IMG/VR virus record: IMGVR_UViG_3300045988_110372
Coordinates: 1-64,000 of that record
Reading direction: 5' to 3' (one strand)
DNA from: a virus
Length of the DNA stretch: 64,000 bases
In this document: in pieces, positions 1 through 64,000 of the stretch
Numbering within the stretch: the stretch's first letter is position 1
Layout: each line of letters opens with the position of its first letter
Position numbers and translations under genes: made by a program
The notes under the pieces: generated by a model
Told to the model about the DNA's origin: nothing
The model's database searches: none
What the model saw: the letters and a program-made list of their open reading frames with translations, nothing else

Positions 1-86
1 ATATTGCATTTGTTGTTTTAGAAATAAAGAAACTTGGATATGATGGGCTTAGTGGTTACTATTCTATTAATTTTCAAAATGAAGGT

Positions 87-650
87 ATGAAACTTCAAAA
101 TGAAGATTCAGAAGAAAAAAATGAAGCAGCAATAACAGAGATTACTAATAAAGATTATAACATAGAAAAAGAAGATACTAACGTATCTAAGAAAGACAAA
201 GATTTGCTTTTTGAAGAATGTTGGAAACTGTATAACAGAAAAGGTAGCAAGGGGAAATCTAAACCCTATTGGGATAAACTTACCATAGAAGAAATGCAGT
301 TGGCTAAATCTCACATACAAGCATACGTTCAATCTGTTTCTGAAAGAAAATATCAAAAAGACTTTGAACGGTATTTGAGAGATAAGATATTTAAAGATGT
401 TGTTTACAAAGGAAATATGATTATCTTTGACCCTGAAAGAGAAAATAATACCGATAACGAATATAGACCGCAGTTAGATGGTTTTAATCTACATTGGAAC
501 GAACAAGTTAAATGTTACATCTCAATGTATGATATTGACATGCTTTTTGATGGGTACACTGCCGAAAACAGACCGTCCTCTGCTATGGTAATGAAAGGTG
601 GTATAAGATACAAATGGAATACGCAAACAAAGAAATGGGAGGTGCAATAA
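87..650 (+). CDS. hypothetical protein (187 aa) next to the replication genes
   Basis: Intact ORF. Its TAA stop at 648-650 directly abuts the ATG of the primase-helicase gene at 651. It carries an 'ECWKLYNRKGSKGKSKPYW' Trp/Tyr-basic motif. I cannot assign a family by eye. Confidence 0.55.
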   Translation: MKLQNEDSEEKNEAAITEITNKDYNIEKEDTNVSKKDKDLLFEECWKLYNRKGSKGKSKPYWDKLTIEEMQLAKSHIQAYVQSVSERKYQKDFERYLRDKIFKDVVYKGNMIIFDPERENNTDNEYRPQLDGFNLHWNEQVKCYISMYDIDMLFDGYTAENRPSSAMVMKGGIRYKWNTQTKKWEVQ

Positions 651-2804
651 ATGGATATTGATGAGATAAAAAAGACATTAAATGTATTTCGTACAGACAA
701 TGGTCTTATTGAGATAAGGGTTTTTAACACAATTAATGGTAACGAAAATTACTCAGGTATATTTAATAATGAAGAATCTTTAATAAATGAAGTACAAAGA
801 TTCGACAAAGAACCTTACAATACATACTTTGTATTTAACGAATTAAAGGATGCTATGAGTGGTAGACCTCAGTTTAATAAACTATTAAAAGGGGTATCTG
901 CCGTAAAAGACCCTGATATTAAATATAGAAGATGGTTATTTCTTGATTTTGACCCTATAAGAGAAGGAGGTGTAAAAGATATTGCAAGCACAGAGGAAGA
1001 AATGGAATACGCACACCTTAAAGCCGTAGAAGTTTATAGGTATTTGATGTCTATTGGTTTCCCTAAACCTATTGTTTGTAAATCAGGGAATGGCTTCCAT
1101 GAGCTTTTCCGTATTGATAATTGGGATAATTCAGAAGAAATAGACAAGGAGTTTAGCGACTTTTTGAATTATATCTCTATGAGGTTTACTGATAGTAAGG
1201 TGGATTGTGATATAAAGAATAAGAACGCATCAAGATTAACTAAATTTTATTCGTCTAAATCAAGAAAGGGAGGTGATACACAAGAAAGACCTCATAGATA
1301 TAGTAAGATAATTTCAATACCTGAAAATATTGAATATCTAAGTTATGATGTTTTTAAGTCTGTTGTAAACGAGTATAGAAAGATTAATAACCCTGAACCA
1401 ATAGAGCCTAAGATTAACAATTCTCAATATCAAAGAGGGGTTAATAAAAAGCCATTTGATATAGATGAGTTTTTGTCTGTCAATGGGATTGAGGTTTTAA
1501 AGGAAGAAAGACTGTCGGATAAATCAAGAAAAATTGTATTAAAGACATGCCCTTTTCATCCTGAGCATGGGAAAGATTCTGCAATATACGTTTCAGACAA
1601 AGGTATAGTTTTCACGTGTTTTCATAGCGGATGTCAAGGTAATACGTGGCGTGATTTGCGTCTTAAATTTGACCCGCACGCATACGATTATGAGAATAGA
1701 CCACCACAACAATATATGCAGCCGCAAGGCAGGTATATGCAGCCTCAAAAGAAAAAATATGAAATAAAAGAGGAAAGCCCTGAATTGGGTAAGAAGTGGT
1801 TTAGCATGTCTGATATTAAGAAGGTGGATTTATCAAGTCTTATGCACATAAAGACAGGATATACTGAACTTGATAAGAAGATTGTAGGTCTTTATGAGGG
1901 AGAAATAACAATTATATCGGGCAGTAACTCTTCGGGGAAATCTTCATGGATAAACAATCTTATCCTGAATGTTATACAGCAGAATTTCAAGGTAGCTTTA
2001 TGGAGTGGTGAGTTAAGACCTGATGTATTAAAGACTTGGATTTCTTTAAGCGCAGCAGGGAATAAATATATTCAACCGAGTAAAAAAGATGAGGGTAAAT
2101 ATTATGTTCCTGAATATGTTTCTCAAAAGATAGACTATTGGATGGATGGAAAGTTTTTTCTTTACAATAATGAATACACGAATAAATGGGAACAGATATT
2201 TAATGATATGAAGGAGCTTGTCAAGTTAGGGGTCAAGTTGTTTATTCTTGATAACTTATTTTCTTTGGATATTGATATATTTGAGGGGGATAAGAATAAC
2301 AAGCAGAAAGAATTAATTCTCCAACTTTGTGACTTTGTAAAAAAGAATAAAATCCACATCATGCTTGTCGCTCACCCAAGAAAGGTTACTACTTTTTTGA
2401 GAAAAACAGATATTAGTGGAAGTTCCGATTTAACCAATGCCGCTTCCAATGTGTTTATCGTACACAGAGTAAATAACGACTTTTTAAAGACAGGTGGAGA
2501 GTTCTTGGGTAATACGGTTGTCCAGCAATATTCAATGTTTGGCAACTGCATAGAAATTTGCAAAAACAGATTGTACGGAGTTGTGGATTGTCTTGTTGGA
2601 ATGTACTATGAAATACCTACAAGAAGATTTAAAAATACAGAAAGTGAGGATATTCACTACGGTTGGGAAGAAGAGCCAGTCCAGCAATCACTGAGTTACG
2701 AGCAGCATCAGTCTGACTTAGAGAAATTTCAGCAGCAATACGACAATGCAAGTAGTAATTTACCTTTTGGTTATACGATAGAAAAAGGAGAAATACCATT
2801 TTAG
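651..2804 (+). CDS. bifunctional AEP-type DNA primase-polymerase / SF4 (DnaB-like) helicase
   Basis: The N-terminal part has the AEP motifs 'WLFLDFDP' (DxD) and 'KSGNGFHELF' (sGxGxH). The centre has a Zn-binding 'CPFHPEH...CFHSGC'. The C-terminal part has Walker A 'GSNSSGKSS' and Walker B 'KLFILDNLF'. The gene ends with TAG at 2802-2804. Confidence 0.85.
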   Translation: MDIDEIKKTLNVFRTDNGLIEIRVFNTINGNENYSGIFNNEESLINEVQRFDKEPYNTYFVFNELKDAMSGRPQFNKLLKGVSAVKDPDIKYRRWLFLDFDPIREGGVKDIASTEEEMEYAHLKAVEVYRYLMSIGFPKPIVCKSGNGFHELFRIDNWDNSEEIDKEFSDFLNYISMRFTDSKVDCDIKNKNASRLTKFYSSKSRKGGDTQERPHRYSKIISIPENIEYLSYDVFKSVVNEYRKINNPEPIEPKINNSQYQRGVNKKPFDIDEFLSVNGIEVLKEERLSDKSRKIVLKTCPFHPEHGKDSAIYVSDKGIVFTCFHSGCQGNTWRDLRLKFDPHAYDYENRPPQQYMQPQGRYMQPQKKKYEIKEESPELGKKWFSMSDIKKVDLSSLMHIKTGYTELDKKIVGLYEGEITIISGSNSSGKSSWINNLILNVIQQNFKVALWSGELRPDVLKTWISLSAAGNKYIQPSKKDEGKYYVPEYVSQKIDYWMDGKFFLYNNEYTNKWEQIFNDMKELVKLGVKLFILDNLFSLDIDIFEGDKNNKQKELILQLCDFVKKNKIHIMLVAHPRKVTTFLRKTDISGSSDLTNAASNVFIVHRVNNDFLKTGGEFLGNTVVQQYSMFGNCIEICKNRLYGVVDCLVGMYYEIPTRRFKNTESEDIHYGWEEEPVQQSLSYEQHQSDLEKFQQQYDNASSNLPFGYTIEKGEIPF

Positions 2805-2805
2805 T

Positions 2806-2946
2806 ATGAAAGAAAGTTATGTAAAATTTGGAAAGATTACATGTCCTTACTATGAGAAGGGGAAATGTATCAAGGGAAAGAAAAGTTGTGACGGAGAATG
2901 TCAGGAGTTAATTGATTTTTTAAAAAGCTTGAAGTTATGCCAGTAA
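2806..2946 (+). CDS. small Cys-rich protein (46 aa)
   Basis: The ATG lies 2 nt after the primase stop. It contains 'CPYYEKGKCIKGKKSCDGEC'. It is below the ORF-track size cut-off and was translated by hand. Confidence 0.35.
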   Translation: MKESYVKFGKITCPYYEKGKCIKGKKSCDGECQELIDFLKSLKLCQ

Positions 2947-3068
2947 GAAAAGTAAAAGGTGGTTACAAGTGGGGCAAATCGGGAAAGGTTTATCCCACTA
3001 AAAAGCAGGCTGAAAAGCAAGGTCGTGCTATTTATGCGAGTGTATATAAAGGAAGTAGTAAAAAGTAA
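2937..3068 (+). CDS. small basic protein (43 aa)
   Basis: The ATG overlaps the end of the preceding small ORF. The motif 'KGGYKWGKSGKVYPTKKQAEKQGRAIY' resembles one I recall recurring in phage genomes. That recollection is unverified. Confidence 0.4.
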   Translation: MPVRKVKGGYKWGKSGKVYPTKKQAEKQGRAIYASVYKGSSKK

Positions 3069-3079
3069 AAATCAGAATT

Positions 3080-3286
3080 ATGCGAAAGTATTATTATTAC
3101 GTTTACAGAGTTGATGGTATGGTTAGTGGTAGATTTGGCAACGGAATATGCTATTCAGATAGCGGTGAGTTTGAGTTATTAGGAATGATGGAGGTATTGA
3201 AAAACCAAAATAAGGCAGATTGTGTTATTACCTTTTGGCATGAAATATCTTCAAGTCAATACCAAAAACTATTTGAAATGTTTTGA
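3080..3286 (+). CDS. hypothetical protein (68 aa)
   Basis: Intact ORF in a co-directional block. No motif recognised. Confidence 0.45.
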   Translation: MRKYYYYVYRVDGMVSGRFGNGICYSDSGEFELLGMMEVLKNQNKADCVITFWHEISSSQYQKLFEMF

Positions 3287-3304
3287 TTTTCAAAACAAAT
3301 AGCT

Positions 3305-3312
3305 TATCTTTG
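3305..3312 (+). promoter_or_regulatory. candidate Bacteroidota-type -7 promoter box (TAnnTTTG)
   Basis: 'TATCTTTG' lies in an intergenic gap about 20 nt upstream of the ATG at 3333. The motif is short and expected by chance in AT-rich DNA, so its position is the main support. Confidence 0.4.
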
Positions 3313-3332
3313 TAAAAGTAAACTTTATTTTT

Positions 3333-3836
3333 ATGGAAATAGATTTAAAGAAATACAGAGAAAACGCAAGGATTCACAATCTTTGTTCCGAGTATTCGGA
3401 GGTTTGGGACAGATGTAAAAGTGACAAGCAGATTATGGATATGGCTTTAGGTTCTAAAGGTCTTGACTATATCTGTGATACAATAGCAAAAGGATGGGGC
3501 ATAAGTCCTGATATTATATGCAGCAGATTTGCACGATTTATCAACGGTGGATATGTTGCTAGTCTTAACGGATATAATTCAAAATTGTACTGTCACTACA
3601 ACGGAGAAATAGAAGCTGACACTACTATCATGGGAATCATTGAATCAGATGTTGCTATCAATGTTTCTTCTTTCAAGATTTGCGATGTATATGTGACTGG
3701 CAAATGTCATATAAATGTAAAAGGCGAAGGCTCTATGGTTCTCGTATGCTATGGAAATCCCGAAGATATAACTGTGAGTGGGAATTGCGGAAATTTGAAA
3801 CGTATCAATAAGAAAGAAAGGGACAGATATGAATGA
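3333..3836 (+). CDS. hypothetical protein (167 aa)
   Basis: Intact ORF preceded by a candidate promoter. No motif recognised. Confidence 0.6.
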   Translation: MEIDLKKYRENARIHNLCSEYSEVWDRCKSDKQIMDMALGSKGLDYICDTIAKGWGISPDIICSRFARFINGGYVASLNGYNSKLYCHYNGEIEADTTIMGIIESDVAINVSSFKICDVYVTGKCHINVKGEGSMVLVCYGNPEDITVSGNCGNLKRINKKERDRYE

Positions 3837-4287
3837 GGACTATAAGTTTTATATGTCAAGATACATAAATGACGAAGAAGGATGGGAAGCGGAAGTAGAA
3901 CTTACCGAAAAGTTTAAGGGACTTATATTTTGTCAGGTTGAAGGATTGAGCAGCTACGGAGAGGTAAAAAATATATACACAGAATCATTTGCTGAATCAG
4001 ACATGTTGAGAGTGTATTTGCCTGAAAAGGTAACAAGAGAAAGCACGGATATAAAGCTGACGGTTGTATTCTCTGACAAAGATAGACGAGATGTGTACGA
4101 CAGCTTTGTTGAGTTTATCAGCGGCAAGATTATCAAGTATTGGGACAACGTGAGAAACCGAGAAGTTGAAATGATACAGACTGACAAAATAAAGGTAGAC
4201 GAGGATATTATTTACGGAAGTGCGCCATATATTGCGGTTGAATTTCCGTTCAAGAACATTAAAGGTCAAACAAGTAAACATGTATAA
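3829..4287 (+). CDS. hypothetical protein (152 aa)
   Basis: Intact ORF. Its start overlaps the upstream stop by 8 nt, which suggests translational coupling. Confidence 0.6.
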   Translation: MNEDYKFYMSRYINDEEGWEAEVELTEKFKGLIFCQVEGLSSYGEVKNIYTESFAESDMLRVYLPEKVTRESTDIKLTVVFSDKDRRDVYDSFVEFISGKIIKYWDNVRNREVEMIQTDKIKVDEDIIYGSAPYIAVEFPFKNIKGQTSKHV

Positions 4288-4290
4288 TTT

Positions 4291-4779
4291 ATGAAACCAC
4301 AAGTAGATTTTTTTATTCCAAGTTATGAAAACGAAGATGAAGGTATGGTACTCCACTTCACAAGTGTAAATGAAATTGATTCAGTAATTGAAAGTCTGAA
4401 TGAGGCACGTGCGGAGTTGGAACATCAGATTGAAATGAAGCGTATCAAGAACAAGGAAAGACGGAAGAGAAGAAAGGAAAGAATTGAATTAGATAAACCA
4501 AATGTAAAACAAGGTTTGGATGAATCGGTTGCTATTCCTGATGATTTGAGTGAGGCTATGCGTAAGGCTTTCCTTGAAATTTCAAAGAAGATGAAAGAAG
4601 ATATTCTCAAAAGAGAAGTAAAAATAAATCCTGACGCAGAAAAAGAAGAACAGCTTTATAAGGATATTATAAAGCATTATGATGAGCTTGATGATTTCAC
4701 CAAGTCTATTATGCGTCCTATTATTGAGCAAGTAGAAGATGCTCATAAGAAATTCTGCGAATCTAAAAAGAATGACTAA
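4291..4779 (+). CDS. hypothetical charged / coiled-coil protein (162 aa)
   Basis: Intact ORF rich in Lys and Glu, with 'KNKERRKRRKERIE'. Confidence 0.6.
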   Translation: MKPQVDFFIPSYENEDEGMVLHFTSVNEIDSVIESLNEARAELEHQIEMKRIKNKERRKRRKERIELDKPNVKQGLDESVAIPDDLSEAMRKAFLEISKKMKEDILKREVKINPDAEKEEQLYKDIIKHYDELDDFTKSIMRPIIEQVEDAHKKFCESKKND

Positions 4780-5305
4780 ATACGTTCCATACATAGTGAT
4801 AGCCGTATTGTTGGTGTCTTTGTTAGTTTCATTAACCAACAGAAAGGAGGTGGTAATAGAGAAGATTACCAGCGATACGGTTTATTCCGTAAAATTAGAT
4901 ACGTATAAGGTCAAAACACCGATTTTTATTACGGAAAGGATAGTTGATACCATTTACGTAAAAAGTGACGAAAATGGCAATATACTATTGCCGATTACAC
5001 AGAAGTATTACAAGGACAGTCTTTATGAAGCATGGGTAAGTGGATTTAAACCAAGTTTGGATAGTATTAATATTTACAACAATACTAAATTTGTAACTAT
5101 TACAAATACTGTAACGAGGGAGATATATCCTAAACGAACTGATTTTTATTTCGATGCAGGCGTATTGTATATGAATGAGAAGTTTGCTCCTAATATCGGT
5201 GCTAGTATAAAGTTCAGAAATGACATGACATTGAGAGGCGGTATAGGTTACTACGACAAGAATTTGTACTATATGTTTAACGTAGGATTTAAATTGAATA
5301 AATAA
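4772..5305 (+). CDS. membrane-anchored protein with a beta-rich C-terminal domain (177 aa)
   Basis: I chose the ATG at 4772, which forms an ATGACTAA overlap with the upstream stop, over the track start at 4739. The N-terminal TM is 'YIVIAVLLVSLLVSL'. The C-terminus 'GGIGYYDKNLYYMFNVGFKLNK' has an alternating aromatic pattern reminiscent of beta-barrel strands. Confidence 0.55.
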   Translation: MTKYVPYIVIAVLLVSLLVSLTNRKEVVIEKITSDTVYSVKLDTYKVKTPIFITERIVDTIYVKSDENGNILLPITQKYYKDSLYEAWVSGFKPSLDSINIYNNTKFVTITNTVTREIYPKRTDFYFDAGVLYMNEKFAPNIGASIKFRNDMTLRGGIGYYDKNLYYMFNVGFKLNK

Positions 5306-5315
5306 ACGTATTTTT

Positions 5316-5855
5316 ATGCAGTTAAATATTGAAAAAGAATCGCTGGTTAAGGTTTTGAATGAATGTTACCAGCATGAATTACCTGAACCTTTGAAAGAGG
5401 GTGACAACAGAATTTGGGTAAAGGCAGTCGCTAAGGTTTGGAAATGTGACGGAAGTACGAACTATTGCGTGGTTGCAAATGACGGAAGCAACAACCCAGT
5501 AGTTATGAAAGACTTCGGCAATCCTGCTACTATTATGAAGTATGATGAAATTTATCCTACTTTGTTTTTAAAAGACGGATATATGCCTGACTTGCGCAAG
5601 CAGTCTGACTGTATCGAATATCTTGCAAAGCATGAATACAAAGCTGATGAAGTTGCCGCTTATCTTTCTTCTAAGGATGAAAACGGAGAAGCAAAGACTG
5701 ACGAACGGAAGAAATCAGACCGTGACAAGGTTAAGAAATGTATTATCAAGTGTGCGATAAGAGATTACCTTAATTATTTGGAAGAAAGAAAATACGAAAG
5801 AAACTTTACTAAAGATTTTGAATATGGAAAAGAAGGAACTGAAAACGAAAATTGA
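5316..5855 (+). CDS. hypothetical protein (179 aa)
   Basis: Intact ORF. No motif recognised. Confidence 0.6.
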   Translation: MQLNIEKESLVKVLNECYQHELPEPLKEGDNRIWVKAVAKVWKCDGSTNYCVVANDGSNNPVVMKDFGNPATIMKYDEIYPTLFLKDGYMPDLRKQSDCIEYLAKHEYKADEVAAYLSSKDENGEAKTDERKKSDRDKVKKCIIKCAIRDYLNYLEERKYERNFTKDFEYGKEGTENEN

Positions 5856-6414
5856 TGAAGTAGTAAATCAGATTAAGACAAACAGTAAGGACGCTAAGTT
5901 TGCGGCTTCTCTTATTGACAAATTACTGTCTTTGAAAGGTCAGTTGGATGTAGAGCCTATGCGCTTCTGTATTCCTGAAAAAGACGTGATTAAGGAATAC
6001 GACAATGATTCAATAAGATTTGTGAGATGTAAGGGCTATATTGCTTTTCAGGCAAAAGGTGGATTATATTTGATTGTAAGTCCTAGAATGTCGGGACTTT
6101 ATCAGCATTTGGAAGTAGTGCTTGACATGAAAGACAAATATGACGAGCTTACCGAAGAACAGAAGAAAACATACGACTTCTTGTATTTGGCTACCACACA
6201 GATTTTGCAGTTGGGCATCTTTGCCACTTGTGACGATGAGTTTTTCTTCGGTATTGCAGAGGATATTGTAAAACGCTTGCAAACAATGACTGAAAAGTCT
6301 TTGAACGCAGAGTTGCAGGACGAAACGTACAAGGAGAACGCAGAATTTGAGAACAACATGGAATTGGCAAATCAAGTTTTGCTCGGAGATAAGAATGACA
6401 GAACGGTTGGATAA
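5818..6414 (+). CDS. hypothetical protein (198 aa)
   Basis: Intact ORF overlapping the upstream gene. An alternative ATG lies at 5824. Confidence 0.55.
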   Translation: MNMEKKELKTKIDEVVNQIKTNSKDAKFAASLIDKLLSLKGQLDVEPMRFCIPEKDVIKEYDNDSIRFVRCKGYIAFQAKGGLYLIVSPRMSGLYQHLEVVLDMKDKYDELTEEQKKTYDFLYLATTQILQLGIFATCDDEFFFGIAEDIVKRLQTMTEKSLNAELQDETYKENAEFENNMELANQVLLGDKNDRTVG

Positions 6415-6430
6415 TTAAATATGGGAACAG

Positions 6431-7129
6431 ATGCTTAAAAAATCAATAAATGATTTGCAAAAGACTTCTTTTTATCATGCAAAATATGGAGAATACAATA
6501 TCGTTGAATATTTTAATTGTGAAAAAGTTAAGATAAAGTTTAAAAATACTGGATATGAATACTTTACTTCTATGAATCATATAGAAAACGGAGAAGTTCG
6601 TGATAAACTTTACAAGAATATCTTTGGGGGATTTACGGGAACTTCCGATTATGATTCAAAAATGTATGATATATGGTATAATATGCTTTATAGAGCCAAT
6701 CGTATAGGAGGTTCTTATAGCGATGTTTGTGTGTGTGAAGAATGGCTTTGTTTTAAAAATTTTTTGGATTGGGCTAAAAAACAAAAGTATGAAAGTGGGT
6801 GGCATTTAGATAAAGATATTTTAGTAAGAGGTAATAGAGTATACTCTCCAGCCACTTGCTGCTTCGTTCCCCCTCAAATCAATACTTTTTTTGAAAAAAG
6901 CAATAAAGCTGCTGGATATGGGTTTAATAGGTCAAAAACTAAATATGTATCTTTTATTCGTTCTAAGGGAAAGAAGATACATTTAGGTACTTTTGAAACA
7001 AAAGAAGAGGCTAAGTTTACATATTTAAAGAAAAAACAAGAATTGCTTAATGATTTAATTGATGAATATAAAGATTGTTTATCTGAAAAAGTTTTATCAT
7101 CTCTGAAAAAATATTACAAAAATGCTTGA
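6431..7129 (+). CDS. free-standing homing-endonuclease-like protein with an AP2-type DNA-binding domain
   Basis: The stretch 'CEEWLCFKNFLDWA...LDKDILVRGNRVYSPATCCFVP' is followed by the AP2-like 'SKTKYVSFIRSKGKKIHLGTFETKEEAKFTY'. The protein is clearly paralogous to the C-terminal half of the 29768-30763 product. Confidence 0.65.
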   Translation: MLKKSINDLQKTSFYHAKYGEYNIVEYFNCEKVKIKFKNTGYEYFTSMNHIENGEVRDKLYKNIFGGFTGTSDYDSKMYDIWYNMLYRANRIGGSYSDVCVCEEWLCFKNFLDWAKKQKYESGWHLDKDILVRGNRVYSPATCCFVPPQINTFFEKSNKAAGYGFNRSKTKYVSFIRSKGKKIHLGTFETKEEAKFTYLKKKQELLNDLIDEYKDCLSEKVLSSLKKYYKNA

Positions 7130-7793
7130 AATATATAATGTAAAAGTATATGACCTCAAAGAAAGCGTCATAGCAAGTAGAAATGCAATGAGATTGGAAA
7201 TGCCGGAATACACGGATGAAGAGTTTGAAGAAAGCCTGAAACGTGCTATCAAATTGGCTAAATGTGGTGGTGGTACTGGGCATAGCAATTTTAGAACAGG
7301 TATCAGAGTGTCTTTCGATATGAAATATACTCAATATATCACAAAGCAACTTCAACGCTATCATTGGTTTGATTACATCACTTCAAGTTCGCTTATGCAC
7401 AGAATCACTAAAATGGATTTTGACAAGTGTTGTAACAAGTATATTTCCCAAGCAACTGTTGATAAGATGAACGCTTTAGTTTATGCTTATAATATGTTTG
7501 CTGGCTTAGAAGGAGAGGCTTTTGAAAGGACTACTTTTGAATTGAGAAATGGCGAAGTAATTGAAGCAAATACAAAAGAAGAGTGCTTATATCACATGTT
7601 CATGCAGATTATTTCTGAATGTCCTATGGGTACAGAATTGTTTGTTCGTGTTTCTACGAACTATGAACAGTTATCTACGATATACAAGCAAAGAAAAAAC
7701 CACAAGCTAAAAGAAGATTGGGGAAACTTTAAGAAGTTTGTGGAATCTTTGCCCTACGCTCACGAACTGATTATATGCGATAAGGAGGTGTAA
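7122..7793 (+). CDS. ThyX-fold-like protein with degenerate motifs (223 aa)
   Basis: 'GHSNFRTGIRVSFDM...QLQRYHWFDYITSSSLMHR' and 'CPMGTELFVRVSTNYEQLSTIYKQR' resemble the layout of flavin-dependent thymidylate synthase. The canonical RHRxxS motif is not intact. Confidence 0.35.
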   Translation: MLEIYNVKVYDLKESVIASRNAMRLEMPEYTDEEFEESLKRAIKLAKCGGGTGHSNFRTGIRVSFDMKYTQYITKQLQRYHWFDYITSSSLMHRITKMDFDKCCNKYISQATVDKMNALVYAYNMFAGLEGEAFERTTFELRNGEVIEANTKEECLYHMFMQIISECPMGTELFVRVSTNYEQLSTIYKQRKNHKLKEDWGNFKKFVESLPYAHELIICDKEV

Positions 7794-7817
7794 TAATATG
7801 AAAGACTTTACAGAGAT

Positions 7818-8183
7818 ATGACAAAAGTAAAAATACATGAATTTGATTTAGGCATATATCCTAGAAAGATTTGGATTGCTATCACTACCGAAAATAAGTT
7901 TGATGGTTTTAAAGAACTTTCTGATATGGACGATAGTTGCGATGCGGTTATAGAACCAGCTTATGATTGTACTAATAATAAAGGAGGAATATTTATTAGA
8001 TTTGCATCTAAAAAAAGTATGACTAATCCTATTATAGCACATGAATCATTTCATGCCGCAATGAGAGTTTTTGAATATATTGGAGCTAAATTAGACTTTG
8101 ACAATCAAGAACCATTGTGCTATTTAGCTGAATATATAGTTAAATGTTGCGAGCAAGTTAAACTTAATAAATTTGAAAGCTGA
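7818..8183 (+). CDS. small HExxH protein, putative Zn-metallopeptidase-like (121 aa)
   Basis: 'IIAHESFHAAM' contains HExxH. Nothing else diagnostic was seen. Confidence 0.45.
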   Translation: MTKVKIHEFDLGIYPRKIWIAITTENKFDGFKELSDMDDSCDAVIEPAYDCTNNKGGIFIRFASKKSMTNPIIAHESFHAAMRVFEYIGAKLDFDNQEPLCYLAEYIVKCCEQVKLNKFES

Positions 8184-8448
8184 TATGACCAAAGAAGAAA
8201 AATTCTCACAGATAACAAGTGAATTGCTTGAAACATACAAAGCAAAGAACAAGGACTACGGAGATAGTTTTGTCAAGTTGTTTGAAGAATACGGAATGAC
8301 CTATTCTATCATTCATTTGCAGGAAAAGATTAACCGAATCAAGTCTTTGCAGAAGAAAAGCAACGAAGTAAAAGGTGAAACATACGTTGATTCTTTAAAA
8401 GATTTAGCTAATTATGCAATTTTAACACTTATAGAGTTGGAATCTTAA
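8173..8448 (+). CDS. DUF1599-like (nucleotide-modification-associated domain 1-like) protein
   Basis: 'KAKNKDYGDSF', 'QEKINRIKSL' and 'DSLKDLANYAILTLI' match my recollection of the DUF1599 pattern. An alternative start lies at 8185. Confidence 0.5.
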   Translation: MKADMTKEEKFSQITSELLETYKAKNKDYGDSFVKLFEEYGMTYSIIHLQEKINRIKSLQKKSNEVKGETYVDSLKDLANYAILTLIELES

Positions 8449-8458
8449 AAAGAATTAT

Positions 8459-8466
8459 TACATTTG
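8459..8466 (+). promoter_or_regulatory. candidate -7 promoter box (TAnnTTTG) upstream of the tRNA
   Basis: 'TACATTTG' lies in the non-coding gap about 90 nt upstream of the tRNA-Cys candidate. Confidence 0.35.
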
Positions 8467-8554
8467 TAATGTACTTCATAGAATTAAAGAGTTGATAATT
8501 GTTAGTATTAGCCTAGATGGTCTGTGAAGATAGTCTAGGTTTTCTTTGAAATTC

Positions 8555-8628
8555 GGGCAAAATGGGTGAGTGATTTAGCCAACACTCTGCAAAAGTGTTT
8601 TACAGCGGTTTGAATCCGCTTTTGCCCT
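8555..8628 (+). tRNA. tRNA-Cys (anticodon GCA), slightly non-canonical
   Basis: Hand-folded cloverleaf:
- Acceptor stem GGGCAAA/TTTGCCC (8555-61 with 8621-27).
- Anticodon stem ACACT/AGTGT with loop CTGCAAA, giving U33 and GCA at 8589-91.
- 5-nt variable loop.
- T stem AGCGG/CCGCT with loop TTTGAAT.
- D stem with one G-G mismatch and a D loop lacking GG.
- No encoded CCA. Confidence 0.6.
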
Positions 8629-8714
8629 CTATGTTTTCATAGATGTTGTTTTTCACCATGAGCAGGATTTGTGTTCTCATATTATTACAGTTTAAATTTT
8701 TACGCAAAAGGGTT

Positions 8715-8757
8715 AGCGATAGGTTTTTCATGGTGACTTATCGCTGGCTCTTTTTTT
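8715..8757 (+). terminator. intrinsic-terminator-like hairpin
   Basis: The stem AGCGATAGG/CTTATCGCT (8715-23 with 8737-45) is followed 5 nt later by a T7 run at 8751-57. Confidence 0.45.
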
Positions 8758-8772
8758 ATAGGAGGTTAATTT

Positions 8773-8910
8773 ATGGCGAATAGCAAAGGGAAAGTAAAGG
8801 TTAAGGTGGAAGCGAAGAAGGCGGTTAAGCCTAAGATGGGTAAAGGTACTGGAGGCTTTATTACAGCAAGAGTTATAGCTAAAGTAAATAAAGATAGAGC
8901 AAATGGATAA
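8773..8910 (+). CDS. small basic protein (45 aa)
   Basis: A strong 'AGGAGG' lies 6 nt upstream of the ATG. The sequence is 'MANSKGKVKVKVEAKKAVKPK...'. The stop overlaps the next ATG as ATGGATAA. It is below the ORF-track cut-off. Confidence 0.4.
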   Translation: MANSKGKVKVKVEAKKAVKPKMGKGTGGFITARVIAKVNKDRANG

Positions 8911-9301
8911 GTTTGTAGTTAGATTTTGCATATTTGGTTTGAATACATATATGCTGATAGTTTTGATTTACGCATTAAATGGAGTAGATATATCTGAATA
9001 TGACTACCTATTTACAAATTCATTGCTATTTGGAGTGTTGCTTACTGTTTTGTCACATACACAAGGGAAATATCATTGTAGGTGGGCAAGATTTCTTTGC
9101 TATAATCTCGTTTTAGTCCCAATTGTTAATTACATTGATTGTAAATACTCTATATTTGATACAGCAGAAGAATACATATATTTTGCTTGCGGAACACTTA
9201 TGTTTGCTACAATATCTACTATTATACTAGCTATTAACCATTCCAGAAGAGCAAGAAAAGTTAAGAAATCAAGATACAAGGAGTATGGAATTAAGCGATA
9301 A
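8903..9301 (+). CDS. integral membrane protein (132 aa, about 4 TM)
   Basis: Four hydrophobic segments, for example 'LNTYMLIVLIYAL' and 'LLFGVLLTVL', and a basic C-terminus. Confidence 0.6.
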   Translation: MDKFVVRFCIFGLNTYMLIVLIYALNGVDISEYDYLFTNSLLFGVLLTVLSHTQGKYHCRWARFLCYNLVLVPIVNYIDCKYSIFDTAEEYIYFACGTLMFATISTIILAINHSRRARKVKKSRYKEYGIKR

Positions 9302-9737
9302 AACTAAAGAAAAGATAGACAAATTACCTATCGTATTGAAAATGGCAGTCAACTACTTACTTGACATGGTTGACAAGATTATAAACGGTGAATGTAACGA
9401 AGATACGGTAGCTTCTACTATTGCTACACTGAACAACAATGCAAGCGGAAGAGTATGCAAGGACGATGTACTTAATTATGACAAGGCAGGTGAAATACTA
9501 GGATTCGGTGCTACAAACAGAAGCGGTCTTAAATCCGTACTTGACAAATACGGAATAAAGCAGGTAGTAATAAACAATCAGCGTTGCGGTTTCTTACGTT
9601 CCGATATTATGGCACTTCGTGATAAGCTGAATGAGGATATTCGTAAACGTGAAGCTAAGAGAAAACGTAAGGAAGAAAAGGAATTACAAAAGTCTAGGCT
9701 TAAAGAAAACAGATTGAGAAAGTTGTTTAAAAGATAA
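9285..9737 (+). CDS. putative HTH DNA-binding protein (150 aa)
   Basis: 'LNYDKAGEILGFGATNRSGLKSVLDKYGI...GFLRSDIMAL' looks like an excisionase/MerR-type HTH. It is followed by a Lys/Arg-rich tail. Confidence 0.45.
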   Translation: MELSDKTKEKIDKLPIVLKMAVNYLLDMVDKIINGECNEDTVASTIATLNNNASGRVCKDDVLNYDKAGEILGFGATNRSGLKSVLDKYGIKQVVINNQRCGFLRSDIMALRDKLNEDIRKREAKRKRKEEKELQKSRLKENRLRKLFKR

Positions 9738-9770
9738 AGGGGAGCGATTAAAACTCCCCTTGTTTATTTT
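9737..9770. terminator. bidirectional intrinsic terminator
   Basis: The stem AAGGGGAG/CTCCCCTT (9737-44 with 9754-61) is followed by 'GTTTATTTT'. It sits between convergent transcription units. Confidence 0.65.
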
Positions 9771-9941
9771 ATCCCTCTACTTGCTCAACGTAAAGTCCTA
9801 CGAGTGCCGACAAGTCCTGATAAACTGCTTGTTCGTCTGCCAGCATCAATCAACGCCTTTGCTTCTTCTTTCAATTCTTCTTTCATAATTCAAAACATTT
9901 AGTTAAACATTAATTTATCGTCACAAATATACGTTAATCTT

Positions 9942-10256
9942 TTAAATATACTTCATCCAGGAATATTTTTTTCTGTTACTCAGGTAAAACATGTCACTTT
10001 CATTGCTGTATGCCTCCTTCTCAAGTGATATGTTTTTGTAAGCATTTCCTTTGTAAAAAAGCCTTACAATCCATTCTACAATATACCACAAGTAGAAGAA
10101 TATATATAACATTTCTTTCATTTGTGCTGTATGTATTTCCTCGTGGTTAATTGTTTTAACGTCTATATTTGCTCTTTCTCTTACAAACAATACACCGAAT
10201 ATGTTTATTGCCTTAAACCCATTAAAAGGGATTATTTTATTTCTTATTATCTTCAT
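9942..10256 (-). CDS. small HExxH protein with a hydrophobic segment (104 aa)
   Basis: 'INHEEIHTAQ' contains HExxH. It is followed by 'MLYIFFYLWYIVEWIVRLF'. Confidence 0.45.
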   Translation of the reverse strand: MKIIRNKIIPFNGFKAINIFGVLFVRERANIDVKTINHEEIHTAQMKEMLYIFFYLWYIVEWIVRLFYKGNAYKNISLEKEAYSNESDMFYLSNRKKYSWMKYI

Positions 10257-10268
10257 ATATCTTACTAT

Positions 10269-10748
10269 TTACTCTGTTGCTTTATCTGTTATAGGCGAAT
10301 AACTTGCTACTGTAATTTCGGGTGTTTCTTCTGCTGATACGTTTTCAACTGCTTCTGTCGCCTTGTATAATACATTATTGTAGTTTGTCTTAAAATCTTT
10401 AGGTATTGACTGGTTAATAAAATTACTCCAGTTCGGGAACAGCTCCTTAACCTGCAATGCTTGTTCGTCCGTAAGATTCATAGTGTTTATACTTGATTCA
10501 AACAGCTTAGACATAACATCTACCTTTTCTTTTAATAATTCTATGCTTTCGCTCGAAGTGCTCTTAATAGAACGTATTCTTTCCGCTTCCGCTTCGTCTA
10601 TCTCTTGATATTGGTCTATTTCCTCCCATGAAGGAATTGTAATAGTGGTTAAGATAGGTTTATACTTATCTTCCACATCTGCAAGTGTAATGTAGTGCTG
10701 GTATGCAGCACTGATAACTTTTCCGTAGGATTGATTTTTAATATCCAT
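10269..10748 (-). CDS. hypothetical acidic protein downstream of the tail fibre (159 aa)
   Basis: Intact ORF. Its position suggests a tail-fibre accessory or assembly factor, but that is inference only. Confidence 0.55.
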   Translation of the reverse strand: MDIKNQSYGKVISAAYQHYITLADVEDKYKPILTTITIPSWEEIDQYQEIDEAEAERIRSIKSTSSESIELLKEKVDVMSKLFESSINTMNLTDEQALQVKELFPNWSNFINQSIPKDFKTNYNNVLYKATEAVENVSAEETPEITVASYSPITDKATE

Positions 10749-10757
10749 AATTATTTT

Positions 10758-11036
10758 TTATAAAGGTTGAACTTCTTGAACATCCGAAACCATTTCTTCA
10801 AAGGCTTTCTTTACAAACGCCTTATATCCGCTGTCGATGTACTTTCGGATGATTTCTATTTCACTCTCATTTGCTTCTACTTCTCCGTCTTTATAGATTC
10901 TCTGTGCAAGGTCTAATTCTCCCAAGTCAGAAGTTTCACGATAGATGTAATTCCCCAGTTCTTTCGAGATGTCACGAGGTTCCAAGTTACCTTCAATGTC
11001 CCTTGTCGGGACAGCTTTAAAATTAAGTTTTTTCAT
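10758..11036 (-). CDS. hypothetical protein (92 aa)
   Basis: Intact ORF immediately downstream of the giant tail gene. Confidence 0.55.
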   Translation of the reverse strand: MKKLNFKAVPTRDIEGNLEPRDISKELGNYIYRETSDLGELDLAQRIYKDGEVEANESEIEIIRKYIDSGYKAFVKKAFEEMVSDVQEVQPL

Positions 11037-11065
11037 AATTAAACAGTTTTTATAGAAAGTTTTAT

Positions 11066-14000
11066 TTAAAATGTTCCAAGTTTGGGTGATTCGTAATAAA
11101 CAGCTATAAATACTTTTGCATCCATAAGAGACCAGTTGTTATAGTTACTTGTCGTACTATATTCAAAGTATGTACTATAAATGTTTTCAATTACTGCAAC
11201 AGTTAATTTTCCATTAGATAAAGCTGTTATCTGAACATGATAAAGTGTATTCCCTATATTGTGTGTTACTCTATATAGACCTGTAGCTTTTTTTGTTACA
11301 GAAAATTCGATAGGAGTTCCTGAACTGTTAGGAATAGAAGCGCCAATAGATCTATTTAGATATCCCGAAGCTGTTATATATGCAGAGAATATACACTTAG
11401 CATAATGCACAACAGCACAAACATTACTACCCCCCTGAGTTCTTCCACAATACGTAAGCTGTATTCCTTTTGTGTTAACAGTAAGACCTGTACCATTTTC
11501 ATCATATATCATCAAGCCATTATACATCAATGTAGTTTTCAAAGTCTTATCTGTACTTTTAGTTTTACCTCTAAGGAACAAAGATTCAGGTGTTAATGTA
11601 CCTTGCAAAGTAGAACCATCCGAATAAACCGTTGTCAAGTCCATTTGCGCATAATATCGTGTCGTTCCAACAGTAGCCTTATTGGATATCAGTTTGAACA
11701 GTACATTACTTCCTTGCGTCATTTTCATGCCGTCCTTGTTGACAAGTGCGCTTACACCATCTGTATTTGAAGCATTAAGTGTTTTTACTACAAGAGCATC
11801 CGCTTCAATCAGACTTGTACGAATATGTCCTCCCTCAATGATTGTATTTCCGGCTGTTGCTGCGGAAACCATATCAGCATAGCTGGCATATCCTAACTTT
11901 TTAGCCATATCCTCTTTAGAGGAATTTATACTAGAAGTGACATCGCCTGAGTCAGCTTTATTATTGATTGTGCTCTGCAAACTACTATTAAGAGAACTGA
12001 ATGTAATCTTTCCTTGTAAAGATACATCTTTTCCGAAAATACTTATGGCGTTCTCTTTAACGGTAATTCCTGTCTTAATCTCTTCTGTTGTGGAATAATC
12101 GCTAGGTGCAGCACTCCACGGTGTTGACCTTTCTCCTTTTTCGACTTTGAGATTCCAAACACGGAAGTAACCTATTGGTTTATTGTCTTGTAACACAGAA
12201 GAAATGTAATAAAAAACCATTTCAATATTAGAATCTTTGATATTTGTATCACTACCACCTAAAGTTAAGGGAGGAGTAATAATTTTACCTGTACCATTAG
12301 ATTTTAAATTAGGAATACTATGAGCAGTCCAACCAAATTTATCGTCAAACTGAACCCTAAAATATGAGTTCTCCGTTGCGTTCCAAATAAGATTTCTTGC
12401 TTCGTATTCAAATGAAATGGTTACTATATCTCCTTTTTTTAAACCTGACGTTTTGTATAATGTATTTCTTTGATTTGCTACATTATTAAAAGTAGTCAAT
12501 CTTTTTTCGTTGCTTGTCAATAAAGCATAGTTTTGATTAATAGATTCATCTACTTTGTAGGCATAAACTTTTGTAAAGTAAGCTTCGCCTAAATTAGATG
12601 TCCCTTTAATACTGAAACATATACTTGCAGAAATAGAATCTGTTGGTATTGTTATATATCCTGACGAGGTATTCCATCCTTTTGTTTTGGATTCTATTGC
12701 ATCAAGCTCTATGTATTTGTATGTTTCATTTTTCAGTTTTATTCTAAGACCTACTGTTACATTATAATTACACTTCTCCGCATTAACTAAGGCAGTTACA
12801 TAATATTTTTCTCCTACATTAACATTAACGTATGACTTAGCATAAATCGTACCAACTGTACTTTTCATACAATAACTTGTAGGACAACTATTGTTGGCAG
12901 TTGCCGCACTAACTCGTGAACCTCCGGTATAAAGCAAGCTATAATTAGCATCATCGAAGCAACTGTCAGGAACAATGTTGGTTATCTTGCTCACACTTGT
13001 AACCTTAGAAGAAATACCAATCCAAATGTTATCAGGTTGTAACGCGACTTCTGCTTTGCTTACACGTGTAGTCAGCGCTGACAAATTGTTATTAGTCTGA
13101 TTCAGGTTGTTCTGAACGGTAGTTACTTCTGTCTTTTCGGCTTTTAGCAATAATTTTTCTGAGTGCTGTTCTATGACTGTCTGCATAGATTTTACAGTCG
13201 TAATCGTTGCGTACTTCTTGTCTGCATTTTGTCCGGCTGTTGTTATAGCATCATTCTTAGCCTTATTTGCCTTGTTGGTAGCATCTGTAGCAGCAGTAGA
13301 TATAGCGTCCTGCTTTGCCTTATTTGCCTTGGAAGTTGCGTCAGCAGAGGCAGTACTTATTGCTGAAGTCTTTGCATCATTCGCCTTTTTGGTTGCATCG
13401 CTCGCAGCAGTATTAATTATTTCCTGCTTAATAGTAGTAATTTCAGTAGAAGAAACCTTACTATTAATTTCACCTTCTAATACACTGAATTGTGCCGTAA
13501 CTTCTTTTTTATATTCAGTCAAAGCGTTTTCCGAATCTTCGGGAGCAGGTGACCAGTCTGTAGATTTAGTTCCTGTTTCAAGTTTCCAATTACCTTCAAC
13601 ATTACCTTTTATTAAGGTAAACTTTATATATTTTGTAGTTTCTAAAGTTTGGAAAGTCTTTGTTTTTGGAGATGTCCAAGTAATACCAGGCAAACAAATG
13701 CCTAACCATTTTTTGCTACTATCGTAACAATGAATAGAGCCTGAATGTCTATCTACCGATATACTTTTGTATAATGTTAGTGTATAATATCCATATTTTG
13801 CAGGGATAAAATCTTTTGAGCAGTAATTGTATCCATCTTTTACACTGTAATAATTTCCGTTTTCTGCTTGTATATAACCATCTACTATATTAGATATAGC
13901 AATTAGATTTCTACCTCCAATCTGAATATTATTAATAGCATTATTGGTGTATTCTTTTGAAGAAGTTACAGCAGCAGTAATACTGTTGTTGGTCTGCTCA

Positions 14001-17000
14001 AACTGTGAACTTACCGTTTTCTTATAAGAACTTAAATCGTTGGCTATACCTTGCGCATAATCACGTGCCGCATTTGAGATAGCGGTTAAAGCATTTGTTC
14101 TCTGTGTATAATACGTTGTCTGCTTTGTAGCAAAATCAGAAGGAATAGCAATTGTTTCAGGAGATGAAGCCGTAAGAGTTACCAACACAGCACGATAAGT
14201 CGTGTGTGCATTGTTGTAATTTGTAGGAGTACCTAGATTGTACTTACTATATCCGTTTGCAATCTGTGTCTTGTCTGCGTCAATTCTAGCTATTTCTTCT
14301 TTCAATGACTGCTTTTCTGTTGGAGAAATAGAACCGTCAGAAGCCCAACTATCTAATCGGCTCTTAGCTTCATCAGCATCACTTTGTGCATTGTTTGCTG
14401 CCGCTTTTGCGTTGGCAGCATCCTTTATTGCCTGATTAGCCTTTTCTTGTGCCGCATCTGCAGTTTGTTGTGCAGCATCTGCAAGGGATTTAGCCTTTGC
14501 TGATATAGCGTTCAATAAATCGGTGCGAGCATCGTAGTAATCCTTAAACTTGCTTCTGAATGCAGCTCCTGATATATTACTTGTTGTTGAAAGACTTGAA
14601 AGCAACGGTGTTATATAAGCACTTAGCGTATTATAAGCCGTATCGTAAGCAGTCCTGCTTACTCCGTACTTGTCAGCACTTGCATTGTTTTTAGGCTTTT
14701 CAGAAACAATAATATCCCATTCTTTTTTTGTTTCCTGCTTTTCCTGAGCAGTCAGCTTGTTGTCATTTGCTATATCAGACAATAAGGCGTTTGCAGTTGC
14801 CGCGCTTTGAACGGCGTTATTGGCTGTCTGCTGTGCACTATCAGCTGCTTGTTTAGCTGCATCTGCCGCAGCCTGAGCCTGATTTGCCTTAGTATCATCC
14901 GTATACTTAGAAGCAAGTTCCCAGTGCTCAATAGAAAACTGAGCATTTGCTTGTTTGGCAGTCTTGCATCGAAGCAAATCATTCTTGTAGCTTCCGTATG
15001 TAGCATTAACCCACAAATCTCCAATATCATACACCGAGGCATTAGACGGGGTAGTCACAAATACCCTTCTTTTTCCATCTGCCGTGTCCTGCGCTTTTTT
15101 AGCGTCAGCCAAAGCTTTTGTGATATCAGAATCGGTTATTACCTGCCATGTATACTTACTACCACTCACTTGAAAGCGATACGCTTTTCCATTACCATCA
15201 TAATACAAGTCGCCTAAATGTACGTTCTTGTCTTCGTTTGTAGTCCAATTTACAGCAGGCTCGTTACTTAATGTAGGAACTGGTTCATAAAACCATGTTT
15301 CAATAGCACCGTCTATTTGGTTTTTAACAGCTTCTAAATCCTTAGATAACTGATTTACAAATGAAATGTTTTCAGATAAATCAGATATAGCATCGTCTAC
15401 TTTTGTATTGACTTCCCCTACTGCGTTGTCGATATAGTCCTTTACGCTTTCTCCCGAACTGAATCTTATTGCATCGGCAATAATCATTACTTCCGAACGA
15501 GAAAATGAAACAAATTCTTTTCCGTCCAAAGAATAGGAATTGATACCACGATACAATTTAAAATACGGTGCATCATTGCCGTATGCAGACAAGATAATAG
15601 CTGCCTGACGTGTAGCATCAGACTTATTACCCAACTGTACGATATCATCGCCAGCCTTAGGTTCAGTAGAACCTGTATCGCAATCGGTTTTAGAAAGGTC
15701 TATATAGTTATCTCCTGTGCCTACAACAGCACGCCAATAGTAGGTATTAGTGACGTTCTCATTAACACCTTCCTTAACGTTAAAAGTCTGTGCCCTTGCC
15801 AAGTCACCGACAACAAATTCCTGCTCTATTGTTCTTTCTCCGTCCGTGTTCTCAAAATAGCAACGATAGAAATCTCCTTTATCCTCTATCTTAACGCAAG
15901 ACATAGATGCCGGAGTCAGAATAATCTGACCGCCAACATGCTTTATCTGTTGTATAAGCAACCGAATAAATGTGGCTACCTTTCTGACAAGCATACGGTC
16001 TACCTCCAGATAACTGTCACCGTTTTCGTCTTTCTTCAGACAGAATCCAGCCCCTAACGCACCAGTAGAGAAATTAGCTGATTCTATTCCGCTTCGTACA
16101 AGTATAGAAAGTAAATCTGCAACACCCTGTTCGTCAATATTGGCTCCTTTCAAGCCTTTTTTATAGTCGCCTATTGCCAACGCACCTCTAAGCAACAAAT
16201 TAAGCAGCTCTGCTGCTCCGTCCGCTGAAATCTTTGCACCTGACTTTTTGCTTAGATATGTACCTATTTCCAAACCGTCAATTAGCTTTACAAGGTCGTT
16301 GAATGTCTTTTCTCCCTTTGCTCTGTCGGCTACGTCCTTTCTAATAAAGTATTTGTTCCCTTGACTTAGTATGTCACCGCTTCCTATATTGGAAAGTACG
16401 TCCTGCTTAACACCGTCAAGCATTGTTTGTAATGAGTTCTGACCGATAGAAAGCGTATCTGCCAAGTTTACTTCTATTTCAGGCAATGGCGAATCTGAAC
16501 TCATTGTATATGTAAAGTTGTCTACATAGAAAGTATACTGTACCTTGTTGTATTCTACTATAAGCCGTGAATTTTCGTTCAACTGTTCAAGAATATCAGG
16601 ATGTTCTGCAAAGAATATACGGCTGAACTTTATGGAGAAGTTAAACTTCTCGCTGTTGTTTTCTGCCATATACTGAATGAGGTATTCTTTAAGGTCGTTT
16701 TCGGCTTTGTATATGTACGAATCGGGCATGTTTATGTTCAGTATGACAAATGTATCACCTGCTTTCGGTTTGAGGTTTTTTGATACATTAGGCATGACGT
16801 TTGTATAGGTTGTATCGTCTTTCTTTAGTGCAACCCATACTTCATAGTTTACCGTATCGTTCTGTCTGTCTTGCGGTGTTTCTTTCTGCAATCCGTCACG
16901 ACCGCATCTTACGTTTCCGTTCTCGTCACGTAACAGATTCCCGCTATCGTCTACCTGAACCAAATTCTTCTGTGTTTCATCTCCTGCTCCTATTTCAAAG

Positions 17001-18835
17001 GTACAAGAGCCGCACATACCGCTTGTAAACGAAAATTCCATATTTCCGCTTTCGGATGCTTGGTCGAATAGATTGAATCCGTAATCTCCGTTGAACTTTC
17101 TAAGCTTTCCGAAGAAGTAAGGATGAACGTATTCGTTTTTCTCGCCGTCAAACTCATCACTGTCATTTTCGTCATACGCAAATTCGGTGAACATGTCTAT
17201 TCTAAGTCCTTCCGCATTTGTCATTCCCTTGATAGACGGTTTAATATCTTCTGCGGTAACTTTGCCCTCTAAAGGATTGCCCTCTGAATATACGTTCTCA
17301 AATGTGTAGTATTCGTCTGAATCAGGCTTCTGATATGTGTCGTTCAGCGCATTGTAGAATCTTTGCTCGCCTTCCGTTTCTCTGTATATAGGCGGCATAA
17401 GTTCCGTACAATAAGGTATCTGCTTGCCTATATTCTGTGTAAAGTAGTCACCTACTACTAGTTTAGGGCTTCCGTTAAGACTTATACCTATTTCTTCAAG
17501 CTTGACTTCCTTTCCGTTCAAGTCCCAATATTCATAGTATGAACTAGGGAATGAAGCCTCAAAGTAGAATTTGGCACTTGTCACAGAATCACTTACAATG
17601 CCAGTGTAGGAAACCTTGAATACAACCTTGATTGTGTAGTCACCTGCTGCTACCTTATCTCCGTTGTTCAGGACTTTGTACTGTGTATCTTCTTCGCCAT
17701 ATCCCTTAATCGTAAATGACGGTGAACTTAAAGCACCCAAGCTGAAATTAATAGGCATAAAGGCGGTATTGACTGTAATGCTTGCATCATGCAGTATCGT
17801 TACGTTTACAAGGAATGTAGCCGTACTTTTATAAGCACTGCCTTCTTTTCTTACTGGTATTGATATTTCAGAATTTGCTTCGTAGTCGACAAATGTTGAC
17901 GAATTGTAAAACTCGTAGAAATTTATGACAACGACATTTTCGCCACTTTTCTTTGAGTAGATACATTTGTCAGTCGAACCTACTTTCTCGGCAAATTTGA
18001 CCGCATCTACAAGCGATAAATCGGATTGTGACAGACCTTGATTGCCTGAATATACATTTATTGAAACTTCACCCTTTGGTGTCTTGTTCGGATAGTAGTA
18101 AGGGATATTGTCACTGCTTCCTACACCAGTAATTCTGTTTACAAGGTTGTAGTTTGCGTTCTCTTTTGATACGGAAAGCAAAGCACCGTCAATGCCGTAC
18201 TTCATCACCGTAGGTATTGCGTTCTGCTCATATCCTACGTGTATGGTCTTTCCGACAAAATAGTAAGGCAGCTTATATACATTGTATATTTCCTGCAAAG
18301 CTTCAAGAATGTATTTGTCCTCGAAAGATACAAGCTGGCTTTCAGAAGTTATGCCCTCGTCAATTACGGCTGTATAGTCTATCTTTGAGTAGGACATGGA
18401 AGCATTAAGTCTAGCGACAAATTGTGTTATGTCACCCATGAACTGTACTTTCAGACTGTTGGAAACAACACCGTCAATCGTGCTGTCGCCCTGAACCGCA
18501 TCTATGAAATAGGTATGATTGAGGACTTCACGTTCGGATTTGAGAGTAACCGAATGTTCGTATCTTTCGTCCTCGTTGCTTTTAGACGATGAGGGTGTAT
18601 CTTTTACATAGAACTTCTGACCGTCAAATGAAGCATACACCTTGTTCGTCCAAAGCTTGTCGAGGCAAAGTCTGTGCTTTACGGTAGCCTCTATTGTGGG
18701 TACGCCGCCCATTCTTCCGTTTGCATCGTATTTGAAATCGCCTATGACAATCTGTTCCGTCTTGTTTGGGAACGGTGTATCCTCGATTCCGTCTACGAAT
18801 GTGTATAACTTTAAAATCTTCTCCATTGTGCACAT
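11066..18835 (-). CDS. giant tail fibre / host-recognition structural protein (2589 aa)
   Basis: A single uninterrupted 7.8-kb ORF.
- The N-terminal region resembles phage minor-structural / tail-tip proteins.
- The centre holds long Ala/Gln/Lys coiled coils such as 'AADAAKQAADSAQQTANNAVQ'.
- There are three 19-aa tandem repeats.
- Several beta-rich putative binding domains follow.
- A motif 'GDLYYDGNGKAYRF...WQ' is typical of phage fibre proteins.
An alternative ATG lies at 18826. Confidence 0.8.
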   Translation of the reverse strand: MCTMEKILKLYTFVDGIEDTPFPNKTEQIVIGDFKYDANGRMGGVPTIEATVKHRLCLDKLWTNKVYASFDGQKFYVKDTPSSSKSNEDERYEHSVTLKSEREVLNHTYFIDAVQGDSTIDGVVSNSLKVQFMGDITQFVARLNASMSYSKIDYTAVIDEGITSESQLVSFEDKYILEALQEIYNVYKLPYYFVGKTIHVGYEQNAIPTVMKYGIDGALLSVSKENANYNLVNRITGVGSSDNIPYYYPNKTPKGEVSINVYSGNQGLSQSDLSLVDAVKFAEKVGSTDKCIYSKKSGENVVVINFYEFYNSSTFVDYEANSEISIPVRKEGSAYKSTATFLVNVTILHDASITVNTAFMPINFSLGALSSPSFTIKGYGEEDTQYKVLNNGDKVAAGDYTIKVVFKVSYTGIVSDSVTSAKFYFEASFPSSYYEYWDLNGKEVKLEEIGISLNGSPKLVVGDYFTQNIGKQIPYCTELMPPIYRETEGEQRFYNALNDTYQKPDSDEYYTFENVYSEGNPLEGKVTAEDIKPSIKGMTNAEGLRIDMFTEFAYDENDSDEFDGEKNEYVHPYFFGKLRKFNGDYGFNLFDQASESGNMEFSFTSGMCGSCTFEIGAGDETQKNLVQVDDSGNLLRDENGNVRCGRDGLQKETPQDRQNDTVNYEVWVALKKDDTTYTNVMPNVSKNLKPKAGDTFVILNINMPDSYIYKAENDLKEYLIQYMAENNSEKFNFSIKFSRIFFAEHPDILEQLNENSRLIVEYNKVQYTFYVDNFTYTMSSDSPLPEIEVNLADTLSIGQNSLQTMLDGVKQDVLSNIGSGDILSQGNKYFIRKDVADRAKGEKTFNDLVKLIDGLEIGTYLSKKSGAKISADGAAELLNLLLRGALAIGDYKKGLKGANIDEQGVADLLSILVRSGIESANFSTGALGAGFCLKKDENGDSYLEVDRMLVRKVATFIRLLIQQIKHVGGQIILTPASMSCVKIEDKGDFYRCYFENTDGERTIEQEFVVGDLARAQTFNVKEGVNENVTNTYYWRAVVGTGDNYIDLSKTDCDTGSTEPKAGDDIVQLGNKSDATRQAAIILSAYGNDAPYFKLYRGINSYSLDGKEFVSFSRSEVMIIADAIRFSSGESVKDYIDNAVGEVNTKVDDAISDLSENISFVNQLSKDLEAVKNQIDGAIETWFYEPVPTLSNEPAVNWTTNEDKNVHLGDLYYDGNGKAYRFQVSGSKYTWQVITDSDITKALADAKKAQDTADGKRRVFVTTPSNASVYDIGDLWVNATYGSYKNDLLRCKTAKQANAQFSIEHWELASKYTDDTKANQAQAAADAAKQAADSAQQTANNAVQSAATANALLSDIANDNKLTAQEKQETKKEWDIIVSEKPKNNASADKYGVSRTAYDTAYNTLSAYITPLLSSLSTTSNISGAAFRSKFKDYYDARTDLLNAISAKAKSLADAAQQTADAAQEKANQAIKDAANAKAAANNAQSDADEAKSRLDSWASDGSISPTEKQSLKEEIARIDADKTQIANGYSKYNLGTPTNYNNAHTTYRAVLVTLTASSPETIAIPSDFATKQTTYYTQRTNALTAISNAARDYAQGIANDLSSYKKTVSSQFEQTNNSITAAVTSSKEYTNNAINNIQIGGRNLIAISNIVDGYIQAENGNYYSVKDGYNYCSKDFIPAKYGYYTLTLYKSISVDRHSGSIHCYDSSKKWLGICLPGITWTSPKTKTFQTLETTKYIKFTLIKGNVEGNWKLETGTKSTDWSPAPEDSENALTEYKKEVTAQFSVLEGEINSKVSSTEITTIKQEIINTAASDATKKANDAKTSAISTASADATSKANKAKQDAISTAATDATNKANKAKNDAITTAGQNADKKYATITTVKSMQTVIEQHSEKLLLKAEKTEVTTVQNNLNQTNNNLSALTTRVSKAEVALQPDNIWIGISSKVTSVSKITNIVPDSCFDDANYSLLYTGGSRVSAATANNSCPTSYCMKSTVGTIYAKSYVNVNVGEKYYVTALVNAEKCNYNVTVGLRIKLKNETYKYIELDAIESKTKGWNTSSGYITIPTDSISASICFSIKGTSNLGEAYFTKVYAYKVDESINQNYALLTSNEKRLTTFNNVANQRNTLYKTSGLKKGDIVTISFEYEARNLIWNATENSYFRVQFDDKFGWTAHSIPNLKSNGTGKIITPPLTLGGSDTNIKDSNIEMVFYYISSVLQDNKPIGYFRVWNLKVEKGERSTPWSAAPSDYSTTEEIKTGITVKENAISIFGKDVSLQGKITFSSLNSSLQSTINNKADSGDVTSSINSSKEDMAKKLGYASYADMVSAATAGNTIIEGGHIRTSLIEADALVVKTLNASNTDGVSALVNKDGMKMTQGSNVLFKLISNKATVGTTRYYAQMDLTTVYSDGSTLQGTLTPESLFLRGKTKSTDKTLKTTLMYNGLMIYDENGTGLTVNTKGIQLTYCGRTQGGSNVCAVVHYAKCIFSAYITASGYLNRSIGASIPNSSGTPIEFSVTKKATGLYRVTHNIGNTLYHVQITALSNGKLTVAVIENIYSTYFEYSTTSNYNNWSLMDAKVFIAVYYESPKLGTF
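13230..13405 (-). repeat. 3 x 57-nt in-frame tandem repeat inside the tail fibre gene
   Basis: The period of 57 nt is seen from 'GCCTTATTTGCCTTG' recurring at about 13260 and about 13317, with a diverged third copy at about 13374. It encodes 'ATKKANDAKTSAISTASAD / ATSKANKAKQDAISTAATD / ATNKANKAKNDAITTAGQN'. Confidence 0.7.
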
Positions 18836-18845
18836 ATATTTAGCA

Positions 18846-18853
18846 CAAATATA
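18846..18853 (-). promoter_or_regulatory. candidate -7 promoter box for the tail fibre gene
   Basis: The minus-strand sequence reads 'TATATTTG', just upstream of the ATG at 18835/18826. This would give a very short leader. Confidence 0.35.
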
Positions 18854-19099
18854 CTACATTTTTGTACTTATTACAATTATGCAAAGTTAAACTATGTTAA
18901 TTTGTTTGCAGATTGAAAATTAATGATTATATTTGCTTCGTATTTGATAAATGTACCGTGCGAAAATTGTAGAAAGTTCTTTTTAATAAGATATACTATA
19001 AAGAAGGCATTGGGACTACACACGGTACATTTCCAATGCTTTCTTTTTTTTTATATACTTTATGTTGTATCGGCTAGAAACCTCGGACATAAAGTTAAA

Positions 19100-19320
19100 C
19101 GCTTAGAGTAAAGCCCATGCTTAGGCGAACTGGGGAGTTAATGAACGGTAGCATGGATGCGGCATACACGCATAGGTTCTAAAAGTTGTTTCATGTATGC
19201 AGGTAAACAACCACGACTGATGGGGTGCGATGTGACGACTTGTTACATTAAAAATCCAAAAGAGTGTAACCTAAAAAGAGGATTGTACCTCTAAAGGGGA
19301 ATTTACACTCTTTCCAAAAT
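19100..19320 (+). ncRNA. candidate structured non-coding RNA (strand uncertain)
   Basis: A roughly 220-nt ORF-free stretch that is visibly more GC-rich than its flanks. It has several nested stems of at least 7 bp:
- CCATGCT/AGCATGG (19116-22 with 19150-56).
- GCATACA/TGTATGC (19163-69 with 19194-200), competing with GTTGTTT/AAACAAC (19185-91 with 19205-11).
- GAGTGTAA/TTACACTC enclosing AGAGG/CCTCT (about 19262-19310). Confidence 0.35.
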
Positions 19321-19460
19321 GCTCAGTTCAAACTTATTACCCTGAATAGCTAATGTATATAATAGGAATATTATAGTAAGTATATATTACTAATTAGGTT
19401 ATTAGTTAATTTATTCCTATATAAAATATTTATTCATGTCAATTTTTAATTTAGTAAAAA

Positions 19461-20494
19461 ATGTCTAAAAATCAACAACAGAAGAATTTATCGAAAAAGC
19501 AAGAGCTGTACACGGTGACTAGTACGATTACAGCAAAGTTGAATATAAAGGAAACAAAATTAAGGTATGTATAATTTGTCCTATACATGGAGAATTTTGG
19601 CAGAGACCAAATGACCATTTAAGTGGTTATGGATGTAAACTTTGTGCTAACTTTGAGAATGGGGAAAGGTGTAAGAGTAATATTGATGAATTTATTAAAA
19701 AAGCCGAACAAATTCATACGGGTAAATATGATTATTCCAAAGTTGAGTATATAAATAATCATACGAAAGTATGTATTATATGCCCGATTCACGGAGAGTT
19801 CTGGCAAATTCCAAATTCACACTTATTAGGTCACGGATGCCCATATTGTGCTAACTGTAAAAAGATAGATGAGAATGCGTTTTTAGAAAGGGCTAAAGCT
19901 GTTCATGGCGCGAAATACGATTATTCTCAGGTTGAATTTGTCGACAGTAAAACGTATGTTAATATAATTTGTTCAAAACATGGTAGTTTTTGGCAAACAC
20001 CTGAAAGTCATTTAAGAGGAGCAGGATGTCCTCGTTGTTCTTCTTCTAGGGGAGAGAAGGAGATAGAACGTTTTCTAAATATTTTGGGCGTTAACTTTCA
20101 ACCTCAATACCAAATAAATCTTGAACAAAAAATGTTTTCAAGAAACAACATAAGGGTTGATTTTTATCTACCAAAGTATAGCACTATAATAGAGTTTAAT
20201 GGGAAGCAGCATTATGAGTATAATTCATTTTTCTATAAAAATAGAGATGACTTTGATATACAAGTTGAACGAGATAAAAGATTAAAAGAGTATTGCAAGA
20301 ACAACAAGATAAATCTTATTATAATTAAATATAAAGATATAGATAAAATAGAAAAAATACTTGAAAAAAACATAATTAAGTTAATAAAAGCTAAATGTTT
20401 GGATGCTTTTGTTGAAGTTGCCAAAGATTATGTACCTTTACAACACTATGATAGTTTTATAAAAGATATTAATTTAAAGTTTAAAGACCTATGA
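19461..20494 (+). pseudogene. decayed homing-endonuclease-like gene (3 Zn-ribbon repeats plus a Vsr/PD-(D/E)xK-like nuclease domain)
   Basis: The ATG at 19461 is out of frame with the homologous reading frame by one nucleotide, at the A5 run 19467-71. There is also an in-frame TAG at 19520-22, giving 'VHGD*YDYSKV'. The paralog at 29768-30763 reads 'VHGDEYDYSKV' at that position. The rest is open to 20494. It has three 'HG..YDYS.VEY...K....C..HG.FW..P..H..G.GC..C' repeats and a C-terminal 'IRVDFYLPKYSTIIEFNGKQHY'. Confidence 0.7.
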
Positions 20495-20742
20495 AAATTC
20501 TATTTATCATTGCACTTTGCATTTTTGTTGCGCTCTCTTTCTACAAGTACAAATGTACTTCAATCAGCAAGTATATCAATTTCGTTGACAAGGAACTGAT
20601 GAATATCGAAACCATGAAGCGTGACCTTGAAGATTTAAGTCCTAAGGCATGTACGTTTACTTATTGTTTTGGTTATATAACCTCTCTTCTTGTGAAGCTT
20701 TCAATCGTATATCTTTCATGTTTAGGAATTTCAACACTATGA
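20491..20742 (+). CDS. small membrane protein (83 aa)
   Basis: Two hydrophobic segments. The start overlaps the upstream stop. Confidence 0.45.
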   Translation: MKILFIIALCIFVALSFYKYKCTSISKYINFVDKELMNIETMKRDLEDLSPKACTFTYCFGYITSLLVKLSIVYLSCLGISTL

Positions 20743-21005
20743 CAAACAATGAAAAGATTGATTTTATAGACAGTGTTCTAGTATATAGTTTCCAATGGGA
20801 AATAAATTTTAAGAACATACTTTTGTCTAGGATAAAGAAAGCTATGCCCGAAGCGTTAGATGTAAGTATATGTGACGATTCTTTCGACAATTATTACGTA
20901 TGCGTAATTTATAAGGATGAAACAATTCACAGCCTTTACGAAATACAAGACGGACTAGTTATTGACATGCTTTATGATTTGTGTCTGTTTATTAAGGAGG
21001 ATTGA
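20739..21005 (+). CDS. hypothetical protein (88 aa)
   Basis: I chose the ATG at 20739, which forms an ATGA overlap with the upstream stop, over the track start at 20649. Confidence 0.5.
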   Translation: MTNNEKIDFIDSVLVYSFQWEINFKNILLSRIKKAMPEALDVSICDDSFDNYYVCVIYKDETIHSLYEIQDGLVIDMLYDLCLFIKED

Positions 21006-21007
21006 CT

Positions 21008-21148
21008 ATGGAAATATATTACACTGAAGAAGAAATCAGGAATTTCCCAAGATGTGCCTTATGTGGAAGAATAATATTTCCTGACGAACCTATTTATGGC
21101 AATTTTGTATACTATTGTGAATATTGTTGGTTTAATCATGTAAATTGA
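21008..21148 (+). CDS. small Zn-ribbon protein (46 aa)
   Basis: 'CALCG...CEYC' forms two CxxC pairs. It is below the ORF-track cut-off. Confidence 0.4.
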   Translation: MEIYYTEEEIRNFPRCALCGRIIFPDEPIYGNFVYYCEYCWFNHVN

Positions 21149-21224
21149 GCCTATGGATTTCGGACAAGATTACCCAAGTGACGAAGAATACGATGATTTT
21201 GACAATTATAATGATGAGTAATTT

Positions 21225-21443
21225 ATGCAAAGAAACTATGTGATAAACAGAGGCAATTTTGAAATAAGAATTGACTTTGGAAAAGAAAACTCAAAGGACT
21301 ATACCACAATGGTAAAGTCCGAAGTAAAAGACGGAAAGGTAAAGGTTGTTGAAGCAACTACTTTAGGGAAAGCCTACAAATGGGATAAGGATAGGATAAA
21401 CTCGTATCTCATGGAATTATACGGATTGGAGGATAAAGAATGA
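21225..21443 (+). CDS. hypothetical protein (72 aa)
   Basis: Intact ORF. No motif recognised. Confidence 0.5.
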   Translation: MQRNYVINRGNFEIRIDFGKENSKDYTTMVKSEVKDGKVKVVEATTLGKAYKWDKDRINSYLMELYGLEDKE

Positions 21444-21594
21444 AGGAATTTTAATGTTTTATATTGTATTTAATTATTTGTGGCGTTCCAATAGAACTGA
21501 TATTAAGATATTTCAATTACACCCCTAACATAATGGAAAGTCTTATCCTAGGTGCTTGCTTTTGTATCTTATACGAAATTAACAATAAAAAGAA

Positions 21595-21633
21595 ATCCCC
21601 ACCTGCTGAATGAGTAAGTGGGGATGTTTATTG
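21595..21633. terminator. bidirectional intrinsic terminator
   Basis: The stem ATCCCCAC/GTGGGGAT (21595-602 with 21618-25) is flanked by A/T runs and lies between convergent genes. Confidence 0.6.
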
Positions 21634-21636
21634 TAT

Positions 21637-22198
21637 TTAAACTAATTCTACATATAAACCTACTAGCGCACTTAAATCGTGGCTTAATGGAATGCCGCTG
21701 TCACGTGTACATCTGTATAACACGCCATCCTGGGTATAGTATTTATTGGCAAATATTTCCATAGGAGGCGTATATGGAATAGCATCATCTATTGTACCCT
21801 CATGTTCTTCATCAACTACTTTCCACAATGATGCAGTTTCAAGACCTGGCTTCCCAAAGCAAATCGTCACACTGATATTTTTCTCCTTTCTTCACCGACA
21901 AGTCATCCGCTGACCACATCGGGAAAAGCGACTTTCTTTCGAGTGCCTGATTATTCGTAATAGGAATAGCGTGATACATTCAGGTATAACATAAGCCTTG
22001 TATGAGTATTCGTCTATCTTATCAAGCGAATCAATATCTTTCACCGCTTCATCGTGCTTCATTATTCCGTTGGCTTCTTCTTCCGTCACTTCAATGTAGT
22101 TGTCTTAACTTACATTCTCTCCTTTCACAGACTTATAAAAAAAACATCTTGTCCTTATCCGACAAGTAATATCCTTCTTTTGCTTTTATCTCTTTCAT
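21637..22198 (-). pseudogene. fragmented gene for a protein with an aromatic 'W..Y..G..Y.C' (CBM5/12-like) motif
   Basis: Coding potential continues across at least three frame changes and one in-frame TAA at 22105-07. The first break falls in an 8-nt homopolymer at 22137-44. The fragments read 'MKEIKAKEGYYLSDKDKMFF', '...DNYIEVTEEEANGIMKHDEAVKDIDSLDKIDEYSYKAYVIPE', 'AIPITNNQALERKSLFPMWSADDLSVKKGEKYQCDDLLWEA' and 'KPGLETASLWKVV...YYTQDGVLYRCTRDSG...DLSALVGLYVELV'. Confidence 0.55.
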
Positions 22199-22212
22199 AA
22201 TTACTCCTTTCG

Positions 22213-23133
22213 TTATGCGGATGCAAGTGAAACATTTGGTTGTGCTTCAAGTGCTGCTACTACATCAGGGTCAGCATTATACTTATTATAACAATAAGCC
22301 GAAAGTGTAATTGTAATTTTTTTTGTTGGTGCTGCGTTGTTAATGATGTAAAGTAGGCTGTCTTTGGCAAATAATGATGAGCTGGTTATATTTAACGATG
22401 TATTAAGTTTTGATATGTTTGCAAATTGCATAGACACACAATTAGTAAACATATAATCAATATCCACATCATTACTTGCATCAAACTGTAGTATATAAAT
22501 TAAAGAAGAACAACCAGTAAACATATAACTCATATCTATAGCACTGCTTGTATCAAACTGTGGCACAGAAGTTATAGAATAACAGTTAAAAAACATGTGA
22601 TTTATAAACACAGCACTGCTTGTATCAAATTTTGGAACATAAATTAAAGAAGAACAACCAGCAAACATATAATTCATATCTACAGCACTGCTTGTATCAA
22701 TCATAGGAATGAATATTAGCGAACTACAATCTTTAAACAATTTGCTTAAACTTGCCCTTTTGCTTGTATCAATCTTAGGAAGATAAACAATTCTATCTTT
22801 ATATTCCTGAATATTATCAATAGTCAACACACCATACAGGTCAATATTATCCTGCGGTACTTTATGATAAACATCATCTTCTTCATTCCAATTAACACCG
22901 TGCGTCTGATAGTATTCTATATCTTCATCAGTCCAACCAATAGCTTTCAACCCCTCTACGTCTGCATGACCTGTAAAACCACTACTTCCACCACCGCTTT
23001 GAATACTTGCAATCTTATCGGGGTAGTTAGCCAACACATCTCCCACATCACTAACGCCTTTCGCTTCGATAGCAGCCTTAATCTTTGCTTTGCTATCTAA
23101 TATTTTATTTAATTTCTCTGCCGTTGTTCCCAT
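22213..23133 (-). CDS. BspA/DUF285-type leucine-rich-repeat protein (306 aa)
   Basis: At least four 26-residue repeats, 'F..C.SLI.IP.fDTSSA.dM.YMF.gCSSLI', follow an N-terminal 'AEKLNKILDSKAKIKAAIEAKG' segment. Confidence 0.7.
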   Translation of the reverse strand: MGTTAEKLNKILDSKAKIKAAIEAKGVSDVGDVLANYPDKIASIQSGGGSSGFTGHADVEGLKAIGWTDEDIEYYQTHGVNWNEEDDVYHKVPQDNIDLYGVLTIDNIQEYKDRIVYLPKIDTSKRASLSKLFKDCSSLIFIPMIDTSSAVDMNYMFAGCSSLIYVPKFDTSSAVFINHMFFNCYSITSVPQFDTSSAIDMSYMFTGCSSLIYILQFDASNDVDIDYMFTNCVSMQFANISKLNTSLNITSSSLFAKDSLLYIINNAAPTKKITITLSAYCYNKYNADPDVVAALEAQPNVSLASA

Positions 23134-23134
23134 A

Positions 23135-23695
23135 TCAAATCACCTCCTTAAACCATTTATAACCATAAGCGGTTTTTAATTTACCGTTCAAAGCTGACGA
23201 GATATTGCAACCTTTTACGTTTAAACTTTTAGCCGCCTCACATACTCCATTATAATGAATAATATTTCCGTTTTTATCTATAGAATATATTCTTTTCCTT
23301 TGGGTAATACCTGCAATTATATGCCTTCCATTATAGGTGTTATTGTATTTTATATCACACCATTCAAGATTTCCTTTTCTATTATCACTTTTATTCTCGT
23401 TTTTATGATTAATAAACTTATAATTTTCTTTATTATCAATAAATGCTTCTGCTACAAGTCTATGCACTTTACACATCTTTACATGACCTTTTTCGTTTCT
23501 AAACATAACGGTAGAATATCCATCTTTATCTTTGTACAAACGAAGTTCTTTTTCTTTATATAAAACTGTTCTACCCATTGAATCTACCTGCTCATATCTA
23601 TTCCTTTTTACTTTCCCATTATCACTAATACTATATTTAGGGAAATTATCTATAACTTTCCACATATTTATTACTATATTACACACTTTCACCAT
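23135..23695 (-). CDS. free-standing HNH homing endonuclease (NUMOD4 / HNH_3 / IENR-type)
   Basis: It has 'WKVIDNFPKYSISDNGKV' (NUMOD4-like), 'HRLVAEAF...INHKNENKSDNRKGNLEW' (HNH) and a C-terminal 'AYGYKW'. An alternative ATG lies at 23665. Confidence 0.8.
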   Translation of the reverse strand: MVKVCNIVINMWKVIDNFPKYSISDNGKVKRNRYEQVDSMGRTVLYKEKELRLYKDKDGYSTVMFRNEKGHVKMCKVHRLVAEAFIDNKENYKFINHKNENKSDNRKGNLEWCDIKYNNTYNGRHIIAGITQRKRIYSIDKNGNIIHYNGVCEAAKSLNVKGCNISSALNGKLKTAYGYKWFKEVI

Positions 23696-23933
23696 TTATT
23701 GAATCCAAAATAGCATCAATGTTTCCGATTTGCTCTAATGTAGCATACTTTCCGTCTGCCTGAGTAGATGTGATAAAACCGCTTACATCAGGTATATCAC
23801 TTGGTTTAGCCAACTGATTTGTTTCAATATATTTAGGTACACCACTTCCATCAGAAACATATATTCTTTCTGTACCTTGTATATCACTTACTTTATCCGT
23901 AAGTTCACTTAGTTTCTTTCCGTTTACTGCCAT
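23679..23933 (-). CDS. hypothetical virion-module protein (84 aa)
   Basis: Intact ORF in the structural block. No motif recognised. Confidence 0.55.
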   Translation of the reverse strand: MAVNGKKLSELTDKVSDIQGTERIYVSDGSGVPKYIETNQLAKPSDIPDVSGFITSTQADGKYATLEQIGNIDAILDSINGESV

Positions 23934-23935
23934 AA

Positions 23936-24250
23936 TTATTTATTGTTTGTAAAGTGCCAATAATTTTTATCTACCTTCTTGGAGGTAGCCGTATTTTTGC
24001 TTGTAGTAGAACGTGGTTTTCTTGTTTTCGTAGTCGTATTGGTATCATTTACCTGATTAACACTGAAAGTCTGTAAAACCGCACTATCTTCAAGTATAAA
24101 ATAGCTTCCATCTTCCATAAGAAACAAACTTCCGTCCTCCATCAGCAAAGCATCCGTTATATCAGGCTCAGGAGGATTTACGTTTGCATTTCCCAATTTA
24201 GGTGCAGGGTATCTTAACCCTACACCAATTCCTATATTGAATCCACCCAT
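23936..24250 (-). CDS. hypothetical protein (104 aa)
   Basis: Intact ORF with an internal duplication 'LLMEDGSLFLMEDGSYFILED'. Confidence 0.55.
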   Translation of the reverse strand: MGGFNIGIGVGLRYPAPKLGNANVNPPEPDITDALLMEDGSLFLMEDGSYFILEDSAVLQTFSVNQVNDTNTTTKTRKPRSTTSKNTATSKKVDKNYWHFTNNK

Positions 24251-24252
24251 AG

Positions 24253-24519
24253 CTATTCCATACCGTAAAAAATTCTGTAACTTGTCAAATCTTCCGGCTT
24301 TACGTTAAGCTTCGTACATACGACAGGATTCCACGTACTTGACATGAATGGGAAATCCACAAGCCCAGTATTATCTGCAAGCTGTACGTTTATTACGTAT
24401 ACCGAAGCCGCATCGGTGGATTTAGGTACAAGCATGATATAGAAAGAATCAACCTTGTTAAATTCTCCCTGACTTGTTATCTCTCCACCGTTTCTTATCT
24501 TGTCACTCATAAAAGACAT
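24253..24519 (-). CDS. hypothetical protein (88 aa)
   Basis: Intact ORF. No motif recognised. Confidence 0.55.
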   Translation of the reverse strand: MSFMSDKIRNGGEITSQGEFNKVDSFYIMLVPKSTDAASVYVINVQLADNTGLVDFPFMSSTWNPVVCTKLNVKPEDLTSYRIFYGME

Positions 24520-24539
24520 ATTTACCTCCTTTTTAAAAA

Positions 24540-24914
24540 TTAGTTATTGTTTATACCACACTGTTGACATTTCTCTTTGAAAGTCTGCATAACAATACAA
24601 TCTTCTGCTTTCTTTACGAACTTGCATCCGCTTGAAGCGTAGATAGCTTCGTGTTTTATATCAACCCTCAAAGACAATTCCCTTACCTCTTTTTTCAAAG
24701 CGTTTATTTCTTCGGTAGTAGTCTTTCGGTATTCTTTGCTGCTTTCCGAGTTTTGCTTGATAACATCTTGCAACTCGTCAATCACAGTACGCATATTCTC
24801 AATCTCAATGCTGTTTTTCTTTGGTTTTGCATTGTAGAAATTGAGAATCCATCCACCGCCAAGAAATGCTCCAACTGGGACTAATACATTCTGTACTATT
24901 TCCGACCACTCCAT
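24540..24914 (-). CDS. membrane-anchored coiled-coil protein (124 aa)
   Basis: An N-terminal TM 'VLVPVGAFLGGGWILNF' is followed by a heptad-like region. The gene abuts the portal stop. Confidence 0.55.
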   Translation of the reverse strand: MEWSEIVQNVLVPVGAFLGGGWILNFYNAKPKKNSIEIENMRTVIDELQDVIKQNSESSKEYRKTTTEEINALKKEVRELSLRVDIKHEAIYASSGCKFVKKAEDCIVMQTFKEKCQQCGINNN

Positions 24915-26489
24915 TTACTCTTTACTTGCGCCTCCTACGCCATTTTGATTTGAATCAACATTACTGTTTCCACCATCTCCGTTATTATTGTTCCCGTATT
25001 GCAAGGACATTTCTTTTTCTTTAAGCTTAAACTCTTCCTCTTTCTGCTTTTTCATTCTAATCTTTTCGTCAGGTGAACTTTCAGTATTCTTGTCAATCAG
25101 CGTTTCTTCCGAAATGCCACCTGCGCCTTTAAGAGAAATAAGCATGTTGTTGTATTCTGTATCGTTCTGCGGTCGCCATACCTTGAACTTCGCATTAATG
25201 TCTATGCTTTCAAAATCAGTCACAGCCGTAAGATTCTTGCCGTTATTGACAAGTTCCTTTGCAAGTCCTTCCTTAAACAACCGGCACATCTTATCCGCAA
25301 AATTCTGCCAGTCAATAACACCCTGCAAGGCTGTTTCAATATCCAAAGACTGTGTAAGCATGATAGCCTGAGCCGAAATATCACCTGAACTTTTCACATC
25401 TTTAGGCAGCAGGAAAGTAGCACCGCATCCTTTCTGAATGGTTTCTTCCATAAGACCAAGCGTATCAATCATATTCTGCGGACTAGGCGGTGTCTTGAAA
25501 TCTGCACTACCGTTGCCTTCCATAGAAGTGTCATTCAGAATGACCGCACCTGCGACCTTTTCAGACAAAGCCTTGAAGTTACCTTTTACATACAAGATAC
25601 CCCAACCGTGCCGCTTCTGAATAACCAAGAACACGTTGTATATAACCTCGTAAACTTCGATTATGCTCTGTACGTTATCCCAAGCTACACGACCTCTCTT
25701 AGTCACCAAAGGTATCTCACTGAATCCGTGCGGCACTGGCTTTTCCATTCTCCAGCTATAAGGATTTACGCTGTCGTCATTCCATTCGCATACATATCTG
25801 TACATATACGTATCGTCATAGCTGTCAATGTACTGCGTATCTCCTACTGAATAATACACCGATTCAAGTATTCTGTCACCGTTCTCGTCATTGTGAGGGC
25901 AAAGAATATATCCATCTTCGTAGCTTAACAGTCTAGCCTTGATTCTGCCTTTATAGTCAAAGTAAAACAAAAGACCTGCATCTCCGTAAGACTTCTGCGC
26001 ACTTACAGCCTTTGTACGCATACCGTCCATATTTCTCAAATTCCAATACTGCTTGAAATCAATGAAAGCCTTGTTCTGTTTTTCGTCAGGCTCTGTATTC
26101 ATCAGCGTGAACTGCATAGGGTTTCCGCACAAGTGAAGAACGTGCTTGTCCCTGATTAATCTCTGATAAGGAACAGCCATTTTCTTGTATTCTATCTCAT
26201 ACATCTGCCCTTTCTTGTTCTTCATGGTAATGGACGGTATATTCTCGTCAAACAGTACCTTGTGGCTCATAGGGTCTAGTTCTCTGACAAACTCGTCCTG
26301 ACTTACTACGTTTCTCTTGATATTAGACAGCGTAGCCTGAATCTTGCCGTTTATGGAAACTTCCTTATCCAAGAAACCATAGTGGCAGTTATTACCAGCG
26401 ACAGTGCCCCTCGTGAAAGGCTTCTTCTCCAAAAGCTTTTCAGGTTCTGCCAACAATTCATCAATAAGTTTTCTAGTCTTGCTATTCAT
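24915..26489 (-). CDS. putative portal protein
   Basis: About 525 aa, encoded downstream of terminase, with a charged and Gly/Asn-rich C-terminus. I chose the ATG at 26489, which forms an ATGAATAG overlap with the upstream TAG stop, over the TTG at 26534. The call rests on size and synteny only. Confidence 0.6.
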   Translation of the reverse strand: MNSKTRKLIDELLAEPEKLLEKKPFTRGTVAGNNCHYGFLDKEVSINGKIQATLSNIKRNVVSQDEFVRELDPMSHKVLFDENIPSITMKNKKGQMYEIEYKKMAVPYQRLIRDKHVLHLCGNPMQFTLMNTEPDEKQNKAFIDFKQYWNLRNMDGMRTKAVSAQKSYGDAGLLFYFDYKGRIKARLLSYEDGYILCPHNDENGDRILESVYYSVGDTQYIDSYDDTYMYRYVCEWNDDSVNPYSWRMEKPVPHGFSEIPLVTKRGRVAWDNVQSIIEVYEVIYNVFLVIQKRHGWGILYVKGNFKALSEKVAGAVILNDTSMEGNGSADFKTPPSPQNMIDTLGLMEETIQKGCGATFLLPKDVKSSGDISAQAIMLTQSLDIETALQGVIDWQNFADKMCRLFKEGLAKELVNNGKNLTAVTDFESIDINAKFKVWRPQNDTEYNNMLISLKGAGGISEETLIDKNTESSPDEKIRMKKQKEEEFKLKEKEMSLQYGNNNNGDGGNSNVDSNQNGVGGASKE

Positions 26490-27081
26490 CTCCGTTCTCG
26501 TTTTCGTGTTCTTTAATACTATTCGGGTTCTCAATCAAATTCCAATGCTGCATCGCATATTCCTTTGTCTGCACCCAACACTCCCTATGTGTATGAGGAC
26601 ATATCGTGTTGAACTTGGTTTCTACGATTATCCTCTGCTCGTCCTGCTTCTCCGATACAGCAAACTTGTCGTTCAGCTTTGTACGGATTTCAATATCAAG
26701 CTTGATAAAATCCTTAGCGTCAAGTTCACCGTTCTCGTTCATCTCCTTAATCTTTGCAAGGTTCTTAATCAACTGTTCCTTGTTTTCTTCAAAGGTAATA
26801 TCATCGTACTTTACCTTGCAGCTAGTTGCCGTGTTTACATCTCCCTTATCCGCATAATTGGACTTCATGTATTTTCTCAAATACCGCATCTTCTGACTTT
26901 TGTCGTACTTGTCAAGTACATCAGAAGTAAAGTCCTTACCGAAAAGACCTGCATAGACAATGTTCTTGTCCTTGAAGCTTCTGCAAAGAATAACGTAGAA
27001 TATATCTCTGACGCTTATCTCATGCTTCATCTTCTTGCCATCGTCTATAATCTTCGTAATGTCCTCTATCGCTATCGCCAT
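26482..27081 (-). CDS. hypothetical protein between terminase and portal (199 aa)
   Basis: Intact ORF ending in TAG at 26482-84. Confidence 0.6.
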   Translation of the reverse strand: MAIAIEDITKIIDDGKKMKHEISVRDIFYVILCRSFKDKNIVYAGLFGKDFTSDVLDKYDKSQKMRYLRKYMKSNYADKGDVNTATSCKVKYDDITFEENKEQLIKNLAKIKEMNENGELDAKDFIKLDIEIRTKLNDKFAVSEKQDEQRIIVETKFNTICPHTHRECWVQTKEYAMQHWNLIENPNSIKEHENENGDE

Positions 27082-27104
27082 ATATATCTCTTATATTTAA
27101 AATA

Positions 27105-29768
27105 CTAACTCCAAAAACTATCGTCAAATACGTTTGCCTTATCCAATCCTAAATCGTTATCCTCTTCCAACGCCACTTCCGAAGCTATAAGCTCCTGACC
27201 GTATTCGTATTTCAACAGAGGAAGCATCCTCATTGCAATAGGGTCTAGCAAGTCCATAGACCTGTTCTTTCCCAACATCTGATTCATTTCCTTCTTGTTG
27301 AAAAGCGTCTTTTTACCACTGGGCAAACCTTTCCATCTCACGACAGAACACTCTTCTATAAATTCCGTCTTTATCGTAATGGGATTGCTCATTCTCTTGT
27401 GAGGATAAATAGCTTCCGCAATAGAATCCTCAAATGAAAGCAAACCTCTCTTTATAACCTCTACCAATCGTCCGTAGCACTCGTCCTTCATGTTGTAGTG
27501 CATACGCCAATACAACCCATTTGGTCTGTTGTATGATTTAAAACCTATCGCACCGTTGATATAGTCGTTTATATAAGCAGCCCTAATAGCATCGTAGATT
27601 ATATGATTGTCAGGTATTCCGTGTCTTTCTGCCATCTGCATCAGCATCTCTGCGTTAAGTCGTGGCGTACTTGTACATAATATCTTATAGTCTATGATAT
27701 GCAGACCGTTCCAAACAAGTATTACCGTGTTATCGTCACCAGTGTCAGCCAAGTCTGCCGTTATCCATTTGTCGTTGTTCTTTCGTGGGTCGTTGTTGAA
27801 AACGCTTTCGGCAGTAGCGTATGGGATAGGTGCTTCTGCATCGTTTTTTAAAGATACATTCCAATTACCTTCAATAAGCTGTTGTGCCTGCCTTCCACCA
27901 ACTGCTGCAACACTACCAGCGTAGTCCATATTGTTACCGATAGAAGCCTTGTTCTCTGACATTCTACCTAAATAGAATGTAAAGCTTTTTATAAGGTTCT
28001 TATATGTAAACCCACCACCTAAAGATTTTATCTTTCTATCAATATCGTCCCTGCATTTTCTGTAAACTTCTTCTTTTGAATCACCCCAAACAACATCGTC
28101 TACATTCTCTCCTTGAAGATAGAAGTATCTCACGACACCGTTTCTATCTTCCATTATTTGCCCATCCAATCCAACATACCAATCAATGAATTTTCTAACC
28201 CAGCAGTCTTTTTCGGGGTTTGTAGTTCCTCTGAATTTGCCCGACCATTTGGCTTTACCACGGTTACGTGATAGTAGATATTTGAACGTAGAAAACTCAT
28301 ACGAAGTCAATTCGTCCATATATATTAAGTCGTACTGGCTACCTTTCCAAGTTTCAGTTACCTTTCGTATATTTTCATCGTTAATCTGCCTGAAATCAAC
28401 AAACGCCCCTGACGGAAACCTTACACGTGGAGGGTCTGTTGATTTCACTTCAATGTGATTACCATAGGCAGATTTAAAATCGTCTGTCAAAGAACCACCA
28501 CCTTTCAATTCCGAGAATGTTCTTCGTGTGAAACATGCACGGAAATTTGGGTCTAATGATGGCTCGGCAACAGAAAGGATTGCAGCAAAAGACTTTCCGC
28601 AGTTCCTTGTTATAACGTATCCATCTGTTAAATATATATGCTCGTTACCCGAAACATTTATACATCTAACATTTTTTTTGCCGACAAGTTTATAATCCAT
28701 AATGCTTAGCATTGTGCTACATTTTCTGTCTTTTTCAGTTATAGCCTTATTTTTTTTTCTATCTAAGCAAAACAAATCTTTATCATTCTTAGTCCACACT
28801 AACAATCCGTAAGATTTAGCACAGTTTACCTCTTTCCCATTTTGTATTCTTTTTGTTTTATCTGTAATGTGTATTGAACATCTTCCACCTATACTCCATA
28901 TTAATTCTTGAATATCATTTGCCAAATTTTCACTTGTTGTCCTGTAAGAAACTCTGCTTTTCCTATTTGTGCTAGATTGGGAGCAGCAGCCATCTGTATC
29001 GAACAGCCCTCTTATAAGCTCCATTCTGTCTTCTATACTTGAATACTTATATATGTTAGGTATAAATTTATCATAAGACAATTTGCCCCACAATCCAAGT
29101 TCCTTCAAATACTCAACAACTTCTTTATTTCTGATGCAATAATGCAGGCTATTCTTATTTTTACTTTCTTTAACTATATCATATCCTAACCCTTTTATTC
29201 TTTCAATAGTTTGATAATCCTTAGAATGGCAAGCAAGGTCAGCTCTATGTAACTTATTAGATAAACAACCATCGCCTATTAGACAACCTAGTAAATACGG
29301 ATGTATTTTAAGATTATCTTTTTTGTAAAAAGATACAGGCTGAGTAAGAGGTATTCTCAATCTATTCACATGTCTTTTATCCCTATTCTTAGATTTATCA
29401 ATATATTTTATAATATCTTCGGAAGAAATATCAATAATATTTCCATGCCTTTCTTTTACCATCCAACGGTGAGAAAGAGCACTCTGAACCTTCCTTCCAT
29501 CTTGTAACGTAAACTCAACAACATCTTGTAGTCCTTTGTCTATTACAAAATTAACCACTTGATTTCCACCCATTGGATTATGTATTATATCTCCTACCTT
29601 TATATCTCCCATTTTTCTAAATCCGTCAGGAGTTGATATTAAGGCATCCATTGGTTGAGGGTTGAGTACCCCTCCGCCTATAACCACGTCTATATTGCTG
29701 CGGACGAAATTTTCTTGAAATCCTTCCTGCGGTCTGATAATTCTTATTTCACTTTCTTCATTTGCCAT
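27105..29768 (-). CDS. terL: terminase large subunit, interrupted by an intein
   Basis: The exteins give a P-loop 'VVIGGG|CGKSFAAIL', a Walker B 'YDLIYMDELTSYE' and a C-terminal nuclease-like half. A 356-aa insertion has Hint and LAGLIDADG motifs. Confidence 0.9.
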   Translation of the reverse strand: MANEESEIRIIRPQEGFQENFVRSNIDVVIGGGVLNPQPMDALISTPDGFRKMGDIKVGDIIHNPMGGNQVVNFVIDKGLQDVVEFTLQDGRKVQSALSHRWMVKERHGNIIDISSEDIIKYIDKSKNRDKRHVNRLRIPLTQPVSFYKKDNLKIHPYLLGCLIGDGCLSNKLHRADLACHSKDYQTIERIKGLGYDIVKESKNKNSLHYCIRNKEVVEYLKELGLWGKLSYDKFIPNIYKYSSIEDRMELIRGLFDTDGCCSQSSTNRKSRVSYRTTSENLANDIQELIWSIGGRCSIHITDKTKRIQNGKEVNCAKSYGLLVWTKNDKDLFCLDRKKNKAITEKDRKCSTMLSIMDYKLVGKKNVRCINVSGNEHIYLTDGYVITRNCGKSFAAILSVAEPSLDPNFRACFTRRTFSELKGGGSLTDDFKSAYGNHIEVKSTDPPRVRFPSGAFVDFRQINDENIRKVTETWKGSQYDLIYMDELTSYEFSTFKYLLSRNRGKAKWSGKFRGTTNPEKDCWVRKFIDWYVGLDGQIMEDRNGVVRYFYLQGENVDDVVWGDSKEEVYRKCRDDIDRKIKSLGGGFTYKNLIKSFTFYLGRMSENKASIGNNMDYAGSVAAVGGRQAQQLIEGNWNVSLKNDAEAPIPYATAESVFNNDPRKNNDKWITADLADTGDDNTVILVWNGLHIIDYKILCTSTPRLNAEMLMQMAERHGIPDNHIIYDAIRAAYINDYINGAIGFKSYNRPNGLYWRMHYNMKDECYGRLVEVIKRGLLSFEDSIAEAIYPHKRMSNPITIKTEFIEECSVVRWKGLPSGKKTLFNKKEMNQMLGKNRSMDLLDPIAMRMLPLLKYEYGQELIASEVALEEDNDLGLDKANVFDDSFWS
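28602..29669 (-). mobile_element. intein (Hint domain plus LAGLIDADG homing endonuclease) in the TerL P-loop, class-3-like
   Basis: The element spans residues 34-389.
- N-terminal Hint block: 'ALISTPDGFRKMGDIKVGD'.
- Block B: 'ALSHRW'.
- LAGLIDADG motifs: 'LLGCLIGDGCL' and 'LIRGLFDTDGCC'.
- Blocks F and G: 'VRCINVSGNEHIYLTDGYVITRN', followed by Cys at +1.
The N-terminal boundary is inferred from restoring the sequence GGGCGKS. Confidence 0.75.
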
Positions 29769-30763
29769 TAATCACTCTCCCACACTTCGTAGGCTAGCAA
29801 TGATTTGTATGCTTTTTCAGAAATCAAGCCTTTACTGAAATAATCTTCGGCAATGTCTTTAATATATGCTTCCTTTTCTTTCTTATAAGCTTGAAATGCT
29901 TCTTTTTCAGTATTGAACCGCCCCAAGTAAACTTGCTCTCCACCTTTTGATAATCTTGAACTAAAAGTTCCTTGTTTCGTTTTACTGACACCAATCATTG
30001 TGTCGCCACGATTTTTATCTGATTTTGTAAATAACGTATTAATAAATCTAGGTACTATCAGACATGTGTCGGGGCTGTAAGCCTTGTTTCCGTGAACCAT
30101 AATATCCTTGTCAAGTTCATATCCGTCTTTGTACCCATTTTCAGGATTTTCAAACCATTCCCTGAAATTTTTATAATGAAGCCATTCTTCGCAAACATAA
30201 GCATCTTTATATGTCAGATTCTCGGCTTTATAATCTTCGCAATAACATCTTCTAAGCATGTGCATCCACGCTGAATATGCTGGATAGTATTTACCGTCTT
30301 TATCTACACAGAATCTTTCATCATCGTTTATCCCAGCACCGTAAACCAATTCCCCTCTTGAAGATTTAGATATAGCCTCTTTCGCATAACATTCGCAACC
30401 GCTTCCTCTTGATATATGACTATTAGGAATTATCCAAAATTCCTTGCCACACCTTTTACATATTAAGCAAACTTTAGTATGTGAATCTACATACTCTACC
30501 TTTGAATAGTCATATCTACCTCCGTGTATTTTCTTTGACTTTTCTATAAAGTATTCCTTACCCATTACAACGCCGCTACACTTCGCACATTTGCACCCCT
30601 GAAGATGTATTCTTGGTAATACCCAAAATTCTCCGTGTTCGGGGCAGATAACACATACTTTTGTGTTGTTGTTTACATATTCAACCTTTGAGTAATCATA
30701 CTCATCTCCGTGAACTTTTCTTGCTTCTGCAATAAACTGTTCCGTTGTTTTTCTTTTTCCCAT
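29768..30763 (-). CDS. free-standing homing-endonuclease-like protein (2 Zn-ribbon repeats plus an AP2-type domain)
   Basis: Two 'HG..YDYSKVEY...TKVC.IC..HGEFW...C.C' repeats are followed by 'CEEWLHYKNFREWF...LDKDIMVHGNKAYSPDTCLIVP' and the AP2-like 'VYLGRFNTEKEAFQAY'. It is paralogous to 6431-7129 and to the 19461-20494 pseudogene. Confidence 0.7.
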   Translation of the reverse strand: MGKRKTTEQFIAEARKVHGDEYDYSKVEYVNNNTKVCVICPEHGEFWVLPRIHLQGCKCAKCSGVVMGKEYFIEKSKKIHGGRYDYSKVEYVDSHTKVCLICKRCGKEFWIIPNSHISRGSGCECYAKEAISKSSRGELVYGAGINDDERFCVDKDGKYYPAYSAWMHMLRRCYCEDYKAENLTYKDAYVCEEWLHYKNFREWFENPENGYKDGYELDKDIMVHGNKAYSPDTCLIVPRFINTLFTKSDKNRGDTMIGVSKTKQGTFSSRLSKGGEQVYLGRFNTEKEAFQAYKKEKEAYIKDIAEDYFSKGLISEKAYKSLLAYEVWESD

Positions 30764-30882
30764 AATTCTAAAATTTTAAAAAATTAACTTAATTCCACAA
30801 TTCACAAAAATAAAGGGAAGGGCGAATCATGGAAAGTCCCTTTTCGAAAGGTTAATTACTCCTTTCTATCCCTTTACATACG

Positions 30883-30890
30883 CAAATATA
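30883..30890 (-). promoter_or_regulatory. candidate -7 box for leftward transcription
   Basis: The minus strand reads 'TATATTTG' within the divergent intergenic region. Confidence 0.3.
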
Positions 30891-30928
30891 CAAATAAATA
30901 ATATAAATATAAATATGTATCTAAAAAG

Positions 30929-30947
30929 TTAGTTCATAGTGAACTAA
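30929..30947. promoter_or_regulatory. perfect palindrome, operator-like
   Basis: 'TTAGTTCA-TAG-TGAACTAA' lies in the divergent promoter region between the packaging and morphogenesis operons. Confidence 0.4.
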
Positions 30948-30986
30948 GTTGATAGCAATTCCTATTGTAATGATTACAAAAGTGTT

Positions 30987-30994
30987 TATATTTG
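30987..30994 (+). promoter_or_regulatory. candidate -7 box for the morphogenesis operon
   Basis: 'TATATTTG' lies about 30 nt upstream of the ATG at 31026. Confidence 0.4.
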
Positions 30995-31025
30995 CGATAA
31001 GTTAAATTTTTATAATTGCAAGTTT

Positions 31026-31673
31026 ATGAAATTCACTAAGGAAGAAGCCTTTGAAAGCCTCAAAGGTATTTTGACGAATAGCGGCAAGAAACCCTTGCGC
31101 ATGTCGGAAAGAAGCATACAGAAGCAGTTAGAATCCCTAATGCCTCTAGTTGCGAATGATGAAATGGAATTGAATGACTTCATTGCAAAGGTGAAAGATA
31201 CTTTCAGCGTAATGAACTCAAATGCCGAAAAGGACAATTCCGATTTTGTCAATCAATGGAAAAAGGAACATCCCGACCAAGAACCTAAACCTGCTGGTAG
31301 CAGTGATTCGGACAATCCGCAGATTAAAACTCTTATGGATGAAATCAAGGCGATGCGAGAAGAAATGAACGCAGGCAAGCGTGAAAATGCTATCAAGGCA
31401 AAACGTAACGAGCTTGCTTCGGCTTTGAAGAAGAAAGGTGTAAAGGATGAGGAATGGATGAGTGATTTTCTTTCGGAAATCAATATTACGGAAGATATGG
31501 ATGTTGATGTTAAGGCAGATTCTTTCCTTAAAATTTACAACCGTTCAAGAGCAGATGTCGGTGACGGGGCTAGTCCTAAAAATGCTTCCAACGGTGATAC
31601 CAAGAAATATAAAACTATGTTCGAGGACATCAGAAAAGAAAGAGAGAAGATGCAGGAGAACGAAAAAGTCTAA
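31026..31673 (+). CDS. putative scaffolding protein (215 aa)
   Basis: Highly charged and predicted helical, with no Cys or Trp clusters. It is the first gene of the head block, upstream of the capsid genes. The call rests on position. Confidence 0.5.
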   Translation: MKFTKEEAFESLKGILTNSGKKPLRMSERSIQKQLESLMPLVANDEMELNDFIAKVKDTFSVMNSNAEKDNSDFVNQWKKEHPDQEPKPAGSSDSDNPQIKTLMDEIKAMREEMNAGKRENAIKAKRNELASALKKKGVKDEEWMSDFLSEINITEDMDVDVKADSFLKIYNRSRADVGDGASPKNASNGDTKKYKTMFEDIRKEREKMQENEKV

Positions 31674-31697
31674 CAAATTAAACAAGGAGAAGAAAGA

Positions 31698-32432
31698 ATG
31701 AGTAATTATTATGATGCTTACAGAGTGCCCGGAGTTGCTTATGCAAGGGTACAATTAAGTGCTGCTGGTGATATTGGAGGTCAACGTTCGGTGTTCGTTG
31801 ATATTAGCGGACAGAAAAACGATTTGGTTGCTCCTACATTCGGTGCTACTTGGATGAATCCTTTCAAAGGATTTGCTAAAATCTATGCAGGTGACTTGTT
31901 TGAGTTCAGAACAGACGACAAGGGTGAACATCCCGAAGCTTATCTGTTGAAAACATTCAAGGTCAAATCACAGTCAACCACTACTATTAAAATCTACCGT
32001 GACGGATATTCACATGTTCCGTTTGTAGGTGACGTATTGATGAAAGCACCTGATACTATCGGTGCTGAAGGCGGTCAGGCTTCTAAGGTTACTTCCGTAA
32101 CTGAATCTATTGACGGTGGCAAAGACGTTTGGGAAGTTGTTGTAGATACTGAAATTGCAAGTCTGACTGACGGTGATATTTTGGTTGAAGCACAAGATAA
32201 ATCACAAACTGCTACTGGTACAATGCTTGTGAAGAATATCAGTGCTGTTGCTCCGTGTGACTATGACTTCGTTTACTATCCTATGACTAACAACTACAAG
32301 GATGTAAGCAAGGTACGTGTAAACATTACACCGATGCTGCACAGCACAATGTACATTCACAAGATGTCGCCTATGCCTAAATGTGTGTTGGATTTGAACA
32401 AGAGCCGTATCAACGGTTGGTATGAGGTTTAA
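31698..32432 (+). CDS. capsid-associated protein, decoration-like or minor capsid (244 aa)
   Basis: It sits between the scaffold-like and capsid-like genes and is preceded by 'AAGGAGAAG'. No motif recognised. Confidence 0.4.
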   Translation: MSNYYDAYRVPGVAYARVQLSAAGDIGGQRSVFVDISGQKNDLVAPTFGATWMNPFKGFAKIYAGDLFEFRTDDKGEHPEAYLLKTFKVKSQSTTTIKIYRDGYSHVPFVGDVLMKAPDTIGAEGGQASKVTSVTESIDGGKDVWEVVVDTEIASLTDGDILVEAQDKSQTATGTMLVKNISAVAPCDYDFVYYPMTNNYKDVSKVRVNITPMLHSTMYIHKMSPMPKCVLDLNKSRINGWYEV

Positions 32433-32451
32433 TTAAAGAAGGAGGTAAGAA

Positions 32452-33618
32452 ATGGCAAAATTCGATATTAAAAACAGCATGTACGCACAATTCTATTCGG
32501 ATGCTACAATGCTGCGTACTTACGTAAACGAAGATGCTCTTTTGCGCACCAATTTCGGTTTTTGGAGAAGTCAGTTTGAAATCAATCCTGAAACTACTCC
32601 TACCGATGAAAAGGGCGTAGCGGCTTATCATGTTGAGGAAGTTATTGAAACCATAGCTCCGATGGCAGAAGTACGTGCCCCGCTTGGTCGTTCTAAGGCT
32701 ATTGACCGTGAAGGAACAGCGTGGAGAACTGGTACTATTCCTGACTTGATTTCTTTCGGTTACTACGAAAACGCTTTTGAAAGAAGCTATGAAAATGACA
32801 TCTTAGACCAGTACGGTCGTGACAAGGCACTTATCATGCAGTGGACTAAACAAGTTCAGAAGCAGGTGGATTCACTGAATCAGGCTTTGTCAAACATGTC
32901 TGCACAGTTACTGTCTACTGGTAAGATTGACTACACAAACGGTCGTGGTCTGAAATACTACCATGACATGCAGTTGCCTAAAGAAAATATTCAGAAGGCA
33001 GGTACAGGTGCTTGGGCTACCAAGTCTACAAAGATTTTAGACCAAATGGCTAAGATTGAGAATGACTTCCGCATGAAAACTGGTTTTGAAGGTGCTATGA
33101 AATGGCAGATTCCTTACGATATGTGGATGAATACATTCCTGACTAACGAGCAGGTAATTGAATGGGTTAAATTCTCTAAGGCACTTGTAGGAATCACTGT
33201 TCCCGAAACATCTATCGTAACTCCTGACGAAGCAAATATTGCTATCGCTAAGTACGGTAAGATTTCACCTATTGAAATTATCGTTGAAAAACAGAACAAC
33301 TTCTCTACAATGGTTAGCGGATGGAAGAGCAACATGGCTGTATTGCGTCCTGCGGGATATGCTGGTTACATCATGCACACAGACATTCTTGACAAGAAGA
33401 TGCACGACAGAGCAGGTGCTAAATCTGTATCTAAGGTGTTTGCTCCTGTTGGTGAAGGCGGTCTGTTCACATTGATTAACATCAACCGTGACAACGGTGA
33501 CTATCAGGAATGGTCTACTGAAACAGTTGTTTCTGCTGCTCCTACATTGACAGAATTTACAAAACACATTCTTGTCAAGACAGACGAGGCAGGTGAAGGA
33601 ACTACAACTTTGGATTAA
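32452..33618 (+). CDS. putative major capsid protein (388 aa)
   Basis: A strong 'AAGGAGG' lies 6 nt upstream of the ATG. Size, position and composition fit a major capsid protein, possibly of the lambda gpE-like family. No direct motif proof. Confidence 0.6.
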   Translation: MAKFDIKNSMYAQFYSDATMLRTYVNEDALLRTNFGFWRSQFEINPETTPTDEKGVAAYHVEEVIETIAPMAEVRAPLGRSKAIDREGTAWRTGTIPDLISFGYYENAFERSYENDILDQYGRDKALIMQWTKQVQKQVDSLNQALSNMSAQLLSTGKIDYTNGRGLKYYHDMQLPKENIQKAGTGAWATKSTKILDQMAKIENDFRMKTGFEGAMKWQIPYDMWMNTFLTNEQVIEWVKFSKALVGITVPETSIVTPDEANIAIAKYGKISPIEIIVEKQNNFSTMVSGWKSNMAVLRPAGYAGYIMHTDILDKKMHDRAGAKSVSKVFAPVGEGGLFTLININRDNGDYQEWSTETVVSAAPTLTEFTKHILVKTDEAGEGTTTLD

Positions 33619-33634
33619 TTTAGGGTAATGTATT

Positions 33635-33991
33635 ATGGTGCAGTTTGATATTATAGAATATATTTCCACATTGGCTGGTAATTTTGTGATGGATGCCTCG
33701 CTGTGCAAACGTATTGCAATGGAAAGGGGCGTACTTGACGTAACGGATTTTTCTCAGCTTGAACAGAAACAGAAAGATTTGCTGTTAGCTGATGTTTTGT
33801 TTGCCATGTACCTTTCCCCAAATTCTTCTTCTAGTATAACACAGCAGCATGGGGCTTATTCAAAGACAGTAGGTAGTCAGACGATTAATGACAAGAAAGG
33901 TATCTATAATACGATGATTGCATTATATAGAAAATGGGATGATGAGAAACTGAGCAGTGTCGAAGAGGGCACTGTTCAGTGGCTTGAATAA
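33635..33991 (+). CDS. putative head-tail connector / head completion protein (118 aa)
   Basis: Small ORF immediately after the capsid gene. Synteny only. Confidence 0.4.
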   Translation: MVQFDIIEYISTLAGNFVMDASLCKRIAMERGVLDVTDFSQLEQKQKDLLLADVLFAMYLSPNSSSSITQQHGAYSKTVGSQTINDKKGIYNTMIALYRKWDDEKLSSVEEGTVQWLE

Positions 33992-34011
33992 TATATATAA
34001 AATGTAGCTTT

Positions 34012-34356
34012 ATGATTGCAGACAAGAACCTTATACAAGAATATCCGTTTGATGGTGCTTTCTACCGTTTGGAGAAAGATATGAGCAAGCCGCCTTCTCA
34101 GCAAAAGTTGGAAGAGGTGCTTGTCTTTGAAACCAAGTGTGACATTCAGGAGGCACAGAAGAGTGATTCTTCGGGGGTGTTCGCTTCTACATACAATGTA
34201 TATTTCCCTTTTGACAAGGATAAGGGTGTTGGCGTAGAGAAAGGAATGGTGTTCAAAGGTTCTTTCTACGGTGTTAAGGTTGAGGGAGAGATATTCGGGC
34301 TTTTTCCTACACAGCTTGGCGGTTGTGCGGTTTACTTAAAAGACAGAAAGGTATGA
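34012..34356 (+). CDS. putative head-tail adaptor (114 aa)
   Basis: Synteny only. Confidence 0.4.
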   Translation: MIADKNLIQEYPFDGAFYRLEKDMSKPPSQQKLEEVLVFETKCDIQEAQKSDSSGVFASTYNVYFPFDKDKGVGVEKGMVFKGSFYGVKVEGEIFGLFPTQLGGCAVYLKDRKV

Positions 34357-34808
34357 GCAGTTTCAAGGACAAATACATACAGAAATATGCCGAGAAACTG
34401 GCAGACGATGGAAGAAAGCTGATAAATAAAGCCTTTCTCACCGCAGACTTCAAAAAGGACAAGACACAGAACTTGCACGATTCATACGGATGTGCGGTGT
34501 ATTACAACAGAAGGCTGGTATTCGGTACTAAGAGATTGTTGTCACCACGTGCAAACGAGCCTAGATACAACAAGTATTCAGGTCAGAACGAATACGGATA
34601 TAACGAGATAAACGACTTTCTTGATTCGTATAGACCAAGCGGTGATGGACTTGTATTAGTTATTGCAGTAGCAATGTTCTATGGCGAGATACTTGAAAAG
34701 AAAAAAGGAAGTCTAAAGAGGAAATACAATGTTATTTCGGGTGTAAGTTCTGACATAAAAGCTTTGGCAGACAAATATAAAGGTACGGTAAGAGATGTAA
34801 ATTTGTGA
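34353..34808 (+). CDS. putative head-tail joining / tail completion protein (151 aa)
   Basis: I chose the ATG at 34353, which forms an ATGA overlap with the upstream stop, over the track start at 34323. Synteny only. Confidence 0.4.
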   Translation: MSSFKDKYIQKYAEKLADDGRKLINKAFLTADFKKDKTQNLHDSYGCAVYYNRRLVFGTKRLLSPRANEPRYNKYSGQNEYGYNEINDFLDSYRPSGDGLVLVIAVAMFYGEILEKKKGSLKRKYNVISGVSSDIKALADKYKGTVRDVNL

Positions 34809-35194
34809 TTATGATAAAGGATAGTCTTGAAATACAGAATGTGTATGATTTCTTTCACGGTCTTTTCTACGGAGAAGATAAGCTGACGCTGAACTTATAT
34901 TTTGACCGTTTGCCTGACGGTATAGAGAGAGAATTGAACGAAATGGTTCTCGTTGACATATCGGATGCCATTCAGGATTTAGGAGGGTGTGGGAAAGCTA
35001 CGATAGCGGTATATTGCTATGCAGTACCCGATGGGGAAGTCAGTCTTGGCGATATAGATAAGAAACTTTTCCAACTTATAAAAAGCTACAAAAGCGAACA
35101 TTATTTCATTGCAAGGGATAAGACGTACCCTGACTATGACTACGAAAGAGGTATGGATTGTCACGTTACCTTGTTGAATTTATTGATTGTTTAA
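34805..35194 (+). CDS. putative tail terminator / completion protein (129 aa)
   Basis: The start overlaps the upstream stop. Synteny only. Confidence 0.4.
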   Translation: MIMIKDSLEIQNVYDFFHGLFYGEDKLTLNLYFDRLPDGIERELNEMVLVDISDAIQDLGGCGKATIAVYCYAVPDGEVSLGDIDKKLFQLIKSYKSEHYFIARDKTYPDYDYERGMDCHVTLLNLLIV

Positions 35195-35215
35195 ACTTTA
35201 AAAACAGATATAATT

Positions 35216-35797
35216 ATGGCAATAACAAACAATGCTCTTGATAAAAACAAGATTTTGCTTTACGGATTGACAGAGTTGAAGCTTATTCCGTATGCAGGTG
35301 ATGCTTTGGGTACAAAGTCTTTCACATTTGACACTTTGCTTGCGGATAGTGTTTCCTTGCAGCAGGATGAAAATACAATCAACCAGCGTGACTGTGAAAC
35401 TAAGTCTGAACCTGCAATTAAGAACGTAGTATTGGGTTCTTGGCAGTTTGCAGCTACTTCACTTGACTTGCAGGGTGAAATCCTTGCTAACTTCGGTGGC
35501 TGGGTTGCTGGTAGCACTGATACCGATGTATATCTTGCACCTTCCGCTTACAAGACACTTTACGCTATGGCTATCATGAAATTCGGTTCTAGCGACATGT
35601 GCGTAGTATGTCCGAAGATTCAGATTGACGCTCGTGCGGTACTTGCTTCACTGAAAACAAGTTCAAGTGAATGTGCTATTTCAGGTACAGCCGTTGAAGG
35701 CGAATTGACTGTTGACAGCGGCAAGAAGAAAGCTACTGTTGCTTTTGTTCCTGCTGGAAAGCTTGAAACAGTTATCCCTGAATTGGCTGGGGAATAA
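35216..35797 (+). CDS. putative major tail (tube) protein (193 aa)
   Basis: It lies directly upstream of the chaperone frameshift pair and the tape measure, which is the canonical siphovirus gene order. Confidence 0.55.
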   Translation: MAITNNALDKNKILLYGLTELKLIPYAGDALGTKSFTFDTLLADSVSLQQDENTINQRDCETKSEPAIKNVVLGSWQFAATSLDLQGEILANFGGWVAGSTDTDVYLAPSAYKTLYAMAIMKFGSSDMCVVCPKIQIDARAVLASLKTSSSECAISGTAVEGELTVDSGKKKATVAFVPAGKLETVIPELAGE

Positions 35798-35882
35798 TTG
35801 GAGAGTAACAAAACTCTATAAAAGGAAAGGGTGGTGGTAGTTTTGCCACTGCCCTTTTTGGTTATAAAACGGTATATGAATT

Positions 35883-36410
35883 ATGGCTACAAGAAGAAAG
35901 AAAGAAATAAAGGAAGTATCATTGGAAGCAATGGAAAGACTTGCTCAGATTATGAACGACAGTCCTACTATTGCTAAAATGGGGAAAACAGAGTTTCCTA
36001 TTACGGCTTTAAAACCCGGCACTCAATGGCTGATAGCGGAAGAATCGTGTAAGATACAAAAGGCAGAGAAAGGGAATATGGTCGATATAATCAAGCAGTA
36101 TTCGGTTAATTTGCCCTCTGTTGCTCACGTAATAGTATTGGCTATCCTTAACGACAAAGACCGTATTTTCAGTGATTACAAACGTAAAATATACAGTGAG
36201 GAATACGAAGCTGTACGTGACACGATAATGTGGAATACCAATCAGAAATACTGGATAGGTCTTTTGGTAGAGATTATGAACATGCTTTCGATGGACTATT
36301 TTTTCGAGAGTACCAACGCTATAACAATGATAAGGGAGATGGCGTTGGGGATAAAGACGAGGATGGACGAACAGAAATCATTGTCAGCAGAACAGAATAC
36401 GGACAGATGA
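35883..36410 (+). CDS. tail assembly chaperone (G-like, 175 aa)
   Basis: It lies immediately upstream of the tape measure and contains a slippery heptamer, with an overlapping -1 frame ORF. Confidence 0.7.
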   Translation: MATRRKKEIKEVSLEAMERLAQIMNDSPTIAKMGKTEFPITALKPGTQWLIAEESCKIQKAEKGNMVDIIKQYSVNLPSVAHVIVLAILNDKDRIFSDYKRKIYSEEYEAVRDTIMWNTNQKYWIGLLVEIMNMLSMDYFFESTNAITMIREMALGIKTRMDEQKSLSAEQNTDR

Positions 36411-36610
36411 TTGACTTCCTCAAAGCTAACCCTTATGTAACTAGAGAGGAATATCTTTGGGAATGGACTATACCGCAGATAAGGCTTGCTTCTTACGACT
36501 TCACACATGTAAGATACCTTTCTGAAAAAGAATCAGAGAACAAGAACGCACAATCCTTTGACAATCCCGAAGATTTGATGAAGGCTTTAGGTCTTAAACC
36601 TACGATTTAA
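35883..36610 (+). CDS. tail assembly chaperone, -1 frameshift fusion product (GT-like)
   Basis: Slipping at 36299-36305 joins '...MLSMDYFF' to 'REYQRYNNDKGDG...LGLKPTI'. The -1 ORF ends 12 nt before the tape measure ATG. Confidence 0.6.
36299..36305 (+). promoter_or_regulatory. -1 programmed ribosomal frameshift site (T TTT TTC)
   Basis: The heptamer has the X XXY YYZ form in the zero frame, reading 'tat ttt ttc'. The -1 frame is open from here to 36610. Confidence 0.65.
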
Positions 36611-36621
36611 AACTTATATAT

Positions 36622-39600
36622 ATGGCAGAAGATTTTGCAATAGGTAAAGAGTTGGAGATACCGAAATCGGTACTTGACAATATAGACAAGATAGACAAGA
36701 AGATTAACGACATATCTAAAGATTCTGAATTGATGGCACAGAAGTTTGGCTTGGCAATGACTAAAATGGCATCCAATTCCGACAGCTTGCTAAAGAAGTT
36801 GACCGAGATGCAGTCTAAGATAAATTCTATGGATATATCAAAGTTTGCACAAGGTGTTTCTAATGTAAGCAAAGGAACTGCCCAAATAGAACAATTCTCA
36901 AACGCAATATCAAAGGCTGCTGCTGCTATCAATAAATACAACAACAGTCAGACTAAACAGAAGTCTGTAACAAACGACAAGGAAATAGAACGGCTCAACA
37001 AGGAAATAGAGGCGTTAAAAAAGAAAACGGAGCAATTAGAAAAATATAGAAAAAAACAGAAGCAAGTAACCGAAGAACAAAGTAGTTCACGAGTTAATAC
37101 AAAAGCTATTGATGCCTACAACCGTGCTATGGCTAGTTCGGAAGCTTTGGTTACTCAACGTATCAACAAGATAGCGAAGCTTCGTCAGGCAGAAGAGATG
37201 CTTTTAAAGACAGGCAAAGATTATTCTGCAAACATATCTAAGATTCGTTCAGAGATAGAAAGACTGAATAAACTAAATCAAGGTCAGGTAGATTCTTACG
37301 GAAGGATAATAAGGTCACATCAGAATCTGATGAATACCTCCGACCAGTTAATGAGAAAGCTTGCTTTGATTTTCTCTGTTTCTCAGATACAAGGCTATCT
37401 TATGAACTTGGTTAAAGTTCGTGGAGAATTTGAATTGCAGAATACCGCACTTGCTTCTATCTTACAGAATAAAGATAAAGCCGACAAGTTGTTTGCGCAG
37501 ATTACAGAATTGGCGGTTAAGTCACCTTTTACATTGAAGGAATTGACTACTTATACAAAGTCTTTGTCTGCTTATCAGGTAGAATACGAAAAGTTGTACG
37601 ATACAACTAAAATGCTTGCTGATGTATCGGCAGGTCTTGGTATAGATATGCAACGATTGATTTTGGCTTTCGGACAGGTGAAAGCCGCGAATGTTTTGCG
37701 TGGAACTGAAGTAAGGCAATTTACAGAAGCAGGTCTTAACATTCTTGGTGAACTTGCTAAATACTATACTGAACTTGAAGGCAAAATGGTTACGATAGGA
37801 GAAGTACAAGACCGTGTTACCAAGAAAATGGTTGCTTTTGGAGATGTGGAAGAAGTGTTTAAGCGTGTAACATCAGCAGGAGGTATATTCTATAACATGC
37901 AGGAAAGACAAGCTGAAACTTTGGCGGGGCAAATGTCAAACTTGCAGGATAGTATAGATATTATGCTGAACGATATAGGTAAGGCAAATGATGGCATAAT
38001 TAAAAATATCGTAGCTTCTGTAAGAACTATTGTAGAAAATTGGGAAATATTTGCCAATCTTATAAATGCAGCTTCGGTAGGGTTTGTTTTATACACAGCT
38101 AAAGTTTTACTTGCCGCTAAAGCCAACAATGCCTTTGCTGCAAGCTCTATTGCTGCTACTGCCGCACAAAGTGGTCTTGTTGGTGCTACCGCTAAAACGA
38201 TTAAAGTATTTAACTCTTTGATTGCTTTTGCTAAAGCCAATCCGTTTGTAATGATTGCTTCCGCAGTAGCATATTTAGGTTATGAACTATACGACCATGT
38301 AAAGAAAGTTGAGGAAAATAAAAAGGCTTATGATGTCTTAGTAAACAGTGTAAAAGAAACAGGAAAAAGCTTCAACTCTATCACTTCTAAAATAGAAGAA
38401 CAAAATGAAAAAATAAGAAAATCCTTAGATTCACTAGAATCCATAAAGAAAGGAACTAAGGAATATTACGAAGTAGAAAGTGAAGCCAACAAAGAAAGAG
38501 AGAAGTTAAATACACTTCTTAATGATTTAAAAAACAAATTCCCCGAAGTATATAGTGGAATTGTAAAGCAAAAGGACGGAACGGTAGATTTGACTTCTGC
38601 CCAAAAAATATTAAATGAGGAACTTGAAAAAACAACATATCTGTCATATCTGTCAAGACAAACCGAAACTTTTTGGAATGAAGGTCTTGTAGAAAACATA
38701 AAAGATGCCTCAAAGGAGCAGCAAAACTATAAGTCAAGCATGGATAACGTTTCTAGCGGATTTATTCAAATGAGTGCAAGAATAAAGGAATATTTTGCTA
38801 CAAATAAATACGCTTCTAAAGAATTGCAGAAACAGCTTGACGATATTGCAAAAAGCTCCATGTCTACATACGATAAGATACAGAAGATGTATTTTGTAGT
38901 AAGTAATACAACAGGTGTAAATATTGGAGATTTGAGAGATATAATATACGATTATCAAGAAGAAGCTAGAAAAGCCGAAAAAGCTAACGATGCTCTCAAT
39001 GATTCAAATGGTAAACTTTCTGAAAGTATAAAGCAAATAGCGGAAGGATATAAGTCTGCTTTTGACATTTCAACAGAAGAAGGCAGAAAATCTGCGCAAA
39101 AAGCCACAGAAGAGTTTATAAGGTTGCTTGATATTAAAGACGAAGCTGTTAGAAAGTTTGTTCAAACCCAATTTGAAGTAAATATAGGGGTAAAGCTTAA
39201 CATTGAAGGAAAGATTGAAAAGCAATTCTCTGATATGGAGAAAAGAGTAAATGATTACCTTAAATCCAAAGAGTTTTCTTTAATCCCTAAAGTTGAAGCA
39301 GGAGAGGGCACTTCTAAATACTTTAATGACCTTAAAAATGAATATAAGGACTTAGTAGAAGAAGCAGAAAAGATAAAAAGGGCTAATCAGGAATTGTACC
39401 CTGACAAGACAAATGCACAAAGACTTGATGAGTTGAATAAAAAGATGGTTCAAGTCAAAAACACCCTTAAAGACTGGGGTGAACTTGAAGAAAAGGGAAC
39501 TAAGACTTCAAAGCAAAATCCTGAATTGAAACGTCTTAAAGACCAAATAGCATTAATCAAGAAAGCAGGAGATGAATACAAGAAGCTAAGACAATATTAC

Positions 39601-41820
39601 AGCGAAGAAGATGCTATCAAGCAGGTACGTGAATCGTTTGCTGATGCTTTCAGTAATTTAGACCTTGACATTGCTATGTCATTTGATACGGAAGGAGTTG
39701 TAAAAGGTATAGAAAACCTTACCTACAAAACAATACAAGGCGGTAAGGAAGCCGTAGATGAAGCTTTAGCACCTCTGAAATCCGAACAGAATATCAAGGT
39801 TAAGGCAGAAGGTCTTGAAGAAATACAAAGACAGATTGATGATATTTTCTCTAACTATGAGTTTAACCTCGAACTTCAATCAGCAGGAATAGATGCAGGT
39901 GCTTTCAAGAATATGCTTCAAGATTTAGGAGTAACTGACGAAGAGATATCTATGGTTGGTCTTGACGCTACTACTTTTGAAGAAGTTGCTGAAAAGGTAA
40001 GAAAGGTTATATCTGACTTACAGAAACAAGGCGGTGACGACCAAATAAAGCAAGCTAGAAAATTCCAAGAGCAGCTTACGGCTTTGGAAGTAAAGGAAGC
40101 TAGAAAGAGATTCGATGAACTTGCTAAACTACGTGAGAAGTATCAGACCAATCAAGAAAAGATGCAGACAGTTCAGACCAATCTGTTTGCCGACAAGGAC
40201 GCTTTAGCTTTATTGGAAGAACAGAAAGCTATGGGCAAAGCCGTAAACAAGGAGCAGGAAGAACTGTTGAAATTAAGAATACAAGCTGGCGAGGATGCTC
40301 TTTTACAGTTAAAGAGTGAAGCGTTGCAGCTTACGGACTTTTGGCAAAGACTATTCGGTGACTTGAATGATATAAGCGTAAATTCATTGCTTGAACTGTC
40401 TAGGATAACCGATGAAATTATTGCTAACAGAACAGAGATAAAAGGCGACAAAGGTGATATAAAAGGATATTCTTCGTCTTATACGGATAAGGACGGAATA
40501 ACCAAGCAGGTTACACTTACAAAACAGCAATATCAGCAGTTACTGAAACAGAATAATCAGGTTGCCGATGAAATACAGAAGAAGAATCCTTTCCGTGCGT
40601 TGTATGAAGCCATACTGAAAGGCAAGCAGGAAGGAGAAACACAGCTTGACTATTATACTAGACTTGAAAGTATTATAAACAGTGTATCTGATGCAGCGTT
40701 TGGAGCAGCCGAAAACCTTATGGATATATTCGGTGCAAGTGACGAAGCAAAAGAAATGCTTAACAATATCAAAGGTATAGCTGACGGTGCTGTAAGTTTG
40801 GGAATGGGTGTAGGACGTATAGCGTCAGGAGATATTATAGGCGGTGGCTTGCAAGCTATAAGCGGTGTGGCAAGTGTAGTCAAGTCAATAATAAATATCC
40901 ACGACAACAAACGAGAAAAAGAGATTCAGCGTCAAATAGATTTGATAGAAGAATTGCAGCGTTCTTATGAGAAGTTGCAGGGAGCTATCGAAGGTGCATA
41001 TTCTATCAACACATACAAGGCTTCATACGAACAGTCTGTTGCTAATTTGGAAGCACAGAATGAGGCTTTGAGAAATGCAATAGCAGCGGAACAAGACAAG
41101 AAGAAACCTGACGATGATAGAATAAAGGAATGGCAGAATCAGATACAAGACAATCTTGACGCTATAAAGGAATTGGAAGAACAGTTTATAGCTGACTTAG
41201 GAGGATTCGGAAGTGATGCAAATGTCAAGTCTGCCGCACAAGAATTTGCTGATGCTTGGCTTGAAGCCTATATGGAAACTGGTGACGGTCTTGATGCTCT
41301 TAGCGACAAATGGGATGAGTATATTCAGAATGTAGTAGCCAAACAGTTGATGCTGAAAGGCACTGAAAAGTATTTGAAACCTGTCATGGATATGCTTGAC
41401 GGTATGTTGCAGGATTCAGTATTTACACCGAAAGAAGCGGAAGAGATACAAAATAAGATAGACCAAGTTATACCTCAGTTAAATGAGTTTTGGAAAGCGA
41501 TAGCCGGAAGCTTTGATTTAGGTGCTGCGGACGAGGGTGATACGATGAGTGGATTGTCTAAATCTATAAGCGGTATCACAGAAGAAACCGCTGATGCTTT
41601 GGCTGCAATAACTGAAAGTATAAGATATTTTAGTGCGGACACAAACGTCAAGGTTAGCGGAATATATAACTTCTTGTTAAATCCACCAGTAGAAAGTCCT
41701 TTGTTTGCCGAAATGAAAATGCAGACTGAACATTTGAGATTGATGTATAATCTTTGGAACTCAATGTCTAAATCAAAGGCAGGTGTTCAAGGACGTGTAT
41801 TGAAAGTGGAAGTAGTGTAA
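36622..41820 (+). CDS. tail tape measure protein (1732 aa)
   Basis: Very long coiled-coil protein with a central hydrophobic stretch 'AASVGFVLYTAKVLLAAKANNAFAASSIAATAAQSG...'. It has a TP901-type core-like 'ILAFGQVKAANVLRGTEVRQFTEAGLNILGELAKYY'. Confidence 0.9.
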   Translation: MAEDFAIGKELEIPKSVLDNIDKIDKKINDISKDSELMAQKFGLAMTKMASNSDSLLKKLTEMQSKINSMDISKFAQGVSNVSKGTAQIEQFSNAISKAAAAINKYNNSQTKQKSVTNDKEIERLNKEIEALKKKTEQLEKYRKKQKQVTEEQSSSRVNTKAIDAYNRAMASSEALVTQRINKIAKLRQAEEMLLKTGKDYSANISKIRSEIERLNKLNQGQVDSYGRIIRSHQNLMNTSDQLMRKLALIFSVSQIQGYLMNLVKVRGEFELQNTALASILQNKDKADKLFAQITELAVKSPFTLKELTTYTKSLSAYQVEYEKLYDTTKMLADVSAGLGIDMQRLILAFGQVKAANVLRGTEVRQFTEAGLNILGELAKYYTELEGKMVTIGEVQDRVTKKMVAFGDVEEVFKRVTSAGGIFYNMQERQAETLAGQMSNLQDSIDIMLNDIGKANDGIIKNIVASVRTIVENWEIFANLINAASVGFVLYTAKVLLAAKANNAFAASSIAATAAQSGLVGATAKTIKVFNSLIAFAKANPFVMIASAVAYLGYELYDHVKKVEENKKAYDVLVNSVKETGKSFNSITSKIEEQNEKIRKSLDSLESIKKGTKEYYEVESEANKEREKLNTLLNDLKNKFPEVYSGIVKQKDGTVDLTSAQKILNEELEKTTYLSYLSRQTETFWNEGLVENIKDASKEQQNYKSSMDNVSSGFIQMSARIKEYFATNKYASKELQKQLDDIAKSSMSTYDKIQKMYFVVSNTTGVNIGDLRDIIYDYQEEARKAEKANDALNDSNGKLSESIKQIAEGYKSAFDISTEEGRKSAQKATEEFIRLLDIKDEAVRKFVQTQFEVNIGVKLNIEGKIEKQFSDMEKRVNDYLKSKEFSLIPKVEAGEGTSKYFNDLKNEYKDLVEEAEKIKRANQELYPDKTNAQRLDELNKKMVQVKNTLKDWGELEEKGTKTSKQNPELKRLKDQIALIKKAGDEYKKLRQYYSEEDAIKQVRESFADAFSNLDLDIAMSFDTEGVVKGIENLTYKTIQGGKEAVDEALAPLKSEQNIKVKAEGLEEIQRQIDDIFSNYEFNLELQSAGIDAGAFKNMLQDLGVTDEEISMVGLDATTFEEVAEKVRKVISDLQKQGGDDQIKQARKFQEQLTALEVKEARKRFDELAKLREKYQTNQEKMQTVQTNLFADKDALALLEEQKAMGKAVNKEQEELLKLRIQAGEDALLQLKSEALQLTDFWQRLFGDLNDISVNSLLELSRITDEIIANRTEIKGDKGDIKGYSSSYTDKDGITKQVTLTKQQYQQLLKQNNQVADEIQKKNPFRALYEAILKGKQEGETQLDYYTRLESIINSVSDAAFGAAENLMDIFGASDEAKEMLNNIKGIADGAVSLGMGVGRIASGDIIGGGLQAISGVASVVKSIINIHDNKREKEIQRQIDLIEELQRSYEKLQGAIEGAYSINTYKASYEQSVANLEAQNEALRNAIAAEQDKKKPDDDRIKEWQNQIQDNLDAIKELEEQFIADLGGFGSDANVKSAAQEFADAWLEAYMETGDGLDALSDKWDEYIQNVVAKQLMLKGTEKYLKPVMDMLDGMLQDSVFTPKEAEEIQNKIDQVIPQLNEFWKAIAGSFDLGAADEGDTMSGLSKSISGITEETADALAAITESIRYFSADTNVKVSGIYNFLLNPPVESPLFAEMKMQTEHLRLMYNLWNSMSKSKAGVQGRVLKVEVV

Positions 41821-41852
41821 TTTCTTTTTCATAATTCATATACAAATAAGTT

Positions 41853-41885
41853 AGCCACCCCGATTATGAGGTGGCTTTCTTTATT
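41853..41885. terminator. bidirectional intrinsic terminator
   Basis: The stem AGCCACC/GGTGGCT (41853-59 with 41870-76) is followed by 'TTCTTTATT'. It lies between convergent genes. Confidence 0.65.
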
Positions 41886-42741
41886 ATTGTCGTTCTCTTA
41901 AAATATCGTCTACTATCTTCTTGAAGTATTCCCTACCTTTTACCGTAATAAGAGTTTGTGTACCTGCCTTACCATTCTCTTCTCTGTTCCATTCTTTCAG
42001 AACGAAATACTTGTCTACATACTTCGCAATAGGTTTCAGTTTACCTTTAGCGTCACGATATATATACTTGTTATCAATCAGCATGAAGATAAATGCCTTT
42101 TCTCCTATTCCTAAAAGTTTGGCTGTATCACGGAAGTTTAGGTTATTTCCTCGTTCAATAAGACCGTTAAAATATTCCACTTTGGGGGCATCTTTTTTGA
42201 TTTTGTTTTCTGCTTCAAGTAATCTTTGCTCTTTACGCTTTAATGTTTCTTGTGCAATCATTAAGGCACGAGCCATAAGTTCTTCGGGGGTTTCATTTTC
42301 TTTGGCTAGCATATAACCACCCTGTTTGCGTATTGAGGGCAACACTTCACTTGTAACCCATTTTCTAAATGGTCTTACATTAGGACTATCTGAGAATAAA
42401 AGCACATCATAAAAGCCACTTTCATTAACAAAATTAGCCATCGAATTGCCTGTTATTTCACCCTCACCGTGTTTTAGGGCGTGTAAATCAATGAGTTGCA
42501 AATCTTGTGGGTCTAATCTTGATTTCACAGATGATGGATTTTTTAGACCAACAGCCTTGCAAATATCACTCAAACAAAACATAGGCTCATCATTCTTGAT
42601 TATTACCCTTACATTACCAAACTCTTGATTGTTGAAAATCTGAATGCCTTTTTCGTTGGCAGACGCTGAATTTTGCAAGCTATCGTTTGCGGAATCAGAA
42701 AAATTCATTATCTTTGTCATACTTTGTATGATTTGCAGCAA
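41884..42741 (-). CDS. Bro-N / KilAC (ANT) domain antirepressor-like protein
   Basis: The Bro-N part reads 'FNNQEFGNVRVIIKNDEPMFCLSDICKAVGL...SVKSRLD'. The C-terminal KilAC-like part reads 'NFRDTAKLLGIGEKAFIFMLIDNKYIYRD'. Confidence 0.75.
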   Translation of the reverse strand: MLQIIQSMTKIMNFSDSANDSLQNSASANEKGIQIFNNQEFGNVRVIIKNDEPMFCLSDICKAVGLKNPSSVKSRLDPQDLQLIDLHALKHGEGEITGNSMANFVNESGFYDVLLFSDSPNVRPFRKWVTSEVLPSIRKQGGYMLAKENETPEELMARALMIAQETLKRKEQRLLEAENKIKKDAPKVEYFNGLIERGNNLNFRDTAKLLGIGEKAFIFMLIDNKYIYRDAKGKLKPIAKYVDKYFVLKEWNREENGKAGTQTLITVKGREYFKKIVDDILRERQ

Positions 42742-42801
42742 ATATACTAATTAAAGCGTTAATTACAAAATGTATTTGCTTAAAAGTTAGCCATGCCTTA
42801 G

Positions 42802-43107
42802 TCAAGGTGTGGCTTTCTTGTATTCTTCCGTAAAGTTGCTATACATATCCTTGTATATTCTCTGATTGTTAATCATCCAGCCGATGTTGCTTATTCCTTT
42901 GAATACGGCTCTTTTGCTTCTGAAAAACTCTTTGGATAATGTACCTATTGATACGTTTAATTCCTTGTGAAGATAATACCATACAAAATGCCTTGCAAGT
43001 GGTATCTGACTGCTTCTGCTTGAACTGTAAAGTTTTTTTTCTTCAATTCCGAAATGTTTTGATGCAAATCTACTCAATTTCTCAATCTTCGATTCCATAT
43101 AATACAC
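42802..43107 (-). CDS. small DnaA-domain-IV-like HTH protein (101 aa)
   Basis: 'SQIPLARHFVWYYLHKELNVSIGTLSKEFFRSKRAVFKGISNI' resembles the DnaA C-terminal HTH layout. It is paralog-like to 59701-59991. Confidence 0.45.
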   Translation of the reverse strand: MYYMESKIEKLSRFASKHFGIEEKKLYSSSRSSQIPLARHFVWYYLHKELNVSIGTLSKEFFRSKRAVFKGISNIGWMINNQRIYKDMYSNFTEEYKKATP

Positions 43108-43317
43108 TATGATTCAATTAATTCACTAATGTAATAATAATATCACTAAAATCCAAATATATTCGGTATTATTTATAACTATTTGATTATTAAGTCAATA
43201 AAATATTTTTATACTTATTAGTCTTGATTTGCTTGTATATATACTTTCGGTCAGCTTTGAGAAATCAAGGTCGTCAAGGCGCAAAGACAAAAGAGCGCAA
43301 GATAAATTTTAAAATTT

Positions 43318-43392
43318 ATGCAAATCAAAACTATGGACGGTCAGTCTTATAACGTGACTGGCGCAGGTCAAGGTAATTTTAACACAGTGGGT
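43318..43392 (+). CDS. exon 1 of the intron-split Cys-rich protein gene (25 codons)
   Basis: 'MQIKTMDGQSYNVTGAGQGNFNTVG' ends on a complete codon GGT. The final U pairs with G43406 in the predicted P1 helix. An in-frame stop follows 2 codons into the intron. Confidence 0.6.
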
Positions 43393-44502
43393 AAATAAGG
43401 CAGTTGCTCACTTAAAACTCCCTTAATTGCTGGAAACTCCTAACGTAAAGACGAGGACAATCAGCAGCCAAGTTCTTTGAAATGTTGATTAATATTGCTA
43501 TATTTACAAATAAATGCATAATTATATGGAAGGAGTAGTTTATAAATATACGTCTCCAAGTGGAAAGGTATATATAGGACAAACTTCAAATGAGAAAAGA
43601 AGACGTTCTGAGTTTTTTAGAATTAATCAATCTTATGGTGAAAGTAAAATGGATAACGCAAGAAAAAAATATGGAGTTGAAAATTTCTTATATGAAGTTT
43701 TGTTCAGGGAAGAATTTGACGACTTGGGTGTTATGGCTAAAACTTTAAATGAAAAGGAAATGTATTATATAAAACTTTTTGATTCATTTAAAAGTGGCTA
43801 TAATATGAATGAAGGAGGTGCTGGTAATGTAGGATTTGAAATGCCAAATGATTCAAGATTGAAAATATCAGAAAACACTAAGCATACAATAAAAGAAAAA
43901 GGACATCCGATGAAGGGTAGAAAGCATACAGAAGAGAGCATAAATAAAATGCGTAAAAATACCCAAAAAAAGTTCGGTAAAGAAAACCCAAATTATGGAT
44001 GGAAACCATCAAAGGAATTGATTGATAGGCTTTCTGAATTGTCAAAAATGAGAGTTGGAAATAAGAACCCGTTTTTTGGTAAGCACCATACCGAGGAAAA
44101 TAAACAAAAATATCGAAATTTGTTTGGAAAGAAAGTTGTTCAAATAGATAAATTCACAGATAAGGTAATATCAATTTATGATTCAGCAAATGAAGCCGCT
44201 ATTTCTGTATGTGGTAATATAAAAGCTGCGTCAGACATAGGAAAGTGCTGCAATGGATACATAAATAAAAAAGGCGTAAAAATAAAAACAGCTCATGGGT
44301 ATAAATGGCAATGGTATCAACAATTCGAAGAAAAGGTTCATCGACTATCGAAAGCATAGGTTAATCCGAATAAGCGAGTAGAGTACATTCAAGTGAATGG
44401 AAATGGGGAGCACCAAAAAGGTGAAGATATAGTCAAATCTGTATAGAAATATACAGCTGCTTTTAGGCGGGTTAGAATTAACGAATCTAACTGAATATTA
44501 TG
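43393..44502 (+). mobile_element. group I self-splicing intron (IA-like) carrying a GIY-YIG homing endonuclease ORF
   Basis: Recognised core elements:
- P 'AATTGCTGGAAA' at 43425-36.
- Q 'AATCAGCAGC' at 43459-68.
- R 'GTTCATCGACTATCG' at 44336-50.
- S 'AAGATATAGTC' at 44424-34.
Predicted helices:
- P1: 43386-92 with 43406-12, with a U-G pair at the splice site.
- P3: 43418-23 with 44405-10.
- P4: 43427-32 with 43462-67.
- P7: 44343-47 with 44430-34.
- P8 hairpin: 44411-23.
- P9 hairpin with a GAAA loop: 44439-56.
The terminal G is at 44502. Confidence 0.8.
43514..44359 (+). CDS. GIY-YIG homing endonuclease (I-TevI-like architecture)
   Basis: It has 'GVVYKYTSPSGKVYIGQT...RRRSEF...YNMNEGG' (GIY-YIG). 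It also has three NUMOD3-like 'G(H/K)..(K)GRKHTEE' / 'NP.FGKHHTEE' repeats and a C-terminal 'AHGYKWQW'. The ORF end overlaps the intron R element. Confidence 0.85.
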   Translation: MHNYMEGVVYKYTSPSGKVYIGQTSNEKRRRSEFFRINQSYGESKMDNARKKYGVENFLYEVLFREEFDDLGVMAKTLNEKEMYYIKLFDSFKSGYNMNEGGAGNVGFEMPNDSRLKISENTKHTIKEKGHPMKGRKHTEESINKMRKNTQKKFGKENPNYGWKPSKELIDRLSELSKMRVGNKNPFFGKHHTEENKQKYRNLFGKKVVQIDKFTDKVISIYDSANEAAISVCGNIKAASDIGKCCNGYINKKGVKIKTAHGYKWQWYQQFEEKVHRLSKA

Positions 44503-44934
44503 GCTGCTGCTGGTATTGCTTCTTTCTTGGGTATTAACGGTGGTAATATCTTAGGTCGCAGCGGTTGGGGATGTAACGGTGAAGGTTGTTGCTCTGACAA
44601 CACAATGGTAAACCGTTACGAACTGAACATGGCACGTGAAGCAGATTCTCTGAAATCAGAAAATGCTTTGCTGCGTTCTCAGGTTTACGTTGACCAAAAG
44701 CTGGTTGATGTTGTGAACGACTACACATCTAAGATTAACGCTTTGGGTGTAGAAGTACGTGCCAACAAGGATGCTCAGACTGCCGTTAACTTGCAGCAAA
44801 CAGCTTTGAACGCTACTCAGACCGCTACAATTAGCGCAATGAGTGCTCAGATTGCTCAGTTGCAGTCTTTGTCACAGTTTATTGTACCAAGCAATAAGGT
44901 TTGCGACACTTGCTGCTGCGGTTGTGCTCAGTAA
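44503..44934 (+). CDS. exon 2 of the intron-split Cys-rich protein gene
   Basis: It is in frame with exon 1 after removal of 43393-44502. The sequence is 'AAAGIASFLGINGGNILGRSGWGCNGEGCCSDN...coiled coil...VCDTCCCGCAQ'. The unspliced alternative is a 144-aa ORF starting at ATG 44500. Confidence 0.6.
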   Translation, partial: AAAGIASFLGINGGNILGRSGWGCNGEGCCSDNTMVNRYELNMAREADSLKSENALLRSQVYVDQKLVDVVNDYTSKINALGVEVRANKDAQTAVNLQQTALNATQTATISAMSAQIAQLQSLSQFIVPSNKVCDTCCCGCAQ

Positions 44935-44943
44935 GGATTTTTT

Positions 44944-44975
44944 GGGGCGGTGAAATATCTGCCCCTTAAACTTTT
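44944..44975 (+). terminator. terminator-like hairpin
   Basis: The stem GGGGCGG/CTGCCCC (44944-50 with 44959-65) is followed by a T-rich tract. Confidence 0.45.
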
Positions 44976-44990
44976 AAAACACTTTTATAT

Positions 44991-45446
44991 ATGCAATATA
45001 CAAATTCACAGATTTTAGCAGCAGTATTAAACAAGTGGCTACAGCCAGTGGTGTTACAACTATCTCAGGCTAAGATGGCTTCTTTCCCTTTTGTTCAGGC
45101 AATAGAAAACAAGGTTAAATCCATAGGTTTCGTAAGTCCGAACTGGTCATTGACTCAGGAATTATCTCCAATGATTGAACCTATTACAAACAGCATCGTA
45201 CAGCCTATGCTGAACAAGTACCTGTCAAATGTTCCTGATGAAGCCATTCCTGCTATGGCACACGGAATTATAGACAAGGCTTTGGCTAACGGGAAATTGG
45301 AACTTATGGAAGGTAAGTTGATATTTGACAAGGATGATTTGACTGAATTAAAGAAGCTGCTTGACTACAACCTTCCTTTGGGACAGACGGAGGGATATAG
45401 TGTCCGTACTGCTCCCTCCGAAACAAGTACAGAAAAAGTATTATAA
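44991..45446 (+). CDS. hypothetical protein (151 aa)
   Basis: Intact ORF. No motif recognised. Confidence 0.55.
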   Translation: MQYTNSQILAAVLNKWLQPVVLQLSQAKMASFPFVQAIENKVKSIGFVSPNWSLTQELSPMIEPITNSIVQPMLNKYLSNVPDEAIPAMAHGIIDKALANGKLELMEGKLIFDKDDLTELKKLLDYNLPLGQTEGYSVRTAPSETSTEKVL

Positions 45447-45514
45447 GATATAATCGAGCCAACGCCCTCGGCACGATTGTAGAATATTAATAGGGGGCTA
45501 AATTTTGTATAACT

Positions 45515-45946
45515 ATGAATTGCAACATGATTCAACCTGCGGTAATTACCGCTACGCTTGCGGCTGGCTCTACTACATCGCCTTACTATGCACAAGTAAA
45601 CATCTCACAGCGTTTGTGCTACAAGACATGTGCTGATGTAACTCCAGTATTCAATCCTCAGTTCTCGGTGGTTTCTTTGGATTCGGTAGGCACTAATCAG
45701 TATGTAGCTACTATCCATGTAGAAGGTATCATTTCTTATGTACCTTGTGGCGGTGGATGCTGCACTAAGCAACAGCCGTTATCGCAGAACTTCACAATTC
45801 CTATCTACTCTACAACCGCACTGACAGGCGCAACCGTAGCAGCAGGTAGCGTGGTAAATTCTGTAGCTGCTTCTGCTTGTCAGAATTGTAGCCGTGCATT
45901 TGTCAGCGAAACACCGCTTACAATCACAACAGCCACAGCAGGATAA
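45515..45946 (+). CDS. Cys-containing Ala/Thr/Ser/Val-rich protein (143 aa)
   Basis: It contains 'VPCGGGCCTKQQ' and 'ACQNCS'. The composition is low in charge and beta-rich. Confidence 0.55.
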   Translation: MNCNMIQPAVITATLAAGSTTSPYYAQVNISQRLCYKTCADVTPVFNPQFSVVSLDSVGTNQYVATIHVEGIISYVPCGGGCCTKQQPLSQNFTIPIYSTTALTGATVAAGSVVNSVAASACQNCSRAFVSETPLTITTATAG

Positions 45947-46224
45947 TGGGGTGGTTATTGATTGCTCTAATCTGTATGGTGGTGGGTGTGACAGCCCATC
46001 ACCTCGGATTGACGGAAGAAGCGGCAAAGATGGCGAGCAAGATAGCGAAGTGTCCTAAATGCTGTTCGTTTTGGCTCTCTCTGCTTGTACTATTATACAT
46101 TGGCTGCAACCCGTTTGTTTCTGTTGCACTTTCTTTGTTTGTCGCTTATCTTTCTTATTATTTCGGATTGATATTGATTCTATTACAAAAACTATATAAT
46201 TGGTTATGGCAAAAAGTAAATTGA
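45946..46224 (+). CDS. small membrane protein, 3 TM (92 aa), holin-like by topology only
   Basis: Its TM segments are 'WLLIALICMVVGV', 'FWLSLLVLLYIG' and 'ALSLFVAYLSYYFGLILILL'. It also has 'CPKCC'. The start overlaps the upstream stop as ATAATGG. Confidence 0.55.
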   Translation: MGWLLIALICMVVGVTAHHLGLTEEAAKMASKIAKCPKCCSFWLSLLVLLYIGCNPFVSVALSLFVAYLSYYFGLILILLQKLYNWLWQKVN

Positions 46225-46337
46225 AAACAGAAACAGAAGCAAATGTTTCGACAGAAAACGTAAAGCAGGTGTTTGTACCTATAAACAAGAAATACAAGCC
46301 TGTTCCTAAGTTTAACGGGAAATGCCCTAATTGTTAA
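46206..46337 (+). CDS. small protein (43 aa) ending in 'GKCPNC'
   Basis: Hand-translated ORF overlapping the end of the upstream gene. It is below the ORF-track cut-off. Confidence 0.3.
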   Translation: MAKSKLKTETEANVSTENVKQVFVPINKKYKPVPKFNGKCPNC

Positions 46338-46356
46338 AAACTAAAACTTATATATT

Positions 46357-46905
46357 ATGATGACAAAAGAACAAATGATAGACAGATACGAGGAATTGTA
46401 TCACAAGATGAAAACATCTAAGGATGTCAAGAATATGAAGGCTTTCGGAGATGCAATGACGTGGACTTTCGGTGAGTTGGCAAAAGTACATCCCGATATG
46501 GCTGAAAAGTTTTTATCGCACATAGAATGTATCGAGTGGGAGAATTTTTTATCACAAGATGAAGCAAAGAACATAGGCATGCGTATCGTAAATCAGGACG
46601 GTATAAAAGGCTTTCATTGGACTTATGACGTGTTTACAAAGGCAGTGGAAAGTCTTGGAGGTGTTGTAGAAGAAAAGCCTTACTACAACTCATACGCATT
46701 ATATGTGACTGCGTGCACAATCTATTCAGACCACGCTTTGAGCATTGCTATGGATTTGGGATATAAAGAGCCGAAAGAAGTGCCTAACGAGAAAATGGCT
46801 TTGTCATGCTATCGAAAGGCAGTTGAGAAACTGAAAGACATTGACGGTGGGTTTCAAGTCAGAAAATATTTCAAAGGAAAGATGTACGCAGATTCACCAA
46901 TGTGA
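46357..46905 (+). CDS. hypothetical protein (182 aa)
   Basis: Intact ORF. No motif recognised. Confidence 0.6.
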   Translation: MMTKEQMIDRYEELYHKMKTSKDVKNMKAFGDAMTWTFGELAKVHPDMAEKFLSHIECIEWENFLSQDEAKNIGMRIVNQDGIKGFHWTYDVFTKAVESLGGVVEEKPYYNSYALYVTACTIYSDHALSIAMDLGYKEPKEVPNEKMALSCYRKAVEKLKDIDGGFQVRKYFKGKMYADSPM

Positions 46906-47029
46906 TTTGAAGCGTATAGAAGATAAGTTAGACTTGATACTTGACAAACTTAACAGTATGAATGGAATAAAAGGCTTCGGAGTAAACGTATTGGCTAACA
47001 TTGTCGGAAATAGAATTGACGGACGATAA
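46841..47029 (+). CDS. possible small protein (start uncertain)
   Basis: The track start is a TTG inside the upstream gene. The 'RIEDKLDLILDKLNSMNGIKGFGVNVLANIV' segment is helix plus hydrophobic. The true start is unclear. Confidence 0.3.
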   Translation: MTVGFKSENISKERCTQIHQCDLKRIEDKLDLILDKLNSMNGIKGFGVNVLANIVGNRIDGR

Positions 47030-47207
47030 AAAGGTTATTATTATGTGCAACAATACATCATGCCCTGTATATCGTGAAGAACACGATGAAAGGCTGAATA
47101 TAGAGGAACGTATTAAGGAACTCTTAGGTGAACTTACAAGAGATTTACCCATGCAGGAGTTCATAATGATTAAGAAAGAAATTGAATACTACATTGACAA
47201 GTTATAA
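47001..47207 (+). CDS. hypothetical protein (68 aa)
   Basis: Intact ORF followed by a terminator. Confidence 0.45.
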   Translation: MSEIELTDDKKVIIMCNNTSCPVYREEHDERLNIEERIKELLGELTRDLPMQEFIMIKKEIEYYIDKL

Positions 47208-47213
47208 AAAGAA

Positions 47214-47239
47214 AAGGCTACCCGATTGAGAGTAGCCTT
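47214..47239. terminator. bidirectional intrinsic terminator
   Basis: The stem AAGGCTAC/GTAGCCTT (47214-21 with 47232-39) lies between convergent genes. Confidence 0.6.
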
Positions 47240-47250
47240 ACTTGTGTTAG

Positions 47251-47658
47251 TTATGCGTTTAATGCAAATGCTTTCTTTCTATTGTTACCGTCTTTCTTGT
47301 AAGAAACATGAATCCAAGCACCGTTGTTCTCAAACAAGCATTGGTCGAATGTAAGATTTTGCGTAATGTAGTCGTATAGCTTCTGATTTTCTTCCGTATT
47401 GTGTACGTCAATATCAGCAGCTTCACCTTTCACATGCTGGCTATTACTTACACCACCTACGGCTCTATTGAGAATTAGGTTTCTATATCCGCTATTCACG
47501 TAAATAGGTTTCCCATACCATTCTCTCAAAGGATCAAGAACATTTTCAATCAATGCTTCAAGGTTTTCTTTTACATCATCTGTTGGTGTATTGTCTATAC
47601 CTCTTGCGTTAGCTGTATCGGAATGACACAACTCTTTAATGTCGAAATATTTTCCCAT
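47251..47658 (-). CDS. peptidase M15-family cell-wall hydrolase (endolysin)
   Basis: 'SGYR...SQHVKGEAADIDV...WIHVS' gives the H-x6-D...H zinc triad of M15 (VanY/M15A-like) peptidases. Confidence 0.75.
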   Translation of the reverse strand: MGKYFDIKELCHSDTANARGIDNTPTDDVKENLEALIENVLDPLREWYGKPIYVNSGYRNLILNRAVGGVSNSQHVKGEAADIDVHNTEENQKLYDYITQNLTFDQCLFENNGAWIHVSYKKDGNNRKKAFALNA

Positions 47659-47663
47659 ATTAT

Positions 47664-48095
47664 TTATTGTTTAAATTGTTCTATCTTTATTGAACCATCA
47701 AAACGGTATTTACTTTTACATCTTTCCTTTTTGTATGGAATGAGATATACAATACGTTTAATACCGCTTTGAATAATATTTTTCAAGCATTGGTCGCAAG
47801 GCTCATGTGTGCAATACAAAGTACATCCATTAACAGATAAACCGTTCTTTGCGGCAAACATTAATGCGTTCATTTCGGCATGTATTTCGTGGCTATCAGA
47901 CCATTCAGAATGATTGTCACGTATAAACTCTTTGTCAATACATTCGTTGCAATTAAGGCTTCCGCTAATAGTGCCGTTATATCCCATTGAAATAATGCGG
48001 CTATCTTTTACAATAACCGCACCAACTTGTAGTGATACACATTTACTTTCCTTTGCAATAACCTTTGCTATCTCTATGAATGTAGATTCTTTCAT
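47664..48095 (-). CDS. dCMP deaminase (CMP/dCMP deaminase zinc-binding family)
   Basis: It has 'HAEMNAL' and 'PCDQC' motifs at the correct spacing. Confidence 0.85.
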   Translation of the reverse strand: MKESTFIEIAKVIAKESKCVSLQVGAVIVKDSRIISMGYNGTISGSLNCNECIDKEFIRDNHSEWSDSHEIHAEMNALMFAAKNGLSVNGCTLYCTHEPCDQCLKNIIQSGIKRIVYLIPYKKERCKSKYRFDGSIKIEQFKQ

Positions 48096-48616
48096 TTTCC
48101 GCTACTACCGAAGCCTCCCTCTCCACGTTCTGTTTCCGATAATTCAGAAACCTCTTCAAAATCAATAGGAAATGTAACACCAATTTTCATTTGTGCTATT
48201 TTATCCCCGACCTTATATCTCGGCATGTTTGGCATAACGTGATAGAATACAAGCATATATTCTCCAGTGTAACCTTCATCTCCAGTGGCTTGTGAATTGG
48301 CTAAGACCATACCAGTTTTCCAAATAGAGCTACGAGGACGGAAGTCTAATGACAGGGTTATAGGTGAATTATCAAAATCTACATTTTTGCTTGAATAAGT
48401 TCCATAGCAATTCCCATGTCTATCAACGCTAGCTATCCCTTCTTCGATAATTTCTATATCTCTATCAATCTGCATAGCAATACCAAGTCTGTATCTCCAT
48501 ACATTTGGTGCAATCTCTTCTTCTGATACAGCTACTACATCGTAACAAAAGTCTTTTTCGTATGCCTTAAACGGAATAACTGCATCTTTATGTAGTTTCT
48601 TAATATTTACTTTCAT
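48092..48616 (-). CDS. dut: dUTP diphosphatase (trimeric dUTPase with an insertion)
   Basis: dUTPase motifs present: 'PRSS', 'GDEGYTGE' and 'RGEGGFGSSG'. An insertion of about 40 aa follows motif 1. Confidence 0.85.
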   Translation of the reverse strand: MKVNIKKLHKDAVIPFKAYEKDFCYDVVAVSEEEIAPNVWRYRLGIAMQIDRDIEIIEEGIASVDRHGNCYGTYSSKNVDFDNSPITLSLDFRPRSSIWKTGMVLANSQATGDEGYTGEYMLVFYHVMPNMPRYKVGDKIAQMKIGVTFPIDFEEVSELSETERGEGGFGSSGK

Positions 48617-48879
48617 TTCAATTCCTCCTTCAATTCGTTAGATGTTCTTGTTCCTGCAATACGTTTGATTACTCTGTTTTTCTCAATAACAAGGATTGTA
48701 GGCACGTTTCTTACCTGATATTTGCTTGACATATCTACTCCCCAATCGGATTCACAGTCCACATCAGTAAACTTCATGTTTTCAGACTTCATTTCCTTTG
48801 CTACTTCACCGAACACCTGTGCCATCTTAGGACAGCTTTTACACCAATAAGCGTGGAAGAACATAACTTCTTTTTTCAT
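48613..48879 (-). CDS. thioredoxin-fold protein
   Basis: 88 aa with an 'AYWCKSCPK' (WCxxC) active site and 'VPT' (cis-Pro region). Confidence 0.8.
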   Translation of the reverse strand: MKKEVMFFHAYWCKSCPKMAQVFGEVAKEMKSENMKFTDVDCESDWGVDMSSKYQVRNVPTILVIEKNRVIKRIAGTRTSNELKEELK

Positions 48880-48890
48880 CTTTTGTAAAT

Positions 48891-49742
48891 TTATTGTTTA
48901 TAAAAATCCTTTGCCTTAAACAAGGCATTGTTAATTATATCTCTGTTTGTTAAAGTCTTGTCAAGGTCACGATATGCTTTCATTACATTGTCGCATTTGT
49001 TCAGGTCAAGTTTGCCGCATTTTCTTGAAACCCAATTACTGAAATTCTCTGCCACACGAAGCATATCAAGCATCTTATACTGACGCAAATGTACGGAATC
49101 TTTTTTGAATTTCAAACATTCCTGCACTCTATTTTCTACGTTTTTAACAGAATACCCTACTATCGTCCGTACTATCTCGGCTAAAGCTATGAAGTATGAA
49201 TTTTCTGCACCTATACTGTCTAAAGCTGACTTCATTTCGTTTATGAACGTATCAAGTTTAGGCTGCACGCTTTCATCCATGTATGAGTTATATTCTGCCA
49301 AAAAATCCATATTTTCAGGAAGAATACCTGATATAAGACTTTCGTACAGTTTTTGTCTTTTCTCCAAAGCACCGAATATCTTCTGTGTTTCCTTGTCCTG
49401 ATTCTTGATAAAGTCTTTCATCTGTATGATACATGCACAAGCTAGGTCGTTTACATACATGATGTTGTAGATAGAAGTAGTGACTACATAGTTTCCGTCT
49501 ATCGGGCGTACTTTATAAAACTCACACTTGCGGAAAGTGTCTACATAGTGGAATTTTACTTCGGGTGTATCTGCTGACTTCGATTTATAGCTGTTGTATT
49601 TAAAGCAATTTTCGCAGTTCTTGCACTGCTCGTATGTTTTACTTGATTTCTTGTAAAACTGTCCGCTACACACGCTTCTGACATCTAAATTAGCTTCTCT
49701 GTAAACGGCTTCTTTTGCTTCTCTTTGTTTTTCGTTACTCAT
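48891..49742 (-). CDS. hypothetical protein (283 aa)
   Basis: Intact ORF with an N-terminal Cys cluster 'CSGQ...CKNCENC'. Confidence 0.6.
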   Translation of the reverse strand: MSNEKQREAKEAVYREANLDVRSVCSGQFYKKSSKTYEQCKNCENCFKYNSYKSKSADTPEVKFHYVDTFRKCEFYKVRPIDGNYVVTTSIYNIMYVNDLACACIIQMKDFIKNQDKETQKIFGALEKRQKLYESLISGILPENMDFLAEYNSYMDESVQPKLDTFINEMKSALDSIGAENSYFIALAEIVRTIVGYSVKNVENRVQECLKFKKDSVHLRQYKMLDMLRVAENFSNWVSRKCGKLDLNKCDNVMKAYRDLDKTLTNRDIINNALFKAKDFYKQ

Positions 49743-50209
49743 AACATCTTATCAAATTCGTCAAACAATTTATCTTCTTGTTCTCTTTCTTTTTTGAGTA
49801 TTTCGCACTCGTTCGGCATTGCACAATCACATCGTTTGATTATTTCTTCTCTCTTTTCTTTGCGCATCATACGTACTTTCTTTTCGTAGTACATTTTCTT
49901 GCCTGTCTTTTCGCATATAAAGTCTGTAATGTATAGGCTACCGTCACAATTACCGTCATCTTTTGTGCATTCCGCATACCCATAATTGTTATAATCTACA
50001 TCGTAATATTTGCAACGCTTACATCTTTTACCTTCTGAATCTTCTATTTTACGGCTTTCGACTTTCAGATATTCACACGAAGCGCAATCAGTCCAATTCT
50101 TTGGATTTTTCTTGCAGTTCATTTCGTGTACTACCATTCCACCTTTGCCTAAAGAAAGTTTTCCGCAAAATTCGCATTGATATACTTTCTTATCTGTTAT
50201 AGTTTTCAT
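49739..50209 (-). CDS. Cys-rich zinc-finger protein (156 aa)
   Basis: Several CxxC pairs: 'CEFCG', 'CASCEY', 'CKRCKY'. Confidence 0.6.
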   Translation of the reverse strand: MKTITDKKVYQCEFCGKLSLGKGGMVVHEMNCKKNPKNWTDCASCEYLKVESRKIEDSEGKRCKRCKYYDVDYNNYGYAECTKDDGNCDGSLYITDFICEKTGKKMYYEKKVRMMRKEKREEIIKRCDCAMPNECEILKKEREQEDKLFDEFDKML

Positions 50210-50652
50210 AACTCTTTTATTTCTAAATCACCTCTTGTTATCAATCTTATTCCGTTTTGTAATTCATGCAGATATTGGAAGTCAAATCCTCCGATAGAAG
50301 AATGTTTTTCGTTGTCTATCTGACAATACCAGTCACGGCATAAATAATTGGATATGTATGATATTCTCAAGAAACATTTGTTTACTACTTTATGATACTC
50401 AAAAATATCCATTCCGTAGAACTTTGAAAGATCCTTGTCGAACTCTTTTTCAAATCCGGATTTTACTAGAATTGAATCTTCTACTTCTATCGGTGTCATA
50501 TATTCATCTATTCCGTCAATCGGATCAGCTTCATTGCCTTCAAAGTTTAGATAGCAATAATCTTCTCCTATTCCTACTACTTGCATTGGGTATTTAGTGT
50601 ATTTACTATTGTAAACCCAATCTCCTATCATCAGATCTTTGTAGTTTATCAT
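50206..50652 (-). CDS. hypothetical protein (148 aa)
   Basis: Intact ORF. No motif recognised. Confidence 0.6.
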   Translation of the reverse strand: MINYKDLMIGDWVYNSKYTKYPMQVVGIGEDYCYLNFEGNEADPIDGIDEYMTPIEVEDSILVKSGFEKEFDKDLSKFYGMDIFEYHKVVNKCFLRISYISNYLCRDWYCQIDNEKHSSIGGFDFQYLHELQNGIRLITRGDLEIKEL

Positions 50653-50754
50653 ATCTCATTGTTTTATTAGTTTCACACCACAAAGATACGTTATAAGTTT
50701 TAAACTTACAACTTTTAGATAGAAAATAATCGGGGAATTTTTACCCCGACTATC

Positions 50755-51243
50755 TTATAGATTCTTTCTTCGTGCGTATTCAGCTATTAATAAGCCATCT
50801 CTATCAGGATGTTTTACTTCTTCAAATTGAGGAAATAGTCTGTTCCCAATATCCAAAGACGCTTTCTTTAATTCTTCGCCACTGCAACCTTTTGGGAGCA
50901 TTGCTTTCTGCCATTCCTTAGAATCTATGAACATGTGCTTACAACCAAGCAATTCTATCATTATCAATTCTGCTTCATGGCAGCGTAATGCTGATGCGGT
51001 AGCAACGAACCTCTGCGGGTTCACCATAGCTCGTTCCATTACTACACAAACATCGTTTTTATTCAGCCCGCTAAATAATTCCATAAACTTTGAATAGTCA
51101 AGTCTTGTAATTATTTTCTTATCTTTCGTGTAGTCTTGTTCTTTCTTCACAGGTGTCTTAACGAACACAGGGTCTATACCTTCGCCAACGATACCTATTG
51201 TCCCGCTAATGCCGTTATCTATTCCAACGTAAATCTTACTCAT
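50755..51243 (-). CDS. RuvC-like Holliday junction resolvase (RNase H fold)
   Basis: It has 'IYVGIDNGISG', 'VVMERA' and 'DRDGLLIAEYA' acidic motifs. I chose the ATG at 51243, which forms an ATGAGTAA overlap, over the track start at 51285. Confidence 0.65.
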   Translation of the reverse strand: MSKIYVGIDNGISGTIGIVGEGIDPVFVKTPVKKEQDYTKDKKIITRLDYSKFMELFSGLNKNDVCVVMERAMVNPQRFVATASALRCHEAELIMIELLGCKHMFIDSKEWQKAMLPKGCSGEELKKASLDIGNRLFPQFEEVKHPDRDGLLIAEYARRKNL

Positions 51244-51628
51244 TCTTATATCCCTCCTTCCCAACTTTAATATGCAAGAAATCAAGACTTGTCATTTGAG
51301 GATATACTCCGTACCACTTTTTCAAGAAAGTCCAAGCATCAAGGTTATAAAGACACTTTATATCTTCTTCAAGTGATACGATACTTTTACTATCCCATTC
51401 GAATACTTTTGCGGTTATATTGTCGGCAAATAATAAGTATTTGTCGCCTTTAGACAACACGAATCCGCAGTTGTTCTGTATAGCAAGCAAAGGGACAATT
51501 ACCTCTTCTTGAAATCTGTGCGCTATCTTGTATGTATTTTCACTGTTATTATCCATAGACATATCTGTTATATCGAAAACTCCCAATCGGTTTAACAATC
51601 GGATTGCTTCACCTAGCGTTTGTGCCAT
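51236..51628 (-). CDS. hypothetical protein (130 aa)
   Basis: Intact ORF. No motif recognised. Confidence 0.55.
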   Translation of the reverse strand: MAQTLGEAIRLLNRLGVFDITDMSMDNNSENTYKIAHRFQEEVIVPLLAIQNNCGFVLSKGDKYLLFADNITAKVFEWDSKSIVSLEEDIKCLYNLDAWTFLKKWYGVYPQMTSLDFLHIKVGKEGYKNE

Positions 51629-52347
51629 TAGAAATCCTCTGAATTTAGTTCAACTTTTACGTTTTTATCCGCTATAATCGGTCTTATCCCAACTTCTTCA
51701 AATACCATCTTCTGAAATAACTTCTCGTCACTTTGTCCGTCAGATAAATGTACAAGCATCAAAGTTCTAAGTTCGGGATTTATGTTTCGCTTAATAGCTT
51801 CGATTGTTTGATTTATCTCCATGTGAAACTCGTTGTGAGAACGTATTTCCTGATTCCGGCATAGATTGTCTATCATTAAATCCTCGCTGTAATTCCCTTC
51901 GATAAGCAAATGATTCAGACCTTTTATCTTATAAGGAAAGCTGACCGCATCCGTGCAAAAGACTAAACTTCCGAACTCTTTATGAGTAATCAAAAAGGAA
52001 TAATTCTCACAATTATGATGAACAGGCAAAGCCATAACAACAAAAACACCAATCTTGTACTGAACTTTTGGCTTCAATACTTTTACTCCTTGATATTTGT
52101 CGGCTACTTCTTGGTTTGAGTAGATAGGTATTTGCTTTTGAAGCATTTGTTTTATGGACTTTGAATGGTCTCCATGAAGATGCGTGACAAGGGCATAACA
52201 TTGTGATACATTATGGTTTAAGCCCTCCATAATATCTTTGTATTTGCAGCCTAAATCAAGAAGCAGGCGTTCATTACCTGCTTCAAGAATATAAGTGTTT
52301 CCTTGTTGACTACCACTACCAATTACCTTTAGTGTTGCCATAATCAA
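51628..52347 (-). CDS. metallo-beta-lactamase-fold nuclease (likely RecT partner exonuclease)
   Basis: It has the 'VTHLHGDHS' (HxHxDH) motif and lies immediately downstream of the recT-like gene. Confidence 0.7.
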   Translation of the reverse strand: MIMATLKVIGSGSQQGNTYILEAGNERLLLDLGCKYKDIMEGLNHNVSQCYALVTHLHGDHSKSIKQMLQKQIPIYSNQEVADKYQGVKVLKPKVQYKIGVFVVMALPVHHNCENYSFLITHKEFGSLVFCTDAVSFPYKIKGLNHLLIEGNYSEDLMIDNLCRNQEIRSHNEFHMEINQTIEAIKRNINPELRTLMLVHLSDGQSDEKLFQKMVFEEVGIRPIIADKNVKVELNSEDF

Positions 52348-53189
52348 AATTCAGGTTCATTCTTCTTTTCTTCGGCTGGCTGAATTACCTCGCCCGTCTG
52401 AACGTCTACAACTTCACCTTCTTCTGTTTTGATTTCTTCGGCTTCTGCGTCAATTACCTGCTGTGTAAATTCAGGCTGTTTGTCACCTGCAAGCATCGTA
52501 TCATCATCGTCATTAAAGGTAATACCTACCGCTTTTACATTTGCATTCACAAGTGATTTTGTACTTTTTTTGATGATAGAACGGAATATCATGTCGCGCT
52601 CGAACTCTTTTGCAACCGCACAACCGTTAGATGATTTTTTCCAACTAGTAAGCCATTCCCTTTTAGTCATAATATAGACTTCTGTATCACCTTTATCGTC
52701 TGTAACGTAAGTATATGCAGCAATAATAGGCTTATCAAGATTTTCAAGACTTGTTTCGTGCTTCTTGATAACAGTCTGACCGTTTTCTACGTTTACACCG
52801 ATTTCAAATACATCATCTTCGTGAACGTACTGAACAATAGGTTTATAGTTTTTACTTGCTCTTTTGGCACGAGCAATACGACCATAAACAGATTCCATCG
52901 TAGTCATAGTATTTTGACGAGGGATGAAGTAAATTTGGTTCTCTGAAAAGTCTAAGCCTTTGCAACAAGCGTCAATCAAACACTGAATAATACTTGCTTG
53001 TGATACTACTTCAAGCACTGGTTTACCGCCCACTTTCATGTCGTTAAGCATCAAACGGGCTTTCTTTAAGCTGTTAGCCGGGTTGAAGCCATCGGGCAAT
53101 ACCATACCCAAATCCATATACTGATTAATCTTTGCTAATGCAACTTCTTCTACCAATGTAGATTTTGCTAATTCATTTTTGTTTGCCAT
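52344..53189 (-). CDS. recT: RecT-family single-strand annealing protein
   Basis: The overall pattern 'SIIQCLIDACCKGLDFSENQIYFIP...YGRIARAKR...VHEDDVFE...AAYTYV...' and the acidic C-terminal tail match my recollection of RecT. Confidence 0.65.
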   Translation of the reverse strand: MANKNELAKSTLVEEVALAKINQYMDLGMVLPDGFNPANSLKKARLMLNDMKVGGKPVLEVVSQASIIQCLIDACCKGLDFSENQIYFIPRQNTMTTMESVYGRIARAKRASKNYKPIVQYVHEDDVFEIGVNVENGQTVIKKHETSLENLDKPIIAAYTYVTDDKGDTEVYIMTKREWLTSWKKSSNGCAVAKEFERDMIFRSIIKKSTKSLVNANVKAVGITFNDDDDTMLAGDKQPEFTQQVIDAEAEEIKTEEGEVVDVQTGEVIQPAEEKKNEPEF

Positions 53190-53201
53190 AATAATTAATG
53201 T

Positions 53202-53972
53202 TTATCGTTTGTATCTGAATATATAGTCATTCACATTATTTACTTTACCTCTACAATTTAAGCCGATGGAGGTTGCGCATAAGTTTAACTTTCTTCCAGC
53301 GTCTGCTATTGATTCATAATCACATACATAATCACCATTTAAAAGAAAGCACGAAACAGGCTGTTTATTAAAATCTTGGTATTCTTCAAATTTGTCATTT
53401 TTGTTTGCTTCATTCCTCCAAATAAATTTATTCGCTGATTTCGCTAACCCACACAAACAATTACTTATAGAGCTTCTATTTGTGTTAGTTGCTCGATAAG
53501 CCTCTAATACCGAGTTAAATCCCGCAATAAATTCACCGTTTAAAGAATATTGGTAAACTTTTGTTGAATTGCAATACTTCCTGCTTCCATATTTTAAATT
53601 ATAAGAATACGTGCAATGCTCTAAATTTTCAGCTCTGTTGTCTGATTTTATTTCATTTTTATGATTTACGCATGGATGATTGTTAGGATTTGGTATAAAT
53701 ACGTCAGCGACACACTGATGTGATGAAATTCTTATCTTTTCTCCTTTTAAATTAGAGATACGACAAGATAGATACCCCTGCCAATTCGGGAATTGTTTAA
53801 TAATTCTTTCTCTGTGCTTTCGCTTAGTATTACCAAACTTTCTGATAGAAGCAAGAGCTTTTATCCTACCCATATTGCTTACCATATATAGGTTATCGCA
53901 ATCAGGTATAAACCTCCATTCCTCATTAGGAAGGTTTTCTAAACTTAGATTTTTGTAAATTTCTGTTTCCAT
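53202..53972 (-). CDS. free-standing HNH homing endonuclease (NUMOD4 / HNH_3 type)
   Basis: It has 'EEWRFIPDCDNLYMVSNMGRI', 'HQCVADVF...VNHKNEIKSDNRAENLEHC' and IENR-like C-terminal repeats. Confidence 0.8.
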   Translation of the reverse strand: METEIYKNLSLENLPNEEWRFIPDCDNLYMVSNMGRIKALASIRKFGNTKRKHRERIIKQFPNWQGYLSCRISNLKGEKIRISSHQCVADVFIPNPNNHPCVNHKNEIKSDNRAENLEHCTYSYNLKYGSRKYCNSTKVYQYSLNGEFIAGFNSVLEAYRATNTNRSSISNCLCGLAKSANKFIWRNEANKNDKFEEYQDFNKQPVSCFLLNGDYVCDYESIADAGRKLNLCATSIGLNCRGKVNNVNDYIFRYKR

Positions 53973-54117
53973 TTTCTGATGGTTTTAAAAGTTATTCTGA
54001 TGGGAAAGTGAAGTAGGGAAGAACCCATCAGATTTATTCTTATTATCGGCTCATGACTTCCGACTATCCCTACCCCACAAAGTTACAAAATATTTAGATA
54101 ATCTCCAACAGATTTGT

Positions 54118-54495
54118 CTATTTAATCTCACGGAGAGTTAAGTCCTCCATACCTTGCTTGATGTATTCCTGCATCTTCTTGTTGGCTTCGTTCATGTCGG
54201 CAGCAAACAAGGCTACTACCCATGACTTTTCTTTTTCCTTACCTTTCTCGTCTACATAAGTAGAGATAAGTTTCGCCTTGAAAATAGGAGTATCTTCCTT
54301 CTTTTCGTTTACTACTTCAATAACAGAAGAGCGTTTCATTGCTACGATATCCGCTTCACTATTATACAATTCCAGCCCACGTTGTTCGACTTCGCTCCAC
54401 AATTCAGCATTTTCTACCAAGAAGCTTTCTTTTACTTCCTTGTCCTTGCCTTTGTTATCTTGTTTTGTTACTTTAAGAGTTACTTCGTAATACAT
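54118..54495 (-). CDS. hypothetical protein (125 aa)
   Basis: Intact ORF rich in Lys and Glu. Confidence 0.55.
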   Translation of the reverse strand: MYYEVTLKVTKQDNKGKDKEVKESFLVENAELWSEVEQRGLELYNSEADIVAMKRSSVIEVVNEKKEDTPIFKAKLISTYVDEKGKEKEKSWVVALFAADMNEANKKMQEYIKQGMEDLTLREIK

Positions 54496-54497
54496 AA

Positions 54498-54854
54498 CTA
54501 TTCCTCCTTATTATCTTCTTCGTTTAACATATATTCGTCTACAAACTTATCCAATGCCTGAATACATTTGTCGGGTAATTGCTTAGCCGTTTCGTTTGAC
54601 TTGATGTAGTCAATAGTGCCGCCTACGCCCCAAATCATAAATGCATCCTTTGTGCTTGGGGTTAATACAAGTGCTATCATTAAAAACAGACTTACAAAAA
54701 TGCTAATTACAAAATGTTTAGCTTTTCCGTTTTTAATCTCTTTATCAACCCATCTTATAAAGCATACAATAACTGCAATAATAGATAGAGCTGAAAGCAC
54801 AAAAAGAAGTGCTTGTATTGCATCAAGTCTTGTTATCCAATAAATTTCATTCAT
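54498..54854 (-). CDS. membrane protein, 2 TM (118 aa)
   Basis: Its TM segments are 'ALLFVLSALSIIAVIVCFI' and 'FVISIFVSLFLMIALVL'. Confidence 0.55.
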   Translation of the reverse strand: MNEIYWITRLDAIQALLFVLSALSIIAVIVCFIRWVDKEIKNGKAKHFVISIFVSLFLMIALVLTPSTKDAFMIWGVGGTIDYIKSNETAKQLPDKCIQALDKFVDEYMLNEEDNKEE

Positions 54855-54897
54855 AGTTATTTGGCACTAACGTAGCTTTCCACTATTAAATTATTAC

Positions 54898-55407
54898 TTA
54901 TTTACTTCTCCCAACTTTCACCGCTTTAATGCGAGGTCTTTTAGGCTTCTCATATTTTATAAACTTAATTTTGCTGAAACCTTTCATCGGCTTCTGATTC
55001 GCTTTAAGCAATACGTTCTGCAACTTTGTAATTACAAATTCTTCGCTATCTGTCGAACGGATAAACATCGGATAGAAGTTTGCTTTCATTGACTTAAAGA
55101 AAAGATTAGCCTTTGAAACTTCTACTTCATCATTCATGTCTACTTGACGGATAACCACGTTTGCATCAGGAATAAAGATGTCGGTTGTGATTCTGTGTCT
55201 TTGTTTCTTCCCGTGAATAATTTCACAAAGAGTAAACGGCAATCCCCATTTCTGCAATGTTTCAATTACCGTGTGTGTCTTTTTGTTGAACTTAGCCATG
55301 CGTTGAATACGTTTCATCTTATAGGCTTCGTTCTTTGTTTCTTCAAAGTTTCCTACGTTCTTGTCTTGTGCGTACACAAGTTCTTTTAATTCATTCGGTT
55401 CTAACAC
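54898..55407 (-). CDS. hypothetical protein (169 aa)
   Basis: Intact ORF. No motif recognised. Confidence 0.55.
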   Translation of the reverse strand: MLEPNELKELVYAQDKNVGNFEETKNEAYKMKRIQRMAKFNKKTHTVIETLQKWGLPFTLCEIIHGKKQRHRITTDIFIPDANVVIRQVDMNDEVEVSKANLFFKSMKANFYPMFIRSTDSEEFVITKLQNVLLKANQKPMKGFSKIKFIKYEKPKRPRIKAVKVGRSK

Positions 55408-55411
55408 AATC

Positions 55412-55981
55412 TTATTTATTTACGATGTTATATTTCAGTGACTCTTCAATGTTGTTGGGGTTGAATTTATCCCACGGTATAATACAATTCCAATCAACTT
55501 TTCTCATTTCGTTATGCGATTTCCCTAAATCCCACCAAGTCTGACCTTTACCTGCATAAAACCTAACAAACCAAGCTAATTGCCCTTGCATAGAACAACT
55601 ACACATACACGGAGTATCAATCGGCAAATCTTCTTCAACTTTCAATGGTTCGATAATAAGTTTGCCTTCATTTTCGCTTATAGACACGCCCAAATTATGC
55701 GTTTTAATCACTTCGGTTATATCTTTTATCAGTTCGGTAGAAATAAGCGGTTTTTCGTCAGATACTAAAACTTCGATAAAATTTTCAAGAAGCCAATAAC
55801 CATTTGCAAAATAAGTTCCATCTGTATCTGTAGCTGTAATCTGATAGACTTTCCCGCACATTTCAGACATTTCAGCAGTAAATGTGCAGCACGGAAAATC
55901 TACATCACCATATTTATTTTTATTGGAATCATACCACTCTCTCGACTTAATACGAACCTTATCTCCTACTTTGTATTTCAT
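55412..55981 (-). CDS. hypothetical protein (189 aa)
   Basis: Intact ORF. No motif recognised. Confidence 0.55.
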   Translation of the reverse strand: MKYKVGDKVRIKSREWYDSNKNKYGDVDFPCCTFTAEMSEMCGKVYQITATDTDGTYFANGYWLLENFIEVLVSDEKPLISTELIKDITEVIKTHNLGVSISENEGKLIIEPLKVEEDLPIDTPCMCSCSMQGQLAWFVRFYAGKGQTWWDLGKSHNEMRKVDWNCIIPWDKFNPNNIEESLKYNIVNK

Positions 55982-56005
55982 AAGTTATTGATTTTTAGTT
56001 ATTTA

Positions 56006-56395
56006 TCAAAAAGGAAGTTCGCTTGATATTCCATTGTCTTGTGCTACTGCTTCACTCGCTTTAGGCACATCACCACTACTTTGTGTAGCTACTTGCGACT
56101 GACCGCCTTCCGAACGCTTGAATACAGACCAAGCACGGATAGTATTGTACCAACGTCCTTTAAATTCACGAGCATCGAAGTTATACATAATATCCACCTC
56201 GTCATTCATCTGAATGTTGAATTGTTGGATTTTCTCTGTACCGAAAACTTCAAAGCATACTTTCTGAGGATATGAATCATGTGTTTCAAGCACATATTCC
56301 TGAGAAGCCCATGTACCTTTCTGTGAAGTTCCCGTTTTCATTTGCATTACTGCGATGATTCTACCGCTAATTTTCTGTTTGTTTTCTTCTGCCAT
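56006..56395 (-). CDS. OB-fold ssDNA-binding protein (DUF3127-like) with an SSB-type acidic C-terminal tip
   Basis: 'GRIIAV...QEYVLETHDSYPQKVCFEVFG...FKGRWYNTIRAW' matches my recollection of Bacteroidota DUF3127. A Gly/Ser/Gln linker follows, and the protein ends in '...ELPF' like the SSB tips. Confidence 0.65.
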   Translation of the reverse strand: MAEENKQKISGRIIAVMQMKTGTSQKGTWASQEYVLETHDSYPQKVCFEVFGTEKIQQFNIQMNDEVDIMYNFDAREFKGRWYNTIRAWSVFKRSEGGQSQVATQSSGDVPKASEAVAQDNGISSELPF

Positions 56396-56464
56396 ATCTA
56401 TATGTTTTTAATGGTTTGTTTTCTTGTTACAAAGATAGCAAATTGGTTTGAAGTTTCAAAGTAT

Positions 56465-56773
56465 TTACTTCCAAAATTCGTACCATTTTTTGCTTTTATA
56501 TTTTGATAGTTCAGATTCTATTTTAGATATTGTATCTTTTAAGTTTTGTATCACTTCTTTTGCTTCGGACAAATTTTCTTCACAATCGTTGTACCTATTA
56601 GTCCAATATATCGTATTGTTAATAGATGCGTTTCTTGATAATTGTAATTCTTCAATTTCCTCTTTTGTATATCCGTATAGTTCTACAAAACATTTGTTTG
56701 AATTTTGTATTAATTGGTTATACTCCGAAAGCGGCATCGTGACCGTCTTAGTGTCTTGTTCCATATCTTCCAA
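56465..56773 (-). CDS. hypothetical coiled-coil protein (102 aa)
   Basis: I preferred it over the antisense low-complexity ORF at 56448-56789 because it is co-directional with the operon and has normal composition. Confidence 0.5.
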   Translation of the reverse strand: MEDMEQDTKTVTMPLSEYNQLIQNSNKCFVELYGYTKEEIEELQLSRNASINNTIYWTNRYNDCEENLSEAKEVIQNLKDTISKIESELSKYKSKKWYEFWK

Positions 56774-56838
56774 TTATTTTAACCAATAACTCAACGTTTC
56801 TTTCAATTCTCTCGCAAACGATGTCTATTTCCGTCATA

Positions 56839-57690
56839 TCACCAATCCGTACTTAATGCTAACTTGATTGTTTCTTCGCCTAAGATTTCTATGGCTTGCT
56901 GAGCTAAATACAATGTCTTAAAATGAACCACTTCGGAGCATTTCTGTAGTGCGAAATCTGTCGTAATAGAACTATCTTCTTTCTTAATTGATAAATAATA
57001 TTTCTGCGATGTACCATCACTCCAATCCGGTTGCCAATCACCATTCAAATATCTAGCTACATTCATCAGTCTGTTGATAGCAAGGAGTTTCTGAGCTTGC
57101 TTTTCTGACGTGAAGTTGTTAGGTTGTTTGTATTCGCTTTTACTGCAACTTATTACATTAATAATAGAACCGTCATACGTAGTATAACACATACCTTTTC
57201 CAAAAAACAATTCCTCTGCCACATCCTCATAAGTCAGCACTTTCTTAATAGGCTTAAACTTGATGAGTTCGAATGTTGAGTTTTCTTTGTCAATTTCATA
57301 ACCTTCCGGTACTTGAATTTTTACTTCTTTTGTTTCCATATTGTTTTCGTTTAAAAGTTGTTTGAATTGTTGGTAGGATGCTTTTATAAATTTTACATAA
57401 TTTCTATCACTTCTATCCTTTTTATCACAAGCACCAATGCCTTTCATATTTTGATGCTTGCATCCTCTTGTTGTATGAAAGTAACATCCGAAACAAGCTG
57501 AATCCATAGATTTGACTACTTTAAGTTTTGTTCCCTCAAACTCAAACACATCTCCAACAGGTCTTTCCTCTATGTTTTCTTTAGGAGAAATTTCTATGCC
57601 ATACCTTTTCAGTATCTCTTCCACCTCTTCCGCAGATTTTCTTTCAAAGTAGGCATCAATCTTCTTTTTCATTTCTTCGGTGAGTTTCAT
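56839..57690 (-). CDS. hypothetical protein (283 aa)
   Basis: Intact ORF. No motif recognised. Confidence 0.6.
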   Translation of the reverse strand: MKLTEEMKKKIDAYFERKSAEEVEEILKRYGIEISPKENIEERPVGDVFEFEGTKLKVVKSMDSACFGCYFHTTRGCKHQNMKGIGACDKKDRSDRNYVKFIKASYQQFKQLLNENNMETKEVKIQVPEGYEIDKENSTFELIKFKPIKKVLTYEDVAEELFFGKGMCYTTYDGSIINVISCSKSEYKQPNNFTSEKQAQKLLAINRLMNVARYLNGDWQPDWSDGTSQKYYLSIKKEDSSITTDFALQKCSEVVHFKTLYLAQQAIEILGEETIKLALSTDW

Positions 57691-57691
57691 G

Positions 57692-57937
57692 CTATTCTTG
57701 CTCTTTAATTGTGATATTTATACTTTCGGTGTATTGTAGCAATTTCTTAGCGTCTTTCAATGAATCAGCAAATGCTTTAGCATCCTCATAGTTTAAGAAA
57801 GCCTTTGAGACACACTCCTTTTCAGAACAAAATTCTCCGTATCTTGCATCCCATGACACCATCCAAACTTTTGCTCCTTCTGCATCTTTAACTTTGCTTA
57901 GTTTAAAGATTGCGTTTAATTTACTTACTATTTTCAT
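57692..57937 (-). CDS. hypothetical protein (81 aa)
   Basis: Intact ORF. No motif recognised. Confidence 0.5.
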   Translation of the reverse strand: MKIVSKLNAIFKLSKVKDAEGAKVWMVSWDARYGEFCSEKECVSKAFLNYEDAKAFADSLKDAKKLLQYTESINITIKEQE

Positions 57938-58054
57938 AATAACTATTTTATCCGTTAAACATAAACTCTAAATATATTCCTAATATATACATATACTTAC
58001 TCTACAAGTAGTATATACTGTCAAGTGTTTCATTTCGGGTACACATACCAAAAA

Positions 58055-58927
58055 TCAAGCATAAGCAGCCGTTAAAGGAGTTTCCATGATGTCAACTTCT
58101 TTAGTCTTAGCATTGAAAGTTTGTCTTTTCTTGTGATTGAAAATGATATTCCTGAAAGACTGGGTAATACTTCTGTTAGTTATCTTGTATTGATTCGGAA
58201 CAACTATATAGCCGAAGCCACGTTTTCTGTCATATACAATATTAACGTGTTCAAGTCCGCTTTCACGGATAGAACCTTCGCATACAGAAGAAAGGACTAA
58301 CTGTGTATATCCTTGTTTGATATTAATCATGTTGTTTGCTTGAAGTTTCAGAAGTTGTCTGCGTGCAGTAGATTTACATACACCACCGATATTCTTCATT
58401 TTGTTTAATGTCAGCGCATCTTTGGTTGTCAACAAGATATTGTTTTTGATTTCTCTACAAGAGTAAAACTTATCGCTTCTTTCAGTTGCGTTGATTGCAT
58501 GAAGATAAATCATGTCGTGTACATACTTCTCTATATCAAGTAAAGACCAGTCTTTGTCAATCACAAGTCTTACGACATACATAGACCAAATTTTCTTTCC
58601 GAACTTGTTATCTGATACGATAGTTTTGTTCTTGAAAGTTTTGGCTACAAATGCGTCAGTATACTTGTTGTACTTGAAATATGTATTGTTGTTTTTTACA
58701 GCGTTTATAATCTTTCTTGCTCTTACCTGACCTACACCGAATTTATCACGGATATTTCTTACGGAAGTATTTCGGAACATAGAATCACCGCTATGGGCTT
58801 TTACAAACAAAGCAATAGCTACCGAGAACAAGGTATTTTTATCCTTGCACTTGGTAAGAATGGAAGTAGGCAGATTGATAATTCTCATCTGCATATCTTC
58901 TTGTCGTATGTTCACTTTGTTTGCCAT
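58055..58927 (-). CDS. hypothetical protein, possible DNA-binding / replication-initiation factor (290 aa)
   Basis: It is the first gene downstream of the non-coding RNA-like locus. It has HTH-like segments 'VRNIRDKFGVGQVRARKIINAV' and 'GGVCKSTARRQLLKLQ'. The function is an inference. Confidence 0.5.
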   Translation of the reverse strand: MANKVNIRQEDMQMRIINLPTSILTKCKDKNTLFSVAIALFVKAHSGDSMFRNTSVRNIRDKFGVGQVRARKIINAVKNNNTYFKYNKYTDAFVAKTFKNKTIVSDNKFGKKIWSMYVVRLVIDKDWSLLDIEKYVHDMIYLHAINATERSDKFYSCREIKNNILLTTKDALTLNKMKNIGGVCKSTARRQLLKLQANNMINIKQGYTQLVLSSVCEGSIRESGLEHVNIVYDRKRGFGYIVVPNQYKITNRSITQSFRNIIFNHKKRQTFNAKTKEVDIMETPLTAAYA

Positions 58928-59306
58928 AATAAAACTTTTAGTATATAAAACAAGAAAACCTTATCAGAATCGCTATCTGACAAGGCTCTTGTTTATCTAT
59001 GAAGCCGTATAGATAGCATCAATTTTTGATGTAGGCAACCTATCTATACTCAACTTATTTACTATGTTTTTGATATGAAGTTTTCAAAGCTTTGCGTATC
59101 ACAAGCTGCCTATTCTTCTGATAACACTGCGAATATAATACATAAATTTCAAATATCCAAATCTATTAACTTTATTTAACTTTGTGGGAATTAATCACCA
59201 AATTGGCGACATTCCCGTAGGCAACATTGATTTGCTGTTTAAGCATCTTCTTACTGCCTTTTCAATTAAATAAAGAACTCTTTTCATTGTTATTTGTTTT
59301 TGGTTA

Positions 59307-59429
59307 GTGCATCGGCAGGATTCGATACCTGCAACCGCTTCCGCACTTCTGCGCTGAAACCTTTTTTGTTTAATGTGTGGTTCGGCTACCACATTACAGT
59401 TTTTTTGCGTCTACTTCCGCCACAATGCA
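59307..59429 (-). ncRNA. tRNA-like element 2 (acceptor, D and T arms around a roughly 75-nt insert)
   Basis: Read on the minus strand:
- Acceptor stem TGCATTG/CGATGCA with a G-U pair.
- D-like stem GCG/CGC.
- T-like arm GCAGG-TATCGAAT-CCTGC, whose loop is 8 nt.
- Internal hairpin AATGTGGT-AGCCGA-ACCACATT.
No anticodon arm can be recognised. Confidence 0.3.
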
Positions 59430-59546
59430 AGTTCCTCTCATCATCCACCACCGAGAGGGAGTGCCTACTGACGATTAGGATAAGCCAACTTTGTGCTTAC
59501 GTGTTTCGTTCCGCTTTTATTACGTAATTATTGTGCGGCTATTATG

Positions 59547-59614
59547 TCCCCTTGGATGAACTCGAATCACCTTTTTGCGCTTTTCTTCGTTTTACCATGT
59601 TAAACTACAAGGGG
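59547..59614 (-). ncRNA. tRNA-like element 1 (68 nt; canonical acceptor, D and T arms, no anticodon stem)
   Basis: Read on the minus strand:
- Acceptor stem CCCCTTG/CAAGGGG.
- D arm GTTT-AACATGGTA-AAAC.
- T arm GGTGA-TTCGAGT-TCATC, with a canonical T-loop and one G-U pair.
- The 16 nt 'AAGAAAAGCGCAAAAA' that occupy the anticodon/variable-arm position cannot form a stem. Confidence 0.4.
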
Positions 59615-59687
59615 ATAAAGCATCTATTCTCACGAACCAATGCTTTCAATCAAAAAAAATTGATTGTGAACCTATTATTATTCTTTG

Positions 59688-59695
59688 CAAATATA
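59688..59695 (-). promoter_or_regulatory. candidate -7 promoter box upstream of the tRNA-like locus
   Basis: The minus strand reads 'TATATTTG', immediately after the stop of 59701-59991. It would drive transcription into 59680-59300. Taken alone, the motif is weak evidence. Confidence 0.3.
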
Positions 59696-59700
59696 CAAAC

Positions 59701-59991
59701 TTATTTCATATCTGCAAAATTTTCTATCATTTTTTTACAAGTTTCTACTTTATCACGCAAATTCTTGTCGTATTTCAGGCGAAATTCCATATTTATAACA
59801 TGATGTCTTATGTTGGAATGAACAAATCCGTAAATCTCGCCTAGCTTTATGTATTTCAGGTCTGTATATTGTCTTAAAAGATAAAACAGTGTAGCACGTG
59901 CTTCTATGTATTCCATCTTTTTAGTGTTCCTAAATAAGTCCTCTATTCCGAAAACTTTAGAAACTACATTTTCATAACATTTAAGTTTCAT
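59701..59991 (-). CDS. small DnaA-domain-IV-like HTH protein (96 aa)
   Basis: 'EYIEARATLFYLLRQYTDLKYIKLGEIYGFVHSNIRHHV' is similar in layout to 42802-43107. Confidence 0.45.
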   Translation of the reverse strand: MKLKCYENVVSKVFGIEDLFRNTKKMEYIEARATLFYLLRQYTDLKYIKLGEIYGFVHSNIRHHVINMEFRLKYDKNLRDKVETCKKMIENFADMK

Positions 59992-59994
59992 ATC

Positions 59995-60378
59995 CTATTC
60001 CTCCACACTTAATGCTTCGTCAATACTATCTTCTGTCTTAGGCTTGTTGCCCCACCTTCTCTTATAGTTAGACCACGGAAACATGTGACCGATAAACTTT
60101 ACCTGCTCATAGAATCCTGCTGCCTTTATTTTCAGATACTCATGCTTCACCAACGGATTGAAGCAAAGCGAAAGGTAATGCGTTATATTCTGCGGATTCG
60201 GTCGTCTTGGTGTCACATACATTTCCATTAGCAATCTTCCCTTGTTTGTAAAGTGCATACCGTTTTCTTTTATCGGTATGCTGATACATTCTACGATTTC
60301 TCCGTTGAAAACTCTTTCGTGGACTTCTGCACCAATCAGTCTGTCTACTTCCAATACTTGTTTATACTGCTGCGGCAT
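59995..60378 (-). CDS. hypothetical protein (127 aa)
   Basis: Intact ORF. No motif recognised. Confidence 0.55.
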   Translation of the reverse strand: MPQQYKQVLEVDRLIGAEVHERVFNGEIVECISIPIKENGMHFTNKGRLLMEMYVTPRRPNPQNITHYLSLCFNPLVKHEYLKIKAAGFYEQVKFIGHMFPWSNYKRRWGNKPKTEDSIDEALSVEE

Positions 60379-60380
60379 AA

Positions 60381-60836
60381 TTATTCCTCCTTACTTGTTT
60401 TAATATATCCGTTTTCTATGCACCAACAAAGCATTTCGTAGGCTGCGTCAATAAGGCTTTCATTTTCCCTAATTACATATATACTATCCTCTATTGACCT
60501 ATATTGTACAAACCAATACGATTTATTCCTTTCGCTTACACCAAGTTCAAGCCAGTATTCATTAATCTCATCAGTGGTTTCTATACTTATTGTGCTTGGC
60601 AGTAAATCCAAAATATCCTGCAAGGTAAATGTCGGAAAACATTCATATTCGTCATACCCTACGTGCATGTGTTCTTTTTGTAAGTCTAAAAACCAATCTA
60701 TTAATACTTCCTTCTCTTTGTTCTTAACTTTTGGAAGTCTTACCAGCCTTACCCAATACATGCTTGCTTTACTTGTATGAACACCCAAATCTTTCAGGTG
60801 CTGCATCTGTGAAATATTTAAACATTGCTTACTCAT
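60381..60836 (-). CDS. hypothetical protein (151 aa)
   Basis: Intact ORF. No motif recognised. Confidence 0.55.
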   Translation of the reverse strand: MSKQCLNISQMQHLKDLGVHTSKASMYWVRLVRLPKVKNKEKEVLIDWFLDLQKEHMHVGYDEYECFPTFTLQDILDLLPSTISIETTDEINEYWLELGVSERNKSYWFVQYRSIEDSIYVIRENESLIDAAYEMLCWCIENGYIKTSKEE

Positions 60837-60840
60837 AACT

Positions 60841-62787
60841 TCAATCTTTTACTTCTACATTAAATTCACCACCATTGTTCCACATTTTGATAGTCTGATT
60901 TTCTATCAATGGGTAATTATCTTCATCTACCGTATGAGATTCGTCAATGAATATCGGCAGGTTAAGACCATAGAACTTCTGAAAACCTAACGACAAATCA
61001 AGTCCGCATCTAACTTTGCTTGCTGCATTTGTAACTTGTGCCGACACACCTTCTGAATCGAGGATTCTACAATCGGGTACAATATCTCCGCTTTTGTTTA
61101 CCGAAGTCATTACAACAGAAATATAGTCAAACATTCCGTTCACCTTATCAGAAACAAGCTGTGCTTTCTCTTGCTCGTACTTTATAGCCTTGTTTAGCAT
61201 ACCTTCAAGTCTTGCAAGTTCGATGCTGCTCTCTCTAAGTTCGTTCTGTTTATGCTTGATAACCTCAATCTGCTTGTCGTATGTATCTTTTACACCGAGT
61301 TTCTTAGAAAGTTCCTCAACATCATTCATAAGGTCTTTCTTCATGTTGATTAAAGCCGCATTATCCTGCGTTGGTACGACCGTCATATTTGCCTTCTTAT
61401 TTGAGATTTTAGCCACTTTCTCCTTGCCTTCGATAGTTTCCTTATACGGAATAAAATTCTTTCTCAAATCGGCTAATCTGCTTTCAAGTTCAGTCTTGTC
61501 AAGCAAAGGCTTTTCGGTATATCCTTTTTCGATAACAGTCATTGCTTCGTCAATCTCTTTCTTAACCTCGGCAATTTTTTCATTGTTTGCTCTACCTTCT
61601 GCTACAATAGCATTGTGTTTGGCTTCTTTTCTTTCAAAGAACTGCTTCTTGGCTTCTTCAAGTTTATCTTCCGGCAAAATCTGTCCGCAATAGGCACATT
61701 TATCATCTGTGAATACCATTGCTTTTACTTTCTCATTCTGTTTTAGCAATGTGTTGCGATACTCGTTCAGCTTTTCAAGTTTAGATGTTGCCGATTTAAG
61801 CGTTTTCTCTGCGTTTTCGATAGATTGCTTGGATAATTCATTTTCTTTCAAAATCTGCGCATTTCTAATATAAATTTCAGCCATTTCTGCCTTAATCTTG
61901 TTAGCTTCTTCAATCGGTTTCAGGTTGTACTTGCTTTCTGCTTCTGCCAACTCTCTTTCAAGTTCAGCAATCTCTTTCAACTCTGCATTTCTCTTGTCGA
62001 TATACTGCTGAACGCTTTCGCTGCTTCCTGTAATCTGTGCGTCAATGTCGGCAATCTGTTTCTTCGTTTCTTCGATTTCTTTCTTAACATCATCTAACCC
62101 TTGAATGTCAGGTAAACTTGTCTGCAATGTCTGAATAGTGATAGGCAGACTTTCTACGCTTGACTTTACGGATTTTATTTTTGACTTGTAAGAGCTTTTG
62201 ACCTCATCAATAGGATATTTCCGTAAGTCGTTCAGAATGTCGGTATAGTCGCCTTTCATTTCAGATTCATCAATATTGCCTACAAGTGATTCAAAGTGCT
62301 TGCGCATGTCTTTCCAATCAAGTGATTCGTAATGTCTGATATTCAGCATAAGTTTCAGCTTGTCGAAAGGCGCAAATGTTTCTTCGATAAATGACTTATA
62401 ATCTCCTGCGCTTCTCTCAATTCCATCAATGTAAAACTTGTAATCATCAGTAGCTTTCTTTTCGTATTCCTCACGCCCTTTCTTTCTCGTCCAACCTTGC
62501 TTTGCAGTCTTTTTCAACGTATATTCTACTCCGTCAATATCCAACACGGCTTCGGTAGATGCAAGTTTTGAGTTTTCATAAGTAAGCGGCAAAGTATCAT
62601 CGAACAGTTTGTAGTTTATTCTGTCTTGTTCGTCTGAGCCAGTAAGCAACCAAAGCCAAGCGTTGAAGCAACTTGATTTTCCACTCTTGTTTTTCCCTTT
62701 GATTTCTGTATTGTGACCGAAGTTTATAACTTTGTTCTGTCCTCGCCAATCCTGCAAGGTGAGTTTTTTAAGAGTTATTGTTTTCAT
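60841..62787 (-). CDS. SMC/Rad50(SbcC)-like ATPase with coiled coil and CxxC hook
   Basis: It has an N-terminal P-loop 'GKNKSGKSSCFNAWLWLL' and a long coiled coil. A central 'CAYCGQ' is zinc-hook-like. The C-terminal Walker B is 'LPIFIDES'. Confidence 0.7.
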   Translation of the reverse strand: MKTITLKKLTLQDWRGQNKVINFGHNTEIKGKNKSGKSSCFNAWLWLLTGSDEQDRINYKLFDDTLPLTYENSKLASTEAVLDIDGVEYTLKKTAKQGWTRKKGREEYEKKATDDYKFYIDGIERSAGDYKSFIEETFAPFDKLKLMLNIRHYESLDWKDMRKHFESLVGNIDESEMKGDYTDILNDLRKYPIDEVKSSYKSKIKSVKSSVESLPITIQTLQTSLPDIQGLDDVKKEIEETKKQIADIDAQITGSSESVQQYIDKRNAELKEIAELERELAEAESKYNLKPIEEANKIKAEMAEIYIRNAQILKENELSKQSIENAEKTLKSATSKLEKLNEYRNTLLKQNEKVKAMVFTDDKCAYCGQILPEDKLEEAKKQFFERKEAKHNAIVAEGRANNEKIAEVKKEIDEAMTVIEKGYTEKPLLDKTELESRLADLRKNFIPYKETIEGKEKVAKISNKKANMTVVPTQDNAALINMKKDLMNDVEELSKKLGVKDTYDKQIEVIKHKQNELRESSIELARLEGMLNKAIKYEQEKAQLVSDKVNGMFDYISVVMTSVNKSGDIVPDCRILDSEGVSAQVTNAASKVRCGLDLSLGFQKFYGLNLPIFIDESHTVDEDNYPLIENQTIKMWNNGGEFNVEVKD

Positions 62788-62789
62788 AA

Positions 62790-63755
62790 TTATTTCATTT
62801 CACTGATTAATGCATTTCCACAAGTAATTCTATCACTATCTTCTTCTTTTGAAGGAACAAATACGATGACATCCCATCCTTCTTCTAGCAGCGGCTGTTC
62901 GAATTTGCGGTACACATCATAATCAGCATATCCAGTTACTTCAAAACCATTTTCAATAGCTGAATTTGTTTCATGAATTGGGGTAATTTTTACAATAAAC
63001 TTATTCTTGTCAAATAACTCAGAGAGTTTCTTTGCATCAAGAATAGTCTGTGCAGTTACAGGAAAATTCAAAGTATATTTTCTACCTTTGGGCATTGGTA
63101 AATCTTCAGCTAATTCTGATATTTCAGTTAAAGATAAACTTTTTCTATCAAATAACTGATTTCTTTGTTCGTCACCAGTTGAATTGATAGAGAACTGAAG
63201 TCCTGCTTCACCATTGTAAAAATCATTTTTTATTTCGCACCAAGTAAGAATATACTGTTTCAATTTCTTATTTGCTTTTGGTAGCATAGTAGATACTACT
63301 GGATGAACAGTCTTTGCTTTTAATCCACAAGTCTTTACAAGTTCTTTCAGCATCATAGAAAAAGCCAGCACATTTTCATTCCAAGTTGGTTCTCCCATTC
63401 TTGCAAAGTGAACATTAAATCGTTCAGTTTCTCTTACATCTTCATTTTTGATAATCATTTTAATTTGATAAGCAAGTTCATTTACTGAAACATTACCAAA
63501 GAAGCCAAATTTAGGAACATCACAGAATTTACATTTCATCGGGCAACCTTTCTGTGTAGAGATAGTAGCAACCCATTTATTACGCAAATCTACTTCTGTG
63601 TTAGCTACTCCGTTGATTTCTTTTGTCAGACCGAGAAAGTCAGCCTTGATGTTATTTTCTTTTCCGTAATCACCTACTGTAAGAAATTCAAGTTTCTTTT
63701 CGGTATCTACATAAATCTTTCCTGTGTGAGTTTTAATTGTTTTCATATTATACAT
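62790..63755 (-). CDS. radical SAM enzyme, RlmN/Cfr-like
   Basis: 'ISTQKGCPMKCKFCDVPKFGFFGNVSVNELAYQI' has the CxxxCxxC cluster in an RlmN-like context. It also has 'ARMGEPTWN', 'KITPIHET' and a C-terminal 'DRITCGNAL', comparable to RlmN 'DIDAACGQL'. Confidence 0.7.
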   Translation of the reverse strand: MYNMKTIKTHTGKIYVDTEKKLEFLTVGDYGKENNIKADFLGLTKEINGVANTEVDLRNKWVATISTQKGCPMKCKFCDVPKFGFFGNVSVNELAYQIKMIIKNEDVRETERFNVHFARMGEPTWNENVLAFSMMLKELVKTCGLKAKTVHPVVSTMLPKANKKLKQYILTWCEIKNDFYNGEAGLQFSINSTGDEQRNQLFDRKSLSLTEISELAEDLPMPKGRKYTLNFPVTAQTILDAKKLSELFDKNKFIVKITPIHETNSAIENGFEVTGYADYDVYRKFEQPLLEEGWDVIVFVPSKEEDSDRITCGNALISEMK

Positions 63756-63774
63756 TTATTATTTTACGAATGAT

Positions 63775-63981
63775 TTATTCTTCTGTCTTTATGATTATCT
63801 GATTTGCATATCTCGGATTTACGATTAAATTTCCAATGCTTGAAGTAATCTCAATTTCTCCAAACGGATTTACGTTAATTACGTATTTGTTGTCTTTCCC
63901 ATCGTAAATTTCAAGACCGTAGTCTATTTCTTTTACTTCTGTATCGTCTTTAAAATCTCTTTCCTTGTATTTCATATTCAT
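63775..63981 (-). CDS. hypothetical protein (68 aa)
   Basis: Intact ORF at the window edge. Confidence 0.45.
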   Translation of the reverse strand: MNMKYKERDFKDDTEVKEIDYGLEIYDGKDNKYVINVNPFGEIEITSSIGNLIVNPRYANQIIIKTEE

Positions 63982-64000
63982 ACCAATTTAATATTTACTC

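Follow-up and report, generated by a model that had tools for sequence, protein, structure and literature searches.

The window, as we call the whole stretch of viral DNA analysed (64,000 nucleotides), carries on its minus strand a gene for the large subunit of a phage terminase (TerL), which is interrupted by an insert in its Walker A motif (Table 1). The host protein was recognised as TerL by its ATPase domain with Walker A at the N-terminus and by its packaging-gene neighbourhood, with an SPP1-type portal gene two genes downstream and a major capsid gene also near. Pfam Terminase_6N matched residues 387-532 (4e-6, above the gathering score). An identical precursor was found on at least 23 metagenomic contigs, mostly of 50-200 kb, which speaks for retained function. 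The source is a common uncultivated low-GC phage with a Terminase_6N-like TerL, whose best cultured relatives infect Parabacteroides and Bacteroides and share only 26-30% protein identity with it. No relevant match was obtained when 24 kb were megablasted against a phage collection, and a single-protein scan of GTDB genomes for a prophage or host gave no relatives. Within the window, a family HMM run against all six-frame ORFs found TerL only and no second intein, and a search for RNA elements such as group I introns returned only one tRNA at gathering score.

Table 1. Features of the interrupted TerL gene, with positions in the window and residues of the precursor
Feature	Residues	Position	Strand	Remarks	Basis
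TerL precursor gene	887 aa plus stop	27105..29768	-	N-extein, intein and C-extein	single intact ORF
N-extein	1-36	29661..29768	-	ends in first Walker A half (G33-V-L-N36)	intein-free alleles
Intein	P37-N389 (353 aa)	28602..29660	-	HINT splicing domain and LAGLIDADG homing endonuclease domain	alignments, structure model
C-extein	390-887 plus stop	27105..28601	-	opens with second Walker A half (C390-G-K-S393)	
Block A	intein 1-13	29622..29660	-	PQPMDALISTPDG; residue 1 is Pro37, a non-nucleophile	register from 6BS8, 6RIX, gp41-1
Block B	91-104	29457..29498	-	Ala97 (B:7), His100 (B:10), Trp102 (B:12)	
Block F	366-381	28626..28673	-	Cys369 (F:4, proposed branch nucleophile), His377 (F:13)	
Block G	383-390	28599..28622	-	Thr387 (G:5), Arg388 (G:6), Asn389 (G:7), Cys390 (+1)	
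LAGLIDADG homing endonuclease domain	roughly 150-350	28719..29321	-		Pfam, fold, absence from mini-inteins
LAGLIDADG motif 1	159-169	29262-29294	-	LLGCLIGDGCL; D166	
LAGLIDADG motif 2	254-262	28983-29009	-	includes LFDTDGCC (255-262); D259	

The insertion point is located between the third and fourth variable Walker A residues, G-V-L-N|C-G-K-S, and in-frame removal of the insert rebuilds GVLNCGKS from the two halves. Intein-free relatives have precisely ...VVIGGGVLNCGKSFAAILSVAEPS... across the junction, which reads DVVIGGGVLNCGKSFAAILSVAEPSLDPNFRA in the alleles P0271 and P0273, and their P-loop is GGGVLNCGKS. Intein-free alleles with the exact N36+C390 join are 76-81% identical to the spliced TerL. 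In relatives with an intein at a neighbouring site the N-extein GGGVLNCGK is uninterrupted, the DNA core of the empty site in L007 is identical, and the intein-free TerL of LoVEphage has a P-loop of equal length. The solved class 3 intein 6BS8 aligned residue for residue from position 4, a register that places intein position 1 at P37. A junction shifted by one residue, L35|N36...R388|N389, fits the sequence equally, Asn36 and Asn389 both being Asn; it was set aside because an intein must end in Asn with a nucleophile at +1, and because position 1 is aligned to 6BS8. Neither G33|V34 nor A42 can be the intein start, given the empty-site alleles and the register in which solved inteins align. 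The resulting site lies three residues further upstream than the classic GK|S/T, a minority feature. The intein differs from its exteins in GC content (32.1% vs 40.7%) and in GC3 (24.6% vs 40.6%).

All strings quoted in the original prediction (VVIGGG, CGKSFAAIL, LLGCLIGDGCL and LFDTDGCC) and the residues W102, C369, T387, R388, N389 and C390 are present in the 887-aa ORF. Its placement of an intein in the TerL P-loop was borne out by Pfam LAGLIDADG_3, the family profile, an AlphaFold2 model and the empty-site alleles. The insert itself is real, and its size and start, given there as 356 aa from V34 or from ALISTPDG, were corrected to 353 aa with an N-junction three residues downstream. The alignment to intein-less TerL homologs that had been suggested as a check revealed this misplacement, yet no canonical Cys1/Ser1 was found. 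For annotation, the mature terminase of this phage would be 534 aa long, not 887 aa; the Walker A loop appears to be missing from TerL because the intein interrupts it.

The insert is a real intein, well past chance. The family profile matched solved inteins at E values of about 1e-15 to 7e-12, including 6BS8 (Msm DnaBi1; 5.5e-13) and 6RIX/6RIY (Mch DnaB1; 3e-12), both in register at position 1, HxW, VRC and TxN. At E<=1e-3, 15,224 representative clusters matched the intein. The AlphaFold2 model (pLDDT 90.4, pTM 0.90) had PI-SceI as its best PDB match (E 6e-18, TMq 0.71) and also matched TliVMA and PI-PfuI, and the mini-inteins closest to it were the class 3 ones (TMt 0.77-0.81). Profile and model thus both show the HINT fold, blocks A, B, F and G included, and the splicing blocks are strongly conserved across the intein family.

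Alignment to characterised class 3 inteins, together with family conservation, supports assignment of the insert to class 3. As had been predicted, no Cys or Ser nucleophile opens the intein; residue 1 is Pro37, which is not Thr either. Position 1 varies among 121 relatives (P104/S9/D3/A2/E2/C1), indicating that no nucleophile is selected for there. Trp102 lies two residues past His100, with H100-R-W102 aligned to HQW of 6BS8 and 6RIX; C369 in VRCINV is aligned to VRCVEV of the same two inteins; and G:5 is occupied by T387. The earlier assignment of Trp, Cys and Thr to B:12, F:4 and G:5 therefore stands in register, and H100, W102, C369, T387 and N389 (G:7) are invariant in 121/121 relatives. 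At F:13, where the window intein has H377, His is present in 118/121. The Trp/Cys/Thr (WCT) triplet was found in 164 of the 171 complete intein domains in the best 150 representative proteins, and the +1 residue of these 171 domains was T112/S54/C5. By itself the triplet is no proof of mechanism, since a class 1 intein onto which WCT was grafted did not splice (PMC7664689).

At three positions the intein has minority features, namely Cys at +1, Arg for the penultimate His and Ala at B:7; neither Cys+1 nor the shifted insertion site had been flagged as such in the original prediction. The terminal Asn is followed by a nucleophile (N389|C390), which is Cys rather than the Ser or Thr of the 2010 description of class 3. 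This does not bar class 3 membership, because the definition was widened by Bvi IcmO, a Cys+1 intein with a demonstrated class 3 mechanism (PMC5222942). In place of the THN of typical class 3 inteins the window intein reads TRN, and G:6 among the 121 relatives is C80/R24/H11/K5/L1. The residues at G:6 and B:7 normally aid catalysis. In the class 3 prototype the G:6 His and B:7 were found to be non-essential (PMC2807308), and splicing also occurs in AceL NrdHF, a class 3 intein that lacks His at both G:6 and F:13 (PMC7891396).

Inside the intein, Pfam LAGLIDADG_3 matched at 1.5e-10, and the modelled endonuclease domain has the two-motif tandem fold (alpha-beta-beta-alpha-beta-beta-alpha), matching PI-SceI and I-DmoI. 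Both acidic residues are intact, Asp being present at D166 in 102/118 and at D259 in 118/118 relatives. The TerL clade is polymorphic, with empty, full and mini-intein alleles at two P-loop sites; in the natural mini-intein alleles P0006, P0010 and P0104 the endonuclease region is precisely missing. N166 variants also occur, and together with the mini-inteins they indicate that endonuclease decay does happen in the clade. Site-specific cleavage of the intein-free allele is indirectly supported by the coexistence of empty, full and mini alleles and by the differing base composition. The allele series, the intact acidic residues and the GC3 contrast count in favour of mobility. Collectively, these comparisons suggest that the Walker A motif of this TerL very probably holds a mobile class 3 intein that encloses a LAGLIDADG homing endonuclease. 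An upstream DUF723/HNH gene was considered as a partner of the intein and rejected, as it adjoins full, mini and empty alleles and is missing from another empty allele.

We infer the course of splicing from the homologous inteins of Bethlehem DnaB, Msm/Mch DnaB and Bvi IcmO. The precursor, with its P-loop broken, should be inactive before splicing. Cys369, activated by His100 and positioned by Trp102 and Thr387, would attack the Asn36-Pro37 bond at the carbonyl of Asn36, forming a block-F branched thioester, from which the N-extein would pass to Cys390 by trans-thioesterification, giving the block-G branch. The intein would be freed by cyclisation of Asn389, probably with the help of His377, a role proposed in view of Arg388, which takes the place of the usual penultimate His. 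An S-to-N acyl shift would then create the Asn36-Cys390 peptide bond, restoring GVLNCGKS and yielding an active terminase. In co-infecting relatives the endonuclease would cut intein-free TerL around CTCAAC|TGCGGAAAG, and repair of the cut allele would copy the intein in.

With Cys+1 in place of the Ser/Thr+1 of the original definition, a class 2-like (KlbA-type) route is also allowed in principle, in which the Asn36-Pro37 bond is open to direct attack by Cys390 and Cys369 has a structural role only. Class 2 inteins take exactly such a shortcut, and Cys F:4 is obligatory in the Bethlehem DnaB prototype (both PMC2807308). Cys+1 occurs in 112/112 members at the N|C site, and loss of the penultimate His in the sub-clade shows that the C-terminal active site was remodelled; however, the invariance of Cys F:4, Trp B:12 and Thr G:5 (121/121) would be unexplained if F:4 were dispensable, and the closest relatives are ordinary Ser/Thr+1 class 3 inteins. 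In Bvi IcmO, moreover, the natural Cys+1 does not replace Cys F:4, which is still needed (PMC5222942). We therefore regard this route as improbable. It is very improbable that the insert has decayed and no longer splices, leaving either a TerL pseudogene or an extra domain that is tolerated. Arg at G:6 and Ala at B:7 are off consensus, and the mini-intein and N166 variants of the clade reflect endonuclease decay, but a GxxxxGK[ST] motif split by 353 residues cannot bind ATP, the ORF is intact with all essential splicing residues invariant, the same protein occurs on many long phage contigs from different samples, and the splicing blocks are under strong family conservation. A canonical class 1 intein with a merely misplaced Cys/Ser1 junction has next to no probability, for although the first N-junction was indeed off by three residues and 10/121 relatives have Ser or Cys at position 1, the corrected position 1 is Pro37 here and Pro in 104/121 relatives, F:4 is Cys instead of the class 1 Asp, and no junction Cys/Ser/Thr is compatible with the empty-site sequence, so that the reading is refuted by the empty-site alleles.

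The preferred reading, a mobile class 3 intein, places the insert in a well-populated group. Class 3 inteins were called rare in the original prediction, a view that is outdated: phage terminase large subunits, mostly with the intein in an ATPase P-loop, were already listed as hosts by Tori et al. 2010 (PMC2807308), Hoffmann et al. 2020 catalogued 1701 (PMC7891396), and Gosselin et al. 2025 (bioRxiv 10.1101/2025.01.02.630785) reported 287 from actinophages, most of them in TerL and Cas4. The class 3 type found here is neither rare nor new, and the insert is a fairly ordinary mobile element. The prototype had been named correctly as the mycobacteriophage (Bethlehem) DnaB intein, MP-Be DnaB, and its Pro1 had been overlooked. 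With this prototype (PMC2807308) the window intein shares Pro at position 1, His B:10, Trp B:12, Cys F:4, Thr G:5 and the C-terminal Asn, the 8-residue spacing from Cys F:4 to His F:13, an internal LAGLIDADG endonuclease and a phage P-loop NTPase as host. The Bethlehem intein differs in its host (DnaB vs TerL), its +1 residue (Thr vs Cys), its penultimate residue (His vs Arg), B:7 (Ser vs Ala) and its site, which lies after the Lys, whereas the window intein is inserted before the fourth variable Walker A residue.

Bvi IcmO of Burkholderia vietnamiensis (Tori & Perler 2016, PMC5222942) shares the class 3 WCT and a natural Cys+1, and owing to the latter both branched intermediates would be thioesters in either intein. 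It is a 142-aa mini-intein in a bacterial plasmid gene (IcmO); in contrast, the window intein has 353 aa with an endonuclease, has a phage TerL as host and is one of a clade that comprises >100 clusters. The TerL1-c/-d/-e inteins of mycobacteriophages and actinophages (Kelley et al. 2016, PMC5050341; Gosselin et al. 2025) likewise lie in the TerL ATPase domain, are of the WCT class and carry LAGLIDADG, with several close insertion sites in one TerL family and a patchy spread pointing to homing. Unlike them, the window intein sits in another TerL family at another exact site, and has Cys+1 and a non-His penultimate residue. The best mini-intein matches in sequence and structure were Msm DnaBi1 (6BS8) and Mch DnaB1 (6RIX/6RIY) (PMC6195587, PMC7664689), whose catalytic Cys-His-Thr triad and Trp align with those of the window intein; they differ in being mini-inteins, in their location at the GK|S site of bacterial DnaB and in ending with THN|S. 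PI-SceI (Sce VMA1 intein, 1EF0/1VDE), the best whole-chain structural match, shares the bifunctional HINT and LAGLIDADG architecture; unlike the window intein it is eukaryotic and belongs to class 1, with Cys1 and an Asp-type block F, and the identity is about 14-16%.

Among inteins at the N|C site, G:6 is C80/R23/K5/H2/L1, whereas it is His in 43/43 at the neighbouring GK|S/T site. Most N|C-site inteins have thus replaced the penultimate His with Cys, bringing Cys F:4, Cys G:6 and Cys+1 into one active site; others have Arg or Lys at G:6, the window intein being one with Arg. These inteins might form a distinct monophyletic class 3 sub-lineage, moved three residues upstream, with Cys+1 and with the penultimate His almost lost, a proposal that we consider unlikely. 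A simple NJ distance tree gave no support for their derivation, by a shift of site, from the GK|S/T-site inteins of the same clade, with joint monophyly in 0/100 bootstraps; the nearest relatives are class 3 inteins at the GK|T site in other terminases. If the co-variation reflected altered chemistry, the N|C-site clade would be a mechanistic variant and more than another member of the class. Such chemistry, if real, might provide another way to promote Asn cyclisation and thioester transfer, or a redox-sensitive splicing that gates DNA packaging. Redox-sensitive splicing has reportedly been proposed for the Msm DnaBi1 intein.

The current understanding of intein function is unchanged by this finding. 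Its contribution is a large clade of Cys+1 class 3 inteins from metagenomes, which comprises >100 clusters at 90% identity; in the 2016 literature Cys+1 was described as known from one intein only. Protein engineering could benefit from class 3 inteins tolerant of Cys+1 and of Asn at -1, and the two sites three residues apart, with their empty, full and mini alleles, offer a clean natural series in which to study how homing sites shift and what the penultimate residue does.

The terminase large subunit (TerL) precursor is a single intact ORF, and all of the strings and residue numbers quoted for it in the original prediction (W102, C369, T387, R388, N389, C390, and both LAGLIDADG motifs) were found there. 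In Pfam, LAGLIDADG_3 matched residues 249-302 (1.5e-10) and Terminase_6N residues 387-532 (4e-6, score above gathering), and the NCBIfam matches were to the intein portions only of intein-containing DnaB, RecA, and GyrA models.

Features of the window and their coordinates
Feature	Position	Strand	Size	Remark
TerL precursor ORF	27105-29768	-	887 aa	single intact ORF
Intein	28602-29660	-	353 aa	P37-N389, inside the TerL ORF
N-junction DNA	29655-29669	-		CTCAAC|CCTCAACCA
HNH ORF	29768-30763	-	331 aa	directly upstream of TerL; stop overlaps TerL ATG
DnaB-like helicase	651-2804	+	717 aa	P-loop region uninterrupted
tRNA-Cys (GCA)	8555-8629	+		phage-encoded; sole RNA gene detected in the window
Giant ORF	11066-18835	-	2589 aa	no informative Pfam match; sub-threshold alanine-zipper only
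ORF	62790-63755	-	321 aa	weak sub-threshold radical-SAM match

Three independent lines place the N-terminal junction at N36|P37. First, the conceptually spliced TerL (residues 1-36 plus 390-887, 534 aa) was used as a query and recovered intein-free alleles (P0270, P0271, and P0273; 531-536 aa, 76-81% identity) that read '...DVVIGGGVLNCGKSFAAILSVAEPSLDPNFRA', with N36 joined exactly to C390; at the DNA level, the empty site of the intein-free locus L007 is identical at 70/90 positions, and the core CTCAAC|TGCGGAAAG is identical. Second, the N-extein 'GGGVLNCGK' is directly visible in relatives whose intein lies three residues further on, such as P0012. Third, the family profile aligned residue for residue with the solved class 3 intein 6BS8, whose positions 4-14 (LDTPLPTPSGW) fall on intein positions 4-14 and thus make P37 position 1; the gp41-1 alignment gave the same register. 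On sequence alone, a one-residue shift of the insert would also fit, given that positions 36 and 389 each hold an Asn; this is resolved by the chemistry, which needs a C-terminal Asn and then a +1 nucleophile, and by the 6BS8 alignment. The intein therefore measures 353 aa, in place of the 356 aa predicted between 'VVIGGG' and 'CGKS', and the suspected start at 'ALISTPDG' moves to P37. The spliced Walker A, G33-V-L-N36-C390-G-K-S393, has the length of the P-loop in the intein-free Bacteroides LoVEphage TerL (ICGGCRGGSKT).

As predicted, no N-terminal Cys or Ser nucleophile is present, and W102, C369, and T387 occupy the class 3 positions B:12, F:4, and G:5, in 121/121 aligned sequences, comprising the window protein and 120 relatives from metagenomes (identity 50-99%).

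Conservation of intein block positions in the family alignment (n=121)
Position	Window	Family
1	P37	P 104, S 9, D 3, A 2, E 2, C 1
B:7	A97	A 100, D 10, G 7, C 2, S 2
B:10	H100	invariant
B:12	W102	invariant
F:4	C369	invariant
F:13	H377	H 118, S 1, N 1, C 1
G:5	T387	invariant
G:6	R388	C 80, R 24, H 11, K 5, L 1
G:7	N389	invariant

Such a pattern would be expected if the block-F Cys, rather than residue 1, initiates the reaction. The family profile matched Msm DnaBi1 (6BS8) at 5.5e-13 and Mch DnaB1 (6RIX/6RIY) at 3e-12 and 7e-12, with H-x-W, V-R-C-x-x-V, and T-x-N each in register. When 1.84 billion representatives were searched exhaustively with phmmer, 15,224 clusters matched at E<=1e-3; among the best 150 proteins, W-C-T occurred in 164/171 complete intein domains, and His B:10 plus Asn G:7 in 171/171. 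The Bethlehem DnaB prototype residues H65, W67, C320, H328, T339, H340, and N341 (PMC2807308) map to H64, W66, C333, H341, T351, R352, and N353 of our intein, and both inteins carry Pro1. An AlphaFold2 model built from the family alignment (pLDDT 90.4, pTM 0.90) gave PI-SceI (E 6e-18, TMq 0.71), TliVMA, and PI-PfuI as top whole-chain PDB matches, and class 3 structures ranked first among the mini-inteins (TMt 0.77-0.81).

ATP binding is not to be expected of a terminase whose GxxxxGK[ST] is interrupted by 353 residues. The identical 887-aa protein is encoded by at least 23 contigs, which come from different samples and are mostly of 50-200 kb, with a conserved order of capsid genes, DUF723/HNH gene, TerL, 199-aa ORF, and SPP1-type portal. 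From the persistence of this interrupted allele in circulating phages, we infer that splicing is efficient. By the class 3 pathway established by experiment (PMC2807308, PMC5222942, PMC7664689), Cys369, aided by His100, Trp102, and Thr387, would attack the Asn36 carbonyl to give a block-F branched thioester; the N-extein would then pass to Cys390, Asn389 would cyclise, probably with the help of His377 because G:6 is Arg, and an S-to-N shift would restore the peptide bond. As the chief alternative, Cys390 might attack directly in a class 2-like manner. Two things argue against this: the WCT residues are absolutely conserved, and in Bvi IcmO the natural Cys+1 is unable to replace Cys F:4 (PMC5222942).

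The intein departs from typical class 3 members in four respects. At +1 it has Cys, where the 2010 definition names Ser/Thr (PMC2807308) and the 171 domains of the best 150 proteins have T 112, S 54, and C 5. Arg takes the place of the penultimate His, and B:7 is occupied by Ala. Finally, the insertion site, G-x-x-x|x-G-K-S (N|C site), lies three residues upstream of GK|S/T, the 'classic' P-loop site of Kelley et al. (PMC5050341). Among 221 TerL clusters of the clade, G:6 is C 80, R 23, K 5, H 2, and L 1 at the N|C site and His in 43/43 at the GK|S/T site. G:6 thus co-varies strongly with insertion site and +1 residue, Cys+1 inteins having C/R/K (His in 2/111) and Ser/Thr+1 inteins His (43/43). 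With Cys at +1 and mostly Cys at G:6, most N|C-site members have three cysteines (F:4, G:6, +1) in the active site. The penultimate His is almost dispensable in the Bethlehem prototype (PMC2807308), and the AceL NrdHF class 3 intein has lost it and still splices well (PMC7891396); B:7 is likewise dispensable in the prototype. In a distance tree (100 bootstraps), N|C-site inteins were monophyletic (100/100) and were separate from the GK|S/T-site inteins of their own clade; closest to them were class 3 inteins of the THN|T type that occupy the GK|T site in other terminases.

The different class 3 intein at the GK|S/T site of the same clade (P0012, P0052, P0081, and others) has A, D, E, P, or L at position 1, ends in THN, and is followed by S/T. 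Cultured Parabacteroides phages PF672P1/P2 likewise carry a class 3 intein at this site (PF672P2: locus L002, 1363-4203), in a protein annotated solely as 'hypothetical protein' in PF672P2. In a sample biased by the queries used, intein-free TerL alleles made up 67 clusters, full inteins 108 at the N|C and 36 at the GK|S/T site, and mini-inteins 3 (precursors of 670-676 aa, without about residues 147-353) and 7, respectively. Both LAGLIDADG catalytic aspartates are kept in the window (among full-length members, D166 is Asp in 102/118 and D259 in 118/118). GC content is 32.1% in the intein and 40.7% in the exteins (GC3 24.6% vs 40.6%), consistent with a foreign origin or different constraints. 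At the N-junction, the six terminal extein bases recur one base into the intein; this repeat is probably chance (Leu-Asn vs Pro-Gln codons), though it lies exactly at the homing site.

The 331-aa ORF matched HNH endonuclease families (phrog_953 at 1.7e-69; DUF723 in precomputed Pfam hits) and contains repeated 'YDYSKVEYV..TKV..IC..HGEFW' modules. This gene adjoins full-intein (window), mini-intein (L008), and intein-free (L009) alleles and is missing from the intein-free L007; because it occurs irrespective of intein state, it has the appearance of a free-standing, independent homing endonuclease at the TerL locus, with a packaging-associated HNH protein as a second possibility. The P-loop region of the DnaB-like helicase is called uninterrupted because the intein HMM found no match there.

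Phage TerL class 3 inteins are of a kind already well known. Tori et al. 2010 (PMC2807308) counted phage TerL proteins, interrupted mostly at ATPase P-loops, among the class 3 hosts. Mycobacteriophage examples and closely spaced P-loop insertion sites were described by Kelley et al. 2016 (PMC5050341). The predicted rarity of class 3 inteins no longer holds, with 1701 catalogued by 2020, LAGLIDADG domains in 82.5% (Hoffmann et al. 2020; PMC7891396), and 287 found in actinophages, mainly in TerL and Cas4 (Gosselin et al. 2025; bioRxiv 10.1101/2025.01.02.630785). Among cultured phages, the closest relatives are those of Parabacteroides and Bacteroides (26-30% identity); no close match turned up in the phage collection or in GTDB genomes. 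What is new is modest: the host, an uncultivated low-GC phage lineage, and membership of a large sub-clade of Cys+1 inteins whose P-loop site is shifted and whose G:6 position is remodelled. Collectively, the polymorphic alleles, intact aspartates, and AT-richness fit a homing cycle driven by the predicted endonuclease.

Follow-up and report, generated by a model that had tools for sequence, protein, structure and literature searches.

A predicted mobile group I intron with an I-TevI-like endonuclease gene within a conserved small late gene of an uncultured gut phage

Three open reading frames follow one another on the + strand of the window (the whole stretch of 64,000 nucleotides that was analysed, from an uncultured gut phage): a 26-codon ORF (43318-43398), a 281-codon ORF (43514-44359) and a 144-codon ORF (44500-44934). 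The question that this locus raises is whether it holds three separate genes or one gene split by an intron, as proposed in an earlier note made from the sequence alone. Here it is proposed that the best explanation, and very probably the correct one, is a mobile group I intron that splices itself out, belongs to the phage IA type and has relatives in the Staphylococcus phages StB12 and Twort. The late gene that it interrupts has 168 codons, and the carrier is an uncultured phage, siphovirus-like and probably infecting Bacteroidales. The evidence for the intron comprises partial matches to the Rfam model RF00028, covariation, an intron-less allele and a blastn search with the ORF-deleted intron. 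The features are listed in Table 1.

Table 1. Positions of exons, intron, ribozyme elements and endonuclease gene in the window
Feature	Coordinates	Strand	Description
Exon 1	43318-43392	+	25 codons, MQIKTMDGQSYNVTGAGQGNFNTVG; last base U43392, which supplies the U to the U-G wobble; N-terminus agrees with uninterrupted homologs
Group I intron (predicted)	43393-44502	+	1110 nt, IA-type, with P7.1 and P7.2, without P2; last base is omega-G 44502
P1	43386-43412	+	Exon AGUGGGU 43386-92 with internal guide GCUCACU 43406-12, 7 bp; wobble U43392-G43406 at the 5' splice site
P10 guide GCAGU	43400-43404	+	Pairing partner GCUGC 44503-07, the 5 nt that open exon 2
P3 5' strand CUCCCU	43418-43423	+	With GGGGAG 44405-44410; 5 of 6 pairs compensatory across 8 introns
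P element	43425-36	+	AATTGCTGGAAA
P4, P5 and P5a	43428-43466	+	P4 43428-33/43461-66; P5 and P5a 43438-41/43454-57 and 43444-45/43452-53; RF00028 model positions 60-138 and covariation
Q element	43459-68	+	AATCAGCAGC
P6 and P6a 5' strands	43467-43481	+	P6 GCC 43467-69; P6a UUCUUUGAA 43473-81
Homing endonuclease gene	43526-44359	+	277 aa; GIY-YIG catalytic domain and NUMOD3 DNA-binding motifs; start codon conserved
P6a and P6 3' strands	44324-44337	+	P6a 44324-32; P6 44335-37
R element	44336-50	+	GTTCATCGACTATCG
P7 5' strand	44341-44347	+	U44341, bulged C44342, GACUA 44343-47; with UAGUCA 44430-35
P7.1 and P7.2 hairpins	44354-44399	+	P7.1 G44354, C44355 with G44374, C44375 and inner GG/CC; P7.2 44386-90/44395-99
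P3 3' strand GGGGAG	44405-44410	+	Covariation across 8 introns
P8 hairpin CACC-AAAAA-GGUG	44411-44423	+	Covariation across introns
S element	44424-34	+	AAGATATAGTC
P7 3' strand	44430-44435	+	Overlaps the S element; RF00028 match 44422-44454 and covariation
P9 and distal hairpins	44439-44491	+	P9 44439-45/44450-56, GAAA loop; small hairpin 44459-61/44466-68; distal hairpin 44471-76/44486-91; RF00028 and compensatory changes
Exon 2	44503-44934	+	143 codons and stop, AAAGIASFLG...CDTCCCGCAQ

Conceptual splicing at U43392/G44502 produces a 168-aa protein, which is collinear from end to end with hundreds of uninterrupted homologs (160-175 aa) that span exon 1 and exon 2 and read ...NFNTVG/AAAGIASF... 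(slash at the junction), as had been predicted along with both splice sites. The search for intron-less homologs of this product, which the earlier note had suggested, found 819 clusters, and the best homolog has 168 aa, 90% identity and 100% coverage over the junction, where it is gap-free. The junction peptide of the predicted spliced product is NFNTVGAAAGIASF, and the predicted ligated exons (RNA/DNA) read ...AACACAGUGGGU joined to GCUGCUGCUGG..., with ...CAACACTGTGGGTGCAGCAGCAGG... at the site in an intron-less IMG/VR allele. Furthermore, an intron-less locus (L001), in which RF00028 has no match, is collinear at the DNA level with the spliced gene, and so both the protein alignment and the intron-less DNA alleles agree that removal of the intron recovers a conserved uninterrupted reading frame. 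An alternative 3' splice site at G44493, which had been left open, is ruled out by the protein collinearity because it would add Asn-Ile-Met, an insertion present in no homolog. A tblastn search of the spliced product against the phage records gave no match.

At the gathering score of RF00028 (50 bits), which is a detection threshold and not a biological defining feature, no single intron match was found in the window, a shortfall attributed to the ORF of ~830 nt in the P6 loop. Two partial matches were found instead, at 43428-43517 (model positions 60-138, P4-P6, 31.8 bits, E = 3e-4 over the whole 64-kb window) and at 44422-44454 (model positions 219-251, P7'-P9, 27.8 bits, E = 5e-3 over the same 64 kb), which flank the ORF, are collinear on the same strand and, besides a tRNA, are the sole matches in the 64 kb. 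The hit to RF00028 that had been anticipated thus appears as two significant partial matches and in the ORF-free relatives, and not at the gathering threshold. With the ORF deleted, the intron had blastn matches in 307 phage records, some of which carry the annotation Intron_gpI, and similarity to curated phage introns covers 89% of the ORF-deleted RNA; seven ORF-free phage relatives score 70-100 bits on RF00028, including two StB12 introns at 95-100 bits. In an alignment of the window intron (ORF removed) with these seven relatives, the 49-pair structure of P3-P9 and P7 has 93.3% of its cells paired, versus 35-42% in slid controls, and 27 of the 49 pairs show compensatory double changes, a value reached by 0 of 500 shuffles. 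In thermodynamic folding, the ORF-deleted RNA surpasses its shuffles by a modest margin only (z = -1.5). A chance resemblance to the group I consensus, in AT-rich intergenic DNA between three unrelated ORFs, would be in keeping with this modest z-score, with the AT-rich sequence and with the shortness of the consensus elements; however, the E-values of the partial matches, the extent of the blastn similarity, the shuffles and the exact protein collinearity over the junction effectively refute it.

The core helices P3-P4-P5-P6-P7-P8-P9 and the P, Q, R and S elements are present, in order, on one strand. The earlier placement of P, Q, R, S, P1, P3, P7, P8 and P9 agrees with the sequence throughout, and the P4 helix is also there, although its register is better drawn as in Table 1 than as 43427-32/43462-67, which frees G43467 for P6. 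The intron occupies the same site in alleles that are 60-99% identical (loci L002, L003, L004, L012, L014 and L015), and, because several diverged same-site copies exist, there is a clean natural covariation series for P10 and the peripheral helices. The P1 guide and the GTGGGT end of the exon are retained in all intron-bearing same-site relatives. The P10 guide covaries with exon 2, being GCAGU/GCUGC in the window and GCCGU/GCGGC in L012 in an identical register, so that the middle pair is U-A in the former and G-C in the latter, a change that falls on the wobble position of the Ala codon with which exon 2 opens. In L014, P10 is GUUGU/GCAGC and needs a register shift of 1 nt, and L003 and L004 each have one C-A mismatch.

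The 9-bp P6a and the P6 helix close the ORF-bearing loop, with an energy of -12.4 kcal/mol for the long-range P6/P6a duplex versus -4.9 +/- 1.9 for shuffles. This pairing is retained with compensatory changes in L002, L003 and L012, P6a is weak in L014, and P6 covaries with the StB12 introns. The local P6 hairpin of the Rfam alignment (43467-43517) was set aside, as the long-range P6 and P6a are better supported by StB12 and the same-site relatives. In P7, five of the six pairs do not vary among the 8 introns and the remaining one covaries; the pair G44343-C44434, which follows the bulged C44342 and is invariant in the 8 aligned introns, is presumed to be the guanosine-binding pair. The extra hairpins between P7 and P3', noted before as typical of subgroup IA, are supported by compensatory changes in both P7.2 (three of five pairs) and P7.1, where L002 has U-A in place of C-G; in L014 the P7.1 hairpin is reduced to GC-GAAA-GC. 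Similarly, P8 in L014 is UCCC-GAAA-GGGA, with two compensatory pairs.

The ORF in the P6 loop matches TIGR01453 'group I intron endonuclease' (93.2 bits against a cut-off of 56.05, E = 2.3e-26), NUMOD3 (PF07460; 37.6 bits against a cut-off of 20.4, E = 2e-9) and phrog_314 (E = 1.7e-30); the match to the Pfam GIY-YIG domain (PF01541) is 14.2 bits, below its cut-off of 22.6. As a phmmer search against PDB sequences found no match at E <= 0.01, its family membership rests on TIGR01453, NUMOD3 and PHROGs. The catalytic motifs, which in this family are GIY, YIG about 10 residues further on and then Arg, Glu and Asn, were read by eye in the translation (VVYKY...KVYIGQT, EKRRRSEF, NEKEMYYIKLF and GYNMNEGG); NEKE, YYI and GYNMN are invariant where all five aligned endonucleases overlap, and in the N-terminal part, where four copies are aligned, the motifs do not differ between them. 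Their Arg, Glu and Asn are taken here to be the equivalents of I-TevI R27, E75 and N90. By these sequence matches the ORF is assigned to the I-TevI-type GIY-YIG homing endonucleases, as the earlier note had it. The 281-codon ORF that it listed exists, with the conserved start codon being ATG 43526 and not the in-frame upstream ATG at 43514, and its 3' end does run into the R element, overlapping P6a', P6' and the 5' strand of P7.

Many GIY-YIG endonucleases of phages are free-standing, and exon 2 happens to start just past an ATG, so the locus could also be read as a free-standing homing endonuclease inserted into a gene whose two separately translated pieces cooperate without splicing, as in some split genes of T4-like phages. 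This is highly improbable, considering that group I core elements flank the endonuclease ORF and pair with each other and with both exon ends. A free-standing gene would need no such elements, nor would it conserve them above its own coding sequence; compared with L003, identity is highest in the ribozyme segments (92-96%), lower in the endonuclease coding sequence (86%) and lowest in the exons (71-78%). Additionally, exon 1 has no conserved stop/restart arrangement beyond the sequence of the intron itself.

A group I intron that still splices has also to be set against a decayed relic, in which the ribozyme no longer splices and the gene is a pseudogene or yields a truncated 144-aa exon-2 protein from ATG 44500. 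Gene callers and public records do annotate the exon-2 part alone, as a 144-aa hypothetical protein from this in-intron ATG (DAW10776.1 and DAY73222.1, Caudoviricetes sp.), and the RF00028 score is below gathering. However, only intron-bearing alleles are called in this way, contrary to the possibility raised earlier that homologs always start at ATG 44500, and this ATG belongs to the conserved sequence with which the intron terminates (AUG with the omega-G). A relic is very unlikely given that all core helices are intact, with pairing kept through compensatory changes in diverged copies, and that the non-coding ribozyme segments exceed the surrounding coding sequence in conservation. Moreover, exon 1 is in frame and intact, with its start codon, in all intron-bearing alleles, and the exact exon-2 protein (P0146) is present on 73 contigs, which makes the intron-bearing allele common in public assemblies.

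The intron is sporadic at its site. Two IMG/VR loci carry it and 49 are uninterrupted (about 4% carry the intron), and in 22 of these 49 the sequences on either side of the site are identical to the exons of the intron-bearing L014. The pattern expected of homing is found, with one site, sporadic occurrence and intron-less alleles with identical flanks. As to the phage itself, the capsid protein has 33% identity to that of Bacteroides phage C3_41T2LP, and related phage contigs are ~55-120 kb long. A megablast search with the locus and the structural region found no related genome among 50,697 phage records, with short matches to intron cores only.

The closest RNA relatives found come from two Staphylococcus phages, namely StB12 (endolysin region) and Twort (terminase large subunit, orf142), and so the lineage occurs in phages of very different hosts. 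A 33-nt P4-P5 stretch is 100% identical between the Twort terminase intron and the window, and an 82-nt stretch over P7.2, P3', P8 and P7' is 82% identical in StB12; the set of helices from P3 to the distal P9 hairpins is shared with both, with compensatory changes. However, P2 is present in the StB12 copies examined and in most aligned relatives and absent from the window intron. The StB12 and Twort introns are ORF-less or have other endonucleases elsewhere, whereas the window intron has its GIY-YIG gene in P6, and they are sited in the lysin gene region (StB12) or the terminase gene (Twort) of Firmicutes phages.

The intron of the td gene of phage T4, with its endonuclease I-TevI, belongs to subgroup IA2 of the group I introns. 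Like it, the window intron is phage-borne, has P7.1 and P7.2 between P7 and P3', and carries in the P6 loop a GIY-YIG ORF, matching the I-TevI family model TIGR01453, whose 3' end reaches into the catalytic core. It differs in the host gene, which encodes a small unannotated protein and not thymidylate synthase, in the absence of P2, in an endonuclease that has no direct sequence match to solved I-TevI structures, and in the phage, a Bacteroidales-type gut phage and not a T-even coliphage.

Group I introns have been documented in gut Bacteroidota phages, both crAss-like (PMC7886860) and Jug jumbo phages (PMC12880540), and in the latter metatranscriptome reads confirmed splicing for 37 of 76 predicted introns (PMC12880540). 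The ecological and host setting is shared with the window phage; there too, genes are often interrupted by the introns and end up as fragments in pipeline annotations, and homing endonucleases, GIY-YIG among them, accompany the introns. Unlike the window intron, which lies in a gene without annotation, those introns are found in terminase, nrdD, DNA polymerase and similar genes, and their carriers are crAss-like or jumbo phages, whereas the window phage has the related contigs of ~55-120 kb and the distant capsid protein described above. The significance that the earlier note gave to the locus was overstated: the placement of the intron does flag a conserved gene, with a family of more than 800 clusters, but such introns are already documented in gut Bacteroidota phages and the host gene has no annotation. 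The intron call is correct, yet mobile elements of this kind are well known and the present one is ordinary among them, being one more instance in which IA-type introns move among gut phages together with I-TevI-like endonucleases.

The RNA architecture with its covariation, the family membership of the endonuclease, the collinearity of the product with uninterrupted homologs and the sporadic distribution at one site are directly supported here; for catalysis, the order of the splicing steps and the activity of the endonuclease, we infer the following scheme from the anatomy of the element. After transcription, the ribozyme would fold into P3-P9, with P6 and P6a closing the long P6 loop, and the end of exon 1 would form P1 with the internal guide. 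The attack after U43392 would be made by an exogenous guanosine docked on the G44343-C44434 pair of P7, and the omega-G would next occupy the guanosine site while the P10 guide holds exon 2. Ligation would then join the exons as ...GGU/GCU..., to be translated as the 168-aa protein. The GIY-YIG/NUMOD3 enzyme encoded in the P6 loop may cut intron-less alleles of co-infecting relatives, and the intron would spread by double-strand-break repair (homing). Current knowledge of how such introns work is unchanged by the present case.

The host protein has a Gly-rich, Gly-zipper-like hydrophobic N-terminal helix, a linker rich in Cys, Gly and Trp, the invariant motif CS(D/E)N..V.RYEL, one helix of ~90 residues and a Cys-rich tail, and its gene adjoins endolysin and holin-like genes. 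No significant family was found for it in Pfam, PHROGs or NCBIfam, and a search of its profile against PDB sequences gave only chance matches to ribosomal protein L29 (E > 0.3). AlphaFold2 predicts a single long helix (mean pLDDT 68, pTM 0.31), and a lone helix matches anything and is thus uninformative for a fold search. The core domain is found in phage-like and MAG contigs assigned to Bacteroidales, Oscillospiraceae, other Clostridia, Treponema and Lentisphaeria, and in a likely prophage region of an Agathobaculum genome (L027). The N-terminal membrane helix, coiled coil and C-terminal cysteines had suggested an i-spanin (Rz-like) role, which was set aside because Firmicutes-assigned MAG contigs, among them the Agathobaculum region, carry the core domain as well, and such hosts lack an outer membrane. 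Nor does a gene for a lipoprotein partner show up downstream of the host gene.

Recognising the intron restores the true 168-aa product and accounts for the 'truncated' members of the family. A tentative and rather doubtful suggestion is that the intron marks a widely conserved late protein of gut phages that is either a new membrane-anchored component of lysis or envelope disruption or a coiled-coil virion fibre. If true, its expression in the intron-bearing phages would depend on RNA splicing and might be timed by it. The intron draws notice to a small and conserved protein that may merit study at the bench.

The core elements P, Q, R and S of a group I intron proposed in the earlier note were all found in the window, as were its P1, P3, P4, P7, P8 and P9 pairings. 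The search with Rfam model RF00028 that it had suggested as a check gave a divided outcome: at the gathering threshold the tRNA is the sole match in the whole window, with no intron match, while in E-value mode two partial local matches appear, on the same strand and in the correct order, having the tRNA as the only other match of the full 64-kb scan. No single RF00028 match reaches 50 bits because the 281-codon ORF fills the gap between the partial ones.

Coordinates of the intron, the split gene and other features of the window
Feature	Position	Strand	Evidence
ORF, 26 codons	43318-43398	+	ORF listing
ORF, 281 codons	43514-44359	+	ORF listing
ORF, 144 codons	44500-44934	+	ORF listing
Core element P	43425-36	+	sequence
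Core element Q	43459-68	+	sequence
Core element R	44336-50	+	sequence
Core element S	44424-34	+	sequence
RF00028 local match, model 60-138 (P4-P6)	43428-43517	+	31.8 bits; E = 3e-4 (64-kb scan)
RF00028 local match, model 219-251 (S/P7' to P9)	44422-44454	+	27.8 bits; E = 5e-3 (64-kb scan)
tRNA, phage-encoded	8556-8627	+	RF00005, 40.9 bits
ORF, 2589 aa	11066-18835	-	
ORF-poor stretch, about 3.4 kb	18836-22212		
ORF in this stretch	20084-20494	+	
ORF in this stretch	20649-21005	+	
Terminase large subunit, 887 aa	27105-29768	-	
Anti-repressor and DnaA-C-like HTH genes	41884-43107	-	
ORF, 92 aa	45946-46224	+	

When the locus was compared by megablast with 50,697 phage records, matches were limited to short, very strong ones in the intron cores of Staphylococcus phages, including 33 nt with 100% identity to Twort-like terminase introns and 82 nt with 82% identity to phage StB12. 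Sensitive blastn with the ORF-deleted intron (43393-43476 joined to 44330-44502) matched 307 phage records with query coverage up to 89%, some of the matched stretches carrying the annotation 'Intron_gpI'. Seven relatives, all scoring 70-100 bits with RF00028, were fetched (two introns of StB12, SAP6, Pseudomonas phages PA32_GUMS and KIL3b, Vibrio phage 11895-B1 and Bacillus phage Internexus) and aligned with the ORF-deleted intron. The structure tested on this alignment was drawn from the window sequence alone and comprises 49 pairs in P3, P4, P5/5a, P6, P7 (the pseudoknot), P7.2, P8, P9 and a distal P9 hairpin. Standard pairs occupy 93.3% of its cells, versus 35-42% in controls with the 3' partners slid along by 1-3 columns; changes on both sides occur in 27 of the 49 pairs, and the covariation score is 0.50, versus 0.06-0.14 in the slid controls (none of 500 shuffles reaches any of these measures). 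The P7 G-C pair, the putative guanosine binder, is invariant. When the ORF-deleted RNA is folded thermodynamically, the MFE or centroid structure contains P3, P4, P5, P7.2, P8, P9 and the distal hairpin; its stability exceeds that of shuffles only modestly (z = -1.5).

Local alignment produced the Rfam version of P6, a local hairpin, as an artefact; comparison with StB12 gives a long-range P6, which pairs G43467-C43469 with G44335-U44337. Just inside it, a 9-bp P6a, UUCUUUGAA (43473-81) with UUCGAAGAA (44324-32), closes the ORF-bearing loop with a duplex energy of -12.4 kcal/mol, versus -4.9 +/- 1.9 with shuffled partners, and persists through compensatory changes in L002, L003 and L012, three loci with an intron at the same site, but is weak in a fourth, L014. 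From these two pairings, the ORF therefore lies in the P6 loop, largely as first described, with its 3' end running into R: the final codons also form P6a', P6' and the 5' strand of P7. The GIY-YIG, I-TevI-like nature of its product is borne out by TIGR01453 'group I intron endonuclease' (93.2 bits, cut-off 56), together with NUMOD3 (E = 2e-9) and PHROG homing-endonuclease families (phrog_314, E = 1.7e-30); the match to Pfam GIY-YIG is weak and below its cut-off. The GIY, YIG, Arg, Glu and Asn motifs can be read in the translation and stay conserved across the stretches that the five aligned endonuclease copies share; the conserved start is ATG 43526, ATG 43514 being absent from L003.

Excision of 43393-44502 fuses ...AAC ACA GUG GGU to GCU GCU GCU GGU..., and the resulting conceptual 168-aa product found 819 clusters of homologs, most of them 160-175 aa long with 95-100% query coverage including exon 1 (the best has 168 aa and 90% identity). 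The earlier note had left G44493 as an alternative 3' splice site, which would insert Asn-Ile-Met; it is excluded because the protein alignment is gap-free across the junction (...GQGNFNTVG/AAAGIASFLG...). The contig of the best homolog is collinear in DNA (...AACACGGTCGGA GCTGCTGCTGGT...) and gave no RF00028 signal. Five cluster representatives that start with 'MAAAGIASF' (P0005, P0030, P0053, P0100 and P0122) are exon-2-only gene calls, and on their contigs exon 1 is present and the insertion site is occupied by the same ribozyme and endonuclease. The 3' splice site is also supported by P10, in which GCAGU (43400-04), 1 nt upstream of the P1 guide, pairs with the first five bases of exon 2; at its middle position the window has U-A and L012 has G-C, its register is shifted by 1 nt in L014, and one mismatch occurs in L003 and L004. 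The public gene model, equivalent to 44500-44934, lacks the intron and exon 1 (NCBI nr DAW10776.1 and DAY73222.1, 'MAG TPA: hypothetical protein [Caudoviricetes sp.]'). The public protein is at least 90% identical to that of the window, falls in the same 90% cluster as P0005 (99% identical), and occurs as an exact sequence on 73 contigs of up to 84 kb.

Identity between the window and L003 is 92.5% in the 5' ribozyme, 95.9% in the 3' ribozyme, 85.8% in the endonuclease, 70.5% in exon 1 and 77.6% in exon 2; the values for L014 are 73.9%, 75.1%, 65.6%, 77.3% and 65.8%, respectively. The non-coding ribozyme segments are thus the more conserved in the pairwise comparisons, exon 1 of L014 (77.3%) excepted, and differences among the copies are compensatory in P3, P7.1, P7.2, P8, P9 and the distal hairpins. 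Searching IMG/VR with a pattern for the intron's 5' junction gave two contigs, and with a degenerate one for the uninterrupted junction 49, of which 22 have flanks identical to the exons of the intron-bearing L014 (CAACACTGTGGGT followed by GCAGCAGCAGG). Judged from these sequences, one site, a sporadic distribution and matching empty sites form the picture that would be expected of a homing intron. A related intron occurs at L013 (contig SRR29757243_765766, 480-600), whose allele is of the '...NTVLGALGAASFLG' type; it ends in ...CGAAUGUAAG just before GCUUUAGGU, and ungapped alignment would put its insertion site one codon downstream of that in the window, on a contig without exon 1.

Searches of Pfam, PHROG, NCBIfam and PDB sequences found no relative of the protein encoded by the split gene. 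The AlphaFold2 prediction, made with 114 homologs, starts with a short N-terminal hairpin, followed by a low-confidence helix in a Gly/Ala-rich hydrophobic stretch (residues 19-35), a disordered Gly/Trp/Cys-rich linker and one confident helix of about 90 residues (63-152). As a tentative best guess, it may be an oligomeric, possibly membrane-anchored, late or lysis-associated protein. The gene belongs to a conserved cassette (small HTH regulator, split gene, two small ORFs, 92-aa protein, DUF7841 protein) that adjoins the endolysin in the window, L003 and L014. The small HTH gene directly upstream recurs in L003, L014 and the intron-less L001. The 92-aa ORF, two genes downstream, overlaps the stop codon of the preceding 143-aa Cys-containing ORF; it had no match in family searches and is a holin candidate, having three hydrophobic segments by eye. 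In genome assemblies, the split gene has relatives in MAGs assigned to Porphyromonadaceae, Prevotella and Bacteroidaceae; relatives of the central and C-terminal domain only also come from Oscillospiraceae, other Clostridia, an Agathobaculum isolate, and Treponema and Lentisphaeria MAGs. This domain (CxENT.VNRYEL... and the long helix) was seen at L016-L044 and L027, in contigs assigned to Firmicutes, Treponema and Lentisphaeria. In the L027 copy (3878-4357 of a 655-kb contig of Agathobaculum sp. Marseille-P7918), the hydrophobic Gly-zipper N-terminus is clearer, and the genes immediately upstream appear holin-like and amidase-like (endolysin-type) by eye from their translations. A spanin role is unlikely, since contigs assigned to monoderm hosts carry the domain too.

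The window comes from a phage genome: its genes include those for a terminase, a Peptidase_M15 endolysin, a 1732-aa tape measure protein and a major capsid protein whose identity with the capsid protein of Bacteroides phage C3_41T2LP is only 33%. Megablast of the locus and of the structural region against the 50,697 deposited phage records gave no nucleotide-level relative. In the terminase large subunit, LAGLIDADG_3 (aa 248-301, E = 1.5e-10) precedes Terminase_6N (aa 386-531), and ...VITRN/CGKSF... resembles an intein C-terminal junction beside a Walker A motif, which suggests a second mobile element in the same phage, a putative intein with a homing endonuclease. The opposite strand carries, in the interval from the tape measure gene to the split gene, a 101-aa DnaA-C-like HTH gene and an anti-repressor gene of the Ant/Bro type (phrog_130, E = 1e-63). 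Pfam assigns no significant domain to the giant 2589-aa ORF, its one match, to Alanine_zipper, being sub-threshold, and G+C in this region is about 0.40, above its surroundings; in the ORF-poor stretch, with just two + strand ORFs of at least 100 aa, G+C falls to 0.30.

The element in the window belongs to the group I introns of the phage IA type and carries an I-TevI-family endonuclease in P6; the T4 td intron is its textbook parallel. Its closest RNA relatives are the StB12 and Twort introns; unlike most aligned relatives, it lacks P2. Gene-fragmenting group I introns have been described in gut Bacteroidota phages, both crAss-like (PMC7886860) and the Jug jumbo phages, where, of 76 predicted introns, 37 have had their splicing confirmed by metatranscriptome reads (PMC12880540). 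This kind of element is thus already known in gut Bacteroidota phages, and the window intron adds one more member. What it offers in practice is a corrected gene model, where public records list just the 144-aa exon-2 product as a 'hypothetical protein', and the intron draws attention to a conserved, uncharacterised phage protein.

Follow-up and report, generated by a model that had tools for sequence, protein, structure and literature searches.

tRNA genes are among the commonest genes of cellular type in phages, and their roles, whether in codon supply, in recoding or in evading anticodon nucleases, are debated. A tRNA-like fold may also be used as a handle for processing or stability, as it is in the tRNA-miRNA units of murid herpesvirus 68, in mascRNA and in the engineered "tRNA scaffolds". 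In phages P1 and P7 the antisense RNA C4, a regulator whose variable loops set its specificity, is released by RNase P from a precursor that resembles a tRNA. tmRNA (SsrA), whose 5' and 3' ends pair as a 7-bp acceptor beside a T arm, is processed like a tRNA and carries a long insert in the place of the anticodon arm, together with a G3.U70 pair for alanylation, a tag frame and pseudoknots, and usually has no true D stem. In phage T4, "species 1" and "species 2" (rnaC and rnaD) are stable non-decoding RNAs at the end of the tRNA cluster, and in rnaC a canonical T arm (CCGGG-UUCGAAU-CCCGG) is followed by a strand that pairs with its own 5' end. YrlA, a bacterial and phage Y RNA, combines tRNA-like D and T arms with a Ro60-binding module, and in M. 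smegmatis it is cleaved by RNase P and receives CCA (PMC4201824). Finally, theta ribozymes, which are HDV-like, lie beside tRNAs in Bacteroidota gut phages, often with tRNA-Leu (PMC10879173).

The window analysed here is a stretch of 64 kb (64,000 nt) of viral DNA, whose minus strand carries, between 59718 and 58945 and in this order, a promoter, two tRNA-shaped modules without an anticodon arm (elements 1 and 2) and a terminator (Table 1). We consider the chances about evenly balanced that the RNA genes of this locus, tRNA-derived and non-decoding, form a small operon, an assessment that applies to the whole reading of the tRNA body as a handle for cargo. The initial annotation had reported a region with no convincing ORF and a raised GC content, and this agrees with the absence of minus-strand ORFs of at least 80 aa from the ORF list between 58928 and 59700 and with a GC content of 0.44-0.475 at 59300-59600 vs 0.28-0.35 in the flanks; the modules that it had described are likewise all present in the sequence. 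The Bacteroides promoter consensus is TTTG-N19-21-TAnnTTTG, and the minus-strand box proposed as the promoter does have a TTTG 19 nt upstream; a promoter belonging to the locus itself is supported. A sigma-70-type scan also flags 59718-59690, and the promoter motif block GTTTGTATATTTGC is retained in the relatives L002, L003, L004, L288 and L289. The leader hairpin (MFE z-score of -3.7, with an equally good fold in 1 of 200 shuffles) precedes the first module in every sister phage, and is also found without modules in two unrelated metagenome contigs (L290 and L291). At the other end, the candidate 30-codon ORF has the frame and stop of an ORF at 59195..59392 and is found in L002-L004 with 1-2 substitutions, too few for a coding test, and the intrinsic terminator is probably the end of the locus transcript. 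Rfam also gives a weak trpB-motif-like match here (36.6 bits vs GA 59), in which this terminator makes up the 3' half.

Table 1. Features of the locus and of its two tRNA-shaped elements, in window coordinates.
Feature	Position	Strand	Description or basis
Bacteroidetes-type promoter	59688..59718	minus	-33 TTTG 59718-59715, 19-nt spacer, -7 TATATTTG 59695-59688; read from sequence
Leader hairpin, AAAGCAU-UGGUUCGUGAGAAUAG-AUGCUUU	59617..59646	minus	5' of the first module
Element 1, 68-nt tRNA-shaped RNA without anticodon arm	59547..59614	minus	sequence, descriptor scan
Element 1, acceptor CCCCUUG/CAAGGGG	59614-59608 / 59554-59548	minus	7 Watson-Crick pairs
Element 1, D arm GUUU-AACAUGGUA-AAAC	59605-59589	minus	
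Element 1, linker	59588-59572	minus	G26 + 16 unpaired A-rich nt
Element 1, T arm GGUGA-UUCGAGU-UCAUC	59571-59555	minus	
Element 1, discriminator	59547	minus	A
117-nt spacer between elements 1 and 2	59430..59546	minus	common to sister phages carrying element A
Element 2, 123-nt tRNA-Leu-type scaffold + 74-nt insert	59307..59429	minus	family membership, covariation
Element 2, acceptor UGCAUUG/CGAUGCA	59429-59423 / 59314-59308	minus	7/7 pairs, one U.G
Element 2, D arm GCG-GAAGUAGA-CGC	59420-59407	minus	
Element 2, insert (including a 5+3-bp hairpin with CA bulge)	59406-59333	minus	74 nt
Element 2, hairpin 1 of the insert	59396-59371	minus	
Element 2, hairpin 2 of the insert	59360-59337	minus	stops 4 nt 5' of T arm (variable-arm position)
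Element 2, T arm GCAGG-UAUCGAAU-CCUGC	59332-59315	minus	stem 5/5 pairs, 8-nt loop
Element 2, discriminator	59307	minus	C
30-codon ORF (MKRVLYLIEKAVRRCLNSKSMLPTGMSPIW), candidate	59195..59287	minus	starts 20 nt 3' of element 2
Intrinsic terminator	58945..58989	minus	terminator scan: 14-bp stem + U tract

Both elements keep the 7-bp acceptor, the D arm and the 5-bp T arm with T loop of a canonical tRNA, and in both of them the anticodon arm (5-bp stem, 7-nt loop, U33) is absent at the right distance from the D arm; in element 2, A-tracts stand where the two strands of the anticodon stem would be. A descriptor scan (7-bp acceptor, D arm, 5-bp T arm with T-loop motif, any insert size) of both strands of the whole window returned exactly three objects, namely a true tRNA-Cys (8555-8627), element 1 and element 2. 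With a strict T loop, 0.03 matches are expected per block-shuffled window (0.17 with a relaxed one), which makes element 1 statistically unlikely as a chance product. ARAGORN and Rfam are blind to both elements: the former called no tRNA at the locus in standard mode or with lowered thresholds without introns, and the latter gave no match on the elements at gathering thresholds, nor any within 59300-59620 at E<=10, a setting also applied to a plain-stem copy of the insert and to a canonical-loop family member. The view that these are tRNA-derived RNAs and not standard tRNAs is supported. When the window and 20 family loci were searched at gathering thresholds with Rfam 15, only the generic tRNA model matched, and only in family members with canonical D and T loops; sister member L274, for instance, reaches 36.6 bits (RF00005, GA 29) with its anticodon arm skipped, and element 2 of the window stays below detection by that model. 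The family is undescribed in Rfam 15 and in the literature searchable by full text, raw sequence strings included.

Judging from its relatives in other phages, element 2 is a member of a large phage RNA family that keeps the upper half of a tRNA and in which other RNA replaces the decoding arm, so that these RNAs should be unable to read codons. The family is defined by a D arm, UGGCGGAA(N1-4)UAGACGC, immediately after the 7-nt acceptor strand, by a 7-bp acceptor closure immediately after a 5-bp T arm, with compensatory changes, and by a variable insert that replaces the anticodon arm and whose main helix stops 2-4 nt 5' of the T arm; at the D arm, element 2 reads UG GCGGAAGUAGACGC. At least 119 IMG/VR contigs match the D-arm pattern of element 2, and a perfect 7-bp acceptor right after a perfect 5-bp T arm is present in 55 of the 107 distinct matches listed, where shuffles expect 0.75; the same closure test in bacterial genomes gave 7 of 118 vs 2.25 expected, among the matches listed. 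In the scaffold alignment, 99.2% of the cells pair, a figure that holds partly by construction because the members were selected for closure (a bias addressed by the shuffle control and by the bacterial-genome comparison); none of 500 shuffles reaches it, and slid partners give 36-41%. Furthermore, 10 of the 15 pairs vary on both sides, all four Watson-Crick pairs occur at each variable acceptor position, and the covariation score is 0.696 vs 0.155 for shuffles. The lengths of the D and T loops also change together: the D loop GGAA-UG-UAGA goes with a 7-nt T loop in 11/11 members, and for the other D-loop variants the partner is mostly the UAUCGAAU type of 8 nt. Where the anticodon arm would stand, only 5 of 78 members (among the matches listed) have so much as a weak 5-bp/7-nt hairpin, and the insert ranges from 20 to about 190 nt in well-closed members, the smallest members being 68-69 nt long with essentially no cargo. 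One scaffold carries several insert clusters (8 for AGUCAGG, 7 for AGCAAGG and 4 for GAGCGCG, among the matches listed), and a single array, L005, holds at least five such scaffolds.

As for their surroundings, about 20% of the members (among the matches listed) lie within phage tRNA arrays, at 2-9 nt from their neighbours and on the strand of the neighbouring tRNAs in nearly every case, a spacing that lends indirect support to a tRNA-like processing. This shared strand, together with G.U pairs that are kept family-wide, supports the minus strand of our locus as the sense strand, as had been suspected. A survey of the ORFs around 78 family and 23 element-2 members (+/-3 to 5 kb) found no conserved protein neighbour. 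The tentative link drawn earlier to an RlmN/Cfr-like neighbour is not supported; in that protein only the radical-SAM core of the models was matched, with 43 bits vs a cut-off of 290, and Pfam Radical_SAM gave 24 bits, below its cut-off. BLAST of 50,697 GenBank phage records yielded no identifiable closed family member. In the same search, T-arm matches in Vibrio phages fell at an unannotated long-stem structure. Taken as a whole, the family RNAs probably use the tRNA-processing machinery of the cell for another purpose.

The 74-nt insert of element 2 follows a motif, AAAAACUGUAAUG-NGG...CCN-CAC-R-UUAAA, an A-tract and ...CGCAGAAGUGCGGAAGC, whose three blocks are all matched in the window and are common to at least 20 phage contigs, in different scaffolds. 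It occurs in at least four acceptor scaffolds and also in plain-stem scaffolds with no tRNA body (L267, L287 and L325), and GenBank BLAST found it, again in a plain stem, in an unannotated gut-virome record (MT835839). The insert sequence is conserved outside the search anchors (...CACRUUAAA..., CGCAGAAGUGCGGAAGC), and hairpin 1 combines compensatory changes with a hypervariable loop of 8-13 nt. Its sequence is better conserved than that of the scaffold, and it is found to move from one scaffold to another, so that it is not neutral filler. No reading frame of the insert is conserved across the element-2 family, because the loop lengths vary by 1-2 nt.

Element 1 represents the smallest form of the architecture, with an unstructured 17-nt linker as its insert, and its D arm differs from the family pattern of element 2. 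No homolog was found by an exact T-arm/acceptor search of IMG/VR or by a D-arm...T-loop pattern search of JGI metagenomes, and a search anchored on the leader returned element-A-type loci and the two unrelated leader-only loci, none with an element 1 homolog. Due to this, covariation supports the stems of the element 2 family, strongly so in the acceptor and T stems, and gives no support to those of element 1. Behind the same leader, the slot is occupied by element 1 in the window, by element A (a different module of the same design) in L003, L004, L288 and L289, and by a D-arm-fused hybrid in L002; as judged from these sister phages, the modules are swapped as separate cassettes. L003 and L004 carry a near-identical copy of the 117-nt spacer, which L002 has lost by deletion; the spacer has no Rfam match, is not significantly structured (z = -1.2) and folds no better than shuffles on either strand. 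This, together with the exchange of the modules, leaves the earlier suggestion that they form part of a larger structured RNA without support.

How does this architecture compare with the described systems? Its likeness to tmRNA lies in the paired ends, in the long insert at the place of the anticodon arm and, presumably, in a tRNA-like processing. The family differs from tmRNA in its true Leu-type D arm, in lacking both G3.U70 and a conserved frame, and in inserts that can be as small as 20 nt. A tmRNA identity was rejected for the window, where position 3-70 is C-G in both elements, the frame is not conserved and ARAGORN -m is negative; the tmRNA calls that ARAGORN made beside members L053 and L089 are ordinary ssrA genes. 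With YrlA, the family shares the general concept of a non-decoding RNA that joins a tRNA-like elbow to a second functional module, and some hairpin-1 loops of the element-2 family even contain the Ro60-contact words GNCGAA or GUCCGA (GCCGAA in the window). However, YrlA ends in its Ro-binding stem and its "acceptor" is a closed hairpin, whereas the family ends in the acceptor stem, and the Ro60-contact word sits in a hypervariable loop and is missing in many members. A YrlA or Y RNA identity is not borne out in the window: the ends are in the acceptor stem, GCCGAA is confined to the hairpin 1 loop, a Pfam scan of eight neighbouring window proteins found no TROVE, the product of the rsr gene beside which YrlA lies, and Rfam no Y RNA at the locus. 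The T4 species are alike as stable RNAs that do not decode, but they have no Leu-type D arm, the terminal stem of rnaC has 5/7 pairs, no sequence similarity to the family was seen by eye, and the family BLAST queries matched no T4 record.

The engineered scaffolds use the anticodon arm as the insertion site, as the family does, although the handle systems mentioned above are eukaryotic or artificial, and in the herpesvirus units and mascRNA the cargo lies outside the tRNA-like fold and not inside it. Regarding C4, no Rfam match was obtained at the locus, and an antisense regulator of the same phage was rejected, since only chance-level 12-13-mers were found in the 64-kb window. The hairpin-1 loop has an 8+4-nt match at 58216, inside a 290-aa ORF; 8-mer matches arise by chance about once per window, and L002, with the same hairpin-1 loop, has no 8+4-nt match in the downstream 2.8 kb. 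The theta ribozymes offer a similar ecological setting and a non-standard maturation of phage tRNA genes without encoded CCA, but each of them follows a complete tRNA on its 3' side and removes itself by self-cleavage. A theta or other HDV-like ribozyme, which would show a nested double pseudoknot beginning no more than 5 nt from a tRNA 3' end, was rejected here, with no Rfam match at E<=10 in 58800-59800 and no such fold in the spacer or the inserts; the sequence 3' of either discriminator has no P1 complement. Pistol, hairpin and hammerhead ribozymes and the L11-binding rRNA region were dropped as well, having by eye only short words in common with the insert.

In the reading to which we assign about even chances, the locus produces non-decoding tRNA-derived RNAs that are cut out by RNase P and 3' processing, the tRNA body being a handle for maturation and stability and the insert the effector. 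The modules would keep just what the maturation machinery reads, that is, a 5-bp T arm on which a 7-bp acceptor is stacked, together with a D arm that would form the elbow by contact between its loop and the T loop. Transcription would begin at the promoter at 59695, RNase P would cleave at the 5' border of each acceptor stem, and 3' trimming (for example by RNase Z) with CCA addition would complete the other end, giving two stable, codon-blind RNAs, one with a length of about 68 nt and the other of about 122 nt. Recognition of element 2 by RNase P is plausible only, given its non-canonical elbow (a D loop without GG and an 8-nt T loop) and its escape from the Rfam tRNA model. In element 2 the tRNA body would serve processing and stability and the insert would be the working part, a portable two-hairpin motif that most likely binds a host factor and not a phage protein; element 1 is nearly free of cargo, and its function may be the tRNA body itself or the transcript cleavage that it directs. 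Since the smallest family members are almost cargo-free too, a pure handle for cargo is insufficient, and the tRNA body must matter.

Another explanation, also among the roles first proposed and regarded by us as unlikely, is a decoy or sponge, in which the tRNA bodies titrate a host factor reading the acceptor, T arm or elbow (for instance a tRNA-targeting anti-phage toxin or nuclease, or a tRNA-modifying or -sensing enzyme) and, having no anticodon arm, leave translation undisturbed. The bait in element 2 would be CUGUAAU, which is single-stranded and has the sequence of a tRNA-Tyr-type anticodon loop, and it is the CUGUAA at the anticodon-loop position that leads ARAGORN, with relaxed thresholds and introns, to call element 2 a tRNA-Tyr(GUA). 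The nearly cargo-free forms that keep a tRNA body, the several copies per genome and the lack of a phage protein partner in the surveyed +/-3 to 5 kb, suggestive of a partner from the host, all agree with it. However, no candidate defence or enzyme target was identified, and CUGUAAU is not universal when another block is the anchor (CUGCAAU in L301 and L306, CUG--GU in L318); besides, a simple sponge needs no diverse long structured inserts, and the element 2 insert is also found in plain stems. The modules might instead punctuate transcripts, as tRNAs do in mitochondria and mascRNA does at the 3' end of MALAT1, being RNase P (and RNase Z) cut signals whose released tRNA-like RNA is a by-product. 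Conservation limited to the parts that RNase P needs, the freely varying insert length and a position close behind genes (about 16 of 78 members, among the matches listed, start -2 to +11 nt from the stop codon of an upstream same-strand ORF, and some gaps are very short, that around the L031 member leaving 5 nt upstream and 49 nt downstream) are what this would produce. Yet the element 2 insert is more conserved than its scaffold and mobile, the locus in the window, with a promoter and a terminator to itself, does not lie inside a long operon, and members in pure tRNA arrays separate only tRNAs, all of which makes punctuation quite unlikely.

The remaining explanations have less in their favour. 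A charged Leu-type body with A73 could deliver an amino acid outside the ribosome or, like tmRNA, enter it with a helper, given that LeuRS, as AlaRS and SerRS, does not read the anticodon. In canonical-loop members a 22-nt stretch of the D arm is identical to E. coli tRNA-Leu, whose D arm was the sole match in an E. coli search; 36 of 78 members (among the matches listed) have A as discriminator, as do most of those in the element-2 family that are built on the AGUCAGG scaffold, and a few members encode ACCA. Such a carrier is nonetheless very unlikely, as the discriminator in the window is C for element 2 and A for element 1, element 2 has no G18G19, G3.U70 is not a rule in any member, the insert frame is not conserved, the tmRNA search is negative, and the true phage tRNA-Leu genes of the same contigs have other acceptor stems. 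The tRNA ancestry is obvious enough to suggest a degenerate pseudogene, as the initial annotation did, or an intron-containing tRNA spliced to a working one, and ARAGORN, with introns allowed and an 80% threshold, reads element 2 as a tRNA-Tyr(GUA) with a 31-nt intron. Neutral decay would nevertheless affect all arms equally, whereas only the anticodon arm is missing here, and in dozens of phages compensatory changes preserve the acceptor, T and D stems of element 2. The intron-containing tRNA-Tyr was rejected: its "anticodon stem", which would have to close the loop CUGUAAA, sets AAAAA against GGUUU in the window (three A-U and two A.G), the family consensus pairs only 2/5 there, and the smallest members leave nothing to splice; bacteria are not known to have a tRNA splicing endonuclease, and 31 nt is far below the size of a self-splicing group I intron. 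Either form of this idea is highly improbable. Lastly, a plus-strand small RNA might run from a TAACTTTG box at 59177-84 to a hairpin and T7 run at 59375-59406, or a small plus-strand ORF might be the functional unit; the terminator scan does mark 59375-59394 with its T run, and plus-strand ORFs of 32-90 aa are present. The hairpin with T7 exists as first described and is the reverse complement of element 2 hairpin 1 and its upstream A-tract, a block common to the whole element-2 family; the T7 run is the complement of an A-tract present in every aligned member, a constancy partly by construction because the tract was in the search anchor. On the plus strand, moreover, the family-conserved G.U pairs turn into A.C mismatches, the fold is no better than shuffles, the adjacency of acceptor and T arm and the T-loop motif lose their meaning, and array members share the strand of the tRNAs, so that this explanation is scarcely credible.

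The reading of the tRNA body as handle and the insert as effector might be extended to a large and so far unrecognised class of "tRNA-bodied" phage effector RNAs, in which a class II (Leu-type)-derived scaffold, matured by the host, would carry interchangeable modules in place of the anticodon arm, the element 2 module, whose junction strands are invariant and whose loop is hypervariable, being a programmable binder and the cargo-less forms, such as element 1, mimics of the tRNA body. This is a tentative proposal that we hold to be rather doubtful. If it were true, the binder might, for instance, inhibit a tRNA-targeting host defence or act as its decoy, or it might regulate through a specificity loop, much as C4 does.

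In any case, standard annotation has missed tRNA-derived genes of uncultivated phages on at least about 100 contigs, which come from varied samples; the genes kept everything but decoding, and some phages carry several copies with different inserts. The 74-nt motif is new among RNA motifs and well defined; it is conserved and portable and lends itself to biochemistry. If the bodies or the inserts are decoys, they would amount to an RNA-based counter-defence. If, on the other hand, the tRNA body is a natural handle, the family would be nature's own version of the engineered tRNA scaffold and would offer a rule for finding phage small RNAs, which is to look inside tRNA-like shells.

Every long ORF around the locus lies on the minus strand, as judged by an ORF scan, and the non-coding stretch is bounded by the stop of a 96-aa ORF (59701), whose product resembles the C-terminal helix-turn-helix domain of DnaA (30.5 bits, slightly below the cut-off), and by the start of a 290-aa ORF (58927). 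Its GC content is 0.44-0.475, versus approximately 0.30-0.35 in the surroundings. Element 1 (a tRNA-shaped module without anticodon arm) and element 2 (a tRNA-Leu-type scaffold with a 74-nt insert) both have, as seen in the sequence, the anatomy that the initial annotation had described. A descriptor scan of the whole window returned a true tRNA-Cys and these two elements, and nothing else, with 0.03-0.17 such matches expected by chance; neither element was detected by ARAGORN or Rfam. The boxes upstream match the consensus of Bacteroidetes-type promoters. The leader hairpin is a conserved motif (stem GCAU/AUGC, 16-nt loop UGGUUCGNGAGAAUAG) that is likewise present, with no tRNA-like module after it, in two unrelated contigs from metagenomes (L290 47-70, L291 761-784). 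The 30-codon ORF is retained in the related contigs L002-L004, where variation is too slight to judge translation. Directly upstream of the 290-aa ORF, a hairpin pair (58947-59050, minus), its second member being the terminator, resembles the Rfam "trpB ncRNA motif" below threshold (36.6 bits, GA 59, E=0.003), probably a generic hairpin-plus-terminator likeness.

Coordinates of the features of the non-coding locus
Feature	Position	Strand	Basis or remark
Presumed Bacteroidetes-type promoter	TTTG 59718-59715, 19-nt spacer, TATATTTG 59695-59688	minus	sequence reading
Leader hairpin	59646-59617	minus	z = -3.7
Element 1 (68 nt)	59614-59547	minus	sequence reading
Spacer, 117 nt	between elements 1 and 2	minus	sequence reading
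Element 2 (123 nt)	59429-59307	minus	sequence reading
30-codon ORF (MKRVLYLIEKAVRRCLNSKSMLPTGMSPIW)	59287-59195	minus	begins 20 nt past element 2
Pair of hairpins, of which the downstream one is an intrinsic terminator	terminator 58989-58955	minus	terminator and Rfam scans

No match to the window was found among GenBank phages, and close relatives are present among IMG/VR and metagenome contigs. In four related contigs (L003, L004, L288 and L289), element 1 is replaced, behind the same promoter and leader, by an element A with the layout GGUAUCG-UG-GCGGAAUAUAGACGC, a 167-nt insert, GCAGG-UGUGAAC-CCUGC and CGAUACC, followed by the same spacer and then element 2. L002 carries a hybrid module (2829-2951, minus) in which the 5' acceptor strand of element A and its D arm run straight into the insert of element 2 and that element's 3' half, everything between having been deleted. 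The first acceptor pair of this hybrid is a G.A mismatch, and the fusion reads as evidence of recombination between tandem modules at the common D arm. The swaps and this fusion indicate, therefore, that modules of one design (7-bp acceptor, D arm, T arm and no anticodon arm) replace one another in the position behind the leader. Element 1, known from a single sequence, is one of them.

The D arm of elements 2 and A (GUGGCGGAA-N1-2-UAGACGC) is a shortened bacterial tRNA-Leu D arm, whose canonical form, found in sister members, is 100% identical to E. coli tRNA-Leu across 22 nt. Searching IMG/VR with this pattern matched at least 119 contigs, and in 55 of the 107 distinct matches listed a perfect 5-bp T arm is followed at once by the closing strand of a perfect 7-bp acceptor (shuffles expect 0.75). 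In bacterial genomes, where the matches are mostly due to chance and lie inside coding sequence, 7/118 close, with 2.25 expected. Acceptor sequences are highly diverse, with all four Watson-Crick pairs at each variable position, and the scaffold alignment shows changes on both sides in 10 of 15 pairs, values reached by none of 500 shuffles. The shuffle and bacterial-genome comparisons matter as controls because the alignment was itself selected for closure. All family sets derive from exact-match anchors, which makes the family size a lower bound and invariance within the anchors a matter of construction. D-loop length varies in step with T-loop length across the family, which argues for a preserved elbow, and an anticodon-arm-like hairpin, even a weak one, is present in only 5 of 78 members. 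Well-closed members bear 20 to ~190 nt between the D and T arms, the smallest measuring 68-69 nt in total; a member with canonical loops (L274) reaches 36.6 bits against the Rfam tRNA model, the 17-nt anticodon arm being replaced by 68 nt.

The element-2 insert was searched for twice, independently, with its 5' block (...AAAAACUGUAAUG-NGG, an 8-13-nt loop, CCN-CAC-R-UUAAA-Y-AAAAAA...) and with its 3' block (...CA-R-CGCAGAAGUGCGGAAGC) as anchor, and both searches converged on one 74-nt module, present in 20 or more phage contigs. It is housed in four or more distinct acceptor scaffolds, some with canonical D loops and others with a hairpin inserted there; this extra hairpin measures 20-30 nt in five contigs (L244, L280, L279, L284 and L261), and the scaffold therefore accepts insertions at a second site. 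The module is also found in three plain long-stem scaffolds without tRNA features (L267, L325 and GenBank MT835839), and an Rfam search of a plain-stem copy gave no match. Hairpin 1 of the insert shows compensatory changes (GAGG/CCUC, GUGG/CCAC, CAGG/CCUG, UAGU/ACUG) around a hypervariable loop, and G.U pairs, kept in 16 of 18 sequences, settle the strand. Support for the outer stem of hairpin 2 is weak (A.A mismatches in 14/18); sequence is conserved there, not pairing.

Roughly a fifth of the members are embedded in tRNA arrays of phages, where gaps of 2-9 nt separate them from their neighbours and the strand is almost always shared. The array of L005 (524-3472, minus) contains at least five RNAs with an identical AGUCAGG/CCUGACU acceptor, a T arm that is identical or almost so, and five different inserts; one of these RNAs (2001-2095) resembles an almost normal tRNA-Leu(CAA) whose anticodon loop has 8 nt. 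Acceptor stems differ in the true tRNA-Leu genes of contigs that carry family members, and therefore the scaffold constitutes a separate lineage. The closest analogues of element 1 are tRNA-like genes of non-Leu type whose anticodon arm is stunted or deleted (L117, 59 nt; L099 and L070, 68 nt each). Other variants were observed as well. A Leu-type member (L057 1422-1511, minus) has an anticodon-arm-like hairpin with a GUUUAAA loop, which would give it a UUA anticodon and perhaps make it an ochre suppressor. Several phage tRNAs are given 6-nt anticodon loops by ARAGORN ("tRNA-???", two-base anticodons: L014 4392-4462, L035 1866-1937, L256, L269 and L271), and one is given a four-base anticodon (L255). 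Nested second T-arm-like hairpins (UUCGANU loops) occur in inserts of L048 (2720-2866), L077, L090, L093, L095, L117 and L045, and within that of L048 ARAGORN calls an entire tRNA-Val. Ordinary tmRNA genes (L053 1144-1462, L089 1447-1766) lie ~130-300 nt from family members; in L089, the tmRNA 5' acceptor strand GGGCGCG equals that of the adjacent element, which may mark a prophage end at ssrA. Finally, cultured Vibrio phages bear an unannotated structure (L286, phage 1.012.O, MG592397, 16.7-16.9 kb) in which a canonical T arm (ACAGG-UUCGAAU-CCUGU) is closed by a ~17-bp stem instead of a 7-bp acceptor, preceded by GCGGAAGGUU, which resembles the 3' end of the element-2 insert.

Regarding other identities, the elements are not tmRNA: G3.U70 is absent, the frame is not conserved and ARAGORN is negative. 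YrlA has the opposite topology, its GNCGAA-like word is confined here to a variable loop, and a scan of eight neighbours gave no TROVE protein. Theta or HDV-like ribozymes and C4 RNA gave no match, and the intron-containing tRNA-Tyr called by ARAGORN needs introns and an 80% threshold, and leaves the anticodon stem unpaired. Degenerate pseudogenes, one of the roles initially proposed, are at odds with a loss limited to one arm and with the covariation of the remaining arms. Transcription from the plus strand, also considered at that stage on account of a hairpin with a T run, would turn the conserved G.U pairs into A.C mismatches, and the supposed terminator is the complement of the A-tract and hairpin 1 of element 2. 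Nor does the RlmN/Cfr-like neighbour hold: its likeness is limited to the radical-SAM core (43 bits versus a cut-off of 290), the gene encoding a 321-aa radical-SAM protein (62790-63755, minus; phrog_24834, unknown function), and the speculative link to it is not supported, as the gene is not conserved beside family members within the ±3 to 5 kb examined.

Taken on sequence grounds, the elements are very probably genuine, selected, non-decoding tRNA-derived RNAs. What they conserve is what RNase P, the CCA-adding enzyme and the enzymes of 3' processing recognise, namely the elbow and the stack of acceptor and T arm; what decoding requires has been lost. Module spacing in arrays is tRNA-like, and scaffold and insert assort independently. 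The primary transcript would be cleaved at the acceptor borders, releasing stable tRNA-shaped RNAs, and in element 2 the insert would be the effector, with the tRNA body serving as a handle for maturation and stability, a mechanism to which we give an even chance. Since no phage protein co-varies with this insert, its partner is probably a component of the host. In the near-empty members, element 1 included, the function would have to be the body itself or the cleavage event, which keeps decoy and punctuation models alive. Rfam 15 holds no family matching anticodon-arm-less tRNA-Leu-type phage scaffolds or the 74-nt motif, and the accessible literature describes neither; a 2023 catalogue of phage structured RNAs lists unspecified "tRNA or tRNA-like" candidates and nothing more. 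The nearest known systems are the tRNA-like domain of tmRNA, YrlA and the T4 stable RNAs rnaC and rnaD, along with RNase-P-matured C4 RNA, viral tRNA-linked small RNAs and engineered tRNA scaffolds, and the family therefore falls among the tRNA-like non-coding RNAs.
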